Source of the DNA: Pseudomonadota bacterium
GTDB lineage: Bacteria; Myxococcota; JACRCW01; JAFGSX01
Length of the DNA stretch: 64,000 bases
Reading direction: 5' to 3'
Assembly: GCA_043821645.1 (NCBI GenBank)
Contig: JBDRCO010000118.1
Coordinates: 32,001 to 96,000 of the forward strand
Part shown: positions 1 through 64,000 of the stretch, piece after piece
Position numbering within the stretch: the stretch's first letter is position 1
How the letters are laid out: every line of letters starts with the position of its first letter
The notes under the pieces: model-generated
What the model was told of the DNA's origin: nothing
Database searches by the model: none
Seen by the model: only the letters and a program-made list of their open reading frames with translations
Made by a program: the position numbers and the translations under genes

Positions 1-1155
1 GGTTGGCGTCTTGGAGGAAGCCTCAGCTACGACGACGCGCCGGGCCGGCAGAGCTTTGTCTTCTTCGGCGGCTATGGCGAGTGCCCGACCCAGACCACCT
101 GCGCGGACACCTGGACCTTCGATGGGGTCGAGTGGCAGCGACGCTGCGACGGCATCCCGGCCGGTGACGTCTGCGACGCCGGGGATGGCCTGCCAGGCGC
201 GCGCAGGCACCCGGCCAGCGCCTTCGACAGCTCGCGCAAGGAGACCTACCTGTATGGCGGCACCGCGGGCGCGCAGGGGCAGCAGCTGTGGCGCTGGGAT
301 CATGTGCAGTGGCATCTGGAGCTGCCCACGACGACGGTGCGACCCCCGAACGACCTCAGCGGTTCCGCGCTGACCTACGACGAGGGGCGGGACACCCTGG
401 TGATGTTCGGCGGCTTCAGCGGCTCCACTCGCGCCGCGCCGCATGTCTGGGAGTGGAGCATGACCAGCCGCGCCTGGACCGAGATCGTGCCCACGGATCC
501 CGAGGCAGATGGCAGCCCGGAGACCGCCTGGATGCAGGCGCTCGCCTACGATCGCGATCGACATGCGGTGGTCCTGCACGAGCATCGCTGGAAGCTGCCA
601 CCCCCGGTGCTCTCGTCGTGGGAGTGGAACGGCCAGAGCTGGCGCCACCTTCGCACGGCCTCGCCGCTGTCCGGGGAGTGGCCGACGGTCACCGACGAGA
701 ATGGGTCCTTGCTCAGCGTGCATGACCGGGAGGCAGGGCGCACCTTCTTGATGGGCGACCACCTGTGGGAGCTGCTGTGGGCCGAGGATGTCCAGCCGGC
801 CCTGACCCTGCACTTCGACTTCGCCGCGGCCGGGGCACCGCCGGGTACGCGCATCGAGGAGCTGAAGCTCAGCGCGGTGGCCGGGGCGACGAGCCTGGTG
901 GGCGCGACCGCGACCGATGGAGGGGTCATCGCGAGCTGGGATGGTGACCGCTGGCAGCCACGGGCCAGCTTTGGCTTTGGTCCGCAAACACCCGGAGCCA
1001 TCTCCTGGAGCAGCAGCGTGGCGAGCGAGACAGATGCCCTGTGGGTTGACGACAGCTTGCACCTGGCCATCGTTCCCGAGGGCGTCAACGGCGACCAGGA
1101 TGCCGTGGTGGTGGTGGACCATGTCGAGCTGCGCGTGCGCTACCGCCTGCCCTGA
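1..1155 (+). CDS. Kelch-repeat surface protein, C-terminal part (5' end outside the window)
   Basis: Frame 1 is open from base 1 (GWRLGGSLSYDD...FVFFGGYGEC...DTWTFDGVEW). Repeated YD..R..LVMFGG....WEW Kelch-like blades. The C-terminal domain is homologous to that of 56033..60421. Confidence 0.75.
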   Translation, partial: GWRLGGSLSYDDAPGRQSFVFFGGYGECPTQTTCADTWTFDGVEWQRRCDGIPAGDVCDAGDGLPGARRHPASAFDSSRKETYLYGGTAGAQGQQLWRWDHVQWHLELPTTTVRPPNDLSGSALTYDEGRDTLVMFGGFSGSTRAAPHVWEWSMTSRAWTEIVPTDPEADGSPETAWMQALAYDRDRHAVVLHEHRWKLPPPVLSSWEWNGQSWRHLRTASPLSGEWPTVTDENGSLLSVHDREAGRTFLMGDHLWELLWAEDVQPALTLHFDFAAAGAPPGTRIEELKLSAVAGATSLVGATATDGGVIASWDGDRWQPRASFGFGPQTPGAISWSSSVASETDALWVDDSLHLAIVPEGVNGDQDAVVVVDHVELRVRYRLP

Positions 1156-1159
1156 GGCG

Positions 1160-1189
1160 CCGCGGTGGCCACCAGGACAGCCACCGCGG
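1160..1189 (+). terminator. GC-rich stem-loop right after the stop codon; possible terminator or RNA-stabilising hairpin
   Basis: CCGCGGTGGC (1160-1169) and GCCACCGCGG (1180-1189) form a perfect 10-bp inverted repeat 4 nt after TGA. No U-tract. Confidence 0.35.
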
Positions 1190-1355
1190 GTGCCCAGGGT
1201 ACGGCGGGGAGTCGTGGCACCACAGCGGGCCCTGGCCGCGCGTCATGACGTCGAGAGAAGGAGGGCTCGTCGTGGTGGTCGGATGTCGATGTTCGGGTCC
1301 ATCGCGCCTGCAACGGCCAGGACCACGAGGGACCGTACACTCGAAGGAGAATGAG

Positions 1356-1556
1356 ATGCATTCACTGCTTCGCCGTGCGCCCCTTGTCGCCTGTGCCATC
1401 CAGGGCGCGATCGGCTGGCCTGCCTTCCACCTCCCGCAACCGAGGACGCCGGCACGGGGGCCGACGGTGGCATCAGCACCGACGGACCATGGGCTCGAGT
1501 CCATGAGCATCGCGGACTTCAACAAGTGTGCTGCGGCGGCCTGTGAAGTGAAGTGA
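1356..1556 (+). CDS. possible small protein (66 aa) or gene remnant
   Basis: TACACT -10-like hexamer at 1336-1341, GAAGGAG RBS, ATG at 1356. No recognisable family. Confidence 0.25.
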   Translation: MHSLLRRAPLVACAIQGAIGWPAFHLPQPRTPARGPTVASAPTDHGLESMSIADFNKCAAAACEVK

Positions 1557-1694
1557 GGAGAACGCTGTGCACAGCCCGTCGCCGACCCGTCGATTTTCTG
1601 GAAGCACGAACGGTCTGGTGCACCGTGCCGGTGACGACGCCGAACGTGGTCGGCGGGTGACCCAGACGTGTTGTGTGCTGGTGAGGAGGAGGTC

Positions 1695-3053
1695 GTGATC
1701 AGATCCACCGCGCTCGCCAGCTGCGCACTGCTGGTCTCGATCCTGGTGCCGGCGCTGGCCAGGTCTGGCGTCGACGACTACCGGCTCGATCGCATCCTTG
1801 TGTTGACCGAACGCGGTGGCCGCGTGTCCTGGTCTCCCGACGGCCAGTGGATCGCCTACGACCGTCGCGAGGACGATGATTTATACGACGTCCACATCAT
1901 CCGCCCCGACGGCACTGACCAGCACTGCCTGACCTGCGAGCACCCCCAGCTGCCCGGCTTCAACGTCGGCCAGCCCGAGTGGCATCCCGGTGGGCGCTTT
2001 CTCGTGATCGAGGTGGAGATGGCCGAGCACGGCGGCAGCCACGAGGGCTCGCGGCCGGGTTCCGGCATCTACAACAACCTCTGGGTGCTGGACCTGGAAG
2101 ACGGTTTCGTCGATCCCCCAGCAACCCAGCTCACCGACGTGCGGGACGGTCGTCCCCTGGGCGAGGCCGAGGGCGGCGTGTTGCACTCAGCCTTCAACCA
2201 CGACGGCAGCCGGTTGCTGTGGACGGACATGGAGGACTACCAGCTTGCACTGATCGTCGGGGACTGGCAGCTGGCCATCGCCGACTTCGTGACCGATCCC
2301 GCGCCGGCGCTGGTTCACACGCAGTTCTACAACCCTGGGCCCAAGCCAGAGTGGTTCGAGGCTCACGGCTGGGGGCCACCTGGCGAGGACTGGGTGTACT
2401 TCGCGTGCACGCCGCTTGCGGGAATGCATATGTGGAATGCGGACATCTGCCGGATGGATCTCGACCGCCCTGAGCAGGTCACCCGGCTCACGTTCTCGGC
2501 AGGCGTCGACGGCGAGCCTAGCATCTACGACGAGCACGCCAAGATGTCGCCGCTGCATGACGCGATCACCTGGGCCTCGGATGCGGTGGTGGATCGCAAC
2601 CGCATGGAGCTGTTCATGGCCAACCTCGACGGCAGCGGCGCCCGTCGCGTGACCTCCTTCAACGAAGCCGGGCACGCGCACGCGACCGGCCACCAGACCC
2701 AGACCTGGGACCATTCGTGGAACCCTGCTCCCGCGGAGGGCTGGCAGGAACTGGCGGTCATCGTGGTCTACACCGACGAGGATCCCCCGCGCGAGACGAT
2801 TCGCATCTTGCACTTCGAGGTGGGCGAGGGGATCGCCCCGGAGAGCGACCCCTATGCGCAAGCGCCGCGCGAGAGCTGCGGTTGCAGGGCCGCAGGTCCG
2901 CAAAGAGGGGGACCGCTGGCCGAGATCTGGCCGGGGCTGATCCTGCTGCTTCACGCAGGCCGCCGGCGAAGGTTCAGACGTACCGCTGCCTCGCCCGCCA
3001 CCCTCGACAAGAACGCATTCCACTGGACAGGCTCATCAGAATACGGAGGTTGA
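1695..3053 (+). CDS. secreted TolB-like/PD40 beta-propeller protein with a MYXO-CTERM-like tail
   Basis: GTG after GAGGAGGAGG, then a signal peptide. PD40-type repeats (SWSPDGQWIAY, PEWHPGGRFL, AFNHDGSRLL). C-terminal SCGC...hydrophobic stretch...RRRR. Confidence 0.75.
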   Translation: MIRSTALASCALLVSILVPALARSGVDDYRLDRILVLTERGGRVSWSPDGQWIAYDRREDDDLYDVHIIRPDGTDQHCLTCEHPQLPGFNVGQPEWHPGGRFLVIEVEMAEHGGSHEGSRPGSGIYNNLWVLDLEDGFVDPPATQLTDVRDGRPLGEAEGGVLHSAFNHDGSRLLWTDMEDYQLALIVGDWQLAIADFVTDPAPALVHTQFYNPGPKPEWFEAHGWGPPGEDWVYFACTPLAGMHMWNADICRMDLDRPEQVTRLTFSAGVDGEPSIYDEHAKMSPLHDAITWASDAVVDRNRMELFMANLDGSGARRVTSFNEAGHAHATGHQTQTWDHSWNPAPAEGWQELAVIVVYTDEDPPRETIRILHFEVGEGIAPESDPYAQAPRESCGCRAAGPQRGGPLAEIWPGLILLLHAGRRRRFRRTAASPATLDKNAFHWTGSSEYGG

Positions 3054-3054
3054 T

Positions 3055-4881
3055 ATGAACGCGTCGCGAAATATCCTGGTGCTCGCTACCTTTGGGCTGG
3101 GCGTTGTGTTGAGTCTGGCCAGCGTGGCCCCTCCAGCGAACGAGGATGCTGGGATCGAGGACGATGGCGGCGGGACGCTGGACGCAGGCGCCGGCGATGC
3201 CGCCTCGATGGATGCCGCAGGGACCGACGCCGCGGGCACCGACGCCGCGGGCCATGACACGGGCAGCTCGACCTGCGAGGGCGAGGGCTTGACCGGCGAG
3301 AGCGAGCCCAACGAGACCTTTCATCAGGCCACGCGGATCTCGAGTGCCCAGGCCGTGAGCGGTGCGATCAGCGCCGACGCCGACGAGGACTGGTACGTCA
3401 TCGAGGTGTGTGGCGAGCGCATCCTCGAGCTGGCCCTGACCAACGCCCCGGATTTTCAGTCCGACGTGACCTACGAGTTCGAGCTGTTCGAATCCGACGG
3501 CGTGACGTCGATGGGGGCCGAGTATCAGTCCGGTGCCAGCGCGACGGTGAACTTCGATCGCAACTACTACATCCCGGCCGCCGGCCTGTACTACGTGCGC
3601 ATCGCCGACCGTTACGGCAGCGGCAACGACCCCGACGGCTACACCCTGACCGTCACCTCGCTGACCGTGCCCGATGCGGATGCCGAGCCCAATGGCAACA
3701 GCACCAACCCCGGCCACCTGCAGCTGGTGGCCACCGCGGTCAGCAGCGGCGTGCAGACCACGGGTTACATCGCCTCGCTCGACGACGACGACTGGTACGC
3801 CATCACCGTGACCGGCGAGAGCATCCTGCAGGTGGATCTGACCAACGCGCCCGCGGTGTCCACCCCACTGACCCTGGAGTTCGAGGCCTATGACACCGAC
3901 GCCGACACGGGCCTGGGAGGCGAGTATCAAAGTGGAGCGAGCAGTATCATCGTGCTGACCCGCAACTACTACCTGCCCGCCGCTGGCACCTACTACGTTC
4001 GCGTCGCGGATCGCTACAGCAGCGCCTACGACTATGCCCAGCCCTACCTGCTGACCCTGACCGAGCTGGCCGTCCCCGACGCTGCGGCCGAGCCCAACGG
4101 CAACAGCAGCAACGCCGACTACCTCAAGACCATCGCCACGGTGGTGAGCAGCGGCGTGCAGACCACCGGCTACATCGCCTCGCTCGTGGACGACGACTGG
4201 TTCGCCATCGCCATCGGCGGCGAGAGCATCCTGCAGGTCGAGCTCACCAACGCCCCCGCCGTGTCGACCCCCCTGACCCTGGAGTTCGAGGCCTACGCCA
4301 CCGATGCGGCCACTGCCATGGGGGCCGAGTACGAGAGCGGCGCCAGCGGCTCCATCACCCTGTCCCGCCGCTACTACATCGCCGCGGCGGGCACCTACTA
4401 CGTCCGCGTCGCGGACCGCTACAGCAGCGCCTACGACTACACCCAGCCCTACCTGCTGACCCTGACCGAGCGCGTGGTGCCGGACGCGGCCTTCGAGCCC
4501 AACGGCAACAGCGACAACCTCGACTACATCAAGACCATCGCCACGGTGATCAGCTCGGCCACGCCGGTGCAGGCCTCCATTGCCTCGATCGGCGACGAGG
4601 ACTGGTACAAGGTCACTCCAGCCGGCGCCGGCACGCTGGCGATCAGCCTCAGCAACGCGCCCGCGGTGGTGTCCGCCGTCACCTACGAGCTGGAGATCTT
4701 CGAGGCCGACGCCTCGACCAGCCTGGGCGCTTGGTACGACTCCGGCAGTCAGGGCACCGTGCTGCTCAACGGCACGGCCAACGTGCAGGCCGGCGCGGAC
4801 TACTACTTCAGGGTCTCCGACCGCTACAGCAGCGGCGACGACTACGATCAGCCCTACACGCTGACCCTGACCATCCCCTGA
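3055..4881 (+). CDS. secreted protein with four PPC-like (pre-peptidase C-terminal) domains and no catalytic domain
   Basis: GGAGG RBS, signal peptide, DAG-rich linker, four copies of EPN...A.....G.I....D.DWY....G.YYVRV.DRYS. Confidence 0.75.
   Translation: MNASRNILVLATFGLGVVLSLASVAPPANEDAGIEDDGGGTLDAGAGDAASMDAAGTDAAGTDAAGHDTGSSTCEGEGLTGESEPNETFHQATRISSAQAVSGAISADADEDWYVIEVCGERILELALTNAPDFQSDVTYEFELFESDGVTSMGAEYQSGASATVNFDRNYYIPAAGLYYVRIADRYGSGNDPDGYTLTVTSLTVPDADAEPNGNSTNPGHLQLVATAVSSGVQTTGYIASLDDDDWYAITVTGESILQVDLTNAPAVSTPLTLEFEAYDTDADTGLGGEYQSGASSIIVLTRNYYLPAAGTYYVRVADRYSSAYDYAQPYLLTLTELAVPDAAAEPNGNSSNADYLKTIATVVSSGVQTTGYIASLVDDDWFAIAIGGESILQVELTNAPAVSTPLTLEFEAYATDAATAMGAEYESGASGSITLSRRYYIAAAGTYYVRVADRYSSAYDYTQPYLLTLTERVVPDAAFEPNGNSDNLDYIKTIATVISSATPVQASIASIGDEDWYKVTPAGAGTLAISLSNAPAVVSAVTYELEIFEADASTSLGAWYDSGSQGTVLLNGTANVQAGADYYFRVSDRYSSGDDYDQPYTLTLTIP
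3685..4878 (+). repeat. intragenic tandem repeat with a 405-bp (135-aa) period
   Basis: GAGCCCAA(T/C)GGCAACAGC recurs at 3685, 4090 and 4495. A more diverged first unit starts at 3304. Confidence 0.85.
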
Positions 4882-4912
4882 CCCGACGCCGGGTCTGCTT
4901 CGAGGAGGGTAC

Positions 4913-6994
4913 ATGCCCGCGAAATCACCACTGGGCCTGCTGGGCTGCGCCCTGCTCCTGGCCTGTCCGGGCGGGACCGGGAGCGCAGGTGTCGACGCGG
5001 CCCGGCTCGCCGATGCGTGGGTGGCAGACGCAGCGATCCTGGATGGCGGCAGCGCGGACCAGGCCGCGGGCGCGGACGCACGCGCGGGCGATGGACGAGT
5101 GGACGACGGTGGGGGGGGAGTCGACGTCGGCGCACTGGACGCCCTCACCGTCGGGGATGCCGGGGCAAGCTTGGACGCGAACGTCAGTCCGGACGCTGGT
5201 GTGTCTGCGGACGCCGCCACACTGGACGCAGCTTCGCCACCACCTCCCTGCGGCAGCGCGCGCGTGCGTGAGGAACTCGCCATCCCCACCGTCGACGGCT
5301 ACACCCTGTCGGCTTTTCTCGACAGGCCCGCCCAGGCGAATTGCCGCCTGCCCACCATCCTGCTGCAGACGCCCTACAACAAGGAGAGCTTCTGGAACGG
5401 ACTCCAGGCCGAGCGGACCGAGCGCCCTTTGTTCAACAGCCCGCACTACAACATCGTTGCGGTGGACTGGCGTGGCCGTTTTGGCTCCAGCAGCTTGCCC
5501 CATCCTGGCGACGGCGCGTGGATGGCCCAGGACTCCTACGACACCGTGGAGTGGATAGCCGTTCAGTCGTGGTCCGACGGCAAGGTGGGGACCTGGGGCG
5601 TGTCTGCTCTCTGCGGCGCCCAGTACCGCACTGCCGCCGGCCCGCAGAATAATGCCCAGCACCCCGACTTCGACGACACGCCGCCTCCGCACCTGGTGGC
5701 CATGGTGCCCATCATGTGCCCGATTCGCACGTCCTATGACCAGGCCTACCCGGGCGGCGTGCTGCGCCACGAGTGGATGAGTGCGCTGGACGTGCTGGGC
5801 TTTGGCCTGCGCACCACCTACGAGAACAACCCGCGCAAGAACTGGTTGTGGAGCCTGCTCGACGCTGCGATTCCAAGTGACCGCATCGCTGTTCCCGCCC
5901 TGGTCGTCGGCGGCTGGTGGGACGTCAACTCCGCTGACACCCTCGAGGCCTTCGCCGAACTTCGCCTCAACAGCGCCCCCGCGGTGCGCGATCAGCACCG
6001 GTTGCTCATGGGGCCCTGGATACACTTCGCCACAGGTGGCGCCGTGGGCGAGGGCGCGGCGCGACCCCTGACCCAGGACGAATGGGTCTTCATGGACGTC
6101 GACCGCGTCATCGACCGCGACTCGCTGGCCTTCTTCGACCTGCACCTGCGCGGCGTGTCGAGCCCGGCCGAGCACTGGGCGCGGGTGCGCTATCACCATG
6201 AGAACGCAGGCTGGCAGAGCGCGGACCAGTGGCCTCCCACCGGAGTCACCACGCGCTCGCTGTACCTCGACGACCAGGCAGCCCTCGTCGCCAGCGCGCC
6301 GGCCAGCGGCGCAATGAGTTTTCCCTACTCACCCGCCGATCCCTCGCCGACACTCGGCGGGCCGACCTTGGCGCCCTACAACTGTGTCGCCAGCGCCACC
6401 CCGCTGCTGTGCACCCTCGCGGCGGCCCCCGACACCATCCTGCTGCACGGACCCATGTCGCAGGCGGCGCTGTACCAGCGTGGTGACCAGCGAACCTTTG
6501 TCACGGCACCGCTGAGCGAGCCCCTGGCACTGCTGGGCGCGCTGCGGGTTCACCTCGACGTTGCCACCACGGGTCTGGACACGGACTTCGCGGTGCGCGT
6601 GCTGGACATCGCCGAGGACCAGGATCCCTGGCTGATCGGCGACGGCATGCAGCGCCTGTCGGCCCGCGACGGCAACACCGCCTACAGCACCGTGACCCCG
6701 GGCCAGCGTTACAGCCTCACCGTCCGCATCAGCAAGGACTTCGCCTACAGCATCCCGGCAGGCCATCGCCTGGGCCTCATGATCAGCTCGAGCAACTGGC
6801 CCCTGGCCGCGCGCAACCCGAACGACGGCGCGGTCTTTCTTGCCAGCGACGTCACCGCAGACACCAACGAGGAGTTCAGCTACGGCCTTCCGGCCACCAT
6901 CGTCGATCTGAAGGGCTCGGGCGTGGATGTGACCAACACGCTCTACCTCGACGGTGCCAGCCGGGTGGAGTTCGAGGTGGCTCCGGGTTCGTAA
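4913..6994 (+). CDS. CocE/NonD family (S15-like) serine hydrolase, lipoprotein
   Basis: Lipobox LLLAC. Motifs QTPY, D.RGRFGS, WSDGKVGTWGVS (catalytic Ser), GGWWD (Asp), GPWIH (His), followed by a PepX_C-like C-terminal domain. Confidence 0.85.
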   Translation: MPAKSPLGLLGCALLLACPGGTGSAGVDAARLADAWVADAAILDGGSADQAAGADARAGDGRVDDGGGGVDVGALDALTVGDAGASLDANVSPDAGVSADAATLDAASPPPPCGSARVREELAIPTVDGYTLSAFLDRPAQANCRLPTILLQTPYNKESFWNGLQAERTERPLFNSPHYNIVAVDWRGRFGSSSLPHPGDGAWMAQDSYDTVEWIAVQSWSDGKVGTWGVSALCGAQYRTAAGPQNNAQHPDFDDTPPPHLVAMVPIMCPIRTSYDQAYPGGVLRHEWMSALDVLGFGLRTTYENNPRKNWLWSLLDAAIPSDRIAVPALVVGGWWDVNSADTLEAFAELRLNSAPAVRDQHRLLMGPWIHFATGGAVGEGAARPLTQDEWVFMDVDRVIDRDSLAFFDLHLRGVSSPAEHWARVRYHHENAGWQSADQWPPTGVTTRSLYLDDQAALVASAPASGAMSFPYSPADPSPTLGGPTLAPYNCVASATPLLCTLAAAPDTILLHGPMSQAALYQRGDQRTFVTAPLSEPLALLGALRVHLDVATTGLDTDFAVRVLDIAEDQDPWLIGDGMQRLSARDGNTAYSTVTPGQRYSLTVRISKDFAYSIPAGHRLGLMISSSNWPLAARNPNDGAVFLASDVTADTNEEFSYGLPATIVDLKGSGVDVTNTLYLDGASRVEFEVAPGS

Positions 6995-7162
6995 GGCACG
7001 CAGCGTGCAAAAGAGAATGGCAGGAGGATGGACAAGATCATGAACACCTCAGCCAGCACGCTTCACCCCGTCGCCATCGCCCAGCACCTCGACGCCATCG
7101 GTCAAGTGACCGACCGTCCGTTGCCCGAAGCGGGGGGCGCTGAGCGCCGCTATTGTGCTCCC

Positions 7163-9670
7163 ATGCTGTATAGACAGACGAGATCGGCCACTCATGCACT
7201 GCTTCTGAGTCTTGCGCTCTTTGCCAGCAGCACCGTCCATGCGGCTCCCCTGCTGACCCGCGACGGCGGCACGCTGCTCTATGGCGGTCAGCCCATCCGC
7301 CTGGTGGGCTACGGCTGCTACGGCATGCTGACCGAGAGCGCCTTCGACTACGAAGCTTTCTTCGACGAGCTGGCAGACCAGCACGGCCTCAACTTTGCCC
7401 GCATCTGGCTCAACTACCACTGGACCAACGACCTGACCCCCTTTGCCGGCAGCCGCGGCAACCACGACCTGCTGACCCACAACCAGTCCTTCTATGCCCG
7501 TCTCGACGCCCTGGCCCGCTATGCCGAGAGCAAGGGTGTGATCCTGCAGCTAACCTTCTTCGACTCGGTCATGCTCGAGGGGGGCTCGACCAGTGGCAAT
7601 CGCTGGATCAACAGCCCCTACCGCACGGCCAACAACCAGCAGAGCTACTGCGCCAACCCGGGCTGCGTCGAGGCCACTTCCGGCGAGATCTGGACCCAGG
7701 TGCACGCACCCTTCATGACGCGCGTGGTCGACACGCTCAAGCAGCGCGGCAACATCCTGTACGAGATCGCCAACGAGCCCTACCCGGGCTTCTTTGGCGC
7801 GGCCTTTCACCGCGCGGCCATCGATCACCTGCACGCGCGCCTGAGCCAGCCCGACGTCACCGGCAGCCGCTTGATCAGCACCAACGACGACAGCCTGAAC
7901 AACCTGTCCGACCCCAAGGTCGACGTGGTGAGCTTTCATGTCAACGATCCGGCCCGCGCCAATGACCACGCCAGCCTGGCCAAGCCCGTGATCATCAGCA
8001 ACGACGGGGACGTCTCGCAAAGCAGTACCAGCATGGCCAACTCCCAGCGCGTGCCGCGCATCGGCAGCTACGCCGCCACCGCCTTCTCGGACGGCTCCGT
8101 CCTGGGCCACACCCACCTGGAGATCCTGGACAAGGACATCCACGGCGCGAGCTGGCTGAGCCAGGACTACAACCCGCGGGCCGGCAACACCACCGCGGCC
8201 ATCCTCAACGTGCTCGACGACCATGTCCCGGCTCCGGCTCCCATCGATCCCGATTGCGTCGCCAGCGCCGGCAGCCTCGCCGTCGGTCGTACCTTCACCC
8301 TCACCGTTGACGCGCACAGCGGCGACGAGGCCACCACCCAGCCCAAGAGCGACGCCAACGATGGTCGCAACGGTGACAACCCGCAGTTTCGACGCCACAA
8401 CGTGGCCAGGGCACACAACGAGTACTGGTACACCTCGAGTCACCAGGAAGCAGGGGAGCCCAGTCCGAGCGCTGAGCAGTGGGTGGACTACGTGCCCGAC
8501 TTCGGCGCGCTGGGCGTGGGTCGCTACCAGATCACAGTGCGCTTTCGCGATTCGGGCAACCGCGCCAGCTATGCCGCGCGGTACCACGTCCTCGACACTC
8601 GCGATGGAGACGCCACCGTGGCCCAGCGGCAGGACATCGGCGAGGGCTACCATGACATCGACATCGGAACCTACTTCATGTGCGGTGGCAGTTTCGTGCG
8701 GGTGCAGGACCCTGGCGCCGCCAGCATCGGTTTTCACGAGATGAAGTTCACGCGCGTCGACGACGGAGCGCCACCGCCGCCACCCCCACCGCCTCCACCC
8801 GTCGACGGCTGCAACGGACTCGGAGCAGGTTCCCACACGGCCGAGCGCTTTGCCGGGCAGGCCTCGGCAACGGGCGACTGGAGCAGTGCCAGCAGCGCGG
8901 CGAGTGCTCCCGACGGCGCCGAGGCACAGAGTCCCAACCTGGACAGCGGCGAGGTGCTCAGGGTCAGCGGCTGGGGTTTTTGCGATCCGGCCGGCGACGA
9001 GCACATCGACAGGGTTCAGGTCTCCGTATTGGGACGCACCCAGTATCAGAGCGGTCCCTACGACATCCTGGTGGCGCTTGAAGCGGTGGGTCTGCAGACC
9101 AGCTGGCACCACACCACGTCAGGGTGGGACAACCTCGACGTCAGCGCTGCGCGCGGCAGCTGGAGCTGGGCCGACGTCAACGCGCTGGTCGCCGAAGTGT
9201 CGCTGCACAGTCACCCGGGCGGCAACAGAGACAGCGACGTGTGGATAGACGCCTTCCGGGTGCAGGTTAATTTCACGACGCTCACCGTGGACGCGGGTGG
9301 GACCGCTGACGCGGCGCAGAACGACGCGACCTTCAGCGCAGACGCTGCGGGCGCGGATGCGGGAGTCGAGGAAAGCGACGCCGGCGTGGCTCTCGACTCA
9401 GGTCCCGGTGGCGACGCCCAGGGTGGCGCAGACCGCGATTTGCCTGGAGATGATGCAGCGGAGGGCACGGACATCGAACCGGTCAAGGCGCGCCAGAGCT
9501 GTGCGAATGACCTGGACTGCGCCGACGGCGAGGCCTGCCTGGATGGATTCTGTGCGCCGGACATCGCGGTGAGCGGTGGCTGCGGCTGCCGGGCGGACAA
9601 CACCGTTGCCGGCTGGCTCTACCCGGCGCTGCTGCTGGCATTTTCGTGCGTTGTACGACGAAGGCGGTAG
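7163..9670 (+). CDS. secreted GH-A-clan-like TIM-barrel glycoside hydrolase with beta-sandwich modules and a MYXO-CTERM-like tail
   Basis: Signal peptide from ATG 7163. GLNFARIW, ILYEIANEP acid/base motif, DVVSFH. Golvesin/CBM-like module (GRYQITVRF...NRA...A.YHV), poly-Pro linker, terminal GGCGC..TM..RRRR. Confidence 0.7.
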   Translation: MLYRQTRSATHALLLSLALFASSTVHAAPLLTRDGGTLLYGGQPIRLVGYGCYGMLTESAFDYEAFFDELADQHGLNFARIWLNYHWTNDLTPFAGSRGNHDLLTHNQSFYARLDALARYAESKGVILQLTFFDSVMLEGGSTSGNRWINSPYRTANNQQSYCANPGCVEATSGEIWTQVHAPFMTRVVDTLKQRGNILYEIANEPYPGFFGAAFHRAAIDHLHARLSQPDVTGSRLISTNDDSLNNLSDPKVDVVSFHVNDPARANDHASLAKPVIISNDGDVSQSSTSMANSQRVPRIGSYAATAFSDGSVLGHTHLEILDKDIHGASWLSQDYNPRAGNTTAAILNVLDDHVPAPAPIDPDCVASAGSLAVGRTFTLTVDAHSGDEATTQPKSDANDGRNGDNPQFRRHNVARAHNEYWYTSSHQEAGEPSPSAEQWVDYVPDFGALGVGRYQITVRFRDSGNRASYAARYHVLDTRDGDATVAQRQDIGEGYHDIDIGTYFMCGGSFVRVQDPGAASIGFHEMKFTRVDDGAPPPPPPPPPPVDGCNGLGAGSHTAERFAGQASATGDWSSASSAASAPDGAEAQSPNLDSGEVLRVSGWGFCDPAGDEHIDRVQVSVLGRTQYQSGPYDILVALEAVGLQTSWHHTTSGWDNLDVSAARGSWSWADVNALVAEVSLHSHPGGNRDSDVWIDAFRVQVNFTTLTVDAGGTADAAQNDATFSADAAGADAGVEESDAGVALDSGPGGDAQGGADRDLPGDDAAEGTDIEPVKARQSCANDLDCADGEACLDGFCAPDIAVSGGCGCRADNTVAGWLYPALLLAFSCVVRRRR

Positions 9671-9756
9671 CGGGTACCGGCCTGTGCGCCCGGAGCCAGC
9701 GGGCATTTCGGCACCAATCGTCCCCCCGGGAGGAGGGCTCCCTTCGGGCGGCAAGG

Positions 9757-9954
9757 GTCGACGACGGCACCACCACCCAGCACCAGGTCTGGTCCGGATG
9801 TCGGGAAGGCTCGGAAGTCAACCTCCTGAAGATCTCGGGAGGCGGCGACACGTGGTCGCTGGGCTTTCAGGAGCTGCCGGTCAGCGTCGTCGGAACCGTC
9901 GCGCAAGACTTCTCGACCAACAGTGCGATCCTGGAGTTCCTTGACCGGTTCCGA
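9757..9954 (+). pseudogene. 3' remnant of an LpqC/PHB-depolymerase-type esterase gene
   Basis: VDDGT....WSGC..GSEVNLLKISGGGDTWS.G.Q.LP...VG....DF.....ILEFL matches the family C-terminus (GGGHTWP) with His changed to Asp. No start codon or N-terminal part. Confidence 0.5.
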
Positions 9955-10072
9955 GGCAGGTCCTGCAATGCTGAGCTGGAAGGTAGACGGGGAGCCCAGG
10001 ACCATCCCGATGCGAGAAGACACAGCGCCGGCTGAGATCGCCCTGCTCCTGCCCGCCACCGCGCAGGGGAGG

Positions 10073-11584
10073 TCAGGGGTAGCGCTGCTGCATCACCGAG
10101 AGCACCGTCCCGTCGTCGTAGTGGGGCAGGAACAGCGCCCAGCTGATGCCATGGTTCGCCAGGGTGTTGACGCTGAGGATGGCGTCGGCCTTGGTGATGC
10201 TGCCGTAGTGCGGCCGCATGCCCGCATCGCCCATCGGCAGGATCTGCTTGGTGTACCCCGCCGCGCGCCACATGTTGACATAGGCGAGGTAGGCGTCGGC
10301 CTTGCACGAGTAGCACCAGGGCGAGACGCAGTGGGTGTACTGCTGCAGCAGCGCGGCGCGTTGGTTGAAGGTGCTGGTGCCGGCAATGGCGTGATCGAGC
10401 GAGATCTTGGGCACGTCGCAGAACACCTTGCCCGCGGCCTCAGCCTCCTCGTACAGCACGCGCAGGATGGTGGCGCCCATGCTCAGGGTCCAGCCCTCGT
10501 GATCCAGCGCGATGCCATCCAGCTCTGGGTCGGCCAGGGTCTCGCGCGCCCACTGGCGCAGCGCGTCGGCAGACCACGGGGTGTTCCATGGCGCGTACCA
10601 GGGGTGAATGATGCGCAGGTTGTGAGCGTTGGGAGTGTGCCCCCGCAGTGCAAAGACCACGGGCCAGTTCAGTCCATATCCGGTGCTATCGTCCGCGGCG
10701 TTGGCCTCTAGCCACAGCGCCGGGCGCATGGGAAAGGGATTGCGGGGATCGAGGGCGTCTTCGTCCACCTCGCCATCGCAGTCGTCGTCTCTGTTGTTGC
10801 GCACATCCCGCGGCACCGCCCCACAGGCGCCACAGGTCTGCACCGTGGTGCAGCTGCTGAAGTCCATGCAATCCCTGGCCGCACAGCAGCCGCCTGCGTC
10901 GTCACACAGCAGGCCTGGTTCGCAGCACACCGCGTCGCAGCAGAGACCGTTGCAGTCGTTGCTCTCGCACAGCCCGCCGCACCCATCCTCCGCGCCCGCG
11001 CACTGGCCTGTGCAGTCGCAGCGAGGGTCCTGCACGCACCCCAGGCCCTGTGACAGGTAGCCGTGCGCGCAGACGCAGCTCGGGCTGTCCTCGATGGACT
11101 CGCAGGTCCCGTGCGACCCGCAGTCCACAGCCTGGCAGGGGTCGATGGGCTCACAGCTGAACTCCCGAACTTCGTAGCCGGAATCGCAATCACAGGCAGC
11201 GCTCCCCTGGTCGTCGACACAACGTCCATGCGCCCCACAATCGACGTGAATGCACACGTTGGAGCTGCCCTCGTCGATCGCGCCATCGCAGTCGTCGTCG
11301 AGACCATTGTCGATGTCTGCGGGTGCCGCCGGGCAGTCCTCGCAGCTGGCGTAGATCGCGCACGCTCCGAAATCGACGCACCAGTGCGCCAGGCAGCAGA
11401 CCCCGCCCTGGCACAACTGCCCGGGTGCGCAGCAGACCTCACCGCAGCACGCGTCTGTGCATCCGTCGGCGCAGGGCGTCGAGCCACGGGAATCCAGGGG
11501 CCCGGTCGGCCCAGGTTCGCACCTGGGCGCACCGACCACCATCAGCACAAGCATCCAACCCAGAACGACAGCGCCAAGCTTCAT
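10073..11584 (-). CDS. Cys-rich (EGF-like plus DDDCDG metal-binding motif) surface protein with a C-terminal TIM-barrel-like domain
   Basis: ATG 11584 overlaps the upstream TGA (ATGA). Hydrophobic leader, two NxxDDDCDGxxDE motifs, EGF-like repeats, C-terminal LDGIALDHEG. Confidence 0.7.
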   Translation of the reverse strand: MKLGAVVLGWMLVLMVVGAPRCEPGPTGPLDSRGSTPCADGCTDACCGEVCCAPGQLCQGGVCCLAHWCVDFGACAIYASCEDCPAAPADIDNGLDDDCDGAIDEGSSNVCIHVDCGAHGRCVDDQGSAACDCDSGYEVREFSCEPIDPCQAVDCGSHGTCESIEDSPSCVCAHGYLSQGLGCVQDPRCDCTGQCAGAEDGCGGLCESNDCNGLCCDAVCCEPGLLCDDAGGCCAARDCMDFSSCTTVQTCGACGAVPRDVRNNRDDDCDGEVDEDALDPRNPFPMRPALWLEANAADDSTGYGLNWPVVFALRGHTPNAHNLRIIHPWYAPWNTPWSADALRQWARETLADPELDGIALDHEGWTLSMGATILRVLYEEAEAAGKVFCDVPKISLDHAIAGTSTFNQRAALLQQYTHCVSPWCYSCKADAYLAYVNMWRAAGYTKQILPMGDAGMRPHYGSITKADAILSVNTLANHGISWALFLPHYDDGTVLSVMQQRYP

Positions 11585-12675
11585 GGTGCGCATGCGGGCT
11601 TCACTCCTTCCCACTCCGTCCAGGTGACCCATTCGTAGTGGCTATTGTCGTCGGTGTAGATCTGCCGGGTGTTGTCGCAGCACGCCCTGTTCAGGTAGCT
11701 GCGGCATTCCGCGCTGCCCTCGCCCGTGGTGGTCGTTGCCTCCGCGGGTGGGCAGAACGCGTCGCCATCGCGCCAGTCGCACCACCCACCGCGGGCACAA
11801 CCCTCGAGCGGGCCGGGCCCTGTGCTCTGGCAGGGCGGGGGGAGACAGGCCTCGCAGCTTTGGTAGCTGTCGCCGCTGGCGTGGTCGACGCAGGTGTGGG
11901 CCTCGCAGCATTGACCGCCTTCGCCACACAGCTGGCCCTCGCCGCAGCACACCGTGCCACAGCAAGTGTGCGCGCAGCGGTCCTCGGCACAGGTGTGTCC
12001 GCAGCCGTCGTCGGCGCCTGCGCACCGGCCTTCGCAGGTACAGGAGGGATCCGGTTCGCAGGCCAGGCCCTGGGCCAGGTAGCCGTCTTCGCAGTTGCAG
12101 CGCGCGACTCCGGCGAGCTCCTCGCAGTGACCGTGGCCGCCGCAGTTCACACCATGGCAGGGGCCCGCCGACGCGCAGCTCAGGACGTCCACAGCGGCCA
12201 CGAAGCCCTCGTCGCAGTTGCACCGCGCCTTCCCTAGCTCCAAGACGCAGCTCCCATGTTCGCCGCAGCGCTGGTTGGTGCAGGCGTTGACGGCATCCTC
12301 GTCGACGAGCCCGTCGCAGTCGTCATCCCGGCCATTGGCGATGTCAGGTGGTGCCTCGGGGCACGGGTCAACACAGCGGAGCCAGGTCGCGCAGCTGGAG
12401 AAATCCGTGCACAGCTCGACGGCGACCTCCTCGCCGCAGATCGCGCTCCTGGCCGCGACGTCCGCGCCGTCGACACAGAAGCGGTCCAGGCAGACCTCGC
12501 CCGTCGCCGCGCAATCACTGCTGTCGACGCAGACCGCGCGACACAGTCCCCCCTCGGCGGCCTGCCCGTCGGGGCAGTCCAGGACCTGGCTCAGGGGCGT
12601 GCAGCTCGCCGCAACGGCCTGGATCAGGACGAGCGCTCCCTGGAGTCCCTGCGAACAGAATGCCTCTCGCTTCAT
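11581..12675 (-). CDS. Cys-rich lipoprotein, paralogue of 10073..11584
   Basis: Lipobox-like AVAASC, NGRDDDCDGLVDED motif, and an EGF-like stalk colinear with the downstream gene. Confidence 0.7.
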   Translation of the reverse strand: MKREAFCSQGLQGALVLIQAVAASCTPLSQVLDCPDGQAAEGGLCRAVCVDSSDCAATGEVCLDRFCVDGADVAARSAICGEEVAVELCTDFSSCATWLRCVDPCPEAPPDIANGRDDDCDGLVDEDAVNACTNQRCGEHGSCVLELGKARCNCDEGFVAAVDVLSCASAGPCHGVNCGGHGHCEELAGVARCNCEDGYLAQGLACEPDPSCTCEGRCAGADDGCGHTCAEDRCAHTCCGTVCCGEGQLCGEGGQCCEAHTCVDHASGDSYQSCEACLPPPCQSTGPGPLEGCARGGWCDWRDGDAFCPPAEATTTTGEGSAECRSYLNRACCDNTRQIYTDDNSHYEWVTWTEWEGVKPACAP

Positions 12676-13045
12676 GTGTCCATCCACTCCGCCTCGCCGT
12701 GCGGCGGATCCCCGCGCCGGGGAATCCCTGCCCCCCGGTAGAGCAAGGCTGGTGCCAGCACCTCGGCTGCGGCGTGTGTCCTGCAGGTCCTGGAGTTCGA
12801 GCGCTGTGTGCGGCGAGCGTGCACCCCCGGCCTGCCACCAGGTGGTAACTCAAGGTGGCAGGGTGGAAACTCCTGCTGACGGCATGGGGACCCGAGTGTG
12901 CGAAGGACACAGACCCTGCCCCCGGTTGGCCGTGGGGCTTTGCAGCCCGGGATGTCGGTCCGTTGCTGCTTTCGTTTCTCGTCTGGCTCGACAAGCTGTT
13001 GGTCTAGGATCGGAGGGTCTGCGATGCACAAGGAAGGCGCCCGCC

Positions 13046-13912
13046 ATGACCTCACGAACGTGTCCGGGCTGCGGACGGCCCATGCGCGCGACGCAGGGCG
13101 CGTGCCTGTACTGCGGAACAGCGTCTCCGAGCGCGGGCGTCGGCGCCGTGAGCCCGGTCCATCGCGTGTCGCCGTCGACTCCGGTGAACCAGGACCACCC
13201 CAGGATCTGCCCGGGCTGTCAGCGCCCAGCCAGGGGTCGGGTGGTGCGCTGCTTCTACTGTGGCCACGACGTGCCCGCTGTGTCAGCGCCACCTCAGCGC
13301 AGCTGTCCGCGCTGCCGCACGGCCTTGCAGGTTGTCACCGCCACCTGGGTGAGCGTCGACGCCTGTTCAGCCTGCGGTGGCATCTTCTTTGACCGCGGCG
13401 AGCTGGAGCGCGAGCAACGCATCGATGCCCAGCAGTTTCGCTGGCTGCAGGCTCAGCTTCGACCCTGTGCCCCCGATGGCACCGCGCCGCTGCGCTGCCC
13501 TGGCTGCGGCGGTTCCATGCACGCCCTGACACCCGGCGGTGACGAGACCGTGATCATCGATGCCTGCCCCGGCTGCAGCGGCTGGTGGCTCGACGCTGGC
13601 GAGGCGCAGACCCTGCACCAGATCGCCCTGCGCGGACAGACGCGCCGCGCCGGGTCCACCTGGGACCGCCCCGACGCCGAGGTGAACCCTCGGGTGAGAG
13701 ACCTCGTCGAGCGACAGGCGACCGAGCGCATGCGGGAGCGAGCACGCCAGGACAGTCGAGACCTCGACCCGCGCGAACGCGAGCGGCAGAAGAAGCTCTA
13801 CGGCCAGGTCCTGACAGGACGACCCGATTTCCTCGATCAGAGCACGGTGGGCAAGGTGATCACCACCGTCGACGTGGTCGGTGATGTCATCGGTTGGCTC
13901 ATGGATCCCTAG
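13046..13912 (+). CDS. multi-zinc-ribbon protein (two double-CxxC ribbons plus two zf-TFIIB-like domains)
   Basis: AAGGAAGG RBS. CPGC..CLYC, CPGC..CFYC, CPRC...VDACSACGGIFFDRGEL, CPGC...IDACPGCSGWWLDAGE. Confidence 0.75.
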   Translation: MTSRTCPGCGRPMRATQGACLYCGTASPSAGVGAVSPVHRVSPSTPVNQDHPRICPGCQRPARGRVVRCFYCGHDVPAVSAPPQRSCPRCRTALQVVTATWVSVDACSACGGIFFDRGELEREQRIDAQQFRWLQAQLRPCAPDGTAPLRCPGCGGSMHALTPGGDETVIIDACPGCSGWWLDAGEAQTLHQIALRGQTRRAGSTWDRPDAEVNPRVRDLVERQATERMRERARQDSRDLDPRERERQKKLYGQVLTGRPDFLDQSTVGKVITTVDVVGDVIGWLMDP

Positions 13913-13933
13913 CCCGCGGCGGACGCAGCCTTT

Positions 13934-15397
13934 TCAGGCGCGCATCGACTTGAACACCCGCATCAAGCCCAGGTAGCACAGCGCCGACAGGCCGAAGCCG
14001 ACGAACCAGGCGTAGGTGTACAGGCCGCTGAAGAAACCAGGAACCTCGGCGACGAAACCCGCCGCTTGCAGGAAGCCCGGCACGTTGGGGGCGACGCCGA
14101 CGACCAGGGCGATCATGGCCGCCAGGTTCCAGCCACCCTTGTAGCTGTAGGCTCCGTCGCGCACGAAGAGCTGTTCCACGTCGAGCTCGGTGCGGCGCAC
14201 GATGAAGTAGTCCGCGATGAGGATGCCGGCGATGGGCCCGAGCAGCGCCGAGTAGCCGATGAGCCAGGTGAAGATGTAGCCCTGGGTCGACTCGAGGAGC
14301 TTCCAGGGGAACATGGCGATGCCCAGGCCGGCGGTGATGTAGCCGCCCATCTTGAACGAGATCTTCTTGGGCGCGATGTTCGAAAAGCCGTTGGCCGGGG
14401 CCACCACGTTGGCGGCCAGGTTGGTGGTCAGGGTGGCGATGGCCAGGGCGAACAGCGCCACCACGACGGTGAAGCCGCCCATGCGGCCGAGCAGCTGCAC
14501 CGGATCCCAGATGGCCTCGCCGTAGATGACGACGGTGGCCGAGGTCACGGCCACGCCGATGAAGCTGAACAGGGCCATGGTGGGTGGCAGGCCTAGGGCC
14601 TGACCGAGCAGCTGCTCGCGCTGTGAGCGGCAGTAGCGCGTGAAGTCGGGGATGTTGAGCGACAGCGTGGCCCAGAAGCCCACCATCGCGGTCAGCCCTG
14701 GAAAGAAAACCTTGGCGAACTGCCCCTCGCGCAGGCCGCCGGGACCGAACTGCGACGGCGTGCTGAGCATCGCACCAAAGCCTCCGGCCTTGACGTAGGC
14801 CCAGCCCAGCAGCACCAGACCCATGACGATGAGAAAGGGCGCGGCGTAGGTCTCGAGCCAGCGGATGGACTCGGTGCCGCGGGCGATGAACCACACGTGC
14901 AGACCCCAGAACAGCAAGAAGCACACGAGCTGGCCGAGGTCGATGCCGAGCAGGGCCAGGGGCTCACCTTTGATGGCGTTGGCGGTGACAGCGTTGACGA
15001 TGGTGTAGATGGCCGAGCCGCCGACCCAGGTCTGGATGCCGAACCAGCCGCACGCAACGAGTCCACGCAGAATGGCTGGCACGTTGGCGCCGACGGTGCC
15101 AAAGGCGGCACGCGACAGCACCGGAAAGGGGATGCCGTGCTTGGTGCCAGCGTGGCCGACCAGGGCCATGGGCACGAGCACGATGACGTTGCCCAGCAGC
15201 ACGCACAACACCGCCTGCCACCAGGACATGCCTTCCTTGATCAGGCCAGAGGCCAGCATGTAGGTCGGCACGCACACGGCCATGCCCACCCACAGGGCAG
15301 CGATGTTCCACTGGGTCCAGGTGCGTTGCTCGGGCGGGGTGGGCGCCAGGTCCTCGTTGTACAGCTGGGGATCGCGGGCGGTCTCTGTCGTCGTCAT
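13934..15397 (-). CDS. NCS1 family nucleobase:cation symporter (uracil/allantoin/hydantoin-type permease)
   Basis: LYNEDLAP, ALWVGMAVCVPTY, GIPFPV..RA.FG, ACGWFGIQTW, WATLSLNIPDFTR, N.AANVVAPAN; about 12 TM segments. Confidence 0.95.
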   Translation of the reverse strand: MTTTETARDPQLYNEDLAPTPPEQRTWTQWNIAALWVGMAVCVPTYMLASGLIKEGMSWWQAVLCVLLGNVIVLVPMALVGHAGTKHGIPFPVLSRAAFGTVGANVPAILRGLVACGWFGIQTWVGGSAIYTIVNAVTANAIKGEPLALLGIDLGQLVCFLLFWGLHVWFIARGTESIRWLETYAAPFLIVMGLVLLGWAYVKAGGFGAMLSTPSQFGPGGLREGQFAKVFFPGLTAMVGFWATLSLNIPDFTRYCRSQREQLLGQALGLPPTMALFSFIGVAVTSATVVIYGEAIWDPVQLLGRMGGFTVVVALFALAIATLTTNLAANVVAPANGFSNIAPKKISFKMGGYITAGLGIAMFPWKLLESTQGYIFTWLIGYSALLGPIAGILIADYFIVRRTELDVEQLFVRDGAYSYKGGWNLAAMIALVVGVAPNVPGFLQAAGFVAEVPGFFSGLYTYAWFVGFGLSALCYLGLMRVFKSMRA

Positions 15398-15720
15398 GGG
15401 GCCCCCATGTCAGAGGCGGGACCATCGCGCGCGAAGGCCAGTGTCGTCAACCCTGCGTGACGCTCGCCTCCCTCCCGTCCTTTCGTCTCCTCACCGCAAT
15501 CGGCCCACCCGGCTGGCGAATGCGCCGCCGCTGGGTCCCGGAGCCGCATGCACTCGTCGCCGAAAGAACGCTCGGTCGGCTCGCTTCACGGGGTCGGGGC
15601 GCGAGAGGTCCCGGTCACAGCACTTCAAGCCAAGGCAGCACAACATGCCACATGCTGGACGCCCAATTCTTCGACGTCACCGAGCAAGCGTCAGCGAAGC
15701 GAGGTGTCCTTGACAGCGCT

Positions 15721-15811
15721 GGTGGGGGTGAATGCCGACGGATTCACTCCGGCGGCAGAACGTTCGCCCGTGCTGGTTGGGTGGGGGACCCGCCGGATTC
15801 ACTTCGGCGGG
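15721..15811. repeat. REP-like doublet of hairpins
   Basis: Two copies of GGTGGGGG followed by a stem with a TTCAC loop: GCCGACGGA-TTCAC-TCCGGCGGC (15734-15756) and CCCGCCGGA-TTCAC-TTCGGCGGG (15789-15811). Confidence 0.5.
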
Positions 15812-15871
15812 GGAGGGTCTGCCCGACAGACCCTCGCGAGATGTCGAGCGCCCGACGCCCCCCTTGAAAAA

Positions 15872-16645
15872 TTAGTTAAAGTCGTACGCCTCAGCCTCGC
15901 CGGTGGCCGGCTTGAGCCCGACGTAGAAACCGTGGTCGCTGCCGGTGGGGTTGTTCATCTGAAAGCACACCGGGTAGTCGACAGAGAAGTTGTAGGGATC
16001 CGAGTCCTGGAAGGGGAAGAACACGCTCTCGGGCAGCAGGGCGTCGCGCATCTCCTTGATCTCGGCGTCGCTGTGGTCGTCCTTGAGCTCGGGCACCCAG
16101 TTCTCGTCGAAGTAGCTCTGCATCGCAGCCTTGGCCGCGTCGAGGTCCTTCTTCTCGAGCTTGACGGGCGACGGGATCCAGTTGCCCTCGTAGGCCATCA
16201 GGTAGGCGGTGCCGCTGTTGGCGCCGGCCACGAAGTCGACGGTGAAGCCATCGCGCACGTTGCCGCGCACGTTGCTGACGGCGACGTTCTGGTCATCGGC
16301 GCCCCACAGGATGTCCTTCATACGGCCGACAAAGACCTGCTCGGCGTCGTGGGGCAGCTGGGTCTGGCCGGTCATGGCCGCGAGGCGCGCGGTGACCGCG
16401 TTGAGACCTGTCTTCTCGTAGCCCTCGAGGGCCTCGCGGGCGTCGGGGTCCTTGCCCAGCAGCGCCTCGGCGGCGGCCACGTAGCGCTTGTTGGCTTCAA
16501 AGGTCTCCTTGGGCTTGTCCGAGCGCGCGATCTCGCCGACCGCGGCCTCGATGATGTTCTTGGCGTCCTTCTCGCTGATGGTGCCCTTGCGGTCGTTCTG
16601 GATGCCGTGGGTCAGGGCATTGCGGGTGGACTGGATCTTGGACAT
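15872..16645 (-). CDS. hypothetical protein (257 aa, no signal peptide)
   Basis: GGGAGG RBS, strong G/C third-position bias, natural amino-acid composition. Confidence 0.8.
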   Translation of the reverse strand: MSKIQSTRNALTHGIQNDRKGTISEKDAKNIIEAAVGEIARSDKPKETFEANKRYVAAAEALLGKDPDAREALEGYEKTGLNAVTARLAAMTGQTQLPHDAEQVFVGRMKDILWGADDQNVAVSNVRGNVRDGFTVDFVAGANSGTAYLMAYEGNWIPSPVKLEKKDLDAAKAAMQSYFDENWVPELKDDHSDAEIKEMRDALLPESVFFPFQDSDPYNFSVDYPVCFQMNNPTGSDHGFYVGLKPATGEAEAYDFN

Positions 16646-16816
16646 GGAAACCTCCCGGGGATGGATGCTCTGCAGTCCTTGCTTTTACCTCGGGGAAGGC
16701 GATTTTGGCCATCACCGGCCAGGTGGCCACACGCCGTCGCCTGACAGACGGTCGATTGTGACCATTTCGCCCGCTTCAGCTGCCGCTGTACCGCCAGGGG
16801 GGTGTGCCGAACGCTT

Positions 16817-17824
16817 TCAAGGCAGCCGCGCCGCGAGCTGGCCGCAGGCGGCGTCCAGCTCGACGCCACGAGCCCGGCGCACCATGCAGAACAGACCCGC
16901 CGTGCGCAGGCGCTGCTGATAGCTCTGTACCCGTTCCGACGACGAGGGCTCGCAGCCCGGCATGCCGCGATTGGCAGGCAGCAGGTTGACCCGCGCACGA
17001 TCGTGCAGGGGACGCAGCAGCTCGACGACGGCGTCGGCACAAGCCAGGCTGTCGTTGACACCGGCGATCAGAGCGATCTCGACGAAGAGGTGATCACCAG
17101 GACGCCGTGTCAGCACAAAGGCATCGCGCAGTTCCGCCGTCGTGTGGCGGGCGCCAGGCACCAGCTGTCTGCGCAGTCCGTCCTCGGCAGCGTGCAGTGA
17201 CCAGGCCAGGTGAACCTCGGCGCGCGCGGCCTCGCGTATGGCCTTGGGCGACGTGCCCACCGTCGACAGCGTGAGGTGCCGTGGCGCCAGGGCCATGCCG
17301 TGAGGATCGGTGAGCAGGCGGCAGGCGAGGGTCACCGCGGGCAGGTTGTCCAGGGGCTCGCCCATGCCCATGAACACCACGTTGCGCAGCGGCGCCGCGC
17401 CGGCGTCCCTGACCGCGGCCACGGCCCTGTGCACCTGGGCCACGATCTCGGCGGCGCTCAGGTTGCGCCGCAGCCCCAGGGTGCCGGTGACGCAGAAGGC
17501 ACACCGGTGCGCGCAGCCGACCTGGGTCGAGACGCACAGCGTGGTGCGATCGCGACCACTCATGGAGACCATCTCGATGGCGTGACCGTCGTGCAGAACG
17601 AGCAGAAATTTGCTGGTGCCGTCGGCGGCCTGCCGGCGCTGGGTCACGTCAAGCACGGTTCGCGTGGTGGTGGCGGCGAGCTTCTGTCGCACGCGCGGCG
17701 ATAGCGACGGAGACAGCAGAGGATCGTCTCCCCGACGCAGCGCCTTCCATACAGTCCGGGCTCGGCCCGTGCCCCCGATCAGGGGAGCAAGCGCGTCGGC
17801 GGAGGTCTCGAGCAGGGCTGGCAT
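16817..17824 (-). CDS. rlmN: RlmN-like radical SAM RNA methyltransferase
   Basis: TLCVSTQVGCAHRCAFCVTG (CxxxCxxC), RNL...EI, VFMGMGEPLDN, SLHA, GVND, AACGQL. Start taken at ATG 17824. Confidence 0.85.
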   Translation of the reverse strand: MPALLETSADALAPLIGGTGRARTVWKALRRGDDPLLSPSLSPRVRQKLAATTTRTVLDVTQRRQAADGTSKFLLVLHDGHAIEMVSMSGRDRTTLCVSTQVGCAHRCAFCVTGTLGLRRNLSAAEIVAQVHRAVAAVRDAGAAPLRNVVFMGMGEPLDNLPAVTLACRLLTDPHGMALAPRHLTLSTVGTSPKAIREAARAEVHLAWSLHAAEDGLRRQLVPGARHTTAELRDAFVLTRRPGDHLFVEIALIAGVNDSLACADAVVELLRPLHDRARVNLLPANRGMPGCEPSSSERVQSYQQRLRTAGLFCMVRRARGVELDAACGQLAARLP

Positions 17825-18105
17825 GCGCTGCCAGTATCTCAGAGCACGGCGAGGGGAAACAGTGCCCGGGTTGTGCTCGAATCCCCTCGAATCAAGTTCT
17901 CCGATCGACACGGAGCGAGACCTCGAAGGTGGACACCACCAGCACCTCATGGCGCGCCACGTGCGGGGCATCAAGGGAGCTCCACGACGATCAGGTGAGA
18001 TGGCGTTGACGAACGGCGCAGCGGCACCTACTCGCGGTATGCTTTTTCTCTCATGCCGGAACTTCGCTCAGGGCAGGCGGTGCCAGACGCCAGGGGTGGG
18101 CGCAC

Positions 18106-20376
18106 ATGATCGCGCAGGCCCAGACTCGCCCTGCCCGTCAGCTCGTCCTGGCCGTCGTGCTCACCTGCAGCGGTCTGCTATCGGCGTGCCCGGCAGATGG
18201 CACCTGTCAGAGCGCACGCGACTGCGAGGGCGCCCAGGTCTGCGTCAACGCCGCCTGCCGCGACACCTGCAACAGCCGCCTCGAGTGCCACGGCTTCGAG
18301 GCCTGCGTCGACGGCGTCTGCGTTCCCGCGCCCGACTCAGGACATACCACCGACGACGCTTCGATCGCCGATACGGTCCACACAGACCGTTCGAGCCAGG
18401 ACCATGCCGTCCCCCCCGATCAGGGCCAGCAGGATGTGGTTCGCGCGGACCTCGTCGTCGCGGATGTGGAGCTGGACGCGGGCGAGGAAGCGGGCACGGA
18501 CGCGACCATGGACGCAACGGTCACCAGCGACGCCAGCTCGCCGGATCTGGGCAGCAGCGACGGCCCAGGCCTCGACACCATGTCGGGAGACCTGGTCATG
18601 ATCGACGCCAGTACGATGGATGCCGGCGCACCCGACGCTGCCCCCGCCTCGGTGTTCTCACCCATCCTCCTACCCAACGGCGGCTCCGCGGACTGGGTCT
18701 CCGCGTCGCCGGTCAACCCGGAGCGCCTGTACGCCACCCTGGGCGGCGCCCACGTGGTGCGCAGCGACAATGCGGGCAGCCGCTGGACGGACTGCGGTGC
18801 CTTTCCCCGGTGGGGCTTTGCGGCTGTGGCCTCGGTGACCAGCGCGGACAGGGTGTACCTGGCCATGGCCGACGACGTGCTGTTTAGTGACGACGGCTGT
18901 GGCTCCTGGAATTCACTGGGCGTGGGCGAGGAGCCCACGGCCCTGACCGTGGCACCCGGTGACAGAGTCCTGGTCGGCACCCTGAGCGGATTGCGCGTCT
19001 GGGCGACCGGCACCTGGTCGGACCTGCCCTCGCCCCACGACGGTCAGTGGATCAATGCCATCGCGGTGGACAGCAGCGGCGACATCGTGCTGGTGGCCTC
19101 CGAAGAGAATGGCCTGATTCGCTCGGAAAACCGTGGCCGGGACTGGGTGGTCCTGAGCACGGGCCTGACCACCACCCAGCTCTTCGACGTCCAGCTCGAT
19201 GCCACCGACACCGACCACATCCTGGTGGCCTGCGGCGACGGCGTTTTCGTGTCCTGGAACGGTGGGACCAGCTTCTCGCGCACAAAGAGTGGCTGGTTCG
19301 AGGCCGTGGCCATCGATCCCTTGACTCCGGCCAACGTGCTGGTCAGCGGAGCCGATGGCCTGTATCGCAGCAGCGACGGTGGCGACAGCTTTGGCGCGGA
19401 TTGTCGCAGCGCGGGCATGAACAAGGCCTTCGTCAATCACATGCTCTTCGTTCCGGGCAGCGATTCGCGCGCCTACACGGCCACAGCGCGCGGCATGTTT
19501 GTGGCAAGCACGGGGACCTGCAGCTGGCAGGAGATCGACAGCGGCATACAGGCCTGGAACATCCACGAGATCGCCGTGGCGCCGGGCAGCGGCGTGCTCT
19601 ACCTGGCCACGGGTTCGGCGGTGCTCACCGAGCAAAACGGCTGGTTCGTGCGCAGCCAGGGCTACTCGGTCTACAGCTACACGCCGTCGCTGGCTCTCGA
19701 TTTTGGCGATCCAGGAGTGCTCTACGCCGGCGCCGCACACCAGTTGCTGGTCAGCACCAACCTGGCCAGCAGCTTCGACTACCTGACGGGCCCGGGCAGC
19801 GACTGGGCCTACTTCTCGGTGCAGGCGCGGGGCGACCAGATCTACGCCGGCACCGACGACCAGCTCGTGGTCTCGAGCAACGGCGGACAGAGCTTCAGCT
19901 TTCGCGACATCGACGGCCAGAAGCGCCGAGTCAGCGAGATCGTGGTCCTCGACTGGCAGCTGCCCGCGCTGCTGCTGGGAACTGGCTCCGGGCTGTTCTA
20001 CACCGAAGACGAGGGCGCCAGCTTCGCCGAGCTGGATCTAGGCATCAGCGCGCCCTGGGTGAGCTCCCTGGCCATGCGCGGCGACGGCAGTCTGGTGGTG
20101 GGCACCGAGGTCGGCGTCTTCATCTCGGCCCCCAATGACCTGTCGAGATTCGCGGCCTGGGGCCTGGACGGCTGCGACATCGCGGACCTGGCTGTGGCCG
20201 GTGACGTCGTTTTCGCGGCCTGCGGTCAGGCCGTGTACGCGCGCGATCCCATGCGCGATCAGTGGAACGAGCGGCCCGGCATGCAGGGCATCTGGGTCGA
20301 GTCGCTGGCGGTCGACGGCAGCACGCGCTTGCTGGTGGGCACCGACGGGCACGGGCTGTTCGAGATGGGGCTGTAA
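18106..20376 (+). CDS. lipoprotein with a Cys-rich N-terminus and BNR/Asp-box beta-propellers (VPS10/GH74/Ycf48-like)
   Basis: Lipobox LLSAC, DA-rich linker, repeated S.DGG.SF/W Asp-boxes. Confidence 0.8.
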   Translation: MIAQAQTRPARQLVLAVVLTCSGLLSACPADGTCQSARDCEGAQVCVNAACRDTCNSRLECHGFEACVDGVCVPAPDSGHTTDDASIADTVHTDRSSQDHAVPPDQGQQDVVRADLVVADVELDAGEEAGTDATMDATVTSDASSPDLGSSDGPGLDTMSGDLVMIDASTMDAGAPDAAPASVFSPILLPNGGSADWVSASPVNPERLYATLGGAHVVRSDNAGSRWTDCGAFPRWGFAAVASVTSADRVYLAMADDVLFSDDGCGSWNSLGVGEEPTALTVAPGDRVLVGTLSGLRVWATGTWSDLPSPHDGQWINAIAVDSSGDIVLVASEENGLIRSENRGRDWVVLSTGLTTTQLFDVQLDATDTDHILVACGDGVFVSWNGGTSFSRTKSGWFEAVAIDPLTPANVLVSGADGLYRSSDGGDSFGADCRSAGMNKAFVNHMLFVPGSDSRAYTATARGMFVASTGTCSWQEIDSGIQAWNIHEIAVAPGSGVLYLATGSAVLTEQNGWFVRSQGYSVYSYTPSLALDFGDPGVLYAGAAHQLLVSTNLASSFDYLTGPGSDWAYFSVQARGDQIYAGTDDQLVVSSNGGQSFSFRDIDGQKRRVSEIVVLDWQLPALLLGTGSGLFYTEDEGASFAELDLGISAPWVSSLAMRGDGSLVVGTEVGVFISAPNDLSRFAAWGLDGCDIADLAVAGDVVFAACGQAVYARDPMRDQWNERPGMQGIWVESLAVDGSTRLLVGTDGHGLFEMGL

Positions 20377-20380
20377 CGGC

Positions 20381-21394
20381 CTACTTCCAGCGCAGGCAAC
20401 GCATGCTGCAGCTCAGCTCCCCGAGGCCATCGGTGGACTGGTCGACGTAGCCGTGCAGGCGCCACAGGTGGGCACTGCCGACCGCACCGCCGGTGTTGTC
20501 GACGGAGCAGTTGCCATCCGAGTTGGAGTAGGAGCTGCTGCCGTGGTTGTGGTGCCAGCGAAACTTGCTGAGCCAGCAAATCGAGGTCTGGTCGGTGTAG
20601 GCTGCCGGCGATTCCAGGTCGCCCGACTGCGAATAGCTCAAGATCGTGAGATTCAGATCGAAGTGGTCCGAGAGCACCAAGCCCGTGAGGGTGCTGTTCG
20701 GAGTCGCCCCAGTGAGCGTCAGGCTCGGCGTCGACAGGCTCTTGTTGACCACGACGTCGTCCCAGAGGTGGATCTTGCGAGTATTGCCCGACCCGGCGCC
20801 CACGATGCCCAGGGCCGTGTTGTCCCAGTCCGGCTTGTAGGAGATCTTGCCCGCGTCGCCGCTGTCGCCGTTGTCCCGAACAAAGGCGATGGTCCGCGGT
20901 CGGTTGGCCGTGTCGGCGCCCACGTCCAGCACGTCTTTCACGCTCAGGGCGCCGTGGACCGTGAAGTCGTGCGCCGCCGAGGCAAAGGGCAGATCGCCCA
21001 GCCGCGCCAGGCCCTGCAGCAGGGTGAAGTCGGCCGCGCCCTGGGGCCTGACCGCGATGGCCAGGTACAGCGCGTTCTGTGCCAGGGTCGCGCTGGTCAG
21101 GGCTTTGTTCTGGCCCAGCAGCACGCCAAAGGCGCCGGCGTTGACAGCCACGCCGCCCTGCTCTGTCCACCACAGGCCGCAGCTGTCCGAAAGCTGGGTC
21201 ACCGTGACCAGACAGGTGGGGTCCGCGGTCGACGTCGCGAACAGTGCGAAGCGAAAGTCGTGCGGGCCGACGGCGGACTGACCAGACAGCTCGAGGTGAC
21301 CCTGATAGGGGATGAGCGGGGAAGCGGTCTGCGCCAGCGAGGCGGCAGGCAACAGGCTGAGCGCCAGCAGGGCAGGCATCAGGGGCCGCGTCAT
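20381..21394 (-). CDS. secreted fibre/adaptor-like protein B (shared N-module, unique Cys/His-containing tip)
   Basis: AGGAGA RBS, signal peptide ending ASLA-Q. N-module IPYQGHLELSG...DFRFALF...LWW.....V..G.FGVLLG...LYLAIAV, paralogous to 21577..22590. Confidence 0.75.
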   Translation of the reverse strand: MTRPLMPALLALSLLPAASLAQTASPLIPYQGHLELSGQSAVGPHDFRFALFATSTADPTCLVTVTQLSDSCGLWWTEQGGVAVNAGAFGVLLGQNKALTSATLAQNALYLAIAVRPQGAADFTLLQGLARLGDLPFASAAHDFTVHGALSVKDVLDVGADTANRPRTIAFVRDNGDSGDAGKISYKPDWDNTALGIVGAGSGNTRKIHLWDDVVVNKSLSTPSLTLTGATPNSTLTGLVLSDHFDLNLTILSYSQSGDLESPAAYTDQTSICWLSKFRWHHNHGSSSYSNSDGNCSVDNTGGAVGSAHLWRLHGYVDQSTDGLGELSCSMRCLRWK

Positions 21395-21576
21395 GGAATC
21401 TCCTGTGGGCCACGCCAAGAGCGGCGGCCGCAGCGAGGTCGCGTCACGCCGTGGATGCTCTTGTTCACTCATTGAATGCCAGAATACTTGCTGCCGTGTT
21501 CACTGCACCGTCGTCTGCCTGGATCCTGGCACAGGGTAAGAGCTTCGAGGTCTTACGCCGGCGACGTACGCGCAGC

Positions 21577-22590
21577 CTACTTGACGCGCATGATCCAGGT
21601 CACCGTGAAGTAGGTGGGCCACACCGCCTCGTTGGGATCGTCCACTGCACGATACACGCTGTACTCCGAGTAGCCCGTGGCCGCGGGAAAGTACACGGTG
21701 TCGTCGTCACCCGTGCCACCCCCACCACCCCACACCGAGTTGTTCACCAGGGTCATGACCGCTGGCGTATCCGCGTAGTTGACCTTCCTCGTCCAGGCGT
21801 AGAACGAGCCACTGACTCCCCCCGTGGCCTTGGCCACCATGTGCTGATGCGCCCCGATTCCAGACACATCGGTGATACCGGTCGTATCGGTTGACTGCGC
21901 TCCGCGAAGAAACTTCCTGCTGTTGTTGAGGTCAGGCGCGTCCAGTCCGGTGAAGGGCGAGTTCGGCACACTGATGGACTGGCCATTGCACTCCACCCAG
22001 TTCCCGGGAAGCGTGCCCGCGGTCCCGCCCATGTGCTTGTACCAGGGGATGATGCTGCCCACGGGGACGACCCCAAAGCCCGAGATCTCGCCCTGGCTGC
22101 TGATGTTGCCCGTGGCGGCGATGCTGCCGCCGACGGTGAGGTCTCCCCCCACCGTGAAGTCGCGCGCCGCGGCCGCCCGCGGCACCTCGGCGATGCGCTG
22201 CTTGCCCGCCAGCAGCGTGTAGGCCGAGGCAACGTCCTGCTTGACCGCGATGGCCAGGTACACCTCCGGTTGTGCCAGCACCGCATTGCTCAGGGGGTGC
22301 GACGCCTGCCCGAGCAGCACGCCGAAGGTGCCGTCGCGAACCAGCACGTCGTCGAGCTGTGTCCACCACAGGCCGCAGCTGTCCGTCGGCTGGGTCGCCG
22401 TGACCAGGCAGCCAGCATCACCGTCGGCTGCAGCAAACAGCCCGAACCTGAAATCATGCACGCCGCTGGCGGCCTGGCCCGACAGCTCGAGCCGACCGGT
22501 GTAGGGGATCCTGGGGCTCTGGGCCAGGGCCCGTGGGGCTTCGAGGACCAGAGCCAGGCAGGCCAGACAGGACAAGGAGTGTTTCTTCAT
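21577..22590 (-). CDS. secreted fibre/adaptor-like protein A with a phage tail-collar domain
   Basis: Signal peptide ending ALA-Q and the same N-module. Then VPVGSIIPW...PGNWVECNGQ...PDLN...FLRG (tail collar), AHQH, and terminal P.Y.TV.WIMRVK. Confidence 0.75.
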   Translation of the reverse strand: MKKHSLSCLACLALVLEAPRALAQSPRIPYTGRLELSGQAASGVHDFRFGLFAAADGDAGCLVTATQPTDSCGLWWTQLDDVLVRDGTFGVLLGQASHPLSNAVLAQPEVYLAIAVKQDVASAYTLLAGKQRIAEVPRAAAARDFTVGGDLTVGGSIAATGNISSQGEISGFGVVPVGSIIPWYKHMGGTAGTLPGNWVECNGQSISVPNSPFTGLDAPDLNNSRKFLRGAQSTDTTGITDVSGIGAHQHMVAKATGGVSGSFYAWTRKVNYADTPAVMTLVNNSVWGGGGGTGDDDTVYFPAATGYSEYSVYRAVDDPNEAVWPTYFTVTWIMRVK

Positions 22591-22781
22591 GCCGTGACCT
22601 TTGCTGCCGCGTGCCGAGGTACCCGTCGCATCGGGTCTCGGACTTGTGTCGCCCCTGCTGCAGCGTGCAGGGGGGAGGCGTGGTGTCGCCGGAATCGTGT
22701 TCCTCGGTGCTTGGTGCCGGAATACAAGAAACAGCGTGTCCTCTCTTTTCGAGCCACGAAGCCAGGGCTGGCTCATCGCGC

Positions 22782-25700
22782 TCAGGGCAGGACGGACGGA
22801 TGGATGGCGTAGCCCGTGGCGCCGCAGCCACCGTCCACCGCGTTCTGGCACAGCGGCGTGGTGGCTGTGACCTGGGCTGGCACGTAGCCGCGCAGGGTGT
22901 AGCCGGAGCCCTGTGCGTCGCCGGACCCCGCGTCGGGGTTCTCGCGCAGCGGGGTGCCCTCGCTGGCCTGCACCGCGCCGCACAACCAGTAGCCACTGCG
23001 GGGGCCCAGGCTGTAGTCCGACGACAGGAACAGGTAGGTGGGATCGACACCGGGGTCGTAGCTGCCATTGAGGGGGTTCGCTCCGGGGCAGCCGATCTCG
23101 CAGCCTATGCCACCGTAGTTGTAATCGCAGCCGCAGGTAAGTGCTCCGAAGGCCTCGAGACGGCCCGCGCCCCGGATGCTGGCGTCGGGATCGGAAACGT
23201 CCAAAAAGCCCGGACACATCTGCCGCCACTCAACCCACTCGTTGATGCAGCCGCCGGTGTAGTCCGCATCGTAGTCGTAGCCGTCATAGCTGCGCGCCAC
23301 CCAGGCCACGTGGTCCTGCACCGCGCTGCTGGTGATCACGCTGCGGTCGATGACCTGGTCGCAGGTGATGTCGCTGGCCGAGCCGCTGGCAAAGCCACAC
23401 TGGTTGAGGTGGTAAGGCCTGTGCACGACAGAGGGCGTGGCCGGCACGGTGTCGAGGTAGGTGATGTCGTCGATGTCGACGAGGGTGGGATCACTGGGAT
23501 CGGGACTGACGCGCATGACGCCACAGCGGAACTGGCTGTAGTGCGTCATGCCGCGCCAGGGATCGTCGGTCACGGCCAGGCCGTCACACAGGCCGTGGGC
23601 CGGGATGGCGGCATAGGAGCCGATGCCGGCAGGGGGCGCGGGGGTGCGCGGCGAGGTCCGGGGCCGCCAGGCCGCGTCCCAGCTGTAGGTGCAGGCTCCG
23701 GCTGCCGTGGAGCAGTCGTATTCTGCAAAGTCGTAGGCCTTGAGGTCGTTGACATCGAAGGCGCTGTCGCGGCGACGGCTGCAGCTCTGCCAGTAAGCGT
23801 CGGTGGCCGGATCCTCGATGGCATAACCCAGGGGGAAGCCCGCGTCGCAGCGCGAGCGCTCGACGATGAAGTAGGTGCCGGCGTCGAAGTAGCCGCTGTA
23901 CAGCTCGGTGTAGTAGCCCAGCTTGTTGAACACCTTCTGCCAGTCCTCACCCGTCGACACGTTGTGGCTCTCGACCTGGTCGGTCGAGCCGTTCTGGTTG
24001 AGATCCACCGGGCTGTCCATGCACACCTTGGTCGGGGAGTTGACCTCGGCGGGCACGAAGCGCCGGGCGCCGTAGGTCGGCAGCGCATTCTGATCATCGC
24101 GGTCGTTGCGAGTGGTCTCGTACAGCACGACGTGGTCCCGGCCGCCGGTCAGGGTGCCAAAGGTCGCGGCCACGTCGAGAACCTTCTGCTGGCCCCACTC
24201 GTTGACCAGAGAGAACTGGAACACCTGCTTGAGATCGCAGCGCGCATTGAGCACGGGCGTCCAGTCGTCCTGGAAGGCGCCGTACTCGGCCAGCGACGCC
24301 ACCCGGATCTGGTACACTTTCTGGTTGACCCAGCCGTCGCCATCCCTGTCGCACTCCACCGCCACGCCACCCGAGGTGCCCGAGTCCCAGAAGTAGCCGG
24401 GCTGGGTCTCGCAGTAGCAGTTGCCGTTGCGGTCGGTCACCGGCCACAGGTCACCGGTCAGGGCGGTCCCCGCGACGCAGCTGAGCGAGCAGGTCTTGCA
24501 GGACTGGTTGTAGCGGTCCCAGACCTGACCGCTCTGTGGGCACTGGCTCTTGCGGCAGTAGGCGGCGTTGGTCACGTCGAACTGCACGCAGTGAAAACCC
24601 GAGGCCGTGGGGCACATGTCGTCGCTGGTGCAGGGCGTGTTGGGAATGCACAGGTCGCTGTCCGCGTCGTACAGGTAACCGGTCGCGCAGTCGCCGCACT
24701 GCGCATCCTCGAGCAGGGTCGCCTCGACGCACAGCCTGTGCGTGTCTGTGCAATCCTGGGCAATGCTGTTGTCCGCACCCACCTCGCAGTTGAGCACCGC
24801 CACGCAGGTGCCGGCGCTGTCTGTCCAGTGGGGCAGGCAGTCACTGCAGTAGACGCCACCGCTGTCGCTGGCACAGGCGCGATGGGCATCGCTGCACGCG
24901 GGGCAACTGATGCAATCGCTGCACCCGGTGTAGGTGTGTGCCACACAGGTCCCGCCATCGTCGTGATAACCCACCACGCAGGCGCCGCAGGTGGCATCGC
25001 CGCAACCGGTGGCCGCGGTGCAATCGCGGTGCTGCAGCGTGCAGTCGCCACAGCTGACGGCGGCCCGGCAGACGCCATCGACCTCGGCGTCGGGACCGAT
25101 GAAGCAGCTGCTGACCTCGCTGAAGCACGGGCCGCAGTGCGCGCCGGCGGTATCCTCGACACAGACGCGATGCTTGCCGTCGCAGTCGGCCAGGATGCTG
25201 GCCTCGGCGCTGGCCTGGCAATTGGCGTGGGGGATGGCCTCGCACTGCTGCAGCGAGCTGTTCCAGCGGTAACCCGAGGCGCACTCGTCGAGACAGTGGT
25301 ACTGGCCACCGCTGTTGTCGCACAGCCGCTGCGCGCCGCAGGCCAGCTCCGTACACGAGGTGGCCACGCGACAGCGCTGGCTGGTGTCGTCGCACACCAG
25401 GTCGATGTCACAGCTGCCCTGGGCGCAGGGGCAGCCCTCGGTGTTGATGGGGCAGGCGTGGCACGTGCCGTCGCCGCACACCAGGTCCGCGTCGCAGGCG
25501 TCATCGACGCCGCAGGTGCAGCCTTCGCTGCCGTCGCTGCAACCCGCGGGCACACAGCGATCCTCCGCGCAGTTCAGGCCGTTGTCACAGGCGCCGTCGC
25601 GGCAGGGGCAGCTCGCGGCACCGCGCGCGCAGGGCTGGCACACGCCGTCGGTACAGCCCGCGCCCTCGGTGCAGTACTGGCTGTCGAGGCAGGCGCAGCC

Positions 25701-25985
25701 GGTCTCACCGTCGATGCAGTTGGTGCACAGGCCCGCGACACAGACGGCCCCTGCCCCGTAACGCGCGTCCCCGGCACAGTCGGTCGGTGCCGCGCAGGCC
25801 ACGCACTTTCCATCCTTGCACAGCGTCCCGATGTCCTCGGCCAGCCCCTTGCAGTCCGCACTGGTGGTGCAGTCGGGCTTGGTGGGGACAGGCGGTTCCG
25901 GGGGACAGCCCATCCAGGACGTGGCACCCAGGAGAACGAGCGCGGGCAACAACAGCGAGTTCGGACGGAGACGAAGGCAGTTCAT
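22782..25985 (-). CDS. large Cys-rich lipoprotein (1067 aa) with an uncharacterised C-terminal globular region
   Basis: Lipobox SWMGC. CxxGxxGCxC and EGF-like repeats. DRDGDG and DLNQNG Ca-binding-like loops. Confidence 0.8.
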   Translation of the reverse strand: MNCLRLRPNSLLLPALVLLGATSWMGCPPEPPVPTKPDCTTSADCKGLAEDIGTLCKDGKCVACAAPTDCAGDARYGAGAVCVAGLCTNCIDGETGCACLDSQYCTEGAGCTDGVCQPCARGAASCPCRDGACDNGLNCAEDRCVPAGCSDGSEGCTCGVDDACDADLVCGDGTCHACPINTEGCPCAQGSCDIDLVCDDTSQRCRVATSCTELACGAQRLCDNSGGQYHCLDECASGYRWNSSLQQCEAIPHANCQASAEASILADCDGKHRVCVEDTAGAHCGPCFSEVSSCFIGPDAEVDGVCRAAVSCGDCTLQHRDCTAATGCGDATCGACVVGYHDDGGTCVAHTYTGCSDCISCPACSDAHRACASDSGGVYCSDCLPHWTDSAGTCVAVLNCEVGADNSIAQDCTDTHRLCVEATLLEDAQCGDCATGYLYDADSDLCIPNTPCTSDDMCPTASGFHCVQFDVTNAAYCRKSQCPQSGQVWDRYNQSCKTCSLSCVAGTALTGDLWPVTDRNGNCYCETQPGYFWDSGTSGGVAVECDRDGDGWVNQKVYQIRVASLAEYGAFQDDWTPVLNARCDLKQVFQFSLVNEWGQQKVLDVAATFGTLTGGRDHVVLYETTRNDRDDQNALPTYGARRFVPAEVNSPTKVCMDSPVDLNQNGSTDQVESHNVSTGEDWQKVFNKLGYYTELYSGYFDAGTYFIVERSRCDAGFPLGYAIEDPATDAYWQSCSRRRDSAFDVNDLKAYDFAEYDCSTAAGACTYSWDAAWRPRTSPRTPAPPAGIGSYAAIPAHGLCDGLAVTDDPWRGMTHYSQFRCGVMRVSPDPSDPTLVDIDDITYLDTVPATPSVVHRPYHLNQCGFASGSASDITCDQVIDRSVITSSAVQDHVAWVARSYDGYDYDADYTGGCINEWVEWRQMCPGFLDVSDPDASIRGAGRLEAFGALTCGCDYNYGGIGCEIGCPGANPLNGSYDPGVDPTYLFLSSDYSLGPRSGYWLCGAVQASEGTPLRENPDAGSGDAQGSGYTLRGYVPAQVTATTPLCQNAVDGGCGATGYAIHPSVLP

Positions 25986-26040
25986 GACAGGTCCTCGTGT
26001 GTTCGACGAGATGTCGCGCGGCGTCCGCGCGCGGAGTCGC

Positions 26041-29000
26041 TCAGAAAACCGTGAAGTCCGTATAGTACAGATACAGACGGATATCCGTCATCCCGTCGAG
26101 CGAGATGTCCTGGTTGGCCGTCTCGTCGACCATGTTCAGCACCAGCTCCCAGCGCGTGTTCAGGTAGGGACGATCGGTGAAGCGCGTGTTGCGATACACC
26201 GTGGGATCGAACGCATTCTGGTCCAGGAAGAACACGTTGATGACAGCCGTGCGCTCGGGGAAGGTGAAGTACAGGATCTCGTCGCTCACCGAGGACACCG
26301 CCGAGGTGCCGCGTGCACGCAGGTAGAGGCGCGCGGTCTGGTCGCCGTAATCAGACCCGATGATCTGGGCTTGCACGTACTTGATCTTGTGGTTGCGCGT
26401 CAGCGGTGACAGCTCGTCGAGCTGGCTGCTGAAGGGCACCGTGATGTAGCCCGCCTCGTCGAGGATCGCCGGGTCCTGCAGACGCTCCCGGAACAGGGCG
26501 ATGCGCTCGCCCTGGCTCAGCGGCGCCCCCACCGCGCTCAGGGTGGGGATGCGCATGATGTCGTCGCGCAGCGACAGCCGGGTCACGCGCAGATCGGGGT
26601 TGCCGTACTGGTCCTCGAACTCCCGGAACGCGTCCTCGAGCTCGATCAGGTAGTTCTGCAGGTTGTAGTCGCCACGGGTGATCATGCGCACCAAAAACAG
26701 CTGGTCGAGGCGCGCGTAGCTCTGGCTGGTGTAGTACTCGTACACCCGGGTCGCCTTGTAGACCTCGCGCAGCGCCGAGTAAAAGGTCTTGTCGGCGTTG
26801 ATCACGGCGTCGTTGCGATAGATGCGCACGTTGGGGTTGTTGCGCGCTGCCTCGACGTTGATGGTCAGCTGCTGGGTCTCCTCGAGCTCGTCCTGCAGTC
26901 GCTTGGCCTGCTGCCTCAGCTGCTGCACCCGCGACATGGCCTGCTGCATCTCGTAGGCCCCGCGCAGCGCATCCACCTGCAGTTCGTTGAGGCGCAGGTT
27001 GATGGTCTTCACCCGGGCCGCGCTGTCGATCTGATTGAGCCCATCTCCGTCGTCATTGCACTGCATGTCGAAGCTGATCTGACCCTCTTGCTTTTGCAGG
27101 TCGCGCAGCTTGTCCTGCTTGGCCGTGATGGTGGCATGCAGGGCGGCCTGGGCCACCTCGTTGACACCGATGGCGACGCCAAAGATGGTGGCCGAGATCG
27201 CCGCCGCCGGGCAGTCCGAGCCATTGGACAGGCCCGCGACGATCATGCACTTGCCCAGTCCGGCGATGGTCTGGGCGGCCTGGAGCACGCGGTCCGCTTC
27301 CTGCGAGGCATAGCCGCACCAGTCGATGACGTCCTGCACGCTGTCTTGCTGGTCGCGCAGGCTCACGTAGGTGCTGCGGAAGGAGTCCACCGCGTTGCAG
27401 GCGGCGTTGATCCGGTCTTCCTCGATCTTGGCCTCGGCGATGGTGTTGTCCATGGATACGCGGACCTTCTGCATGTCCACGATCTCGAGGTCGATGGCGC
27501 CCATGGCCTCGTGCAGCTGGCCAGTGCCCATGAGGCCGCAGGGATCCCCGAGCAGCTCGGCGCGGGGATCCAGGTACGCGTACTTGCGGATCGCCGGGTA
27601 CACGTGCGAGCCCGCGGCGAAGGTGCCGCACAGCTCGGCGAGCTGGCCCTCGTAGTTGTTCTCGACCCGGATCAGCTCGCTCTGAAAGCTCGCCTCGTCG
27701 ACATCGAAGCTGCGCGTGGTCTGCAGCGCCACGTCCTCGGCCTGCTGCGCGATCTGCAGGCGCTGCCAGGCGCGGGCGCCCAGCACCTCGAAGCCGTTGT
27801 CCCGGGCCACCGAGGCCTCGGTCGAGGGGAAGGGGATGTAGTCCGGCGCGTAGCCAAAGTAGTTGATCTCGTCGCTGATGGCATCGTACTGGCTGCGCAT
27901 CTCGGTCAGCGCCACGCGGTAACTGATCTGAGCGTCCTGGATGGACTTGGAGATCTGCGCCACGTTCTCGGGCCGAGTCGAGTCGCCAATGCGCTGCATC
28001 AGGTTGGTCAGGATGATGGACTCGAGGTAGGCCGCCGTGTAGCCGCGCTCGATGACCAGGCGCGCCAGATCTGGCCGGTTGAAGTTCTGGTAGCGCTTGC
28101 TCACCTCGCTCCACACCTTGACCTTTTGGGTCGAGGCTCTGATCAGACGCCCCAGGTACTCGACCACCGTCTCCTGGCCGGCGATCTCTGGCAGTCCCTG
28201 GTCGAGTGCGCTCTGCAGCGCCGGCAGCAGGTGGAAGAAGCGCTCGAGCCCGAGCTGGTAGTACTGGGTCGCCCGGTACAGGTTGTACATCTCGGCACCG
28301 GCAATGCCCGACAGATTGATGCCGCCCGGCTCGAATAGCGAACCCTCGAACGAGGCCACGTTGAGCCCCGCGAGGTCAAAACGCGAACTCAGAGCCTTGG
28401 TGTAGCCGTCGTCACCCAGCATGACCAGCAGCTCGACGTACAGCTTCTCGAAGCCAGAGTGATAGATCGTGGTGTCCAAATCAGGGTCCCGCTGTGCGTC
28501 GTAGGCCAGGGTCTCGTGCAGGAAGATGCGCGACTTGTCACGCATGGTGGTCGACAGCTCGTCGTAGCGATGGACGTAGAGCGCGAGCAGGCAATCGATG
28601 CGCTCCTGGGCCTGGCGAATGCCCTCGGGGTCAAAGCAGTAGGGCACGGTCTCGGCCGAGGCCTGACACAGCGAGGGCACGAAGCCCAGTCCTGTCCCCT
28701 GCCGGTTCTGGAAACGCGTGCGGTAGCGGAAGGCGTCGTCCACGGCCGAGGCCAGGGGCAAGAAGGCCACCTGGCTGCTCTGGCCCATCTTGTAGAAGTT
28801 CTTGCCGGCGCGCAGCTCGAGCCTGTCCGTCGAGCAGTACACCTGGTTGGAGTCCTGACAGGTCCACACCAGATCGGCATCGCCGGGTGCGATCTGTCCC
28901 TGCAGCACCCGGCCCTGGCGCTGCCAGTCGAGCAGGGTCGCCTTGCAGCCCAGGGTCTTGTCGTGCTGATGCTGGCGGCAGTCATGGCCGTCGATGGTGG

Positions 29001-32000
29001 AGCGAGAGATGACGCCGCGGTCGACGGAGAAGTAGATGATCCGACTTCCCGGCGGGCAGGCGTGGAGGTCTTCATCCCCCGAGGTGGCGATGCTGCCCTT
29101 GTCGAAGAGGTCGGTCTCCTCGCACAGGTAGTGCACCATCTCGCCGGTGGCATCCGCCTCGTCGATGAGCTGCGGGGTCTGGGTGGTGTCGCGACCGAAC
29201 AGCAGCACGCTGGCCAGGGGGCTCGGATCGTCCGAGGGACCGATGCCCACGCCCATGCGCGAGTTCAACTCCGCGAGCAAGGTTGGCGAGCAGGCCAGGG
29301 GGGCCGGCGAGGTCTGTGTTCCCAGGTTGGTGGGAGGCACCGAGCCCTGGTAGGCCGTCTCGTCGAGGTCCGTCTCGCCTCTCCGCAGCACCATGTAGCC
29401 ATAGGCCACCAGGTCGTTGGCCGGATCGTTGTCGAACAGGGACAGCACGCGCTCTCGGAACACCAGGAACAGCGTGTCGGTATTGATGAGCGCACCGTCC
29501 ACCAGCTCGATGTGGCGACGTCGTTCGCGACCGTCGGGCACAGGATTGGCGCCGGCCAGGCTACGGTCGAGGTCGGCGGTACCGCTGCCACTCAGGGGCA
29601 TGGTGCTGTCGCGGCACTCGTTGCGGTAGCGACGGCCGGTCTCGGCGTCCAGCGTGCTCCCGGCTTGCAGACCCGGCACCAGCCAGGGCACCTGCTGCGG
29701 CTGGTAGCGACTCGAGCAGGCGTCGGAGATGTAGCGGCCGCCGACCGCGATGTCGGCGTCGAAGCTCTGCATGAAGACCATGCAGCCGGCTTCACCCTCG
29801 CTCGAGCACTGAGCGGGATCGTTGGCAAAGCGGATGTCCAGGGCCGGATTGCCGGCGTACTGCAAGGCCCGCAGGCTGTCGATGCGACCATGGTAGACCG
29901 AGGCCGAGGCGGCGCTGGGCGCGATGTTCATGGCAAAGGGGTACTCGACCACGCCCGAGGGCACGGGCTCTTCGTCCGGTTCGAAGGTGTAGACCTCGTA
30001 GCCATCGGTGTTGAGGTAGGGGTAGCAGATGCGGCCAGCGCCGCATTTCTCGCGCATGGCGGCCGAACGCCACGACTCGGTGCGGGTCGAGGTGAGCAGG
30101 GCCCTGAACTTCATCAGGTCGAAATGCTGGGTGCGAAAGCGCGCCCAGGCTTGCAGGAAGCCATTCTTGATCCCCGCCACCAGGGCATCATCGTGCGCGC
30201 CCTGCTGCCACGCTTGCAGTCCGTTCTCGTCGACGCGGAAATCACCGAAGTAGTAGATCGAGCCTGTCCAGGACCCGATGGGGCGCTCGCTGTAGCGCAG
30301 CAGCACGGTCTTGCGCACGGTGCCATTGTCGACCTCGAGCTGGCCGGCCCACAGGCTCTGGCCAAACCCCGTGGCGCCCTGGACCGAGAGCACGGCGCTC
30401 TGTCCTGACGCCAGTGCAAACGACAGGCTCACGCCGTCGCTGGTCCCGAGCGAGGTGCCTTCGTGCTCGGCGCCAAGGCTCAACCACCACAGCGGGCAGT
30501 TGGGGTGCTCGCAGATCAGGCGGCAGTCACTGCCTTGACACACACAGCCAGGCTCGCTGCCACTGCAGCTGGGCAGGTGACACACGTCGTCACTGTCGCA
30601 GCTCAGTGCCAGACCCGAGCTCAGCGGCGCGCAGATCTTCTCGGCATTCACGGTGCGGCAGCGGCAGCCCGGCGTGCCCGCGGTGCAGGCATCGATGTCG
30701 CGCCGCCTCTCGTCGCCACGCACGGCCAGAGCGATCTCGCGCTTGCGGTCCTGGGCGTCGGTGTAGGTGTGCTTGAGCTTGCGCACGGTGTAGCTCGCGG
30801 TGGCGCGCGAGGTGTTGGTCACCACCACGGTGCCCGCGCCCATGCCCGTGCTGAAGGTCAGCTGCGCGGGTTGCACGCTGAAGGGCTCGGGCGGGGTCTG
30901 GTCCGCGCTGACGTCACTGTCGCCATAGGGCATGCAGACGCCGGGCTCGCCGTAGGCCGCGTCGCAGAAGTAATCGCGCGGCGGGCAGGTGTCGTCGCCC
31001 TGGGTGCAGCTGAGGCGACACACGTGCTGCTTGCACTCGGCGCCGCTGATGCAGTCGTCCGAGGACATGCAGTTGGTGCGACACATGCCCTGCAGGCAGG
31101 TGTGGAACTGCGGACAGTCGACGTCTCGCTGGCAGCTGTGCGGGCTCTCTCCGGGGACCAGGCACTGGCCGGGGTCGACGCAGGAGCGGCCGGGCAGGCA
31201 GCCCTCCATCAAGCCTTCGGACGAGCAGGTGTGAATGCCGTCCGCCCCTTCGTAGCCGTCGTTGCAGGGCGTGTAGCACTTGACCGCGGGGTTCGCGCTC
31301 AGGGAGAAGCCGGCGGTGGCGACGCACATCCCGCCCTGGCACTCAAGCCCGGCGTTGCAGCCACTCTGGTCATTGCAGCCGCAGGCCTGGGTGCCGGTGC
31401 TGCAGGGCACGCACACGGCGTCCTGGCAGCGGTTGCCGCGCAGGCAGCCCCCGCTCGCGTCGCAGGGTCCGCCGGTGGATCCGGTGCCGTCGACGCACAG
31501 GCGACCGGCCTGGCACAGCAGGCCAGGGTTGCAGCCTCCGCCAGCGCAGGCGCAGTTCTCGGTGCCGGCGCTGCAGCCATCGGGCATACAATAGCCATCG
31601 CGACAGCTCACGTCGTCGTCGACACACTGGTAGCCTGCCAGGCAGGCGCAGCCGGTCTGTCCGGGGGCGCACTGCGAGGACATGCAGACGTTGCTGGAGT
31701 CGCAGGTCAGCAGCTCGTTGGCGGCGCTCACCCCGCAGTGCCCGCCCTCCTGGCAAGCGCACCCTTCTCGACCCAGCGGGCACACCACGGGCACGCACAG
31801 GTTCTGCGCTCCGCACATCAGGCTGTCATCGCTGCACAGGCCACCGCTGAGGCAGCGACAGCCCTCGGTGCCGGGCGGGCAGGCGGCCAGCTCACACACG
31901 TTGTCGGTGTTACAGGCGTGCTGCTCGTCGCTGCAGCTGCCGTCCGACAGGCAGGCACAGCCCAGGGCACCGTCGTCACATGCAGGCTGCTGGCAGGTGC

Positions 32001-32226
32001 CGCTCACGCACTGCAGCGCAACGCCCGCCGCGTCGTCGAGACAGGTGCCGTCGGTCAGGCAATCGCAGCCGAGGGTGCCCAGGGTACAGGCGGCATCGGC
32101 ATGGGTGCCGGCGTCGGGCTTCGGCTCCTCGGGCCCGCAGGCCAGCGCCAGGACGGGCAACAGCAGCGCGAGCCCCCGCGTCCACAAGTGTCGACTGCGA
32201 CCGAGACGACGTGCGTTCTGGGACAT
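26041..32226 (-). CDS. giant lipoprotein (2061 aa): Cys-rich stalk plus a TcA-like channel and TcB-binding C-terminus
   Basis: Lipobox LALAC and many CxxGxxGCxC repeats. C-terminal coiled coil, hydrophobic hairpin, second coiled coil, then LSL, HKIKYV and RPYLNTRWELVL...ISLDGMTDIRLYLYYT. The CDS is certain; the TcA-like call is by motif order. Confidence 0.65.
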   Translation of the reverse strand: MSQNARRLGRSRHLWTRGLALLLPVLALACGPEEPKPDAGTHADAACTLGTLGCDCLTDGTCLDDAAGVALQCVSGTCQQPACDDGALGCACLSDGSCSDEQHACNTDNVCELAACPPGTEGCRCLSGGLCSDDSLMCGAQNLCVPVVCPLGREGCACQEGGHCGVSAANELLTCDSSNVCMSSQCAPGQTGCACLAGYQCVDDDVSCRDGYCMPDGCSAGTENCACAGGGCNPGLLCQAGRLCVDGTGSTGGPCDASGGCLRGNRCQDAVCVPCSTGTQACGCNDQSGCNAGLECQGGMCVATAGFSLSANPAVKCYTPCNDGYEGADGIHTCSSEGLMEGCLPGRSCVDPGQCLVPGESPHSCQRDVDCPQFHTCLQGMCRTNCMSSDDCISGAECKQHVCRLSCTQGDDTCPPRDYFCDAAYGEPGVCMPYGDSDVSADQTPPEPFSVQPAQLTFSTGMGAGTVVVTNTSRATASYTVRKLKHTYTDAQDRKREIALAVRGDERRRDIDACTAGTPGCRCRTVNAEKICAPLSSGLALSCDSDDVCHLPSCSGSEPGCVCQGSDCRLICEHPNCPLWWLSLGAEHEGTSLGTSDGVSLSFALASGQSAVLSVQGATGFGQSLWAGQLEVDNGTVRKTVLLRYSERPIGSWTGSIYYFGDFRVDENGLQAWQQGAHDDALVAGIKNGFLQAWARFRTQHFDLMKFRALLTSTRTESWRSAAMREKCGAGRICYPYLNTDGYEVYTFEPDEEPVPSGVVEYPFAMNIAPSAASASVYHGRIDSLRALQYAGNPALDIRFANDPAQCSSEGEAGCMVFMQSFDADIAVGGRYISDACSSRYQPQQVPWLVPGLQAGSTLDAETGRRYRNECRDSTMPLSGSGTADLDRSLAGANPVPDGRERRRHIELVDGALINTDTLFLVFRERVLSLFDNDPANDLVAYGYMVLRRGETDLDETAYQGSVPPTNLGTQTSPAPLACSPTLLAELNSRMGVGIGPSDDPSPLASVLLFGRDTTQTPQLIDEADATGEMVHYLCEETDLFDKGSIATSGDEDLHACPPGSRIIYFSVDRGVISRSTIDGHDCRQHQHDKTLGCKATLLDWQRQGRVLQGQIAPGDADLVWTCQDSNQVYCSTDRLELRAGKNFYKMGQSSQVAFLPLASAVDDAFRYRTRFQNRQGTGLGFVPSLCQASAETVPYCFDPEGIRQAQERIDCLLALYVHRYDELSTTMRDKSRIFLHETLAYDAQRDPDLDTTIYHSGFEKLYVELLVMLGDDGYTKALSSRFDLAGLNVASFEGSLFEPGGINLSGIAGAEMYNLYRATQYYQLGLERFFHLLPALQSALDQGLPEIAGQETVVEYLGRLIRASTQKVKVWSEVSKRYQNFNRPDLARLVIERGYTAAYLESIILTNLMQRIGDSTRPENVAQISKSIQDAQISYRVALTEMRSQYDAISDEINYFGYAPDYIPFPSTEASVARDNGFEVLGARAWQRLQIAQQAEDVALQTTRSFDVDEASFQSELIRVENNYEGQLAELCGTFAAGSHVYPAIRKYAYLDPRAELLGDPCGLMGTGQLHEAMGAIDLEIVDMQKVRVSMDNTIAEAKIEEDRINAACNAVDSFRSTYVSLRDQQDSVQDVIDWCGYASQEADRVLQAAQTIAGLGKCMIVAGLSNGSDCPAAAISATIFGVAIGVNEVAQAALHATITAKQDKLRDLQKQEGQISFDMQCNDDGDGLNQIDSAARVKTINLRLNELQVDALRGAYEMQQAMSRVQQLRQQAKRLQDELEETQQLTINVEAARNNPNVRIYRNDAVINADKTFYSALREVYKATRVYEYYTSQSYARLDQLFLVRMITRGDYNLQNYLIELEDAFREFEDQYGNPDLRVTRLSLRDDIMRIPTLSAVGAPLSQGERIALFRERLQDPAILDEAGYITVPFSSQLDELSPLTRNHKIKYVQAQIIGSDYGDQTARLYLRARGTSAVSSVSDEILYFTFPERTAVINVFFLDQNAFDPTVYRNTRFTDRPYLNTRWELVLNMVDETANQDISLDGMTDIRLYLYYTDFTVF

Positions 32227-32253
32227 GTCACGCTCCTGCAGGTTGCCCTGCGT

Positions 32254-32793
32254 TCAGTTCCCGAGATTGAGCGACACGCTGGCACCGGCCAGGGCCGCAC
32301 CGTCGTGGCCAAAGCAAGACGAGGTGACAACCTGCAGGGCGGCCAGCGAGCCTGCGCCACCGGGCTTGAGGGTCAGTTCCACGTCGCTCGCAGCAATGGC
32401 CGTGTCGGCGGCTGCGGTAAAGGCCAGGGCCAGGCGATCACCCTCGTGGATGGCCTTGCCCTGCAGCGCGCTGCCGTAGACCACCTGCACGTCGGTGGCG
32501 TGCTCGAGCAGAACCTCGCAGGCGCGCGCGTCGGGACTGCTGACCACCAAGCCCACCTGGGCCACCACGGGCTGGCACAGCTCGGCGCGGCATTCGAGTC
32601 CGGCGTTGCACTGCCCCGCATGGCAGGCGCAACCCTGCGTGCCAGGCGTGCAAGCCACCGTGGCGTCCTTGGTCTCGGGAGGTGGGTTGCAGCCATCGCA
32701 GGCCGCGCCGAGCACCAACGCCAGGACACACAGCCCCGAAACACCTGCGCGCGCGAAGCCACGAACCCGGCTCAGGGTGTTCTTGTGTCGCAT
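32254..32793 (-). CDS. small lipoprotein with one Cys-rich repeat and a beta-sandwich (possibly cohesin-like) domain
   Basis: GGAGG RBS before ATG 32793. Lipobox LGAAC. CTPGTQGCAC repeat like those of the next gene. Alternating beta-strand pattern. Confidence 0.7.
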   Translation of the reverse strand: MRHKNTLSRVRGFARAGVSGLCVLALVLGAACDGCNPPPETKDATVACTPGTQGCACHAGQCNAGLECRAELCQPVVAQVGLVVSSPDARACEVLLEHATDVQVVYGSALQGKAIHEGDRLALAFTAAADTAIAASDVELTLKPGGAGSLAALQVVTSSCFGHDGAALAGASVSLNLGN

Positions 32794-32842
32794 TCGAACC
32801 TCCAGCGTCGCGACCAGGCGACGCGTGCCTGGCCGGTCACCA

Positions 32843-35800
32843 TCACCACGTGTGACTGACGTCTGCACTCATGGCTGCGTGGTTGATCAATCCTGCCGTC
32901 GAGACGATGGTCTTGACGCCCTGCACGCCCAGAGAAATGCCGATGAGAGCCTTGGTCACCTGCGCGCCCGCCAGGGCGGTCCTGGTGACGCTCGCCGTCG
33001 ACGCAATGATGCCGACAACATCGAGCAGGAAGCCGCCTCCGATGTGATCGATCGAATGGTCGTAGAGCTTCTGCTGACCCTTGGACATGCTGCCCCCACC
33101 CGCAAGGATCTTGTTGCCCTTGACGATGGTCTTGGCGCTCTGGACGGTCCGGAATACATCGAACAGGGTTCCAGCCGCACTGCCAGCGACGAGGATGCTC
33201 GCCACCACAGGGGCCGCAGCACCGAAGGTCATGACTGTTGCGGCGATGCCGAGTCCGAGCGCGATCACGGCAGTGGCGATTCGAAGCGCCGCGAAGATCT
33301 TGGGGTGCTTGACGATGAAGGGCTTGAGCTTGTTGGTCAGGGCGTTGCGCGTCGCCTTGTACAGCGTGTAGGGCGACTTGATGACCTTCCAGGCGCCCTT
33401 GCCAAAAGCCTTGAGACCGCGGCCAACGGCATTGAGCCTCTCACCTGTGCCGTCGGGGTCAAAACCCGAGACCGGATTGTCCGAGACGTAGGCGTAGCCG
33501 GTGGTCGACTCGCTGAGGACCTCGGCGTCGACGCCATCCTTGGTGAAGGTCAAGAAGGCGGGGTCGACGCTGTTCCAGCGCCCCAGATCCGGGTCGAGCA
33601 GGCGGTTCGCGAAGTGCAGCAGACCGCTGCCCTGGTCGATCTCCTGGCCGCTGAAGCCGAACTCGCCGAGCTCGCCGCTCTGGTAGCGCACTCCTCCATA
33701 GGGGAAGTAGCGACGGAGCCCGGTGATCTCGCCCTGGCTATCCGTCGCCAGGGTCACGCTGCCGGTGTGGTCGTAGTGCAGGTAGCGGTCGGTGTCCCGG
33801 TTGTCGACGAGGAGCCGGCGCGCTGCGCCCAGCAACAGGCGATCGACGGGCGAGGCCGGTTCGCTGCTCTGCACGATGCCCGCCTGCGCGGCCTGGGCGA
33901 TCCAGGCGTCACCAGCGGTGATCGCGTCGTCGGGGTTGTCGAGGGGAGCGGGACCCTGGAGCACCTGGGCCTGGATGGCGGTCGAGTCGAGCAGCGCCAG
34001 GCGCAGGTCATCGACGCGCGGGCTCAGGGTGGCCACGCCATCCTTCACCTGGTACTCCGGCGTGATGTAGTGCACCACACCTTCGGCCTCGACCTTGCTC
34101 ACGCGTTCGCGGGTGGCTCCGTAGGCCAGGGCCGTGCGCACGCCGGTGCCGTCGTCGACCTGAACCAGGCGACCCATGAAATCCCAGGCCAGGACCTTGT
34201 CACCGCGAGCGACCATGTTGCCGGCGGTGTCGTAGCTCATGTCCAGCGAACCCGCGGTGGTCACCGCGTTGGGCTGCGTGGCACCGTAGGTGTAGCTGCC
34301 GACGTGACCTTTGCTGGTCGCGCCCAGGCTCGAGGTGGCGCTCAGCAGGTTGTCGATGGCGTCGTAGCCGTAGCTCAGGGTCTCCTCGCCGCTGCGGCCG
34401 GGGTCGAGCACCGCCTGCGTCAGGCGACGGCGTGCATCGTAGCTGTACTGCGCGGCCAGGCCCGGGGTGTCGTCGGCAGGCGCCTCGAGGTCCTGGCTTT
34501 CGAGCAGCAGGTTGCCGCGGCTGTAGCGGTAGCGGGCGCCTTGCAGCAGGGTGCTGCCACGACGCAGGGACATCTCGCTGGGGCGCATGCGGCTGTCGTA
34601 GCTGCGCGCGTAGGTGAGCCCGTTGCCGTAGCTAAGCTGGCTGAGCTTGCCCTGCGCGTCGTAGGCGATCGCGGGGACCGCTTCACCCAGCGACGTGGGT
34701 CGTGACGCCGCGTCGTAGCCATAGTTCAGCACCCGGCCATCGGGATAGCGCGTGCTCAGCATCCGTCCGGCGTTGTCGAAGGCCGTGCTGACCTCGAACC
34801 AGAAACCTTCGAGCTGGCGGGCGGTGTAGATCTGGGCGTTGCGGACGTTGTAGCCAAAACGATCCTCGCCGGCGGGGTACTGCAGCGCGGCCAGGCGGCC
34901 GGCCAGGTTGGTGCACTTGGCCGCATCGCAGGCAGGCAGCGCGTCGTAGACGGCGCGGGCCAGGGTGGCGTCGCGGTTGCCGTCCTCGAAGCGTTCGAAC
35001 AGGCGGTTGTTGCCGTCGTATGCCGCGCGGGTCACCTTGCCGCGGCCATCGGTCAGGCGAACCACGTTCCCGGCGTCATCGTACGCGTAGCGCAGGGTGC
35101 CGGCGTTGGGGTCGTCGATCTGAACGACGCGACCCGCCAGGTCGTAGCGCTGCAACTTCTCGTGACCGAGGGCGTCGATGTAGCCCTGCACGTTGCCCAG
35201 CTCGTCGTAGGTGACCTGCAGGATCTCCGGTGTACCGCTGGCCTCGCTCAGGCGCTCGACGGTGAGGACACGCCCCAGCCCATCCATGTGCTGAACCGCG
35301 GGTGTGTCGGAGAAGGGGCTGCTGGCATCGCTGTCGTCCTCGTCAAAGATCAGGGTCTTGAGCGGCAGGTACTCGAACTTCTGCTGCGAGTTCGAGGTGT
35401 ACAGATCGGCGTCCTGGTGCGTGGCGATCAGCGGCCTGTCCAGCGCGTCGTAGCGCTGTGCATCGTAAGGCGTCCCGGCCGGGGGCGTGAGGTCACAGCT
35501 GGCCGATGTGGAGCCGTAGGGCTGGTAGGCCCTCTGCACCTGGCCGCGCAGGTTGAAGGTGGCGAAGCCTGCCACCTGGTACTGCCCGCTCTCGACGAGC
35601 ATGCGCTCCTGCACGGTGCGGCCTCGGCCATCCAGGCACTTGATGTGCTCGAGGTCGAGAGCACCGCCGACCTGCGTGCGGCTGCGCGTGATCACCCGGC
35701 TCACCGGGGACGCCAGCTCGTAGCTGTAGGTCTCGGTCGGGGCCGCGGCGCTGTCACCACCCGGGAGCACGCGCCAGGTCAGGCGCCCCATGTCGTCGTA

Positions 35801-44214: not shown

Positions 44215-47200
44215 CTACAGCTTGGCGCTGAGCAGCAACCGCGGCCGGATCTCGCGCACCGGCGTGCAGGGCTCGGCCAGGCACTCGGCGTGGCGGTAGG
44301 CCACGTCGCCGTCGAGGTAGAGGTTGTCACCGAGCTTCCAGATCGCCCCCAGCGAGACCTCGAAGCCCACGGACTGCACGGCGCCCTCGCCCTGGCCAAA
44401 CATGTAGAAAACGCGATCGCGCTGCAGCAAGAACAACGAGCTGTCGGCGCCCTGCCACAGCAGCCTGAGTTCGAGCTCGGGGGTGAGCTGGTGCTGACGG
44501 AAGTCGAGTTCGAGGGCGCGCAGGCTCACCGGATCGAGCTGGACCAGGTCGCGGGTCTCCGCCACCGCGTAGGTGGTCTTGAGCTTGGTCGCGAACATCG
44601 TGCTCCAGCGCATGAGCCACTCGAGTCCGGCCTCGACCCCGAGCAGCTCGCCAAAGTCGCGTGCCGTGGGCGCCAGATCGAGGTCGTTGCGGGTGCGCTC
44701 GAGCACCAGGTCCCAGCGCACAGTCACGGGCGAGGTGTACACGGGCCGGTACACGGCGCGGTTGCGCAGCTCGAGCCGGTGCCGCTGGTCGAGCTGATCC
44801 GCCTGCTGCAACGCCACCTCGTACAGCTGGTACAGCTCCAGCTCGAAGCGGCCCAGGCCGTTGTAGGCCATGCGGTTGTCGACCCGATGCAGGTTGTTGA
44901 GGCTGCTGCGCAGGCCGCTGGTTGCGCGCTCGTCGTGGCCCAGGGCGTAACGCGTATCGAGGACGACGGGCGTCAACGGCGAGAACCACTCGCCCGGAAA
45001 AACGCCCAGGCGCGCCGACACGCTGCCCTGGGAACTGCGCTCGCTGTCTTCCGTGTCGAGGTCGCGCAGGTCGTCGTACAGCACCGCGTAGTTGAGCTGC
45101 GGGATGAGCCCGGGCACGAAGGCCGAGCGCGCTCCGGCATTGAGCTCCCAGTGGTAGGCAGCCAGCTCGAAGGGCTGGCGGACCTCCCGCTGTGAGCGCG
45201 CGGCCCGCGAGCGGAACAGGGCGTAGCCGCTCTCGGTACCCGTGGGCGCCAGCTTGGCCTCGAGGCGACTTGTTTCCACGCGATCGTCCGCGGGTGTCTG
45301 GCAGTTCCCATCGGCGCCCGCAAGCGCCTCGGTGCTGGAGAGAGCGCGGCGGCAATCGAGCTCGCGATCCGCCTCGCTGTAGCCGTACAGACCGCGCAGC
45401 AAGAAGCGCTTCATGTTGAGGAAAGACAGCAGCCCGGTGGCCAGGTCGTACTCGGTCTGGGCCACCGCGCGCAGACGGCGCGTGTTCGCACCCTGGCCGT
45501 CGTCGAGGCGGCTGTGGCCAAGCTGCAAGGTGGTGGCAGGCAAGGCCTCGTGGGCGAGCTGCACGCGGCCGATCAGATGCTCCACCGCGGCGGTCTGGGC
45601 CCCGTCGTCAAGGCGCGAGATCTGGCGGCTGTAAAACAGCGAGGTGGGTAGCCAGCGCGCCGGATAGGCGGTGGCGTTCAGGCGCTCCTCGTCGTGCAGG
45701 CGGCCGTACAGGGTGCGGTCGCTCATCACCGGCGCGAAGTCCTCGCTCTGGTAGCGTCCCTGGGCGCTGCCCTCGACATAGGGGTGGCTCAGGCGCACCC
45801 GGCCCAGCGCCGCCCAGCCCGGATTCCGCGTTCGTGTCAGGTCCTGGCTGGCCGCAGCCTCGCCGGAGGCCACCACCTGGCCGCGCTGGCCCAGGCTGCG
45901 CTCCAGGCGCCCATCCACGGCGCTCTGCCACAGCCGCCGCGGTGTGGCGTCGAGCGTGGGGTCCTCGAGTCCCTGCAGCGTCAGGGCGCGGGCGCCGAGC
46001 TCGACCCCGTCGACAGGACGCAGGGCCAACCGACTCTGCACGATGAGCTCGCGCAGGGCATCGACCTCGTGGGCTCCCGCCTTTTCACCGCGCTCCACCA
46101 CCTGCAGGGCGAACAGCTTGATGGATTGCTTGGCGGCGTCGGTCTTGTCGTCGATGGACAGCTCGACGTAGTAGCTCTGGCTCAGCGCCTTGACCGCGTA
46201 GCTGGAGGCCAGCCCCACGTCGAGCACCATGTCCGGACGCTCGGCCACGGGTTCGCGTGCCGGCGGCAGGTCGTAGTCGTACAGCTCGCGCGCGTTGTCG
46301 GCATCGCCCATGTCATGAATGGCCAGCGCCAGGGTGCGCGAGGCCTGCCGATATTCGGCGTAGACGCTGCGCACCCAGCCGCGGTCGATGTACTTGGGCG
46401 CCGCGCCGTCGATCTGGGCGTACAGCCCGGTCTCCTCGTTGACCAGGGTCGGCTGGCCCGAGCGCACCCAGCCGCCGACCTCGCGATCCGCGGGCACCAG
46501 ATCCAGGATGGACACCACCCCCAGTCCCTTCTTGGGCACCAGGTCCACCTCGTACTCGACCTCGATCACGCTCAGGTCGTCGACCCGTTCCGGATCCAGG
46601 AAGGCGAGCTGCCCCGCGGGATAGATCAGGGTGTAGTCGGTGCCGGCGATGAGCAGCTCACCGTCGACGTAGACGCGCTCGCTCAGAGGGATGACGTAGG
46701 TGTTGCTGAGGCTGTAGATCTCCTGCCTCACACCCGTCAGCACCTCGCGCACGCTGAGGCCGCGGCTCAGGCCACCGTCCACCTCGACCTGCAGTGCCTT
46801 GGAGCGAGCCTCCAGCCGCGCGCCACCGCCCTCGACGGTGAAGGGCCGCTCCAGGCCCTCCTCGATGCCCTGCACCCTGTGCATGTCATCGATCTGCACC
46901 TCGCGCAGCAGCTCGCCCGGCGCCGCCAGATACTCGCCGTGAAAGCTGCGATCGCGAATGCCGGGTAGCTCCAGCTCGCCGTAGTCCAGGTTGGCGGAGA
47001 GGTCGAGAGCCCGACCTTGCGGGCCCTGGTAGCCAAGCCCCGCTCCCGCCGTCAGGGTGGCAAAGCGCTCGTCGCCCAGCTCGGGCACGGTCAGGTCCGC
47101 GGGCATCTCAGCGTCGAAGCTGCTCTGCAGCTGCCAGGTGACGCGGTGCGCATCCTCCTCGGCCTGGCCCTCGGTGACCTCGAGAGAACGCGACAGCCAC

Positions 47201-48231
47201 AGGTCACGCTGGATGTCGTAGACCTCGGCCCCATCCTCGAACAGCAGCAGCAGGCGACCGCCATTGAGCACCGTTCCAAGGGCACCTGCCTCGCGCGCCA
47301 GGCCATCGGCGGCAGTGAAGCGACGGATGGTGCGCTTGTCCTTGTGCACCTGCACCAGCTCGCGGTCGGTGGCGATGAACAGGTAGTCGGTAAAAGTCTC
47401 GACGCCGACGATGCGGCGACCTTCGAGGGCGCTTTGCTGTACGAAGGGCACCAGGGTGTCGCTGGCCGTCTCGAAGGATACCAGGCCGTTCTCGTGACCT
47501 ATCCAGATGCGCTCGCCATCAGGGACAAACACGCCCAGCTCGAGGCCCCCGAGCTCGTCGTGGCTCAGGTTGGTGAACTGCCGCGTGGCCACGCGATAAC
47601 GGCTGAGGCCCTGATCCGTGACCGCCCACAGATCATCCCCGAAGCGGAACAGCTCGAGCACCTCGTCGCCACCCAGCCCCTGTTCTGCACCGTAGGGCCG
47701 CAGTCCGTCGACGTCGGGATCGTACACGGCGAGACCGGCGCGGGTGGCCACCCACACCTGGCGACCCACCAGCAGCAGATCGTTAACCGCCCGGTGCGGC
47801 AGTCCCTCGGCCTCGCCGTAAACGCGCAGGCTGCGGTCCACCTTGCGGTAGCGCACCAGGCCCTTGTTGGTGCCGAACCACACGTACGCGTCGTCGACCA
47901 CCACGCTGGACACCGCCTGGCTGGGCAGCCCCTCGTCCATGCTCAGGGTGCCGGCACGACGGCTCTCGCTCTCGAAGCGCACCACGCCGTCATCGGTGGC
48001 GATCCAGATGGTGCGACCATCGGCAGCCAGAGCATTGACCTGATCTGGCGCCGCGAACACGCTGAAGCGATCCCGGGCCTGGTGCACGAAACGATCGCCG
48101 GCGCCCAGCCACACACCCTCGCGGGCATCGAGGGCGAACTCGGGCATGCGCGCTGCGACCGCCGGCGCAAGCAGCAGCGCGGCGCACAGCGAGCTCAGGG
48201 ACGACGCACGGGTCAGGTATCGGTATGGCAC
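44215..48231 (-). CDS. large predicted outer-membrane protein: N-terminal ligand-binding-type beta-propeller plus beta-barrel
   Basis: Signal peptide. Repeats such as GLP...V..V..D...VWFGT..GLVRY. SERVYVDG..L..G.DY...Y..GQL motif. Long run of amphipathic beta-strands to the C-terminus. Confidence 0.7.
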   Translation of the reverse strand: MPYRYLTRASSLSSLCAALLLAPAVAARMPEFALDAREGVWLGAGDRFVHQARDRFSVFAAPDQVNALAADGRTIWIATDDGVVRFESESRRAGTLSMDEGLPSQAVSSVVVDDAYVWFGTNKGLVRYRKVDRSLRVYGEAEGLPHRAVNDLLLVGRQVWVATRAGLAVYDPDVDGLRPYGAEQGLGGDEVLELFRFGDDLWAVTDQGLSRYRVATRQFTNLSHDELGGLELGVFVPDGERIWIGHENGLVSFETASDTLVPFVQQSALEGRRIVGVETFTDYLFIATDRELVQVHKDKRTIRRFTAADGLAREAGALGTVLNGGRLLLLFEDGAEVYDIQRDLWLSRSLEVTEGQAEEDAHRVTWQLQSSFDAEMPADLTVPELGDERFATLTAGAGLGYQGPQGRALDLSANLDYGELELPGIRDRSFHGEYLAAPGELLREVQIDDMHRVQGIEEGLERPFTVEGGGARLEARSKALQVEVDGGLSRGLSVREVLTGVRQEIYSLSNTYVIPLSERVYVDGELLIAGTDYTLIYPAGQLAFLDPERVDDLSVIEVEYEVDLVPKKGLGVVSILDLVPADREVGGWVRSGQPTLVNEETGLYAQIDGAAPKYIDRGWVRSVYAEYRQASRTLALAIHDMGDADNARELYDYDLPPAREPVAERPDMVLDVGLASSYAVKALSQSYYVELSIDDKTDAAKQSIKLFALQVVERGEKAGAHEVDALRELIVQSRLALRPVDGVELGARALTLQGLEDPTLDATPRRLWQSAVDGRLERSLGQRGQVVASGEAAASQDLTRTRNPGWAALGRVRLSHPYVEGSAQGRYQSEDFAPVMSDRTLYGRLHDEERLNATAYPARWLPTSLFYSRQISRLDDGAQTAAVEHLIGRVQLAHEALPATTLQLGHSRLDDGQGANTRRLRAVAQTEYDLATGLLSFLNMKRFLLRGLYGYSEADRELDCRRALSSTEALAGADGNCQTPADDRVETSRLEAKLAPTGTESGYALFRSRAARSQREVRQPFELAAYHWELNAGARSAFVPGLIPQLNYAVLYDDLRDLDTEDSERSSQGSVSARLGVFPGEWFSPLTPVVLDTRYALGHDERATSGLRSSLNNLHRVDNRMAYNGLGRFELELYQLYEVALQQADQLDQRHRLELRNRAVYRPVYTSPVTVRWDLVLERTRNDLDLAPTARDFGELLGVEAGLEWLMRWSTMFATKLKTTYAVAETRDLVQLDPVSLRALELDFRQHQLTPELELRLLWQGADSSLFLLQRDRVFYMFGQGEGAVQSVGFEVSLGAIWKLGDNLYLDGDVAYRHAECLAEPCTPVREIRPRLLLSAKL

Positions 48232-48250
48232 GTCGCCATTCTACGTGCGG

Positions 48251-49927
48251 CTAGGGGCGGGTTCCAGATCCTCTCGGTGCCGATGTTCCCTCGACAGCGG
48301 CCCGCACCACCTCGCGCAGCGTGGCGAGCTGGAAGGGTTTCTGCAAGAAGCCCGCGAGCCCCTTGCCGGTGAAGTGCCGCGTGGCGTCCTGCTCGTTGTA
48401 ACCGCTGACCAGGATCACCGGAGCCGGGCAGCTCCGGGCGCGCAGCTCCCGAAAGGTCTCCTCGCCATTGAGCCTGGGCATGGTCATGTCGAGGACGATC
48501 AGGGTGATGCGATCGCGAAGCGCGTCGAAGAGCTGCAAGGCGCGCTCGCCGTCCTCGGCCTGCTGCACCTCGTAGCCCAAGCGTCTGAGCATGCGCTCAC
48601 CCACCTCGCGCACCATGGGCTCGTCGTCCACCAGCAAGCACAGACCTGTGCCGCGCCAGACCTCGTCGTGGACCTGCGCGATCTGGTGGCGCACCTGCTG
48701 GTCGCTCGCCGGCAACAGGATCTTGAAGCTGCTGCCCTGGCCGGGCTCGGAGTAAACCTTGATGGTGCCGCGGTGTCCGCGCACGATGCCGAGCACCGCA
48801 GCCAGGCCGAGGCCTCGACCCGTGAACTTGGTGGTGAAGAAGGGGTCAAAGAGCCGCTGTCGCGTCGCGGCGTCCATGCCGACCCCACTGTCGGACACCT
48901 CGAGGAACACGTAGCGGCCCGCCGGTAGAGCTTCATTGAGCGCGATGCTGCGCAGGTAGCTCTCGTCGCAGTCCATGACGCCGGTGGCCAGGGTGATGGC
49001 ACCGTTGCGATCGCCAACCGCCTCGGAGGCATTGATGATGAGGTTGAGCACCACCTGCCGCAGCTGGGTTGCATCGGCCTCGACCGCGGGGAGCTCCTCT
49101 TTGAGCTCGTAGCGCAGCGCTACCTTGCGCGCGATGCTGACGCGCAGGATCTGCCCCATGCGCTGCACCAGGTCACTCAGGTCCACGGGTTCGACGACGA
49201 AGCGCCCCTTGCCGGCGTAGGCCAGCAGCTGGCGACACAGCTCGGTGGCGCGCTGGGCGCTCTCACGCAGGGGCTCCAGGGCCTCGCGCGCGGGGTGGCG
49301 ATCGGGAATGTCCAGCAAGGCCAGATCCGCGCCTCCCAGGATCCCGCACAGCAGATTGTTGAAGTCGTGGGCGATGCCACCCGCGAGCATGCCCAGGCTC
49401 TCGAGCTTCTGCGCCTGCTGCAGCTTGGCCTCGAGGACCCGATGCTCGGCCTCGGCGCGCTTGCGCTCGGTGATGTCCAGAAACTGCGTGGCCATGCGCC
49501 CGGGTACAATCTGAAAGGCGTAGACCTCGTAGGCACCCGTGATGTGTTGATCTTCGTACACGATGTTCTCGGTGGACCAGCGTGTGCCATCCCGCGCTGC
49601 AGCGCGGTAACGCTCGGGCACTTCGGTGCCGCGCAGCGACGGAAAGGCCTCCTCGATGTCGAGACCGACGAACTGGGCGTGATCCACCCCGAGGATGCGA
49701 TCCGCCGCGGCGTTGGCGCCACTGAAGATCAGCCGGTTGTCGTCGTGCAGGGCGTACAGGTGCAGCCCCATGGGCGAGGCCTCGAGCACGCTGCGCAGGT
49801 GCGCCTCGCTGACACTCCCGGGCAGGCCCGAGTCCTCCCCAAGGACGGCGTGGAGCTGGTCGAGCTCGTCTTGCAGCCGGGCGACGCGCGACACCAGGTC
49901 CGGGTGTTGGTCTTTCGGGACAGTCAC
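48251..49927 (-). CDS. PAS-domain hybrid sensor histidine kinase/response regulator (CckA-like)
   Basis: DITERK, AHDFNNLL (H-box), NL..NA, D.G.GM, PFFTTK..GRGLGL, receiver domain LVDDE...LDMTMP...KPF. Confidence 0.95.
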   Translation of the reverse strand: MTVPKDQHPDLVSRVARLQDELDQLHAVLGEDSGLPGSVSEAHLRSVLEASPMGLHLYALHDDNRLIFSGANAAADRILGVDHAQFVGLDIEEAFPSLRGTEVPERYRAAARDGTRWSTENIVYEDQHITGAYEVYAFQIVPGRMATQFLDITERKRAEAEHRVLEAKLQQAQKLESLGMLAGGIAHDFNNLLCGILGGADLALLDIPDRHPAREALEPLRESAQRATELCRQLLAYAGKGRFVVEPVDLSDLVQRMGQILRVSIARKVALRYELKEELPAVEADATQLRQVVLNLIINASEAVGDRNGAITLATGVMDCDESYLRSIALNEALPAGRYVFLEVSDSGVGMDAATRQRLFDPFFTTKFTGRGLGLAAVLGIVRGHRGTIKVYSEPGQGSSFKILLPASDQQVRHQIAQVHDEVWRGTGLCLLVDDEPMVREVGERMLRRLGYEVQQAEDGERALQLFDALRDRITLIVLDMTMPRLNGEETFRELRARSCPAPVILVSGYNEQDATRHFTGKGLAGFLQKPFQLATLREVVRAAVEGTSAPRGSGTRP

Positions 49928-50072
49928 GAGCCCCCCAAGGCATCGTAGAACTCGACAGACCGGGGCAGCCTAGCGCGGCGCCCTGACACCATGCAAGGCC
50001 ACCTGGCGAGGGCGGAACGCGTCCAGCAGCTGTTGCCTCGACGCGGTCCTTTTGCGTCGCTACAATGCCGCC

Positions 50073-52259
50073 GTGGCACAGGACAGCGAGCAGTACAACG
50101 CCCCCATCCGCCCTGGCAGCCAGCTCGGACGCTTCGAGATCCTGCGCGCTTTGGGCAAGGGTGGCATGGGCGCCGTGTTCCTGGCCCGGGACACCCTGCT
50201 CGACGTGCCCGTGGCGCTCAAGGTGCTCAATCCCTCTCTCGCCGAGGGTGAAGGTCTGGAGCGCTTCCGGCGCGAGGTGCTGCTGGCGCGGCGGGTGACC
50301 CATCCCGGGGTCTGCCGCCTGTTCGACATGCACAGCGACAGCGGTGTGTTCTACCTGTCCATGGAATACATCGAGGGCCCGACCTTGCAGCAGGTCCTGC
50401 GCGAGGTGGGTCTGCTGCCCCCGGCCCTGGCCGTGTCCATGCTGCGCGCAGCCTGCCTGGCCATGGCCGCGGCCCACGGTCACGACGTGGTGCACCGGGA
50501 TCTCAAGCCCGGCAACATGATCGTTCGCGGTGCCGCGCGCGTCGCCATCCTGGACTTCGGCCTGTCCAAGGCCCGCGACACGCGCAACATCACCGCCGCG
50601 GGCTACCAGGTCGGTACCGTCCATTACATGTCGCCAGAAGTGGTGCGTGGCGAAGAGGCGGACAAGCGCAGCGACATCTACTCGCTGGGGGTGATGCTGT
50701 ACGAGTGCTTGACCGGACGCTTGCCCTTCGAGGGCAACAACATCCTCGATTTGCAGCTCAACATCGTCGACGGACGGGCCGTGCCGCCGCGGCAGTTCGT
50801 GCCCGGGCTCCCCGCAAACCTGGAGCAGATCATCCAGCAGGCCATGCAGCGCGATCCCGCGCAGCGCTTCACCACCTGCGACGCTTTGGAGCGCGCCCTG
50901 TCATCGCAGGATCTGGGCTCGCCCGAGCAGGCCTGGGCCTCGCTTGGCCACAGCACTATCCTGGCCAAGCTTCCTGGCGAGGAAACTTCGGTGGTGAGCT
51001 CCAGCCCGGACCTGGGCGCGGATCCCGAGGAGGCGCGCGCCACCGAGGCGCCTTCGGCCCCGCCACCCAGTGTCGCCGCGGCCGTGGCGTCGACACGCAG
51101 CTCGACCGCGGTGGACCCCGAAGAGAAGCGCTCCACCCTCGCCTCCTCGGAGCTGGCCATCCCGGTGCAGCGCAGCGGGTCATCCACGCTGCGCAGCCGG
51201 GCCGAGACCCTGCCGAGCGTGGATGAGGACGAGGATCCCGAGGCCACACGGCCGACCCTGATCGAGTCAGGGGTGTTCGCGGACCCGGCCGGCACGCTCA
51301 CACAGCCAGATCGCACCCGGCCACAGCTGCCCGGTTTCGCCCCACCCGCGTCCGCCTCACCGCAACCGGTGCTGCCTGCTGCCGCAGGTCCGCCATCACA
51401 GACCACAGAGCGCGTGCTGCGCCCCGGGGTACGTCTGCCGGAGGCCGCGTCGAACCGAAAATGGTTTGTGGCCAGTGCCGCGCTCATCGTCAGCGTGGGC
51501 GTGACGCTCGGCCTGGTGCTGGGGGACGGGGGCGGAACGCCCGCCCCGGTCGAAGCACCCACCGTCGTGGCCGAGGATCCTGCGATGATTGCCGAGCGAC
51601 CGCTGCCTGGACCGACGCCGTCGACCAACCAGCCCTCCCTGCCTCAGCGCCCCGAGATCACACCCGAGCCGAACCCTGATTCACCCCCCCGGGACAGCAC
51701 AGCGCCCACCAAACACGGCCAGACTCCTGCACCGCCGCGCCCTCTTCGAGGATCGCCGGACCCCGGTCACCAGCGACCACCAAAGCCCGAGCCCACGACG
51801 CCTCCGGTCTCGGACCTCGCGCCGCCGCTGGTGCCCGTGTCCGACGCTCCACCCCTCGCCATCGACGACGTGCAGAGCAAGGCTGCATCCCGACGAGATC
51901 GCATCCAGGACGTGCAGCGCACGGTGCGTGAGGCCCTGCACAGTCGCAGCATCCGGCGCGGCGACGACATTGCGCTGGACGGCGCGCTGCGCGAGCTGGA
52001 TGCCGCCATCGGTGCGGACAACCTCGACGCTGTCGCGCAAGCCGGCGATCGTGCGCTCAGGGCGCTGAAGGCGGTGGCGATCAACAAGAGATTCGTCGAC
52101 GCCAAGCTGGATCGCTACAACACGCGCATCGGGAACAGGTTAGAGGGCTGGCCAAACGCCTTGTCCGGGGCAATCATGGAGGCCATGGACGCACAGAACT
52201 ACGAGAAGGCGAACCGTCTCCTCAGCAAGGGCATGCAGAACCTGGACGAGGGACGATGA
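50073..52259 (+). CDS. membrane-anchored Ser/Thr protein kinase (Pkn2-like)
   Basis: LGKGGMGAV, VALKVL, HRDLKPGN, DFGL, GT..YMSPE, SDIYSLG. One TM helix and a Pro-rich C-region. Start at GTG 50073. Confidence 0.93.
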   Translation: MAQDSEQYNAPIRPGSQLGRFEILRALGKGGMGAVFLARDTLLDVPVALKVLNPSLAEGEGLERFRREVLLARRVTHPGVCRLFDMHSDSGVFYLSMEYIEGPTLQQVLREVGLLPPALAVSMLRAACLAMAAAHGHDVVHRDLKPGNMIVRGAARVAILDFGLSKARDTRNITAAGYQVGTVHYMSPEVVRGEEADKRSDIYSLGVMLYECLTGRLPFEGNNILDLQLNIVDGRAVPPRQFVPGLPANLEQIIQQAMQRDPAQRFTTCDALERALSSQDLGSPEQAWASLGHSTILAKLPGEETSVVSSSPDLGADPEEARATEAPSAPPPSVAAAVASTRSSTAVDPEEKRSTLASSELAIPVQRSGSSTLRSRAETLPSVDEDEDPEATRPTLIESGVFADPAGTLTQPDRTRPQLPGFAPPASASPQPVLPAAAGPPSQTTERVLRPGVRLPEAASNRKWFVASAALIVSVGVTLGLVLGDGGGTPAPVEAPTVVAEDPAMIAERPLPGPTPSTNQPSLPQRPEITPEPNPDSPPRDSTAPTKHGQTPAPPRPLRGSPDPGHQRPPKPEPTTPPVSDLAPPLVPVSDAPPLAIDDVQSKAASRRDRIQDVQRTVREALHSRSIRRGDDIALDGALRELDAAIGADNLDAVAQAGDRALRALKAVAINKRFVDAKLDRYNTRIGNRLEGWPNALSGAIMEAMDAQNYEKANRLLSKGMQNLDEGR

Positions 52260-53089
52260 CGATGCTGGTCCTGGCCGCACTGCTCGCAGGTCTGACCCTG
52301 GCACCGTCCGCCACCGCCGCCTCGCCGCGCATGGCCCTGGTGCTGACCCGCGCCCAGGGTCTGAACCACGTCGAACAGCAGAGCCTGCGCAACTCTCTGG
52401 CCGAATCGCTGGTGATGTACGGAGCCAAGGTCAGGCCATCGAGCCTGACCAGTGCTCTGGCGGCCTCGTGCATCGAAGAGGCAGCCTGCGCCAGGGATGC
52501 GGCCAGGGGGCTCGAGGTCGATGCCATCCTCGACGTGCGCGCCCTGCGTGTCGGCCCGACCCTGCGCCTGACCTACCGCGTCGTGGCCGGACCCAGTGGC
52601 GACCTGGTCGAGGAATTGCGATCCACCGGCCAGGCCAGCGATCCGACGAGCGAACTGGCCGTGCACGAGGCCCTGCAGCGCGCGGTGGCCATCGCCCGGG
52701 ACTACACGCCGCCGGATCTCGTCGACACGCCGCCACCCGCTGCCGTCGCCCCCCCAACGGATCCGGTGGCACCGGACGCCCCCGTGCCACGAGCTCCCGA
52801 GGTCAGCACGGGACCGGGCCTGACCCTGACCAGCTTGTGGCGTTCGCTGGCCTGGTCCAGCGCTGGCCTCGGCGCCGGCCTGGTGCTGGGCGGCGTGGGC
52901 AGCGGCTTGCTCAGCGCCCTGGCGCTCTCCGAGCAGGACCTGTGTCAGGCCAGCGCGTGCGCCGATCAGGCCATGCTCGACGTGCGTACGCGCCGCCTGG
53001 CCCTCAGCGCCAGCTTGCTGATCGCGGGGGGAGCAGTGTTCGGCGCCACGGGAGCTGGGCTCCTGCTGTTCGTCCTCGATGGTGAGTAA
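52256..53089 (+). CDS. secreted/membrane hypothetical protein coupled to the kinase
   Basis: ATGA overlap with the kinase stop. Signal peptide, C...AC..D.AR.L..D motif, C-terminal Gly-rich hydrophobic hairpin. Confidence 0.7.
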   Translation: MTMLVLAALLAGLTLAPSATAASPRMALVLTRAQGLNHVEQQSLRNSLAESLVMYGAKVRPSSLTSALAASCIEEAACARDAARGLEVDAILDVRALRVGPTLRLTYRVVAGPSGDLVEELRSTGQASDPTSELAVHEALQRAVAIARDYTPPDLVDTPPPAAVAPPTDPVAPDAPVPRAPEVSTGPGLTLTSLWRSLAWSSAGLGAGLVLGGVGSGLLSALALSEQDLCQASACADQAMLDVRTRRLALSASLLIAGGAVFGATGAGLLLFVLDGE

Positions 53090-53130
53090 GCGCGTCTGGG
53101 TCGACCCTCAGCAGCGCGGAGCGAGGGTGT

Positions 53131-54051
53131 TCAGACCTTGACGGTGTGGACCTTGAGCGCGTCCACATCGGTTCGCCCCACCCCGTCCTGGCCTGCGAGC
53201 TGTATGTGCCGGGCATCCGCCAGGGTCATCTGCCTGTTGTTGAAACGCGCCACGCGCAAGGCATAAGCGTCCACCGCCACCACGTCGGTACCAGCGACCA
53301 TGCGCCCGGGGGTGGCGGTCTCGCCAGGTCCGGCCGGTCCATTGGTCAGCAGCGCCCGCGTGGCGTCGACGATGGTGAGCTGCGGCACGATGGCCTTGCC
53401 CAGGTCGGCCACGCCCTGGTGCAGGTCGAACATGGTGTGAAAGACCTTGCGATCGTAGATCAGGCCCATCGCGTTCTTGAGCCCCAGCGACACGCCGGTC
53501 TCGTTGTGCGCCTTGGCCGCGGGCAGGTTGATGAGCACGTCAGCGCTGAGCACGGCCTTGGCGACCTCGACCTCCTTGAGCACCTTGCCGCCCTTGACCT
53601 GTCGCTTCTTGAAGTCGGCCTTGCCGGCCAGCAGCTTGATCTTGACCTCGGGAAGGGCTGCCAGGGCCGCGGTGAGACCGCAGCGGTCCAGGCACTTGTC
53701 GGCCTTGGCCTGGGGATACTCAACCACGGTGACGCTCTTGGCTCCGGCCTCCAGACACAGCTTCGCCACGGCAGCGACGGTGGCAGGGTGGGTGGTACAG
53801 GCCCAGTCCGGCGGGTTGGCAAAGGCCGCGTTGGGCTTGAGCACGACATGATCGCCCTTGCGCACGAAGCGCCCCATGCCGCCAAGAGCCTTCACCGCGG
53901 CCTGCACCATGGTCGCGGGATCGCTGCCGCTGACGTCGACCAGATCGGGATGTGCCGGAGCTGCCCACAGCTTGCGCCAGGGGGTGAGCACCGCCACAGC
54001 CAGAGAACCCACGGAGATACCCAGAAACTGTCGTCGATGCCACCTGCTCAT
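53131..54051 (-). CDS. DUF362 domain protein with a Tat signal
   Basis: HRRQFLG twin-arginine motif. V..GD.V.LKPN, T.P, LINLP.AK.H, SLGLKN.MG, D.VAVD. Confidence 0.88.
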   Translation of the reverse strand: MSRWHRRQFLGISVGSLAVAVLTPWRKLWAAPAHPDLVDVSGSDPATMVQAAVKALGGMGRFVRKGDHVVLKPNAAFANPPDWACTTHPATVAAVAKLCLEAGAKSVTVVEYPQAKADKCLDRCGLTAALAALPEVKIKLLAGKADFKKRQVKGGKVLKEVEVAKAVLSADVLINLPAAKAHNETGVSLGLKNAMGLIYDRKVFHTMFDLHQGVADLGKAIVPQLTIVDATRALLTNGPAGPGETATPGRMVAGTDVVAVDAYALRVARFNNRQMTLADARHIQLAGQDGVGRTDVDALKVHTVKV

Positions 54052-54144
54052 GCGCTGTCCTCGCCCCCACGAGATGAACCTATTGAGGATAGCGCACGCT
54101 GGCGCGAGCTGCACGCAGCCCGGCACAGGCCTGGTCGCGGATAC

Positions 54145-55965
54145 TCAGCCCGCGTCCTCGACGCTGGCGTCCTGTCCCGCTCCCGCATCCGGGGCCTGAT
54201 CTGGAACGCAGGCCGTGCCCGCCCCCCCGGCTGCGCCCAGGCCGACCTCGACGGTGAAGTCTCCCTCGAGTCCGGGGCCGCGACTGTCCACCGCGAAGTA
54301 CACGGTCTGGGTCGAGCCCGTGCTGTTGGTCCAGGTGGTGGTCTCGACCTTGTCGTTCAGGGGATCCGCGCCCTCGGCGTCGGCGCCACCAAAGCAGCAC
54401 CGCGCTGCGCAGTCGTCGACCAGGTACACCAGCAGGTCGTCGCGCATGGTGGCCTTGGCGGTGACCATCTGTCCGTCGGGAACCTGCACCCGGTAGAACA
54501 CGTCGGGCCCGTCGCTGTCGGAGCTGGAGCAGGAGGCCGAACCCGCGGCAAAGCGCACGTCGTCGTAGGCGTTGCGGTTGGTGCCGGCCAGGGGCTCGGC
54601 GCCGGGGCTCAGGTCCACCGCCGTGGCGCAGCTGTCGTTGGCCGGGGGCGTGCCCTTGAGTGCCGCGATGTTGTAGCTCGCGGCCACCGCCTGTTCCCCG
54701 ACGTTCTTGGCCAGGCGCAGGATGTAGCGCGTGGCCACCGCGCTGGTGAAGGTGATGGTGGTGGTGCCGCCATCGACCACGCGACTGCCCACAGCGCCGC
54801 CGCCCTGCAGGCTCAGGTTGACGTCGAGATCAAAACCAGGATGGGCCACCACGACGCGGCTGCTCGGCCCGGGTGTGGCCACAGAGAAGCTGTAATAGTC
54901 CTCGTCGTCGCGACACAGCACGCCGGCCACCAGGCCACTGTCCAGGTCGTGGGCGCTGGCCGCGTCGTTGTTGGGTTCGTGGCCATCGTCGACACAGTAG
55001 CCGCCGGGGTGCAATTCCACGCCCAGCCTGTAGTCGCCGCGCGGACCCGGGTAGCTGAGGTTGCGCACCCGCAGCAGCACCTCGGTGGGCTGGCGGAAGA
55101 TCTCGTGGGTCACTTCCTTGTGCGGCGCGTACTCGCTGCGCTCGCTCAGGGGCGTCGTGGTGTCGGCGTCGGTGAACAGGCCCAGAGCCAGCAGCACCGC
55201 TGCAGGGTCGTGGTCCAGGCTGGCGCGCACCCCGGTGTCGGCGACCACGCTGAAGCCGTACCAGTCATCCTGATCGCAGGCGTGCAGGGCCAGATCGGTC
55301 ACCGGCGGGATGAGGGTGGCGGCGCTCGTCGGCGTGTCGTTGGGCTCCTGGGCGGTGTCGCTGGCGCAGGTGCCGTCGAGGTAAAAGGTGATGACCAGGC
55401 GGTAGGGTCCGCTGTCCGGGGTGTCGTTGTTCACGACGCGCAACACCACGTCCGTGGCCTGTTCCGCACGCTCGATGAACACGGTCTCCAGGGCCGCATC
55501 GCGGGTCGAGCTGTCGACGGGATTGGCGGTGTCGCTGGCCAGGTACAGGTACAGGTCGAGGTCGAGTGCGCCGAACTGCTCGAGACGCACACCCAGCCCG
55601 AAGCCCGCCGGCACGGTGATGGCGTACCAGTCCTCGGCGTCGCAGCTGATGGTGTCGCGCAGGGGACCGGGCGCGGCCAGGGCAAAGGCCTCGCTTGCCT
55701 GCTCGTTGGGCTCGTACACGTCGTCGTCGGGACAGCGCAGCACGTAGGTGTCGGGCTGGGCCTGGTCCCGGGCCCCGGCATCCTGTGCCATGGCATCGGC
55801 TCCGCCGCGATCCAGGCCGCTGTTACCATCGACGCCGGCGCTATCCAGAGGGGCGCCCCCGTCGAGATGATCGGTCCGGGCATCCACGGTGCTGCTCTCG
55901 GGGCAGGCGGCCAGGCTCAGCAACAGCGCCACGGCACATCTCACGTCTCGACGCTGCGTTACCAT
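54145..55965 (-). CDS. lipoprotein with tandem PPC-like domains
   Basis: GGGAGGT RBS, lipobox LAAC. Repeated C.DD..EPN....A...C.D.DWY, DLDLYL, and a P.ND.C..A module. Confidence 0.78.
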   Translation of the reverse strand: MVTQRRDVRCAVALLLSLAACPESSTVDARTDHLDGGAPLDSAGVDGNSGLDRGGADAMAQDAGARDQAQPDTYVLRCPDDDVYEPNEQASEAFALAAPGPLRDTISCDAEDWYAITVPAGFGLGVRLEQFGALDLDLYLYLASDTANPVDSSTRDAALETVFIERAEQATDVVLRVVNNDTPDSGPYRLVITFYLDGTCASDTAQEPNDTPTSAATLIPPVTDLALHACDQDDWYGFSVVADTGVRASLDHDPAAVLLALGLFTDADTTTPLSERSEYAPHKEVTHEIFRQPTEVLLRVRNLSYPGPRGDYRLGVELHPGGYCVDDGHEPNNDAASAHDLDSGLVAGVLCRDDEDYYSFSVATPGPSSRVVVAHPGFDLDVNLSLQGGGAVGSRVVDGGTTTITFTSAVATRYILRLAKNVGEQAVAASYNIAALKGTPPANDSCATAVDLSPGAEPLAGTNRNAYDDVRFAAGSASCSSSDSDGPDVFYRVQVPDGQMVTAKATMRDDLLVYLVDDCAARCCFGGADAEGADPLNDKVETTTWTNSTGSTQTVYFAVDSRGPGLEGDFTVEVGLGAAGGAGTACVPDQAPDAGAGQDASVEDAG

Positions 55966-56032
55966 GCTACCTCCCTTGCCGAGGCCACCATCGCACGCCA
56001 GCGACGAGGAGCTGCTGGCCGCGCGGTGCCAC

Positions 56033-59000
56033 TCAGGGCAGATGATACAGAAGGCGCGCCTCGACGTAATCCACCGAGAGGGTCGCGCCATCCACCCCGT
56101 TCTGTGCCTCGGGCACGAAGCCAAAACGCAGGGTTCCCGGTCGGGCGGCATACGAGGTCATGGCCTCGTCGGCCAGGAAGTCGATGTCCTGCCCCGGCGC
56201 CACCTGCTGCAAGGAGTACCAGTCGCTGTCTATCCAGGAATAGGCGGTGACCGAGGCGGCCGAGCCATCGGGGTGAGCGCCCCGGACGACGGCGCGCAGC
56301 CGGAGCCCATCGAAGATCACATTGGCCGGCAGCTGGCTCGCGGGCAGCGCGATGTCAAAGGTCGCAGCGGGTCGGCCGTGATCTGTCCACACCCATTCCC
56401 ACTGGCTGCCGTCGCTGGTGTGGTCGGTGCCAAGAAACACGACGAGCCTGTCTCGCTCGACGTCATAGCTCGCCAGGATGCGACCGCTCTTCTTCGCGGT
56501 GTGCGGGACACCGTCGCCGAAGAGATCGATGGTTCGCTCGTCGAGCAAGCGCCACGTGCTGCCGTCCCAGGCCCAGAGCACCTCACCGTTGGCTGCATTG
56601 GCGACGAGCATCAGGCGATGGTGCGCCTCATCCCATGCCAGGGCGTGCCCTGACATGGGTGGCGGCCAGGGATCTCCTTTATCGACCATCTCCCATTTCG
56701 ATCCTTCCCAGGTCCACATGTCGCTCAGGCTCGTGGCCTGGATTTCGAAGCTGTCCAGCCCACCGAACACGACCACCCGTCTGCCGTCCCAGCCCAGGGC
56801 GTGATCCCGCCGCGGCGTCAGGCCCTCGCCGGCCTCGAAGGTATCCCAGCCTCCGGCGCCCCGGGTCCAGGTGGTGGCGCTGACCGTGATGGAGCCCGGG
56901 ACCGGTTCCTCGATGCCCCCGAAGGCCAGCAACGTGTCGTGACCGGGATCGAAGGCCAGGGCCTGGCCGCCGCGCGCTGTGGCCGGCATCTGATCGTCAT
57001 TCCACGTGGTGCCGTCAAAGGCGTACAGCTTGGGTCCCTGGTTCAGGATCATCTGGCTGCGTTCGGCGTCGTAGGCCATCTGCATGGAGCCGCTGGAGTC
57101 AGGTCCTTGCAGCAGCTTGCGCCAGCTCAGGCCATCGAACTCCCAGGTCACCGCCTCCAGACCCGCCGTTGAATCCTTGCCCTGGCTCAGCACCGTGCGC
57201 TGCGTCGTGCTGTTGTAGGCCATGACCGCAGGAGTTTGGTGAAAATCGGGCTGGCCATCGCCCTCCGGGTCATCGGGAATCGGAGGGCGTCGTTCCCAGC
57301 CATTGCTCCCCAGGCTCCACAGCTCGTGGTCGGCATAGGCCAGGCCTTGCTGGGCCATGGTGTGGTAGACCACGCCGACCGGTGCAGTGGGCAAGATGGG
57401 CGCGGGACCGGGAAAGGGTCCGAGCCAGTCCACTCCGTCGTAGGCCCAGAAGTCGCTGAGCGGACCCGAGGCATCCCGACCACCGTGCAGGATCACGGAC
57501 GACGGCGGCAAGAAGGACATGCGATGCCCCTGCCGCGGTGCGGGCGCATGAACCGTGGTGCGAGTGACCCATGCACCGCCCGTGAAGACCCAGGTGTCGC
57601 CGAGGAGCTGTGGCGTTGCCTGGGTACAGGCCGACCGGCAGCCACCGAAGAGCACCACCTCGAAGCGCTCGGGGATGTAGGCCATGGCTGACCCCGCGCG
57701 CGGAGACGGCGACACGGTGACGTTCACCCTCTCCCAGCCAGCGTTACGAAGACGCCACAGGTCGCCCAGGGTGCCCGAGGTCTGGCCCCCGAACAGCAAC
57801 ACGCCACCGCTCGCGCCGTCGTAGCTGGTGGCAAAGTCGCGGCGCGCCGGTGTGACTTGCGCGTCGGGGCTCTCGTTGGACCAGCTGTTGCCGTTCCAAG
57901 CCCAGGTCCGCATGGGCGTGCTGGCCTGGATCAGTAACACGCGGCTCGAGCGCCCATCGTAGACCAGACTGTCGTCAGGCCCCACCAGGGGCGAGCCGTC
58001 GTATTCGGGATCGTCGACGACGGCCGGGGTCCAGTGGAAGCCGTTCCAGTTCCAGAACACCGAGATCCCACCGGACTTGACCCCGGCCAGAAACACCGGA
58101 CCGCGCCCCGGGTCGTCGACCAGGTGGTAGCCCACGAGCGCGTTGAGCCGGTAGGTCGAATCGACCTTGAGCCAGGCACCGGCGGCGCCCTGGGCCTCTG
58201 CCATCACGCCGTCGGGCAGTGCCAGGGGCGCGCCGCTGATCTCCATGACGCCACTATAGGGCCCGGTGTTGGCCTGCAGCGGCGTCGAGAAGTGACGTCG
58301 CGTGCGAAAGACATGCGGGTTCAACTGCACGCTTCCTGCCACCTTGCGTCCCATGGTCGCGACCCACTCGCCGGCATCGACCCGATGCGACGCCGACAGG
58401 TTGCCGGCGCTGTCGGTGACGGCCACGTACACCTCCACGCGGTCCGCCGGGTTGAGGTTGAAGCGCGCGATGCTGCCGTCGGGCATGACGAACTGGCGGC
58501 CCAGCTCCAGCCGCGGTGGCGCAGGCGCATCGAAGACGATCACCGCCCCGCCGTCGGTGTTCGCATCCAGGGTGACGTGCCCACCCAGGCGTAGCGCCGG
58601 GTCGCCCACGCTCTCCTCGGCTCCCCAGGGCATGCGCGACAGCACCAGCCCGTCGACACTGACCACCGGGGGAGTCTTGTCAACCACCAGGGCATAGGGC
58701 AGGTCGAGGAGCACCGTGTTTCGGTTGTCGACCTCGTCGACCAGCTCGGCCTCGACCGCATAGCTGCCGTCTGGCGCAGTCGTGATGGTCGCGCCATACA
58801 GGTAGAACACGCTGCTGCCGCCAAGCTGGGTAAACTCACCGTCGGCCACCCCGACCAATGCGACCCGGGGGGCCTGGGCCAGGGGCTCGCTCACTGCAAA
58901 GCTCACATGCACGTCGGTACCCGAGGTCGCGCGTGCCACCGTGCGCAGCACATTGCTGGTCGCGGGCAGCAGCTGCAGGTTCACGGTTCCGGCGACCACC

Positions 59001-60421
59001 ACCGGCGGCGAGAAGTCGAGCTCGACGCTGCGCGAGGCAAAAGCCTGGTTGCCCGCGGCATCTTCCACCGCCACGGTCACGGTGGCAGCACCCTCGAGGT
59101 CGCTGCTGTCGACCAGGTAGTCGCAGTGAAAGGTGATCAGCGAGGCGTCCAGAGCCTGGCAGCTGGCCACCCGGGTCCCCAGCTCCGCACTCAGGCTGGC
59201 CGCTGGCTCCGACACCTCGATGTCGATCTGGATCTGATCGAAACCTGGCTGCATGCTGACCCGGGACGGGCTCACCGCCAGGGACACGAAGGCCGGGGCG
59301 GACCTATCGATGATCACCGAGGCGGTCGCGGGACGAACGGTGGTGTTCCCTGCCAGATCGGTGAGCCTCACCGCCGCGAGTTCGAAGCGTCCCTCGGGCG
59401 AGGAGGCATCCACGGTGAGGGAGAACACGCTGCTCGCCCCCGAGCTGGAGAGCAGAGTCAGCCCGGGATCGCCACCCTGTCCCCAGGTCAGCTCTGGCGC
59501 CCGCTGCAGACCCTCGTCGGCCTCGACGTGCAACGTGACGCTGCCGCCGCGACGCACCACCGCGATCTCGAACTCGGCGCGCACCAGGCCGGGGCCAGTA
59601 AAGTCGAGCACCACCCCCTGCTCGCTGGGTGTGTCGAGGGAATTGCCAGCCACGTCCAGGGCGTGCACCCGAACCCGATACAGACCCTCGGGCTCGCTGC
59701 CGTCGACGGTGTAGTCGAAGCCGTAGGTGTTGAGATCGGGCTGATCCCCCTCGACCAGGGGCCGTTCCACGCTCGGGTTGTCGTCGAGAACCAGCATCAG
59801 AGCGGGGGACTGCCGCAGCGCTTCGCTGAAGCCCAGCTGTACGTGCACGGCGGTACCGGTCGAGGCTCGCGCCGGGTTCACCAGTACCGGCCCGGACAGG
59901 CGTGGCGAGGTGAAATCGAAGACCAGGGTGCCGGCAGCGATGCCCTGCACGGCGTTGCCCGAGGTGTCGACCAGGTCCACGCTCAGGGCGCACGGGCCGT
60001 CGCCCTCGCTGCCCAGGGCGAGGTGGGCAAAGCGGTAATGGCGCCCGGCGCGGTCCGTCGCGCTCTCGTCGACGAGCAGCGGGATCTCGTGGTTGTCGGT
60101 CGTGGTGCAGCGTACTGCGGGATCCGCACCCAAGTGCTCGCTCACCACGATGTCCACCCTGAACACCGTGCCGGCCCTGCCCACGTTCGGTTCCACCACG
60201 GGCACCCCTGCGAGGGTGGGGGGGGTGCTGTCCAAACCCTCCCGCGGCAAACAGCGCGAGAGCGCAGTCCTGCACGTGTGTGTGGGCGGGCAATCCGCCT
60301 CGGTCTGGCACACGATGTCCGCCTCGGCCGGCGCCGACGTGTCCATGGTGCAGGCGCCACTGAGCCCCCAGACCACCGCGGCAGGTCCGGCGAGGATTCG
60401 TGCACAGCGGGTAAAAATCAT
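56033..60421 (-). CDS. large lipoprotein with Ig-like repeats and Kelch beta-propellers
   Basis: Lipobox LSGAC. Repeated D.T.P ... D.AGN Ig-like units. Kelch blades LLFGG...DLW/DTW. C-terminus paralogous to 1..1155. Confidence 0.82.
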   Translation of the reverse strand: MIFTRCARILAGPAAVVWGLSGACTMDTSAPAEADIVCQTEADCPPTHTCRTALSRCLPREGLDSTPPTLAGVPVVEPNVGRAGTVFRVDIVVSEHLGADPAVRCTTTDNHEIPLLVDESATDRAGRHYRFAHLALGSEGDGPCALSVDLVDTSGNAVQGIAAGTLVFDFTSPRLSGPVLVNPARASTGTAVHVQLGFSEALRQSPALMLVLDDNPSVERPLVEGDQPDLNTYGFDYTVDGSEPEGLYRVRVHALDVAGNSLDTPSEQGVVLDFTGPGLVRAEFEIAVVRRGGSVTLHVEADEGLQRAPELTWGQGGDPGLTLLSSSGASSVFSLTVDASSPEGRFELAAVRLTDLAGNTTVRPATASVIIDRSAPAFVSLAVSPSRVSMQPGFDQIQIDIEVSEPAASLSAELGTRVASCQALDASLITFHCDYLVDSSDLEGAATVTVAVEDAAGNQAFASRSVELDFSPPVVVAGTVNLQLLPATSNVLRTVARATSGTDVHVSFAVSEPLAQAPRVALVGVADGEFTQLGGSSVFYLYGATITTAPDGSYAVEAELVDEVDNRNTVLLDLPYALVVDKTPPVVSVDGLVLSRMPWGAEESVGDPALRLGGHVTLDANTDGGAVIVFDAPAPPRLELGRQFVMPDGSIARFNLNPADRVEVYVAVTDSAGNLSASHRVDAGEWVATMGRKVAGSVQLNPHVFRTRRHFSTPLQANTGPYSGVMEISGAPLALPDGVMAEAQGAAGAWLKVDSTYRLNALVGYHLVDDPGRGPVFLAGVKSGGISVFWNWNGFHWTPAVVDDPEYDGSPLVGPDDSLVYDGRSSRVLLIQASTPMRTWAWNGNSWSNESPDAQVTPARRDFATSYDGASGGVLLFGGQTSGTLGDLWRLRNAGWERVNVTVSPSPRAGSAMAYIPERFEVVLFGGCRSACTQATPQLLGDTWVFTGGAWVTRTTVHAPAPRQGHRMSFLPPSSVILHGGRDASGPLSDFWAYDGVDWLGPFPGPAPILPTAPVGVVYHTMAQQGLAYADHELWSLGSNGWERRPPIPDDPEGDGQPDFHQTPAVMAYNSTTQRTVLSQGKDSTAGLEAVTWEFDGLSWRKLLQGPDSSGSMQMAYDAERSQMILNQGPKLYAFDGTTWNDDQMPATARGGQALAFDPGHDTLLAFGGIEEPVPGSITVSATTWTRGAGGWDTFEAGEGLTPRRDHALGWDGRRVVVFGGLDSFEIQATSLSDMWTWEGSKWEMVDKGDPWPPPMSGHALAWDEAHHRLMLVANAANGEVLWAWDGSTWRLLDERTIDLFGDGVPHTAKKSGRILASYDVERDRLVVFLGTDHTSDGSQWEWVWTDHGRPAATFDIALPASQLPANVIFDGLRLRAVVRGAHPDGSAASVTAYSWIDSDWYSLQQVAPGQDIDFLADEAMTSYAARPGTLRFGFVPEAQNGVDGATLSVDYVEARLLYHLP

Positions 60422-60478
60422 GCCTGCAGAATATCAGAACAAGGTGGTCGACGCAGCCTCGCAGCAGACCCGCGGGTG

Positions 60479-61216
60479 CTAGTTCCACACCAGCTTGACC
60501 GCCATGGCCACCACCGCCACCGCGAACACCGCGCGCACGATCTTCTCGCCCCGCGCGATCTGCAACCTCGTCGCCAGCACCGCGCCCAGAGCCGTCCCCA
60601 CGGCGAGCATGGCTCCCGCCAGCCACTGCACCTGTCCTTGCCAGGCAAACACGGCCAGCGACGGGATCATGTACACGCCGACGACGAAGACCTTGTGCAT
60701 GTTGACGCGAACCAGGTCGAGGCGCAGCAGACCGCGCAGGATGGGCATGAGGATGAAGCCCACGCCAGCCTGCACGAAGCCGCCATAGAAACCAACGCCT
60801 ACCATTGCCAGATGGGCCAGGCCGGGTCGCGTGCCGCCCTCCCCCGTCGCCACGGCACTCCGCGGTCGCATCATGTCGATGAGCACCGCGATCATGATCC
60901 CGGCCAGCAGGCGCTTGAACCACAGCGGGTCGAAGCGCACCGCCGCGTACGCGCCCAGGGCCGCGCCCGGGATGGTGCACGCCGCCAGACCCAGGCTCAG
61001 CTTGAAGTCAGCGAAGCCATGGCGACGGAATTCGGTGATGGCGGTGGCGTTCTGCACCAGCAACGCGATGCGGTTGGTGCCATTGGCCAGGGCCGGATCC
61101 ATGCCCAGGAAGATCAGCGCCGGCATGCTCAAGAGCGAGCCGCCACCTGCCATGACATTGAGAAAGCCGACGACCACACCCAGGACGACGAGCAGGGGAT
61201 AGTGCCAGGTTTCCAC
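60479..61216 (-). CDS. sulfite exporter TauE/SafE family membrane protein
   Basis: GFLNVMAGGGSLL..P.L, ANGTNR, GFYGGF.QAG.G; about 8 TM segments. Confidence 0.9.
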   Translation of the reverse strand: METWHYPLLVVLGVVVGFLNVMAGGGSLLSMPALIFLGMDPALANGTNRIALLVQNATAITEFRRHGFADFKLSLGLAACTIPGAALGAYAAVRFDPLWFKRLLAGIMIAVLIDMMRPRSAVATGEGGTRPGLAHLAMVGVGFYGGFVQAGVGFILMPILRGLLRLDLVRVNMHKVFVVGVYMIPSLAVFAWQGQVQWLAGAMLAVGTALGAVLATRLQIARGEKIVRAVFAVAVVAMAVKLVWN

Positions 61217-61315
61217 GCGCGGCTCCGTGCCCCCGCCGGTTGGCCCGGTCTGTTCGCGCTCCAGCTCCGTCGACGGACAGCCTGTACTCTGACGCCCGCC
61301 CAGCCCCCGATGCGC

Positions 61316-63196
61316 TCACTGGCAGGGGATCAAGCACCCTTTGAACTTGCCCGTGGGCGCGCCGCAGATGTCCCCGGCCTGGCAGTCGCCGTCAACGCTG
61401 CAATCGTCCTGCTGCGGCTCCAGCAGCGACATCGGCCAGCAGCCCTCGCGACCACCGACCAGCGGCGTGCACGTGTACCCAAAGAAGCCGCCCGGACAGG
61501 CAGCGCAGGTATTGTTGTAGTGGCAGTAGGGCTCGAGCGCGGTGCAATCTTGCTCGTTACGACACTCGACGCAGAGGCCATTGACGCACCAGTCCGCCGT
61601 CGGGCTGGTGCAGTGGGCGTCGTCGGTGCAGGCCACACAGCGCTGGCTGCTCGAGCAGTGCGGCGTGCTGCCACCGCAGAAGCTGGAGTCCGTGCACTGC
61701 ACGCAGGTGTGGGAAGTCAGGTCGCAAGCCGGCGTGGCGCCGCCGCAATGGGTGTTGCTCGTGCACTGCACGCAGGTGCCGGTGGCGGTGTCGCAGCCCG
61801 CCGTCGGCGACGAGCAATGGCTGTTGAGCAGGCACTCGACGCAATGGGGCGGATCGAGCTGGGTGGCGCAGTGCGGGATGCCCCAGTCCGCAGGGCAGTC
61901 GCTGGCCGTGCCGCAACCTATCTGAGCCCCGGCGTCGGCGCAGGTGAGGGCGCCGAACAGACCATTGCCCAGCACCTCGCCGGGCACGCAGCAGAAGGTC
62001 GAGGGCAGCAAGCTGATGCCACTGCTGGTGCCGCAGAACTCGCCCGTGCCGCAGCAGCGCGCGGCGGGCGTGGCGTCGCAGGGGCGGGTGTCCAGGCAGG
62101 CCTTGCTCTGAAAGTCCACGGTGACGCAGCTGAAGGGCGCGCCGCAGCTCGCCTCGCAGGCGCCCAGGCGGCCTGTGCTCGAGTAGCCGTCGCACAGACG
62201 GTTCTGCTGACAGCTGCCGTCGACACAGATGCCACTGGAGCAGGTGCCACAGCTCTCGCCACACAGTGGGTCGGGTCCGCACACGCGGTTGCCGCACTCC
62301 TTCACGCACACGCACTGCCCGGTGCCGTCGCAGGTCCCGTTGTCGCAGCTGCCGCAGCTCTGACCGCACACGGGATCCGGACCGCAGGCGCGACCTCCGC
62401 AGTCAGGCGAGCAGGGCACGCACTCGCCGTCGACGGTACAGCGGTCTGTCCCTGTGCAGTCACCGCAGCTGATGTTGCACACGGGGTCGGCGCCGCACTG
62501 GCGACCGCTGCAGTCTGGCGTGCAGTTGGTGACACACTGGCCTGTCAGATCGCAGCTGCCGGTCGAGCAGGTGCCACAGCTCTCTCCACACGCGGGGTCC
62601 GGACCGCATACGCGGTTGCCGCAGACCGGCGAGCAGCCCGTACCGCAGCCGCTGGTGTCGATGGACAGGCAGTCGCTAGCGCAGCTCAGGGTCCCGCTCT
62701 CCAGACCCAGCGTGCTGCAGCGCAGGCCGCCGAAGTCCTGACCGTCGCACACCTCGACGCCCGCGCGGTCGTTGTCGCCACAGCCCGGAGGTGGGCCGCA
62801 GGCGCGGGTATCGAAACCCGCGCAGTTGGCCAGGCAGCTCAGGCTGCCGGCGCCATAGCCCAGAGCCTCGCAGCTCGCGGTGCCCAGGTCCCCACCGTCG
62901 CACAGCTCGACGCCATCGCGGGTGCCGTCGCCACAACCCGCCGGCGCGCCGCAGCCCGAGCGGTCGAAGTCTCCACAGTTGCTCTGGCAGCGCAGCAGAC
63001 CGGCGCCAAAGCCCAGCCCCAGGCAGCTCTGCGCATCGAGGTCGCTGCCATCGCAGACCTCGCGTTTCTGCTTGTTGTTGTCGCCGCACACAGCCTTGGT
63101 GGGTGTGGTCGGCGTGGGTCCGGCAGGCACGGGAGGGCAGCCAAGGCTGCCGACGATGACGACGGAAAAAAAGAGCCCCATCCAGCGAAATTGCAT
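61316..63196 (-). CDS. Cys-rich repeat lipoprotein made of three successive repeat types
   Basis: Lipobox SLGC. 3x CGD.....E.CDG.D....C..LG...G.L.C...C...D...C, 4x C...C..R.CG.DP.C..SCG.C, and 5-6x TP.C......CV.C....HC. Confidence 0.8.
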   Translation of the reverse strand: MQFRWMGLFFSVVIVGSLGCPPVPAGPTPTTPTKAVCGDNNKQKREVCDGSDLDAQSCLGLGFGAGLLRCQSNCGDFDRSGCGAPAGCGDGTRDGVELCDGGDLGTASCEALGYGAGSLSCLANCAGFDTRACGPPPGCGDNDRAGVEVCDGQDFGGLRCSTLGLESGTLSCASDCLSIDTSGCGTGCSPVCGNRVCGPDPACGESCGTCSTGSCDLTGQCVTNCTPDCSGRQCGADPVCNISCGDCTGTDRCTVDGECVPCSPDCGGRACGPDPVCGQSCGSCDNGTCDGTGQCVCVKECGNRVCGPDPLCGESCGTCSSGICVDGSCQQNRLCDGYSSTGRLGACEASCGAPFSCVTVDFQSKACLDTRPCDATPAARCCGTGEFCGTSSGISLLPSTFCCVPGEVLGNGLFGALTCADAGAQIGCGTASDCPADWGIPHCATQLDPPHCVECLLNSHCSSPTAGCDTATGTCVQCTSNTHCGGATPACDLTSHTCVQCTDSSFCGGSTPHCSSSQRCVACTDDAHCTSPTADWCVNGLCVECRNEQDCTALEPYCHYNNTCAACPGGFFGYTCTPLVGGREGCWPMSLLEPQQDDCSVDGDCQAGDICGAPTGKFKGCLIPCQ

Positions 63197-63317
63197 GATG
63201 ACCTTCCCACGGAGTGCCGCGCCCGGACATTCTAGCGCCTGGGAACGGCCTGTCCCAGCGCCCCCTTTTACATCAGGACGCCGCCCGCTATCTTGAGTCG
63301 CAGCCACAGGAGGATGC

Positions 63318-64000: not shown

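Follow-up and report, generated by a model that had tools for sequence, protein, structure and literature searches.

Mosaic adhesive trimer (MAT) fibres, a family already described in 2024 (Caulton et al. 2024, PMC10769870), are surface adhesins of Bdellovibrio bacteriovorus, of the kind used by this predatory bacterium to grip its prey. Their traits are a beta-rich and conserved domain, ~130 aa in length, directly after the signal peptide, an intertwined homotrimer, an exchangeable C-terminal tip and a large paralogous repertoire per genome. In the available text of that paper, surface display and target-cell glycan binding are demonstrated for the Bdellovibrio proteins only, the N-domain's binding partner is given as unknown, and family members in Myxococcales and Bradymonadaceae are listed. 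Other described systems close to the locus studied here are the phage tail-collar fibres (Pfam Collar PF07484; tips of the T4 gp12 type), the Tc (ABC) toxins of Photorhabdus, Xenorhabdus and Yersinia, and the bacterial teneurin-like polymorphic toxins of Myxococcota. The latter are lipoprotein-targeted, surface-exposed YD/RHS shells proposed for bacterial competition and, in the available text of their description, are defined by FN-plug, NHL and YD-shell (PMC13018210).

The window, that is, the whole stretch of 64,000 nucleotides that was analysed, contains two genes on the minus strand, A (21577..22590) and B (20381..21394), both of which encode putative secreted short fibres of MAT type of 337 aa. 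The two open reading frames had been annotated as fibre genes in a first-pass annotation and were confirmed, with starts at 22590 (MKKHSL) for A and at 21394 (MTRPLMP) for B, and with AGGAG 8 nt 5' of the ATG of B. Sec signals, also predicted in the first pass, are present in both proteins; that of A (22519..22590, minus strand) comprises residues 1-24 as read from the sequence and ends in ALA, with the putative cleavage site before Q. A promoter and terminator scan gave no promoter-like site and one terminator-like site, on the wrong strand. A Tc-like cassette is located upstream, and A and B are interpreted as MAT-type trimeric fibres serving as a target-recognition accessory of this adjacent cassette, a reading to which a probability of roughly 0.55 is assigned.

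The N-module, the MAT N-terminal beta-rich domain, was located at residues 25-143 of A (22162..22518, minus strand; BLASTP, HMM envelope, hhalign and AF2) and at residues 23-142 of B (20969..21328, minus strand; BLASTP and HMM envelope). Residues 25-153 of A and 25-152 of B were identical at 75 of 129 positions in BLASTP (58%, E 6e-44), which bears out the shared post-signal module proposed previously, and every other HSP was no better than E 38. The exact 26-bp match reported between the genes is real, at 21164..21189 in B and 22360..22385 in A (string match), with 0 matches in 100 shuffles. It encodes the conserved peptide DSCGLWWT; DNA identity over the module is 68.2%, the same codon is used at 48 of the 75 identical residues, and the GC3 of the two genes is 0.85 and 0.89. 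The 26-bp run is explained by the conserved peptide together with codon bias, so that gene conversion is unnecessary.

In the AF2 model of A, pLDDT was >90 over approximately residues 30-130, corresponding to the N-module. Structural neighbours in the Atlas (TM 0.65-0.70) were the N-termini of Peptidase_S74, FGE and collagen-tipped proteins. Like the MAT N-domain, the N-module had no PDB relative, and the Foldseek search of the A model against the PDB gave 0 matches at E <=1e-3 and generic beta-sandwiches only. Sequence searches of A and B against Pfam, NCBIfam and the PDB returned nothing useful, and a close-homologue search with A retrieved six proteins, A and B included. In the representative library the N-module was found in 74,180 clusters, nearly always at approximately residues 22-45.

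The relationship to the MAT fibres was established by profile-profile comparison. Fifteen N-modules of this genome (A1) were compared by hhalign with 16 fibre N-domains of B. bacteriovorus (A2), whose genome was located through a published primer, giving a probability of 97.2% and E 4.2e-11 over 108 columns beginning just past the signal peptide. The A1 profile alone recovered two Bdellovibrio fibre genes (E 1e-4 and 3.7e-3), and the single-sequence hhalign to the bd2740 homologue was weak (E 0.026). The further MAT traits were also found: an intertwined homotrimer is predicted for A, the tips of A and B are unrelated, and the genome carries approximately 18 N-module genes (19 HMM hits). Judged by sequence homology, A and B belong to the MAT superfamily as short members. 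Unlike the Bdellovibrio fibres, of 626-1959 aa, they have 337 aa with a stalk of ~33 residues, and collar-type and B-type tips are absent from tables S1 and S3 of the MAT paper (PMC10769870).

The short stalk of A (residues 144-176; 22063..22161, minus strand) is the main predicted trimer contact, with interface residues 133-176 in all three copies. The homotrimer prediction for A had a score of 0.87 (runs 0.87, 0.88 and 0.87), compared with 0.00 for the best of three controls; at least 74% of contacts agreed between runs and partner pLDDT was at least 72. In the calibration of the tool, which holds only roughly here, 20 of 30 one-chain-pair structures attained the mark, as did 1 of 23 single-chain ones. 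Predicted contacts comprise residues 133-176, 178-189, 221-248 and 319-337. The tip modelled as a monomer was poor (pLDDT <50, residues 231-325). This prediction of A as a trimeric fibre agrees with the trimeric fold proposed in the first pass.

The stalk of A is followed by a degenerate tail-collar region (residues 177-257; 21820..22062, minus strand). The earlier assignment of a tail-collar tip held only in part: residues 90-252 match PHROG 1800 'tail collar fiber protein' (E 6e-8) and residues 177-257 align with residues 171-248 of the database protein P0054, whose Pfam Collar domain spans residues 172-221, but the search of A with the Pfam Collar model (PF07484) gave no match even at E 10. 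A true Collar domain (E 3.8e-22) is carried by a paralogue on contig C38 of the same genome. As in phage tail-collar fibres, an HxH motif is present (HQH, residues 248-250; 21841..21849, minus strand; also HQH in P0002), and it lies at a predicted contact, residues 235-248 and 250 being inter-chain. The PHROG match, together with weak Foldseek similarity to the short tail fibre of T4, would suit an origin of A and B as remnants of a prophage tail-fibre module. Against this, no phage structural family was detected among the 29 window proteins scanned, which agrees with the earlier remark that other phage genes are lacking nearby; both proteins have Sec signals, unlike phage fibres, and the family resides on the chromosome in multiple copies and corresponds to MAT fibres. 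A prophage remnant is considered very improbable, and the description of A and B as domesticated phage fibres is not supported.

The stalk and 'neck' module of B (residues 143-225; 20720..20968, minus strand) is common to P0002 and P0072, proteins with unrelated tips (BLASTP). The tip of B, with the stop codon (residues 226-337; 20381..20719, minus strand), contains four Cys and HHNH (residues 281-284; 20543..20554); the HHNH and the presence of Cys, and the HxH of A, had been read correctly from the sequence. No relative of the B tip was found in Pfam, PHROG, NCBIfam or the PDB. A VOMI-like tip was considered and rejected, since the alignment with P0072 ends before the VOMI domain of that protein. 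The C-terminal parts of A and B showed 30% identity over 90 aa (E 0.039, not significant), consistent with the divergence of the tips after the module that had been claimed. P0002 is a mosaic of N-module, B-like neck and a tip like that of A, with 63% identity to residues 144-337 of the latter. Pfam tips among 94 family proteins included Collar (4), VOMI (4), and SRCR, C1q, Xlink and Pgp3_C (one each).

The upstream cassette, on the minus strand, is formed by p1067 (22782..25985), a Cys-rich probable lipoprotein (98 Cys) with a conserved C-terminal region of ~600 aa; p2061 (26041..32226), a divergent TcA-like protein whose N-terminus is lipobox-like and whose N-half is Cys-rich; p204 (32254..32868), a small Cys-rich probable lipoprotein; and a 2106-aa TcB/TcC-like fusion (32843..39163). 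The fusion has Pfam matches to SpvB (3.1e-25), TcdB_toxin_midN (1.2e-24), RHS (2.5e-22) and FG-GAP (1.2e-19), and no other SpvB or TcdB_midN match occurs in the genome. For a model of the C-terminal 1002 aa of p2061, the 22 best Foldseek matches in the PDB were all TcA (E 3.8e-9 to 1.1e-4), over 715-1043 aligned columns and with a TM by query of only 0.17-0.25. The Tc-like machine that the first-pass annotation placed upstream is thus borne out by the TcB/TcC domains and by the TcA-like fold of p2061. No Pfam match was obtained for p2061, TcA families included, and its profile gave only coiled-coil noise against the PDB (best E 0.073); VRP1 and TcA_TcB_BD had no match anywhere in the genome, in a weak search in which the controls were without match too.

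With the Tc (ABC) toxins the cassette shares the TcB/TcC domains and, in p2061, a TcA-like helical region and C-terminal beta domain. It differs from them in the failure of p2061 to match a Pfam TcA family, in the N-half of this protein, which is Cys-rich and not the usual shell as read from its Cys content, in the lipobox-like or signal-like N-termini of all four cassette proteins, and in the additional conserved p1067 and p204, plus the fibre genes. p1067 adjoins p2061 in nearly all cassettes examined; it had no Pfam or PDB relative, its PDB profile search was empty, and its feature scores in the Atlas were <=0.80. p204, where found in relatives, lies directly upstream of p2061, and its interpretation as an immunity protein was rejected because in relatives it follows p2061 and not the TcB/TcC gene. 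The lipoprotein-type YD/RHS-shell proteins are a likeness to the teneurin-like toxins; as these are defined in the available text of PMC13018210, the shell protein of the cassette differs in having SpvB, TcdB_midN and FG-GAP and in having a TcA-like partner.

To relate the fibre genes to the cassette, regions of ~9 kb on each side of p1067-type genes were fetched where the contig allowed. An N-module gene was present within the fetched region at 20 of 43 p1067 loci (17 of 28 genomes), compared with 0.72 expected by random placement, although related genomes in these counts are not independent samples. At 11 loci it shared the strand of p1067 and came directly downstream of that gene, and three genomes (G008, G015 and G052) carry a single N-module gene, located in the cassette. 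The module was present in 24 of 29 p1067-positive genomes, a count that takes in the unpublished genome G196, versus 55 of 172 others. Linkage is retained across several families of the phylum, and a pair on contig C38 of this genome has its orthologues in a linked pair of G003 (tree support 100/98 and 99/89). The fetched regions of the remaining 23 loci, many of which are short contigs, contained no fibre gene.

These data argue against the alternative that A and B are general-purpose MAT-type adhesins independent of the Tc-like cassette, their adjacency resulting from shared regulation or from co-transfer in competition or predation islands. Several observations point the other way. In this genome 13 of the ~18 N-module genes are away from any cassette copy (the two on C138 and C9, at contig ends, may yet be linked), so that the proposed count of paralogues and their linkage favoured the association across the phylum but not within the genome itself. 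The ten fetched places with unlinked copies (four of the 13 were outside coverage) lie beside housekeeping genes, and 0 of 104 neighbour proteins had Tc, RHS or phage-structural domains. The 1067-aa family is absent from 55 of 79 module-bearing genomes, and the Bdellovibrio genome with 16 fibres, of the family characterized as surface adhesins (PMC10769870, in its available text), was searched with the p2061 and p1067 profiles without a match. Cassette-linked N-modules as a clade of their own were rejected by the tree, in which linked and free modules are interspersed (7 label changes; shuffled mean 9.0, with 39 of 500 shuffles as low). In addition, the gaps before A (191 bp) and B (182 bp) exceed those inside the cassette core (27-55 bp). 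Weighed together, independent adhesins are regarded as possible but rather unlikely, and the preferred reading is still that of fibres serving the cassette.

The claim that the genes form a variable cassette also requires qualification. G111, C38 of this genome and G003 contain tandem arrays in which the bases are conserved and the tips unrelated, the array of G111 having four genes with bases 79-90% identical and tips without match, which supports it; the N-module itself is a widespread MAT domain and not an adaptor private to the machine.

A more specific possibility is physical docking of the N-module on p1067 or the TcA-like p2061, which would make the fibres detachable subunits through which the toxin particle binds its receptor. 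The Tc particle of Yersinia entomophaga is reportedly decorated with separately encoded chitinases, and the same-strand position of fibre genes directly downstream of p1067 would suit such an arrangement, as would an N-domain whose partner the MAT paper leaves unnamed (PMC10769870, available text). The same N-domain nevertheless occurs in proteins by the tens of thousands, and also in genomes that lack p1067, and no clade is specific to the cassette, so that detachable subunits of this kind seem quite improbable.

According to the favoured explanation, each fibre protein would be exported via its Sec signal and would form a homotrimer held together by the short intertwined stalk and the tip, with the conserved N-terminal beta-rich domain as base and the variable C-terminal tip as putative binding end. 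The tip of A would be a degenerate tail-collar with an axial HxH, and that of B the shared 'neck' followed by a Cys/His-containing tip without known relative. The pair may stem from a local duplication after which a tip was replaced. Probably displayed at the surface, A and B would then act as a variable target-recognition accessory of the envelope-tethered cassette of TcB/TcC fusion, p204, TcA-like p2061 and p1067. A stronger form, in which a Tc-like lineage tethered to the envelope by lipoprotein anchors delegates target recognition to MAT fibres docked via their N-domain on p1067 or p2061, is unlikely; if true, it would give the MAT N-domain its first candidate partner, p1067 or p2061.

No published description seems to exist of the very short form, of the collar-type tip or, above all, of fibre arrays recurring next to a divergent Tc-like cassette of lipoprotein type. 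The available text of the MAT paper makes no mention of linkage to a Tc-like cassette (PMC10769870), and a literature search that covered supplements for that paper only found no paper on it. The association makes two questions testable, namely which partner the MAT N-domain binds and how Tc-like machines without the usual receptor-binding shell find their targets.

By ORF reading, the region held two minus-strand ORFs, gene A (21577-22590) and gene B (20381-21394), coding for 337 aa each from starts at 22590 and 21394, the latter preceded by AGGAG. The first-pass annotation had described them as paralogues with a common module behind the signal peptide, and BLASTP confirmed this, with 75/129 identities (58%, E 6e-44) between residues 25-153 of A and 25-152 of B. 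No other significant BLASTP match was obtained outside the module; the divergence claimed beyond it was borne out, as only 30% identity over 90 aa (E 0.039) remained. The exact 26-bp match was likewise recovered, with two occurrences in the window (G+C content 68%) and 0 matches in 100 shuffles. It encodes the peptide DSCGLWWT. The module DNA identity was 68.2%, the same codon was used at 48 of the 75 identical residues and the GC3 values were 0.85 and 0.89; conservation of this peptide and codon bias therefore account for the 26-bp run. A plus-strand gene (18106-20376), convergent with gene B and 4 bp away from it, encodes a secreted protein of 756 aa whose start is Cys-rich and DUF7107-like and which contains Sortilin/BNR-like repeats; no homologue was seen in 39 fetched loci of relatives.

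The N-module is not restricted to A and B. Iterative HMM searching of the six-frame translation of the source genome gave 19 hits, equivalent to about 18 genes or fragments on 13 contigs (15 full modules, two partial ones and one with a TAG interruption). In the interrupted copy (C68:317272-318216, minus strand), the in-frame TAG falls mid-module and may mark a pseudogene or result from a sequencing error. Tips varied among the copies: a true Pfam Collar domain was detected in one paralogue (E 3.8e-22) and SRCR in a second (E 4e-21). In a library of 1.84 billion proteins, a profile of 15 of these modules (A1) matched 74,180 clusters at E ≤1e-3 and 35,489 at ≤1e-10, almost always starting at residues 22-45 in proteins of 250-450 aa. 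Over the 94 top matches, no Pfam family was above cut-off on the module, and the tips included Collar and VOMI (four each) and SRCR, C1q, Xlink, Pgp3_C and Gp53-like_C (one each). In the ESM Atlas, structural neighbours of the module (TM 0.65-0.70) were the N-terminal parts of proteins with Peptidase_S74, FGE-sulfatase or collagen at their C-terminal ends, the aligned part being labelled PF30789. To judge from the taxa of neighbour clusters in the Atlas, the source organism probably belongs to Myxococcota. Four database proteins (P0042, P0056, P0066 and P0085) carry an excisionase-like HTH_17 domain at residues about 4-58, before the module, which may reflect a genuine fusion or a wrongly assigned start.

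Modelled as a monomer, A had pLDDT >90 over the module and <50 for residues 231-325, and no PDB structure matched the model at E ≤1e-3; neither the module profile nor the A sequence had sequence relatives in PDB. Three copies of residues 23-337 were predicted as a trimer with scores of 0.87, 0.88 and 0.87, whereas the highest of three controls scored 0.00, on a calibration only roughly valid here (mark reached by 20/30 solved pairs of one chain and 1/23 single chains). Contact agreement among the runs was at least 74% and partner pLDDT at least 72; predicted contacts involved residues 133-176, 178-189, 221-248 and 319-337, including HQH 248-250. The trimer prediction thus favours the trimeric fibre proposed for A. 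The proposed tail-collar tip was retained in part: the Pfam Collar model did not match A, but PHROG 1800 did (E 6e-8, residues 90-252), and residues 177-257 can be aligned with the Collar region of P0054. The PHROG 1800 alignment begins within the N-module, so the end of the module, as well as the collar, may be present in some phage tail-collar fibre proteins. For the B tip, no relative was detected in sequence-family and PDB searches. The B neck (residues about 160-225) also occurs in P0072 and P0002, and the latter carries this neck together with the N-module and a tip resembling that of A (63% identity with A residues 144-337), which is direct evidence of module shuffling.

The passages of Caulton et al. 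(2024; PMC10769870) on mosaic adhesive trimer (MAT) fibres describe 21 of them in Bdellovibrio, give no PDB homologue or known partner for their N-domain, and list members in Myxococcales and Bradymonadaceae. For a direct homology test, a Bdellovibrio bacteriovorus locus was retrieved using a primer sequence from that paper. A1 matched the single bd2740 homologue weakly (E 0.026) and, over the B. bacteriovorus genome, ORFs of 1265 aa (E 1e-4) and 1964 aa (E 3.7e-3). The N-domain of the 1265-aa ORF led to 16 paralogues of 606-1964 aa in that genome, and profile-profile comparison of A1 with the Bdellovibrio N-domain gave a probability of 97.2% (E 4.2e-11, 108 columns), A1 positions 2-112 aligning with positions 25-161 of the Bdellovibrio alignment. 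A and B are very probably short trimeric fibres of the MAT type.

Upstream lie, on the same strand, the genes for p1067 (1067 aa, 22782-25985), p2061 (2061 aa, 26041-32226), p204 (32254-32868) and a TcB/TcC protein of 2106 aa (32843-39163). The latter, with SpvB, TcdB_toxin_midN, FG-GAP and RHS domains by Pfam, marks the only SpvB/TcdB-type locus of the source genome. Neither p2061 nor p1067 had a relative in Pfam, NCBIfam or PDB sequence searches. For the C-terminal 1002 aa of p2061, modelling with 28 homologues gave a predicted structure (pLDDT 71.9) in which very long helices lead into a beta domain, and its 22 best Foldseek PDB matches were all TcA subunits (TcdA1, XptA1, XptA2, TcdA4, TcaA-TcaB and YenA), with E 3.8e-9 to 1.1e-4 over 715-1043 columns and TM by query of only 0.17-0.25. 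The N-terminal half contains 77 Cys in 600 residues. Lipobox-like signals begin p2061, p1067 and p204, and a signal-like stretch is present in the TcB/TcC protein. From these domains, fold and starts, we therefore infer a divergent, envelope-tethered Tc-like system, in agreement with the Tc-like machine first suggested. Gly/Ala-rich hydrophobic stretches resembling membrane helices in the variable C-terminal ~190 aa of the TcB/TcC protein hint, at sequence level, at a membrane-active payload.

The proposed linkage of module and cassette held across the phylum but not for most copies in the source genome, where 13 of about 18 module genes are away from any cassette copy. Taken by itself, this scatter looked like the one that the first-pass annotation had named as refuting its reading. 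Around 10 of these 13 places, Tc, RHS or phage-structural domains were found in 0/104 neighbour proteins; neighbours of the free genes include topoisomerase I, RecA, 2-oxoglutarate dehydrogenase and NifU. That A and B are independent adhesins merely co-located with the cassette, as this scatter would allow, is nevertheless rather unlikely, given 20 of 43 p1067 loci with module genes (17/28 genomes), versus 0.72 expected by random placement. The 43 loci comprised 39 from 27 relatives (unpublished G196 left out), with flanks of up to 9 kb, and four from the source genome; p204, p2061 and p1067 recurred among them, with the TcB/TcC gene in 15/43. In a survey of 201 genomes of the phylum, the p1067 C-terminal region was present in 29 (G196 included) and the module in 79, that is, in 24/29 p1067-positive genomes versus 55/172 others. 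The sole module gene of G008, G015 and G052 sits in the cassette.

Further p2061/p1067 copies of the source genome are at C87:33694-47500 (two p1067-like genes and p2061, on a contig where no fibre gene was seen), C42:87-8368 (a pair truncated by the contig start) and C38:28028-28816, where p1067 immediately precedes a tandem of three module genes. Two apparently free fibre genes, C138:42456-43718 and C9:26938-28998 (both minus strand), lie at contig ends; the former, with an SRCR tip, could follow the p1067 gene cut at the C42 start.

In 11 of the 43 loci, module genes follow p1067 immediately and share its strand. Direct docking of the fibres on p1067 or p2061 is, even so, improbable: cassette-linked modules are scattered among free ones on the tree (7 label changes versus a mean of 9.0 after shuffling), and p2061 and p1067 profiles had no match in the Bdellovibrio genome examined, which together argue against a private adaptor. 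The preferred reading, with a probability of about 0.55, is that A and B would provide the Tc-like cassette with a variable accessory for recognition, a coupling drawn from synteny. Tips were related in the G139 and G105 arrays; the constant module with different tips recurred in the tandem arrays of C38, G003 and G111, with conserved modules and unrelated tips. The clearest example of a constant base with a variable tip is the G111 array (L083, G111:C468, 9144-13128, plus strand), directly after p1067, in whose four tandem genes the modules are 79-90% identical, whereas the tips share no similarity.
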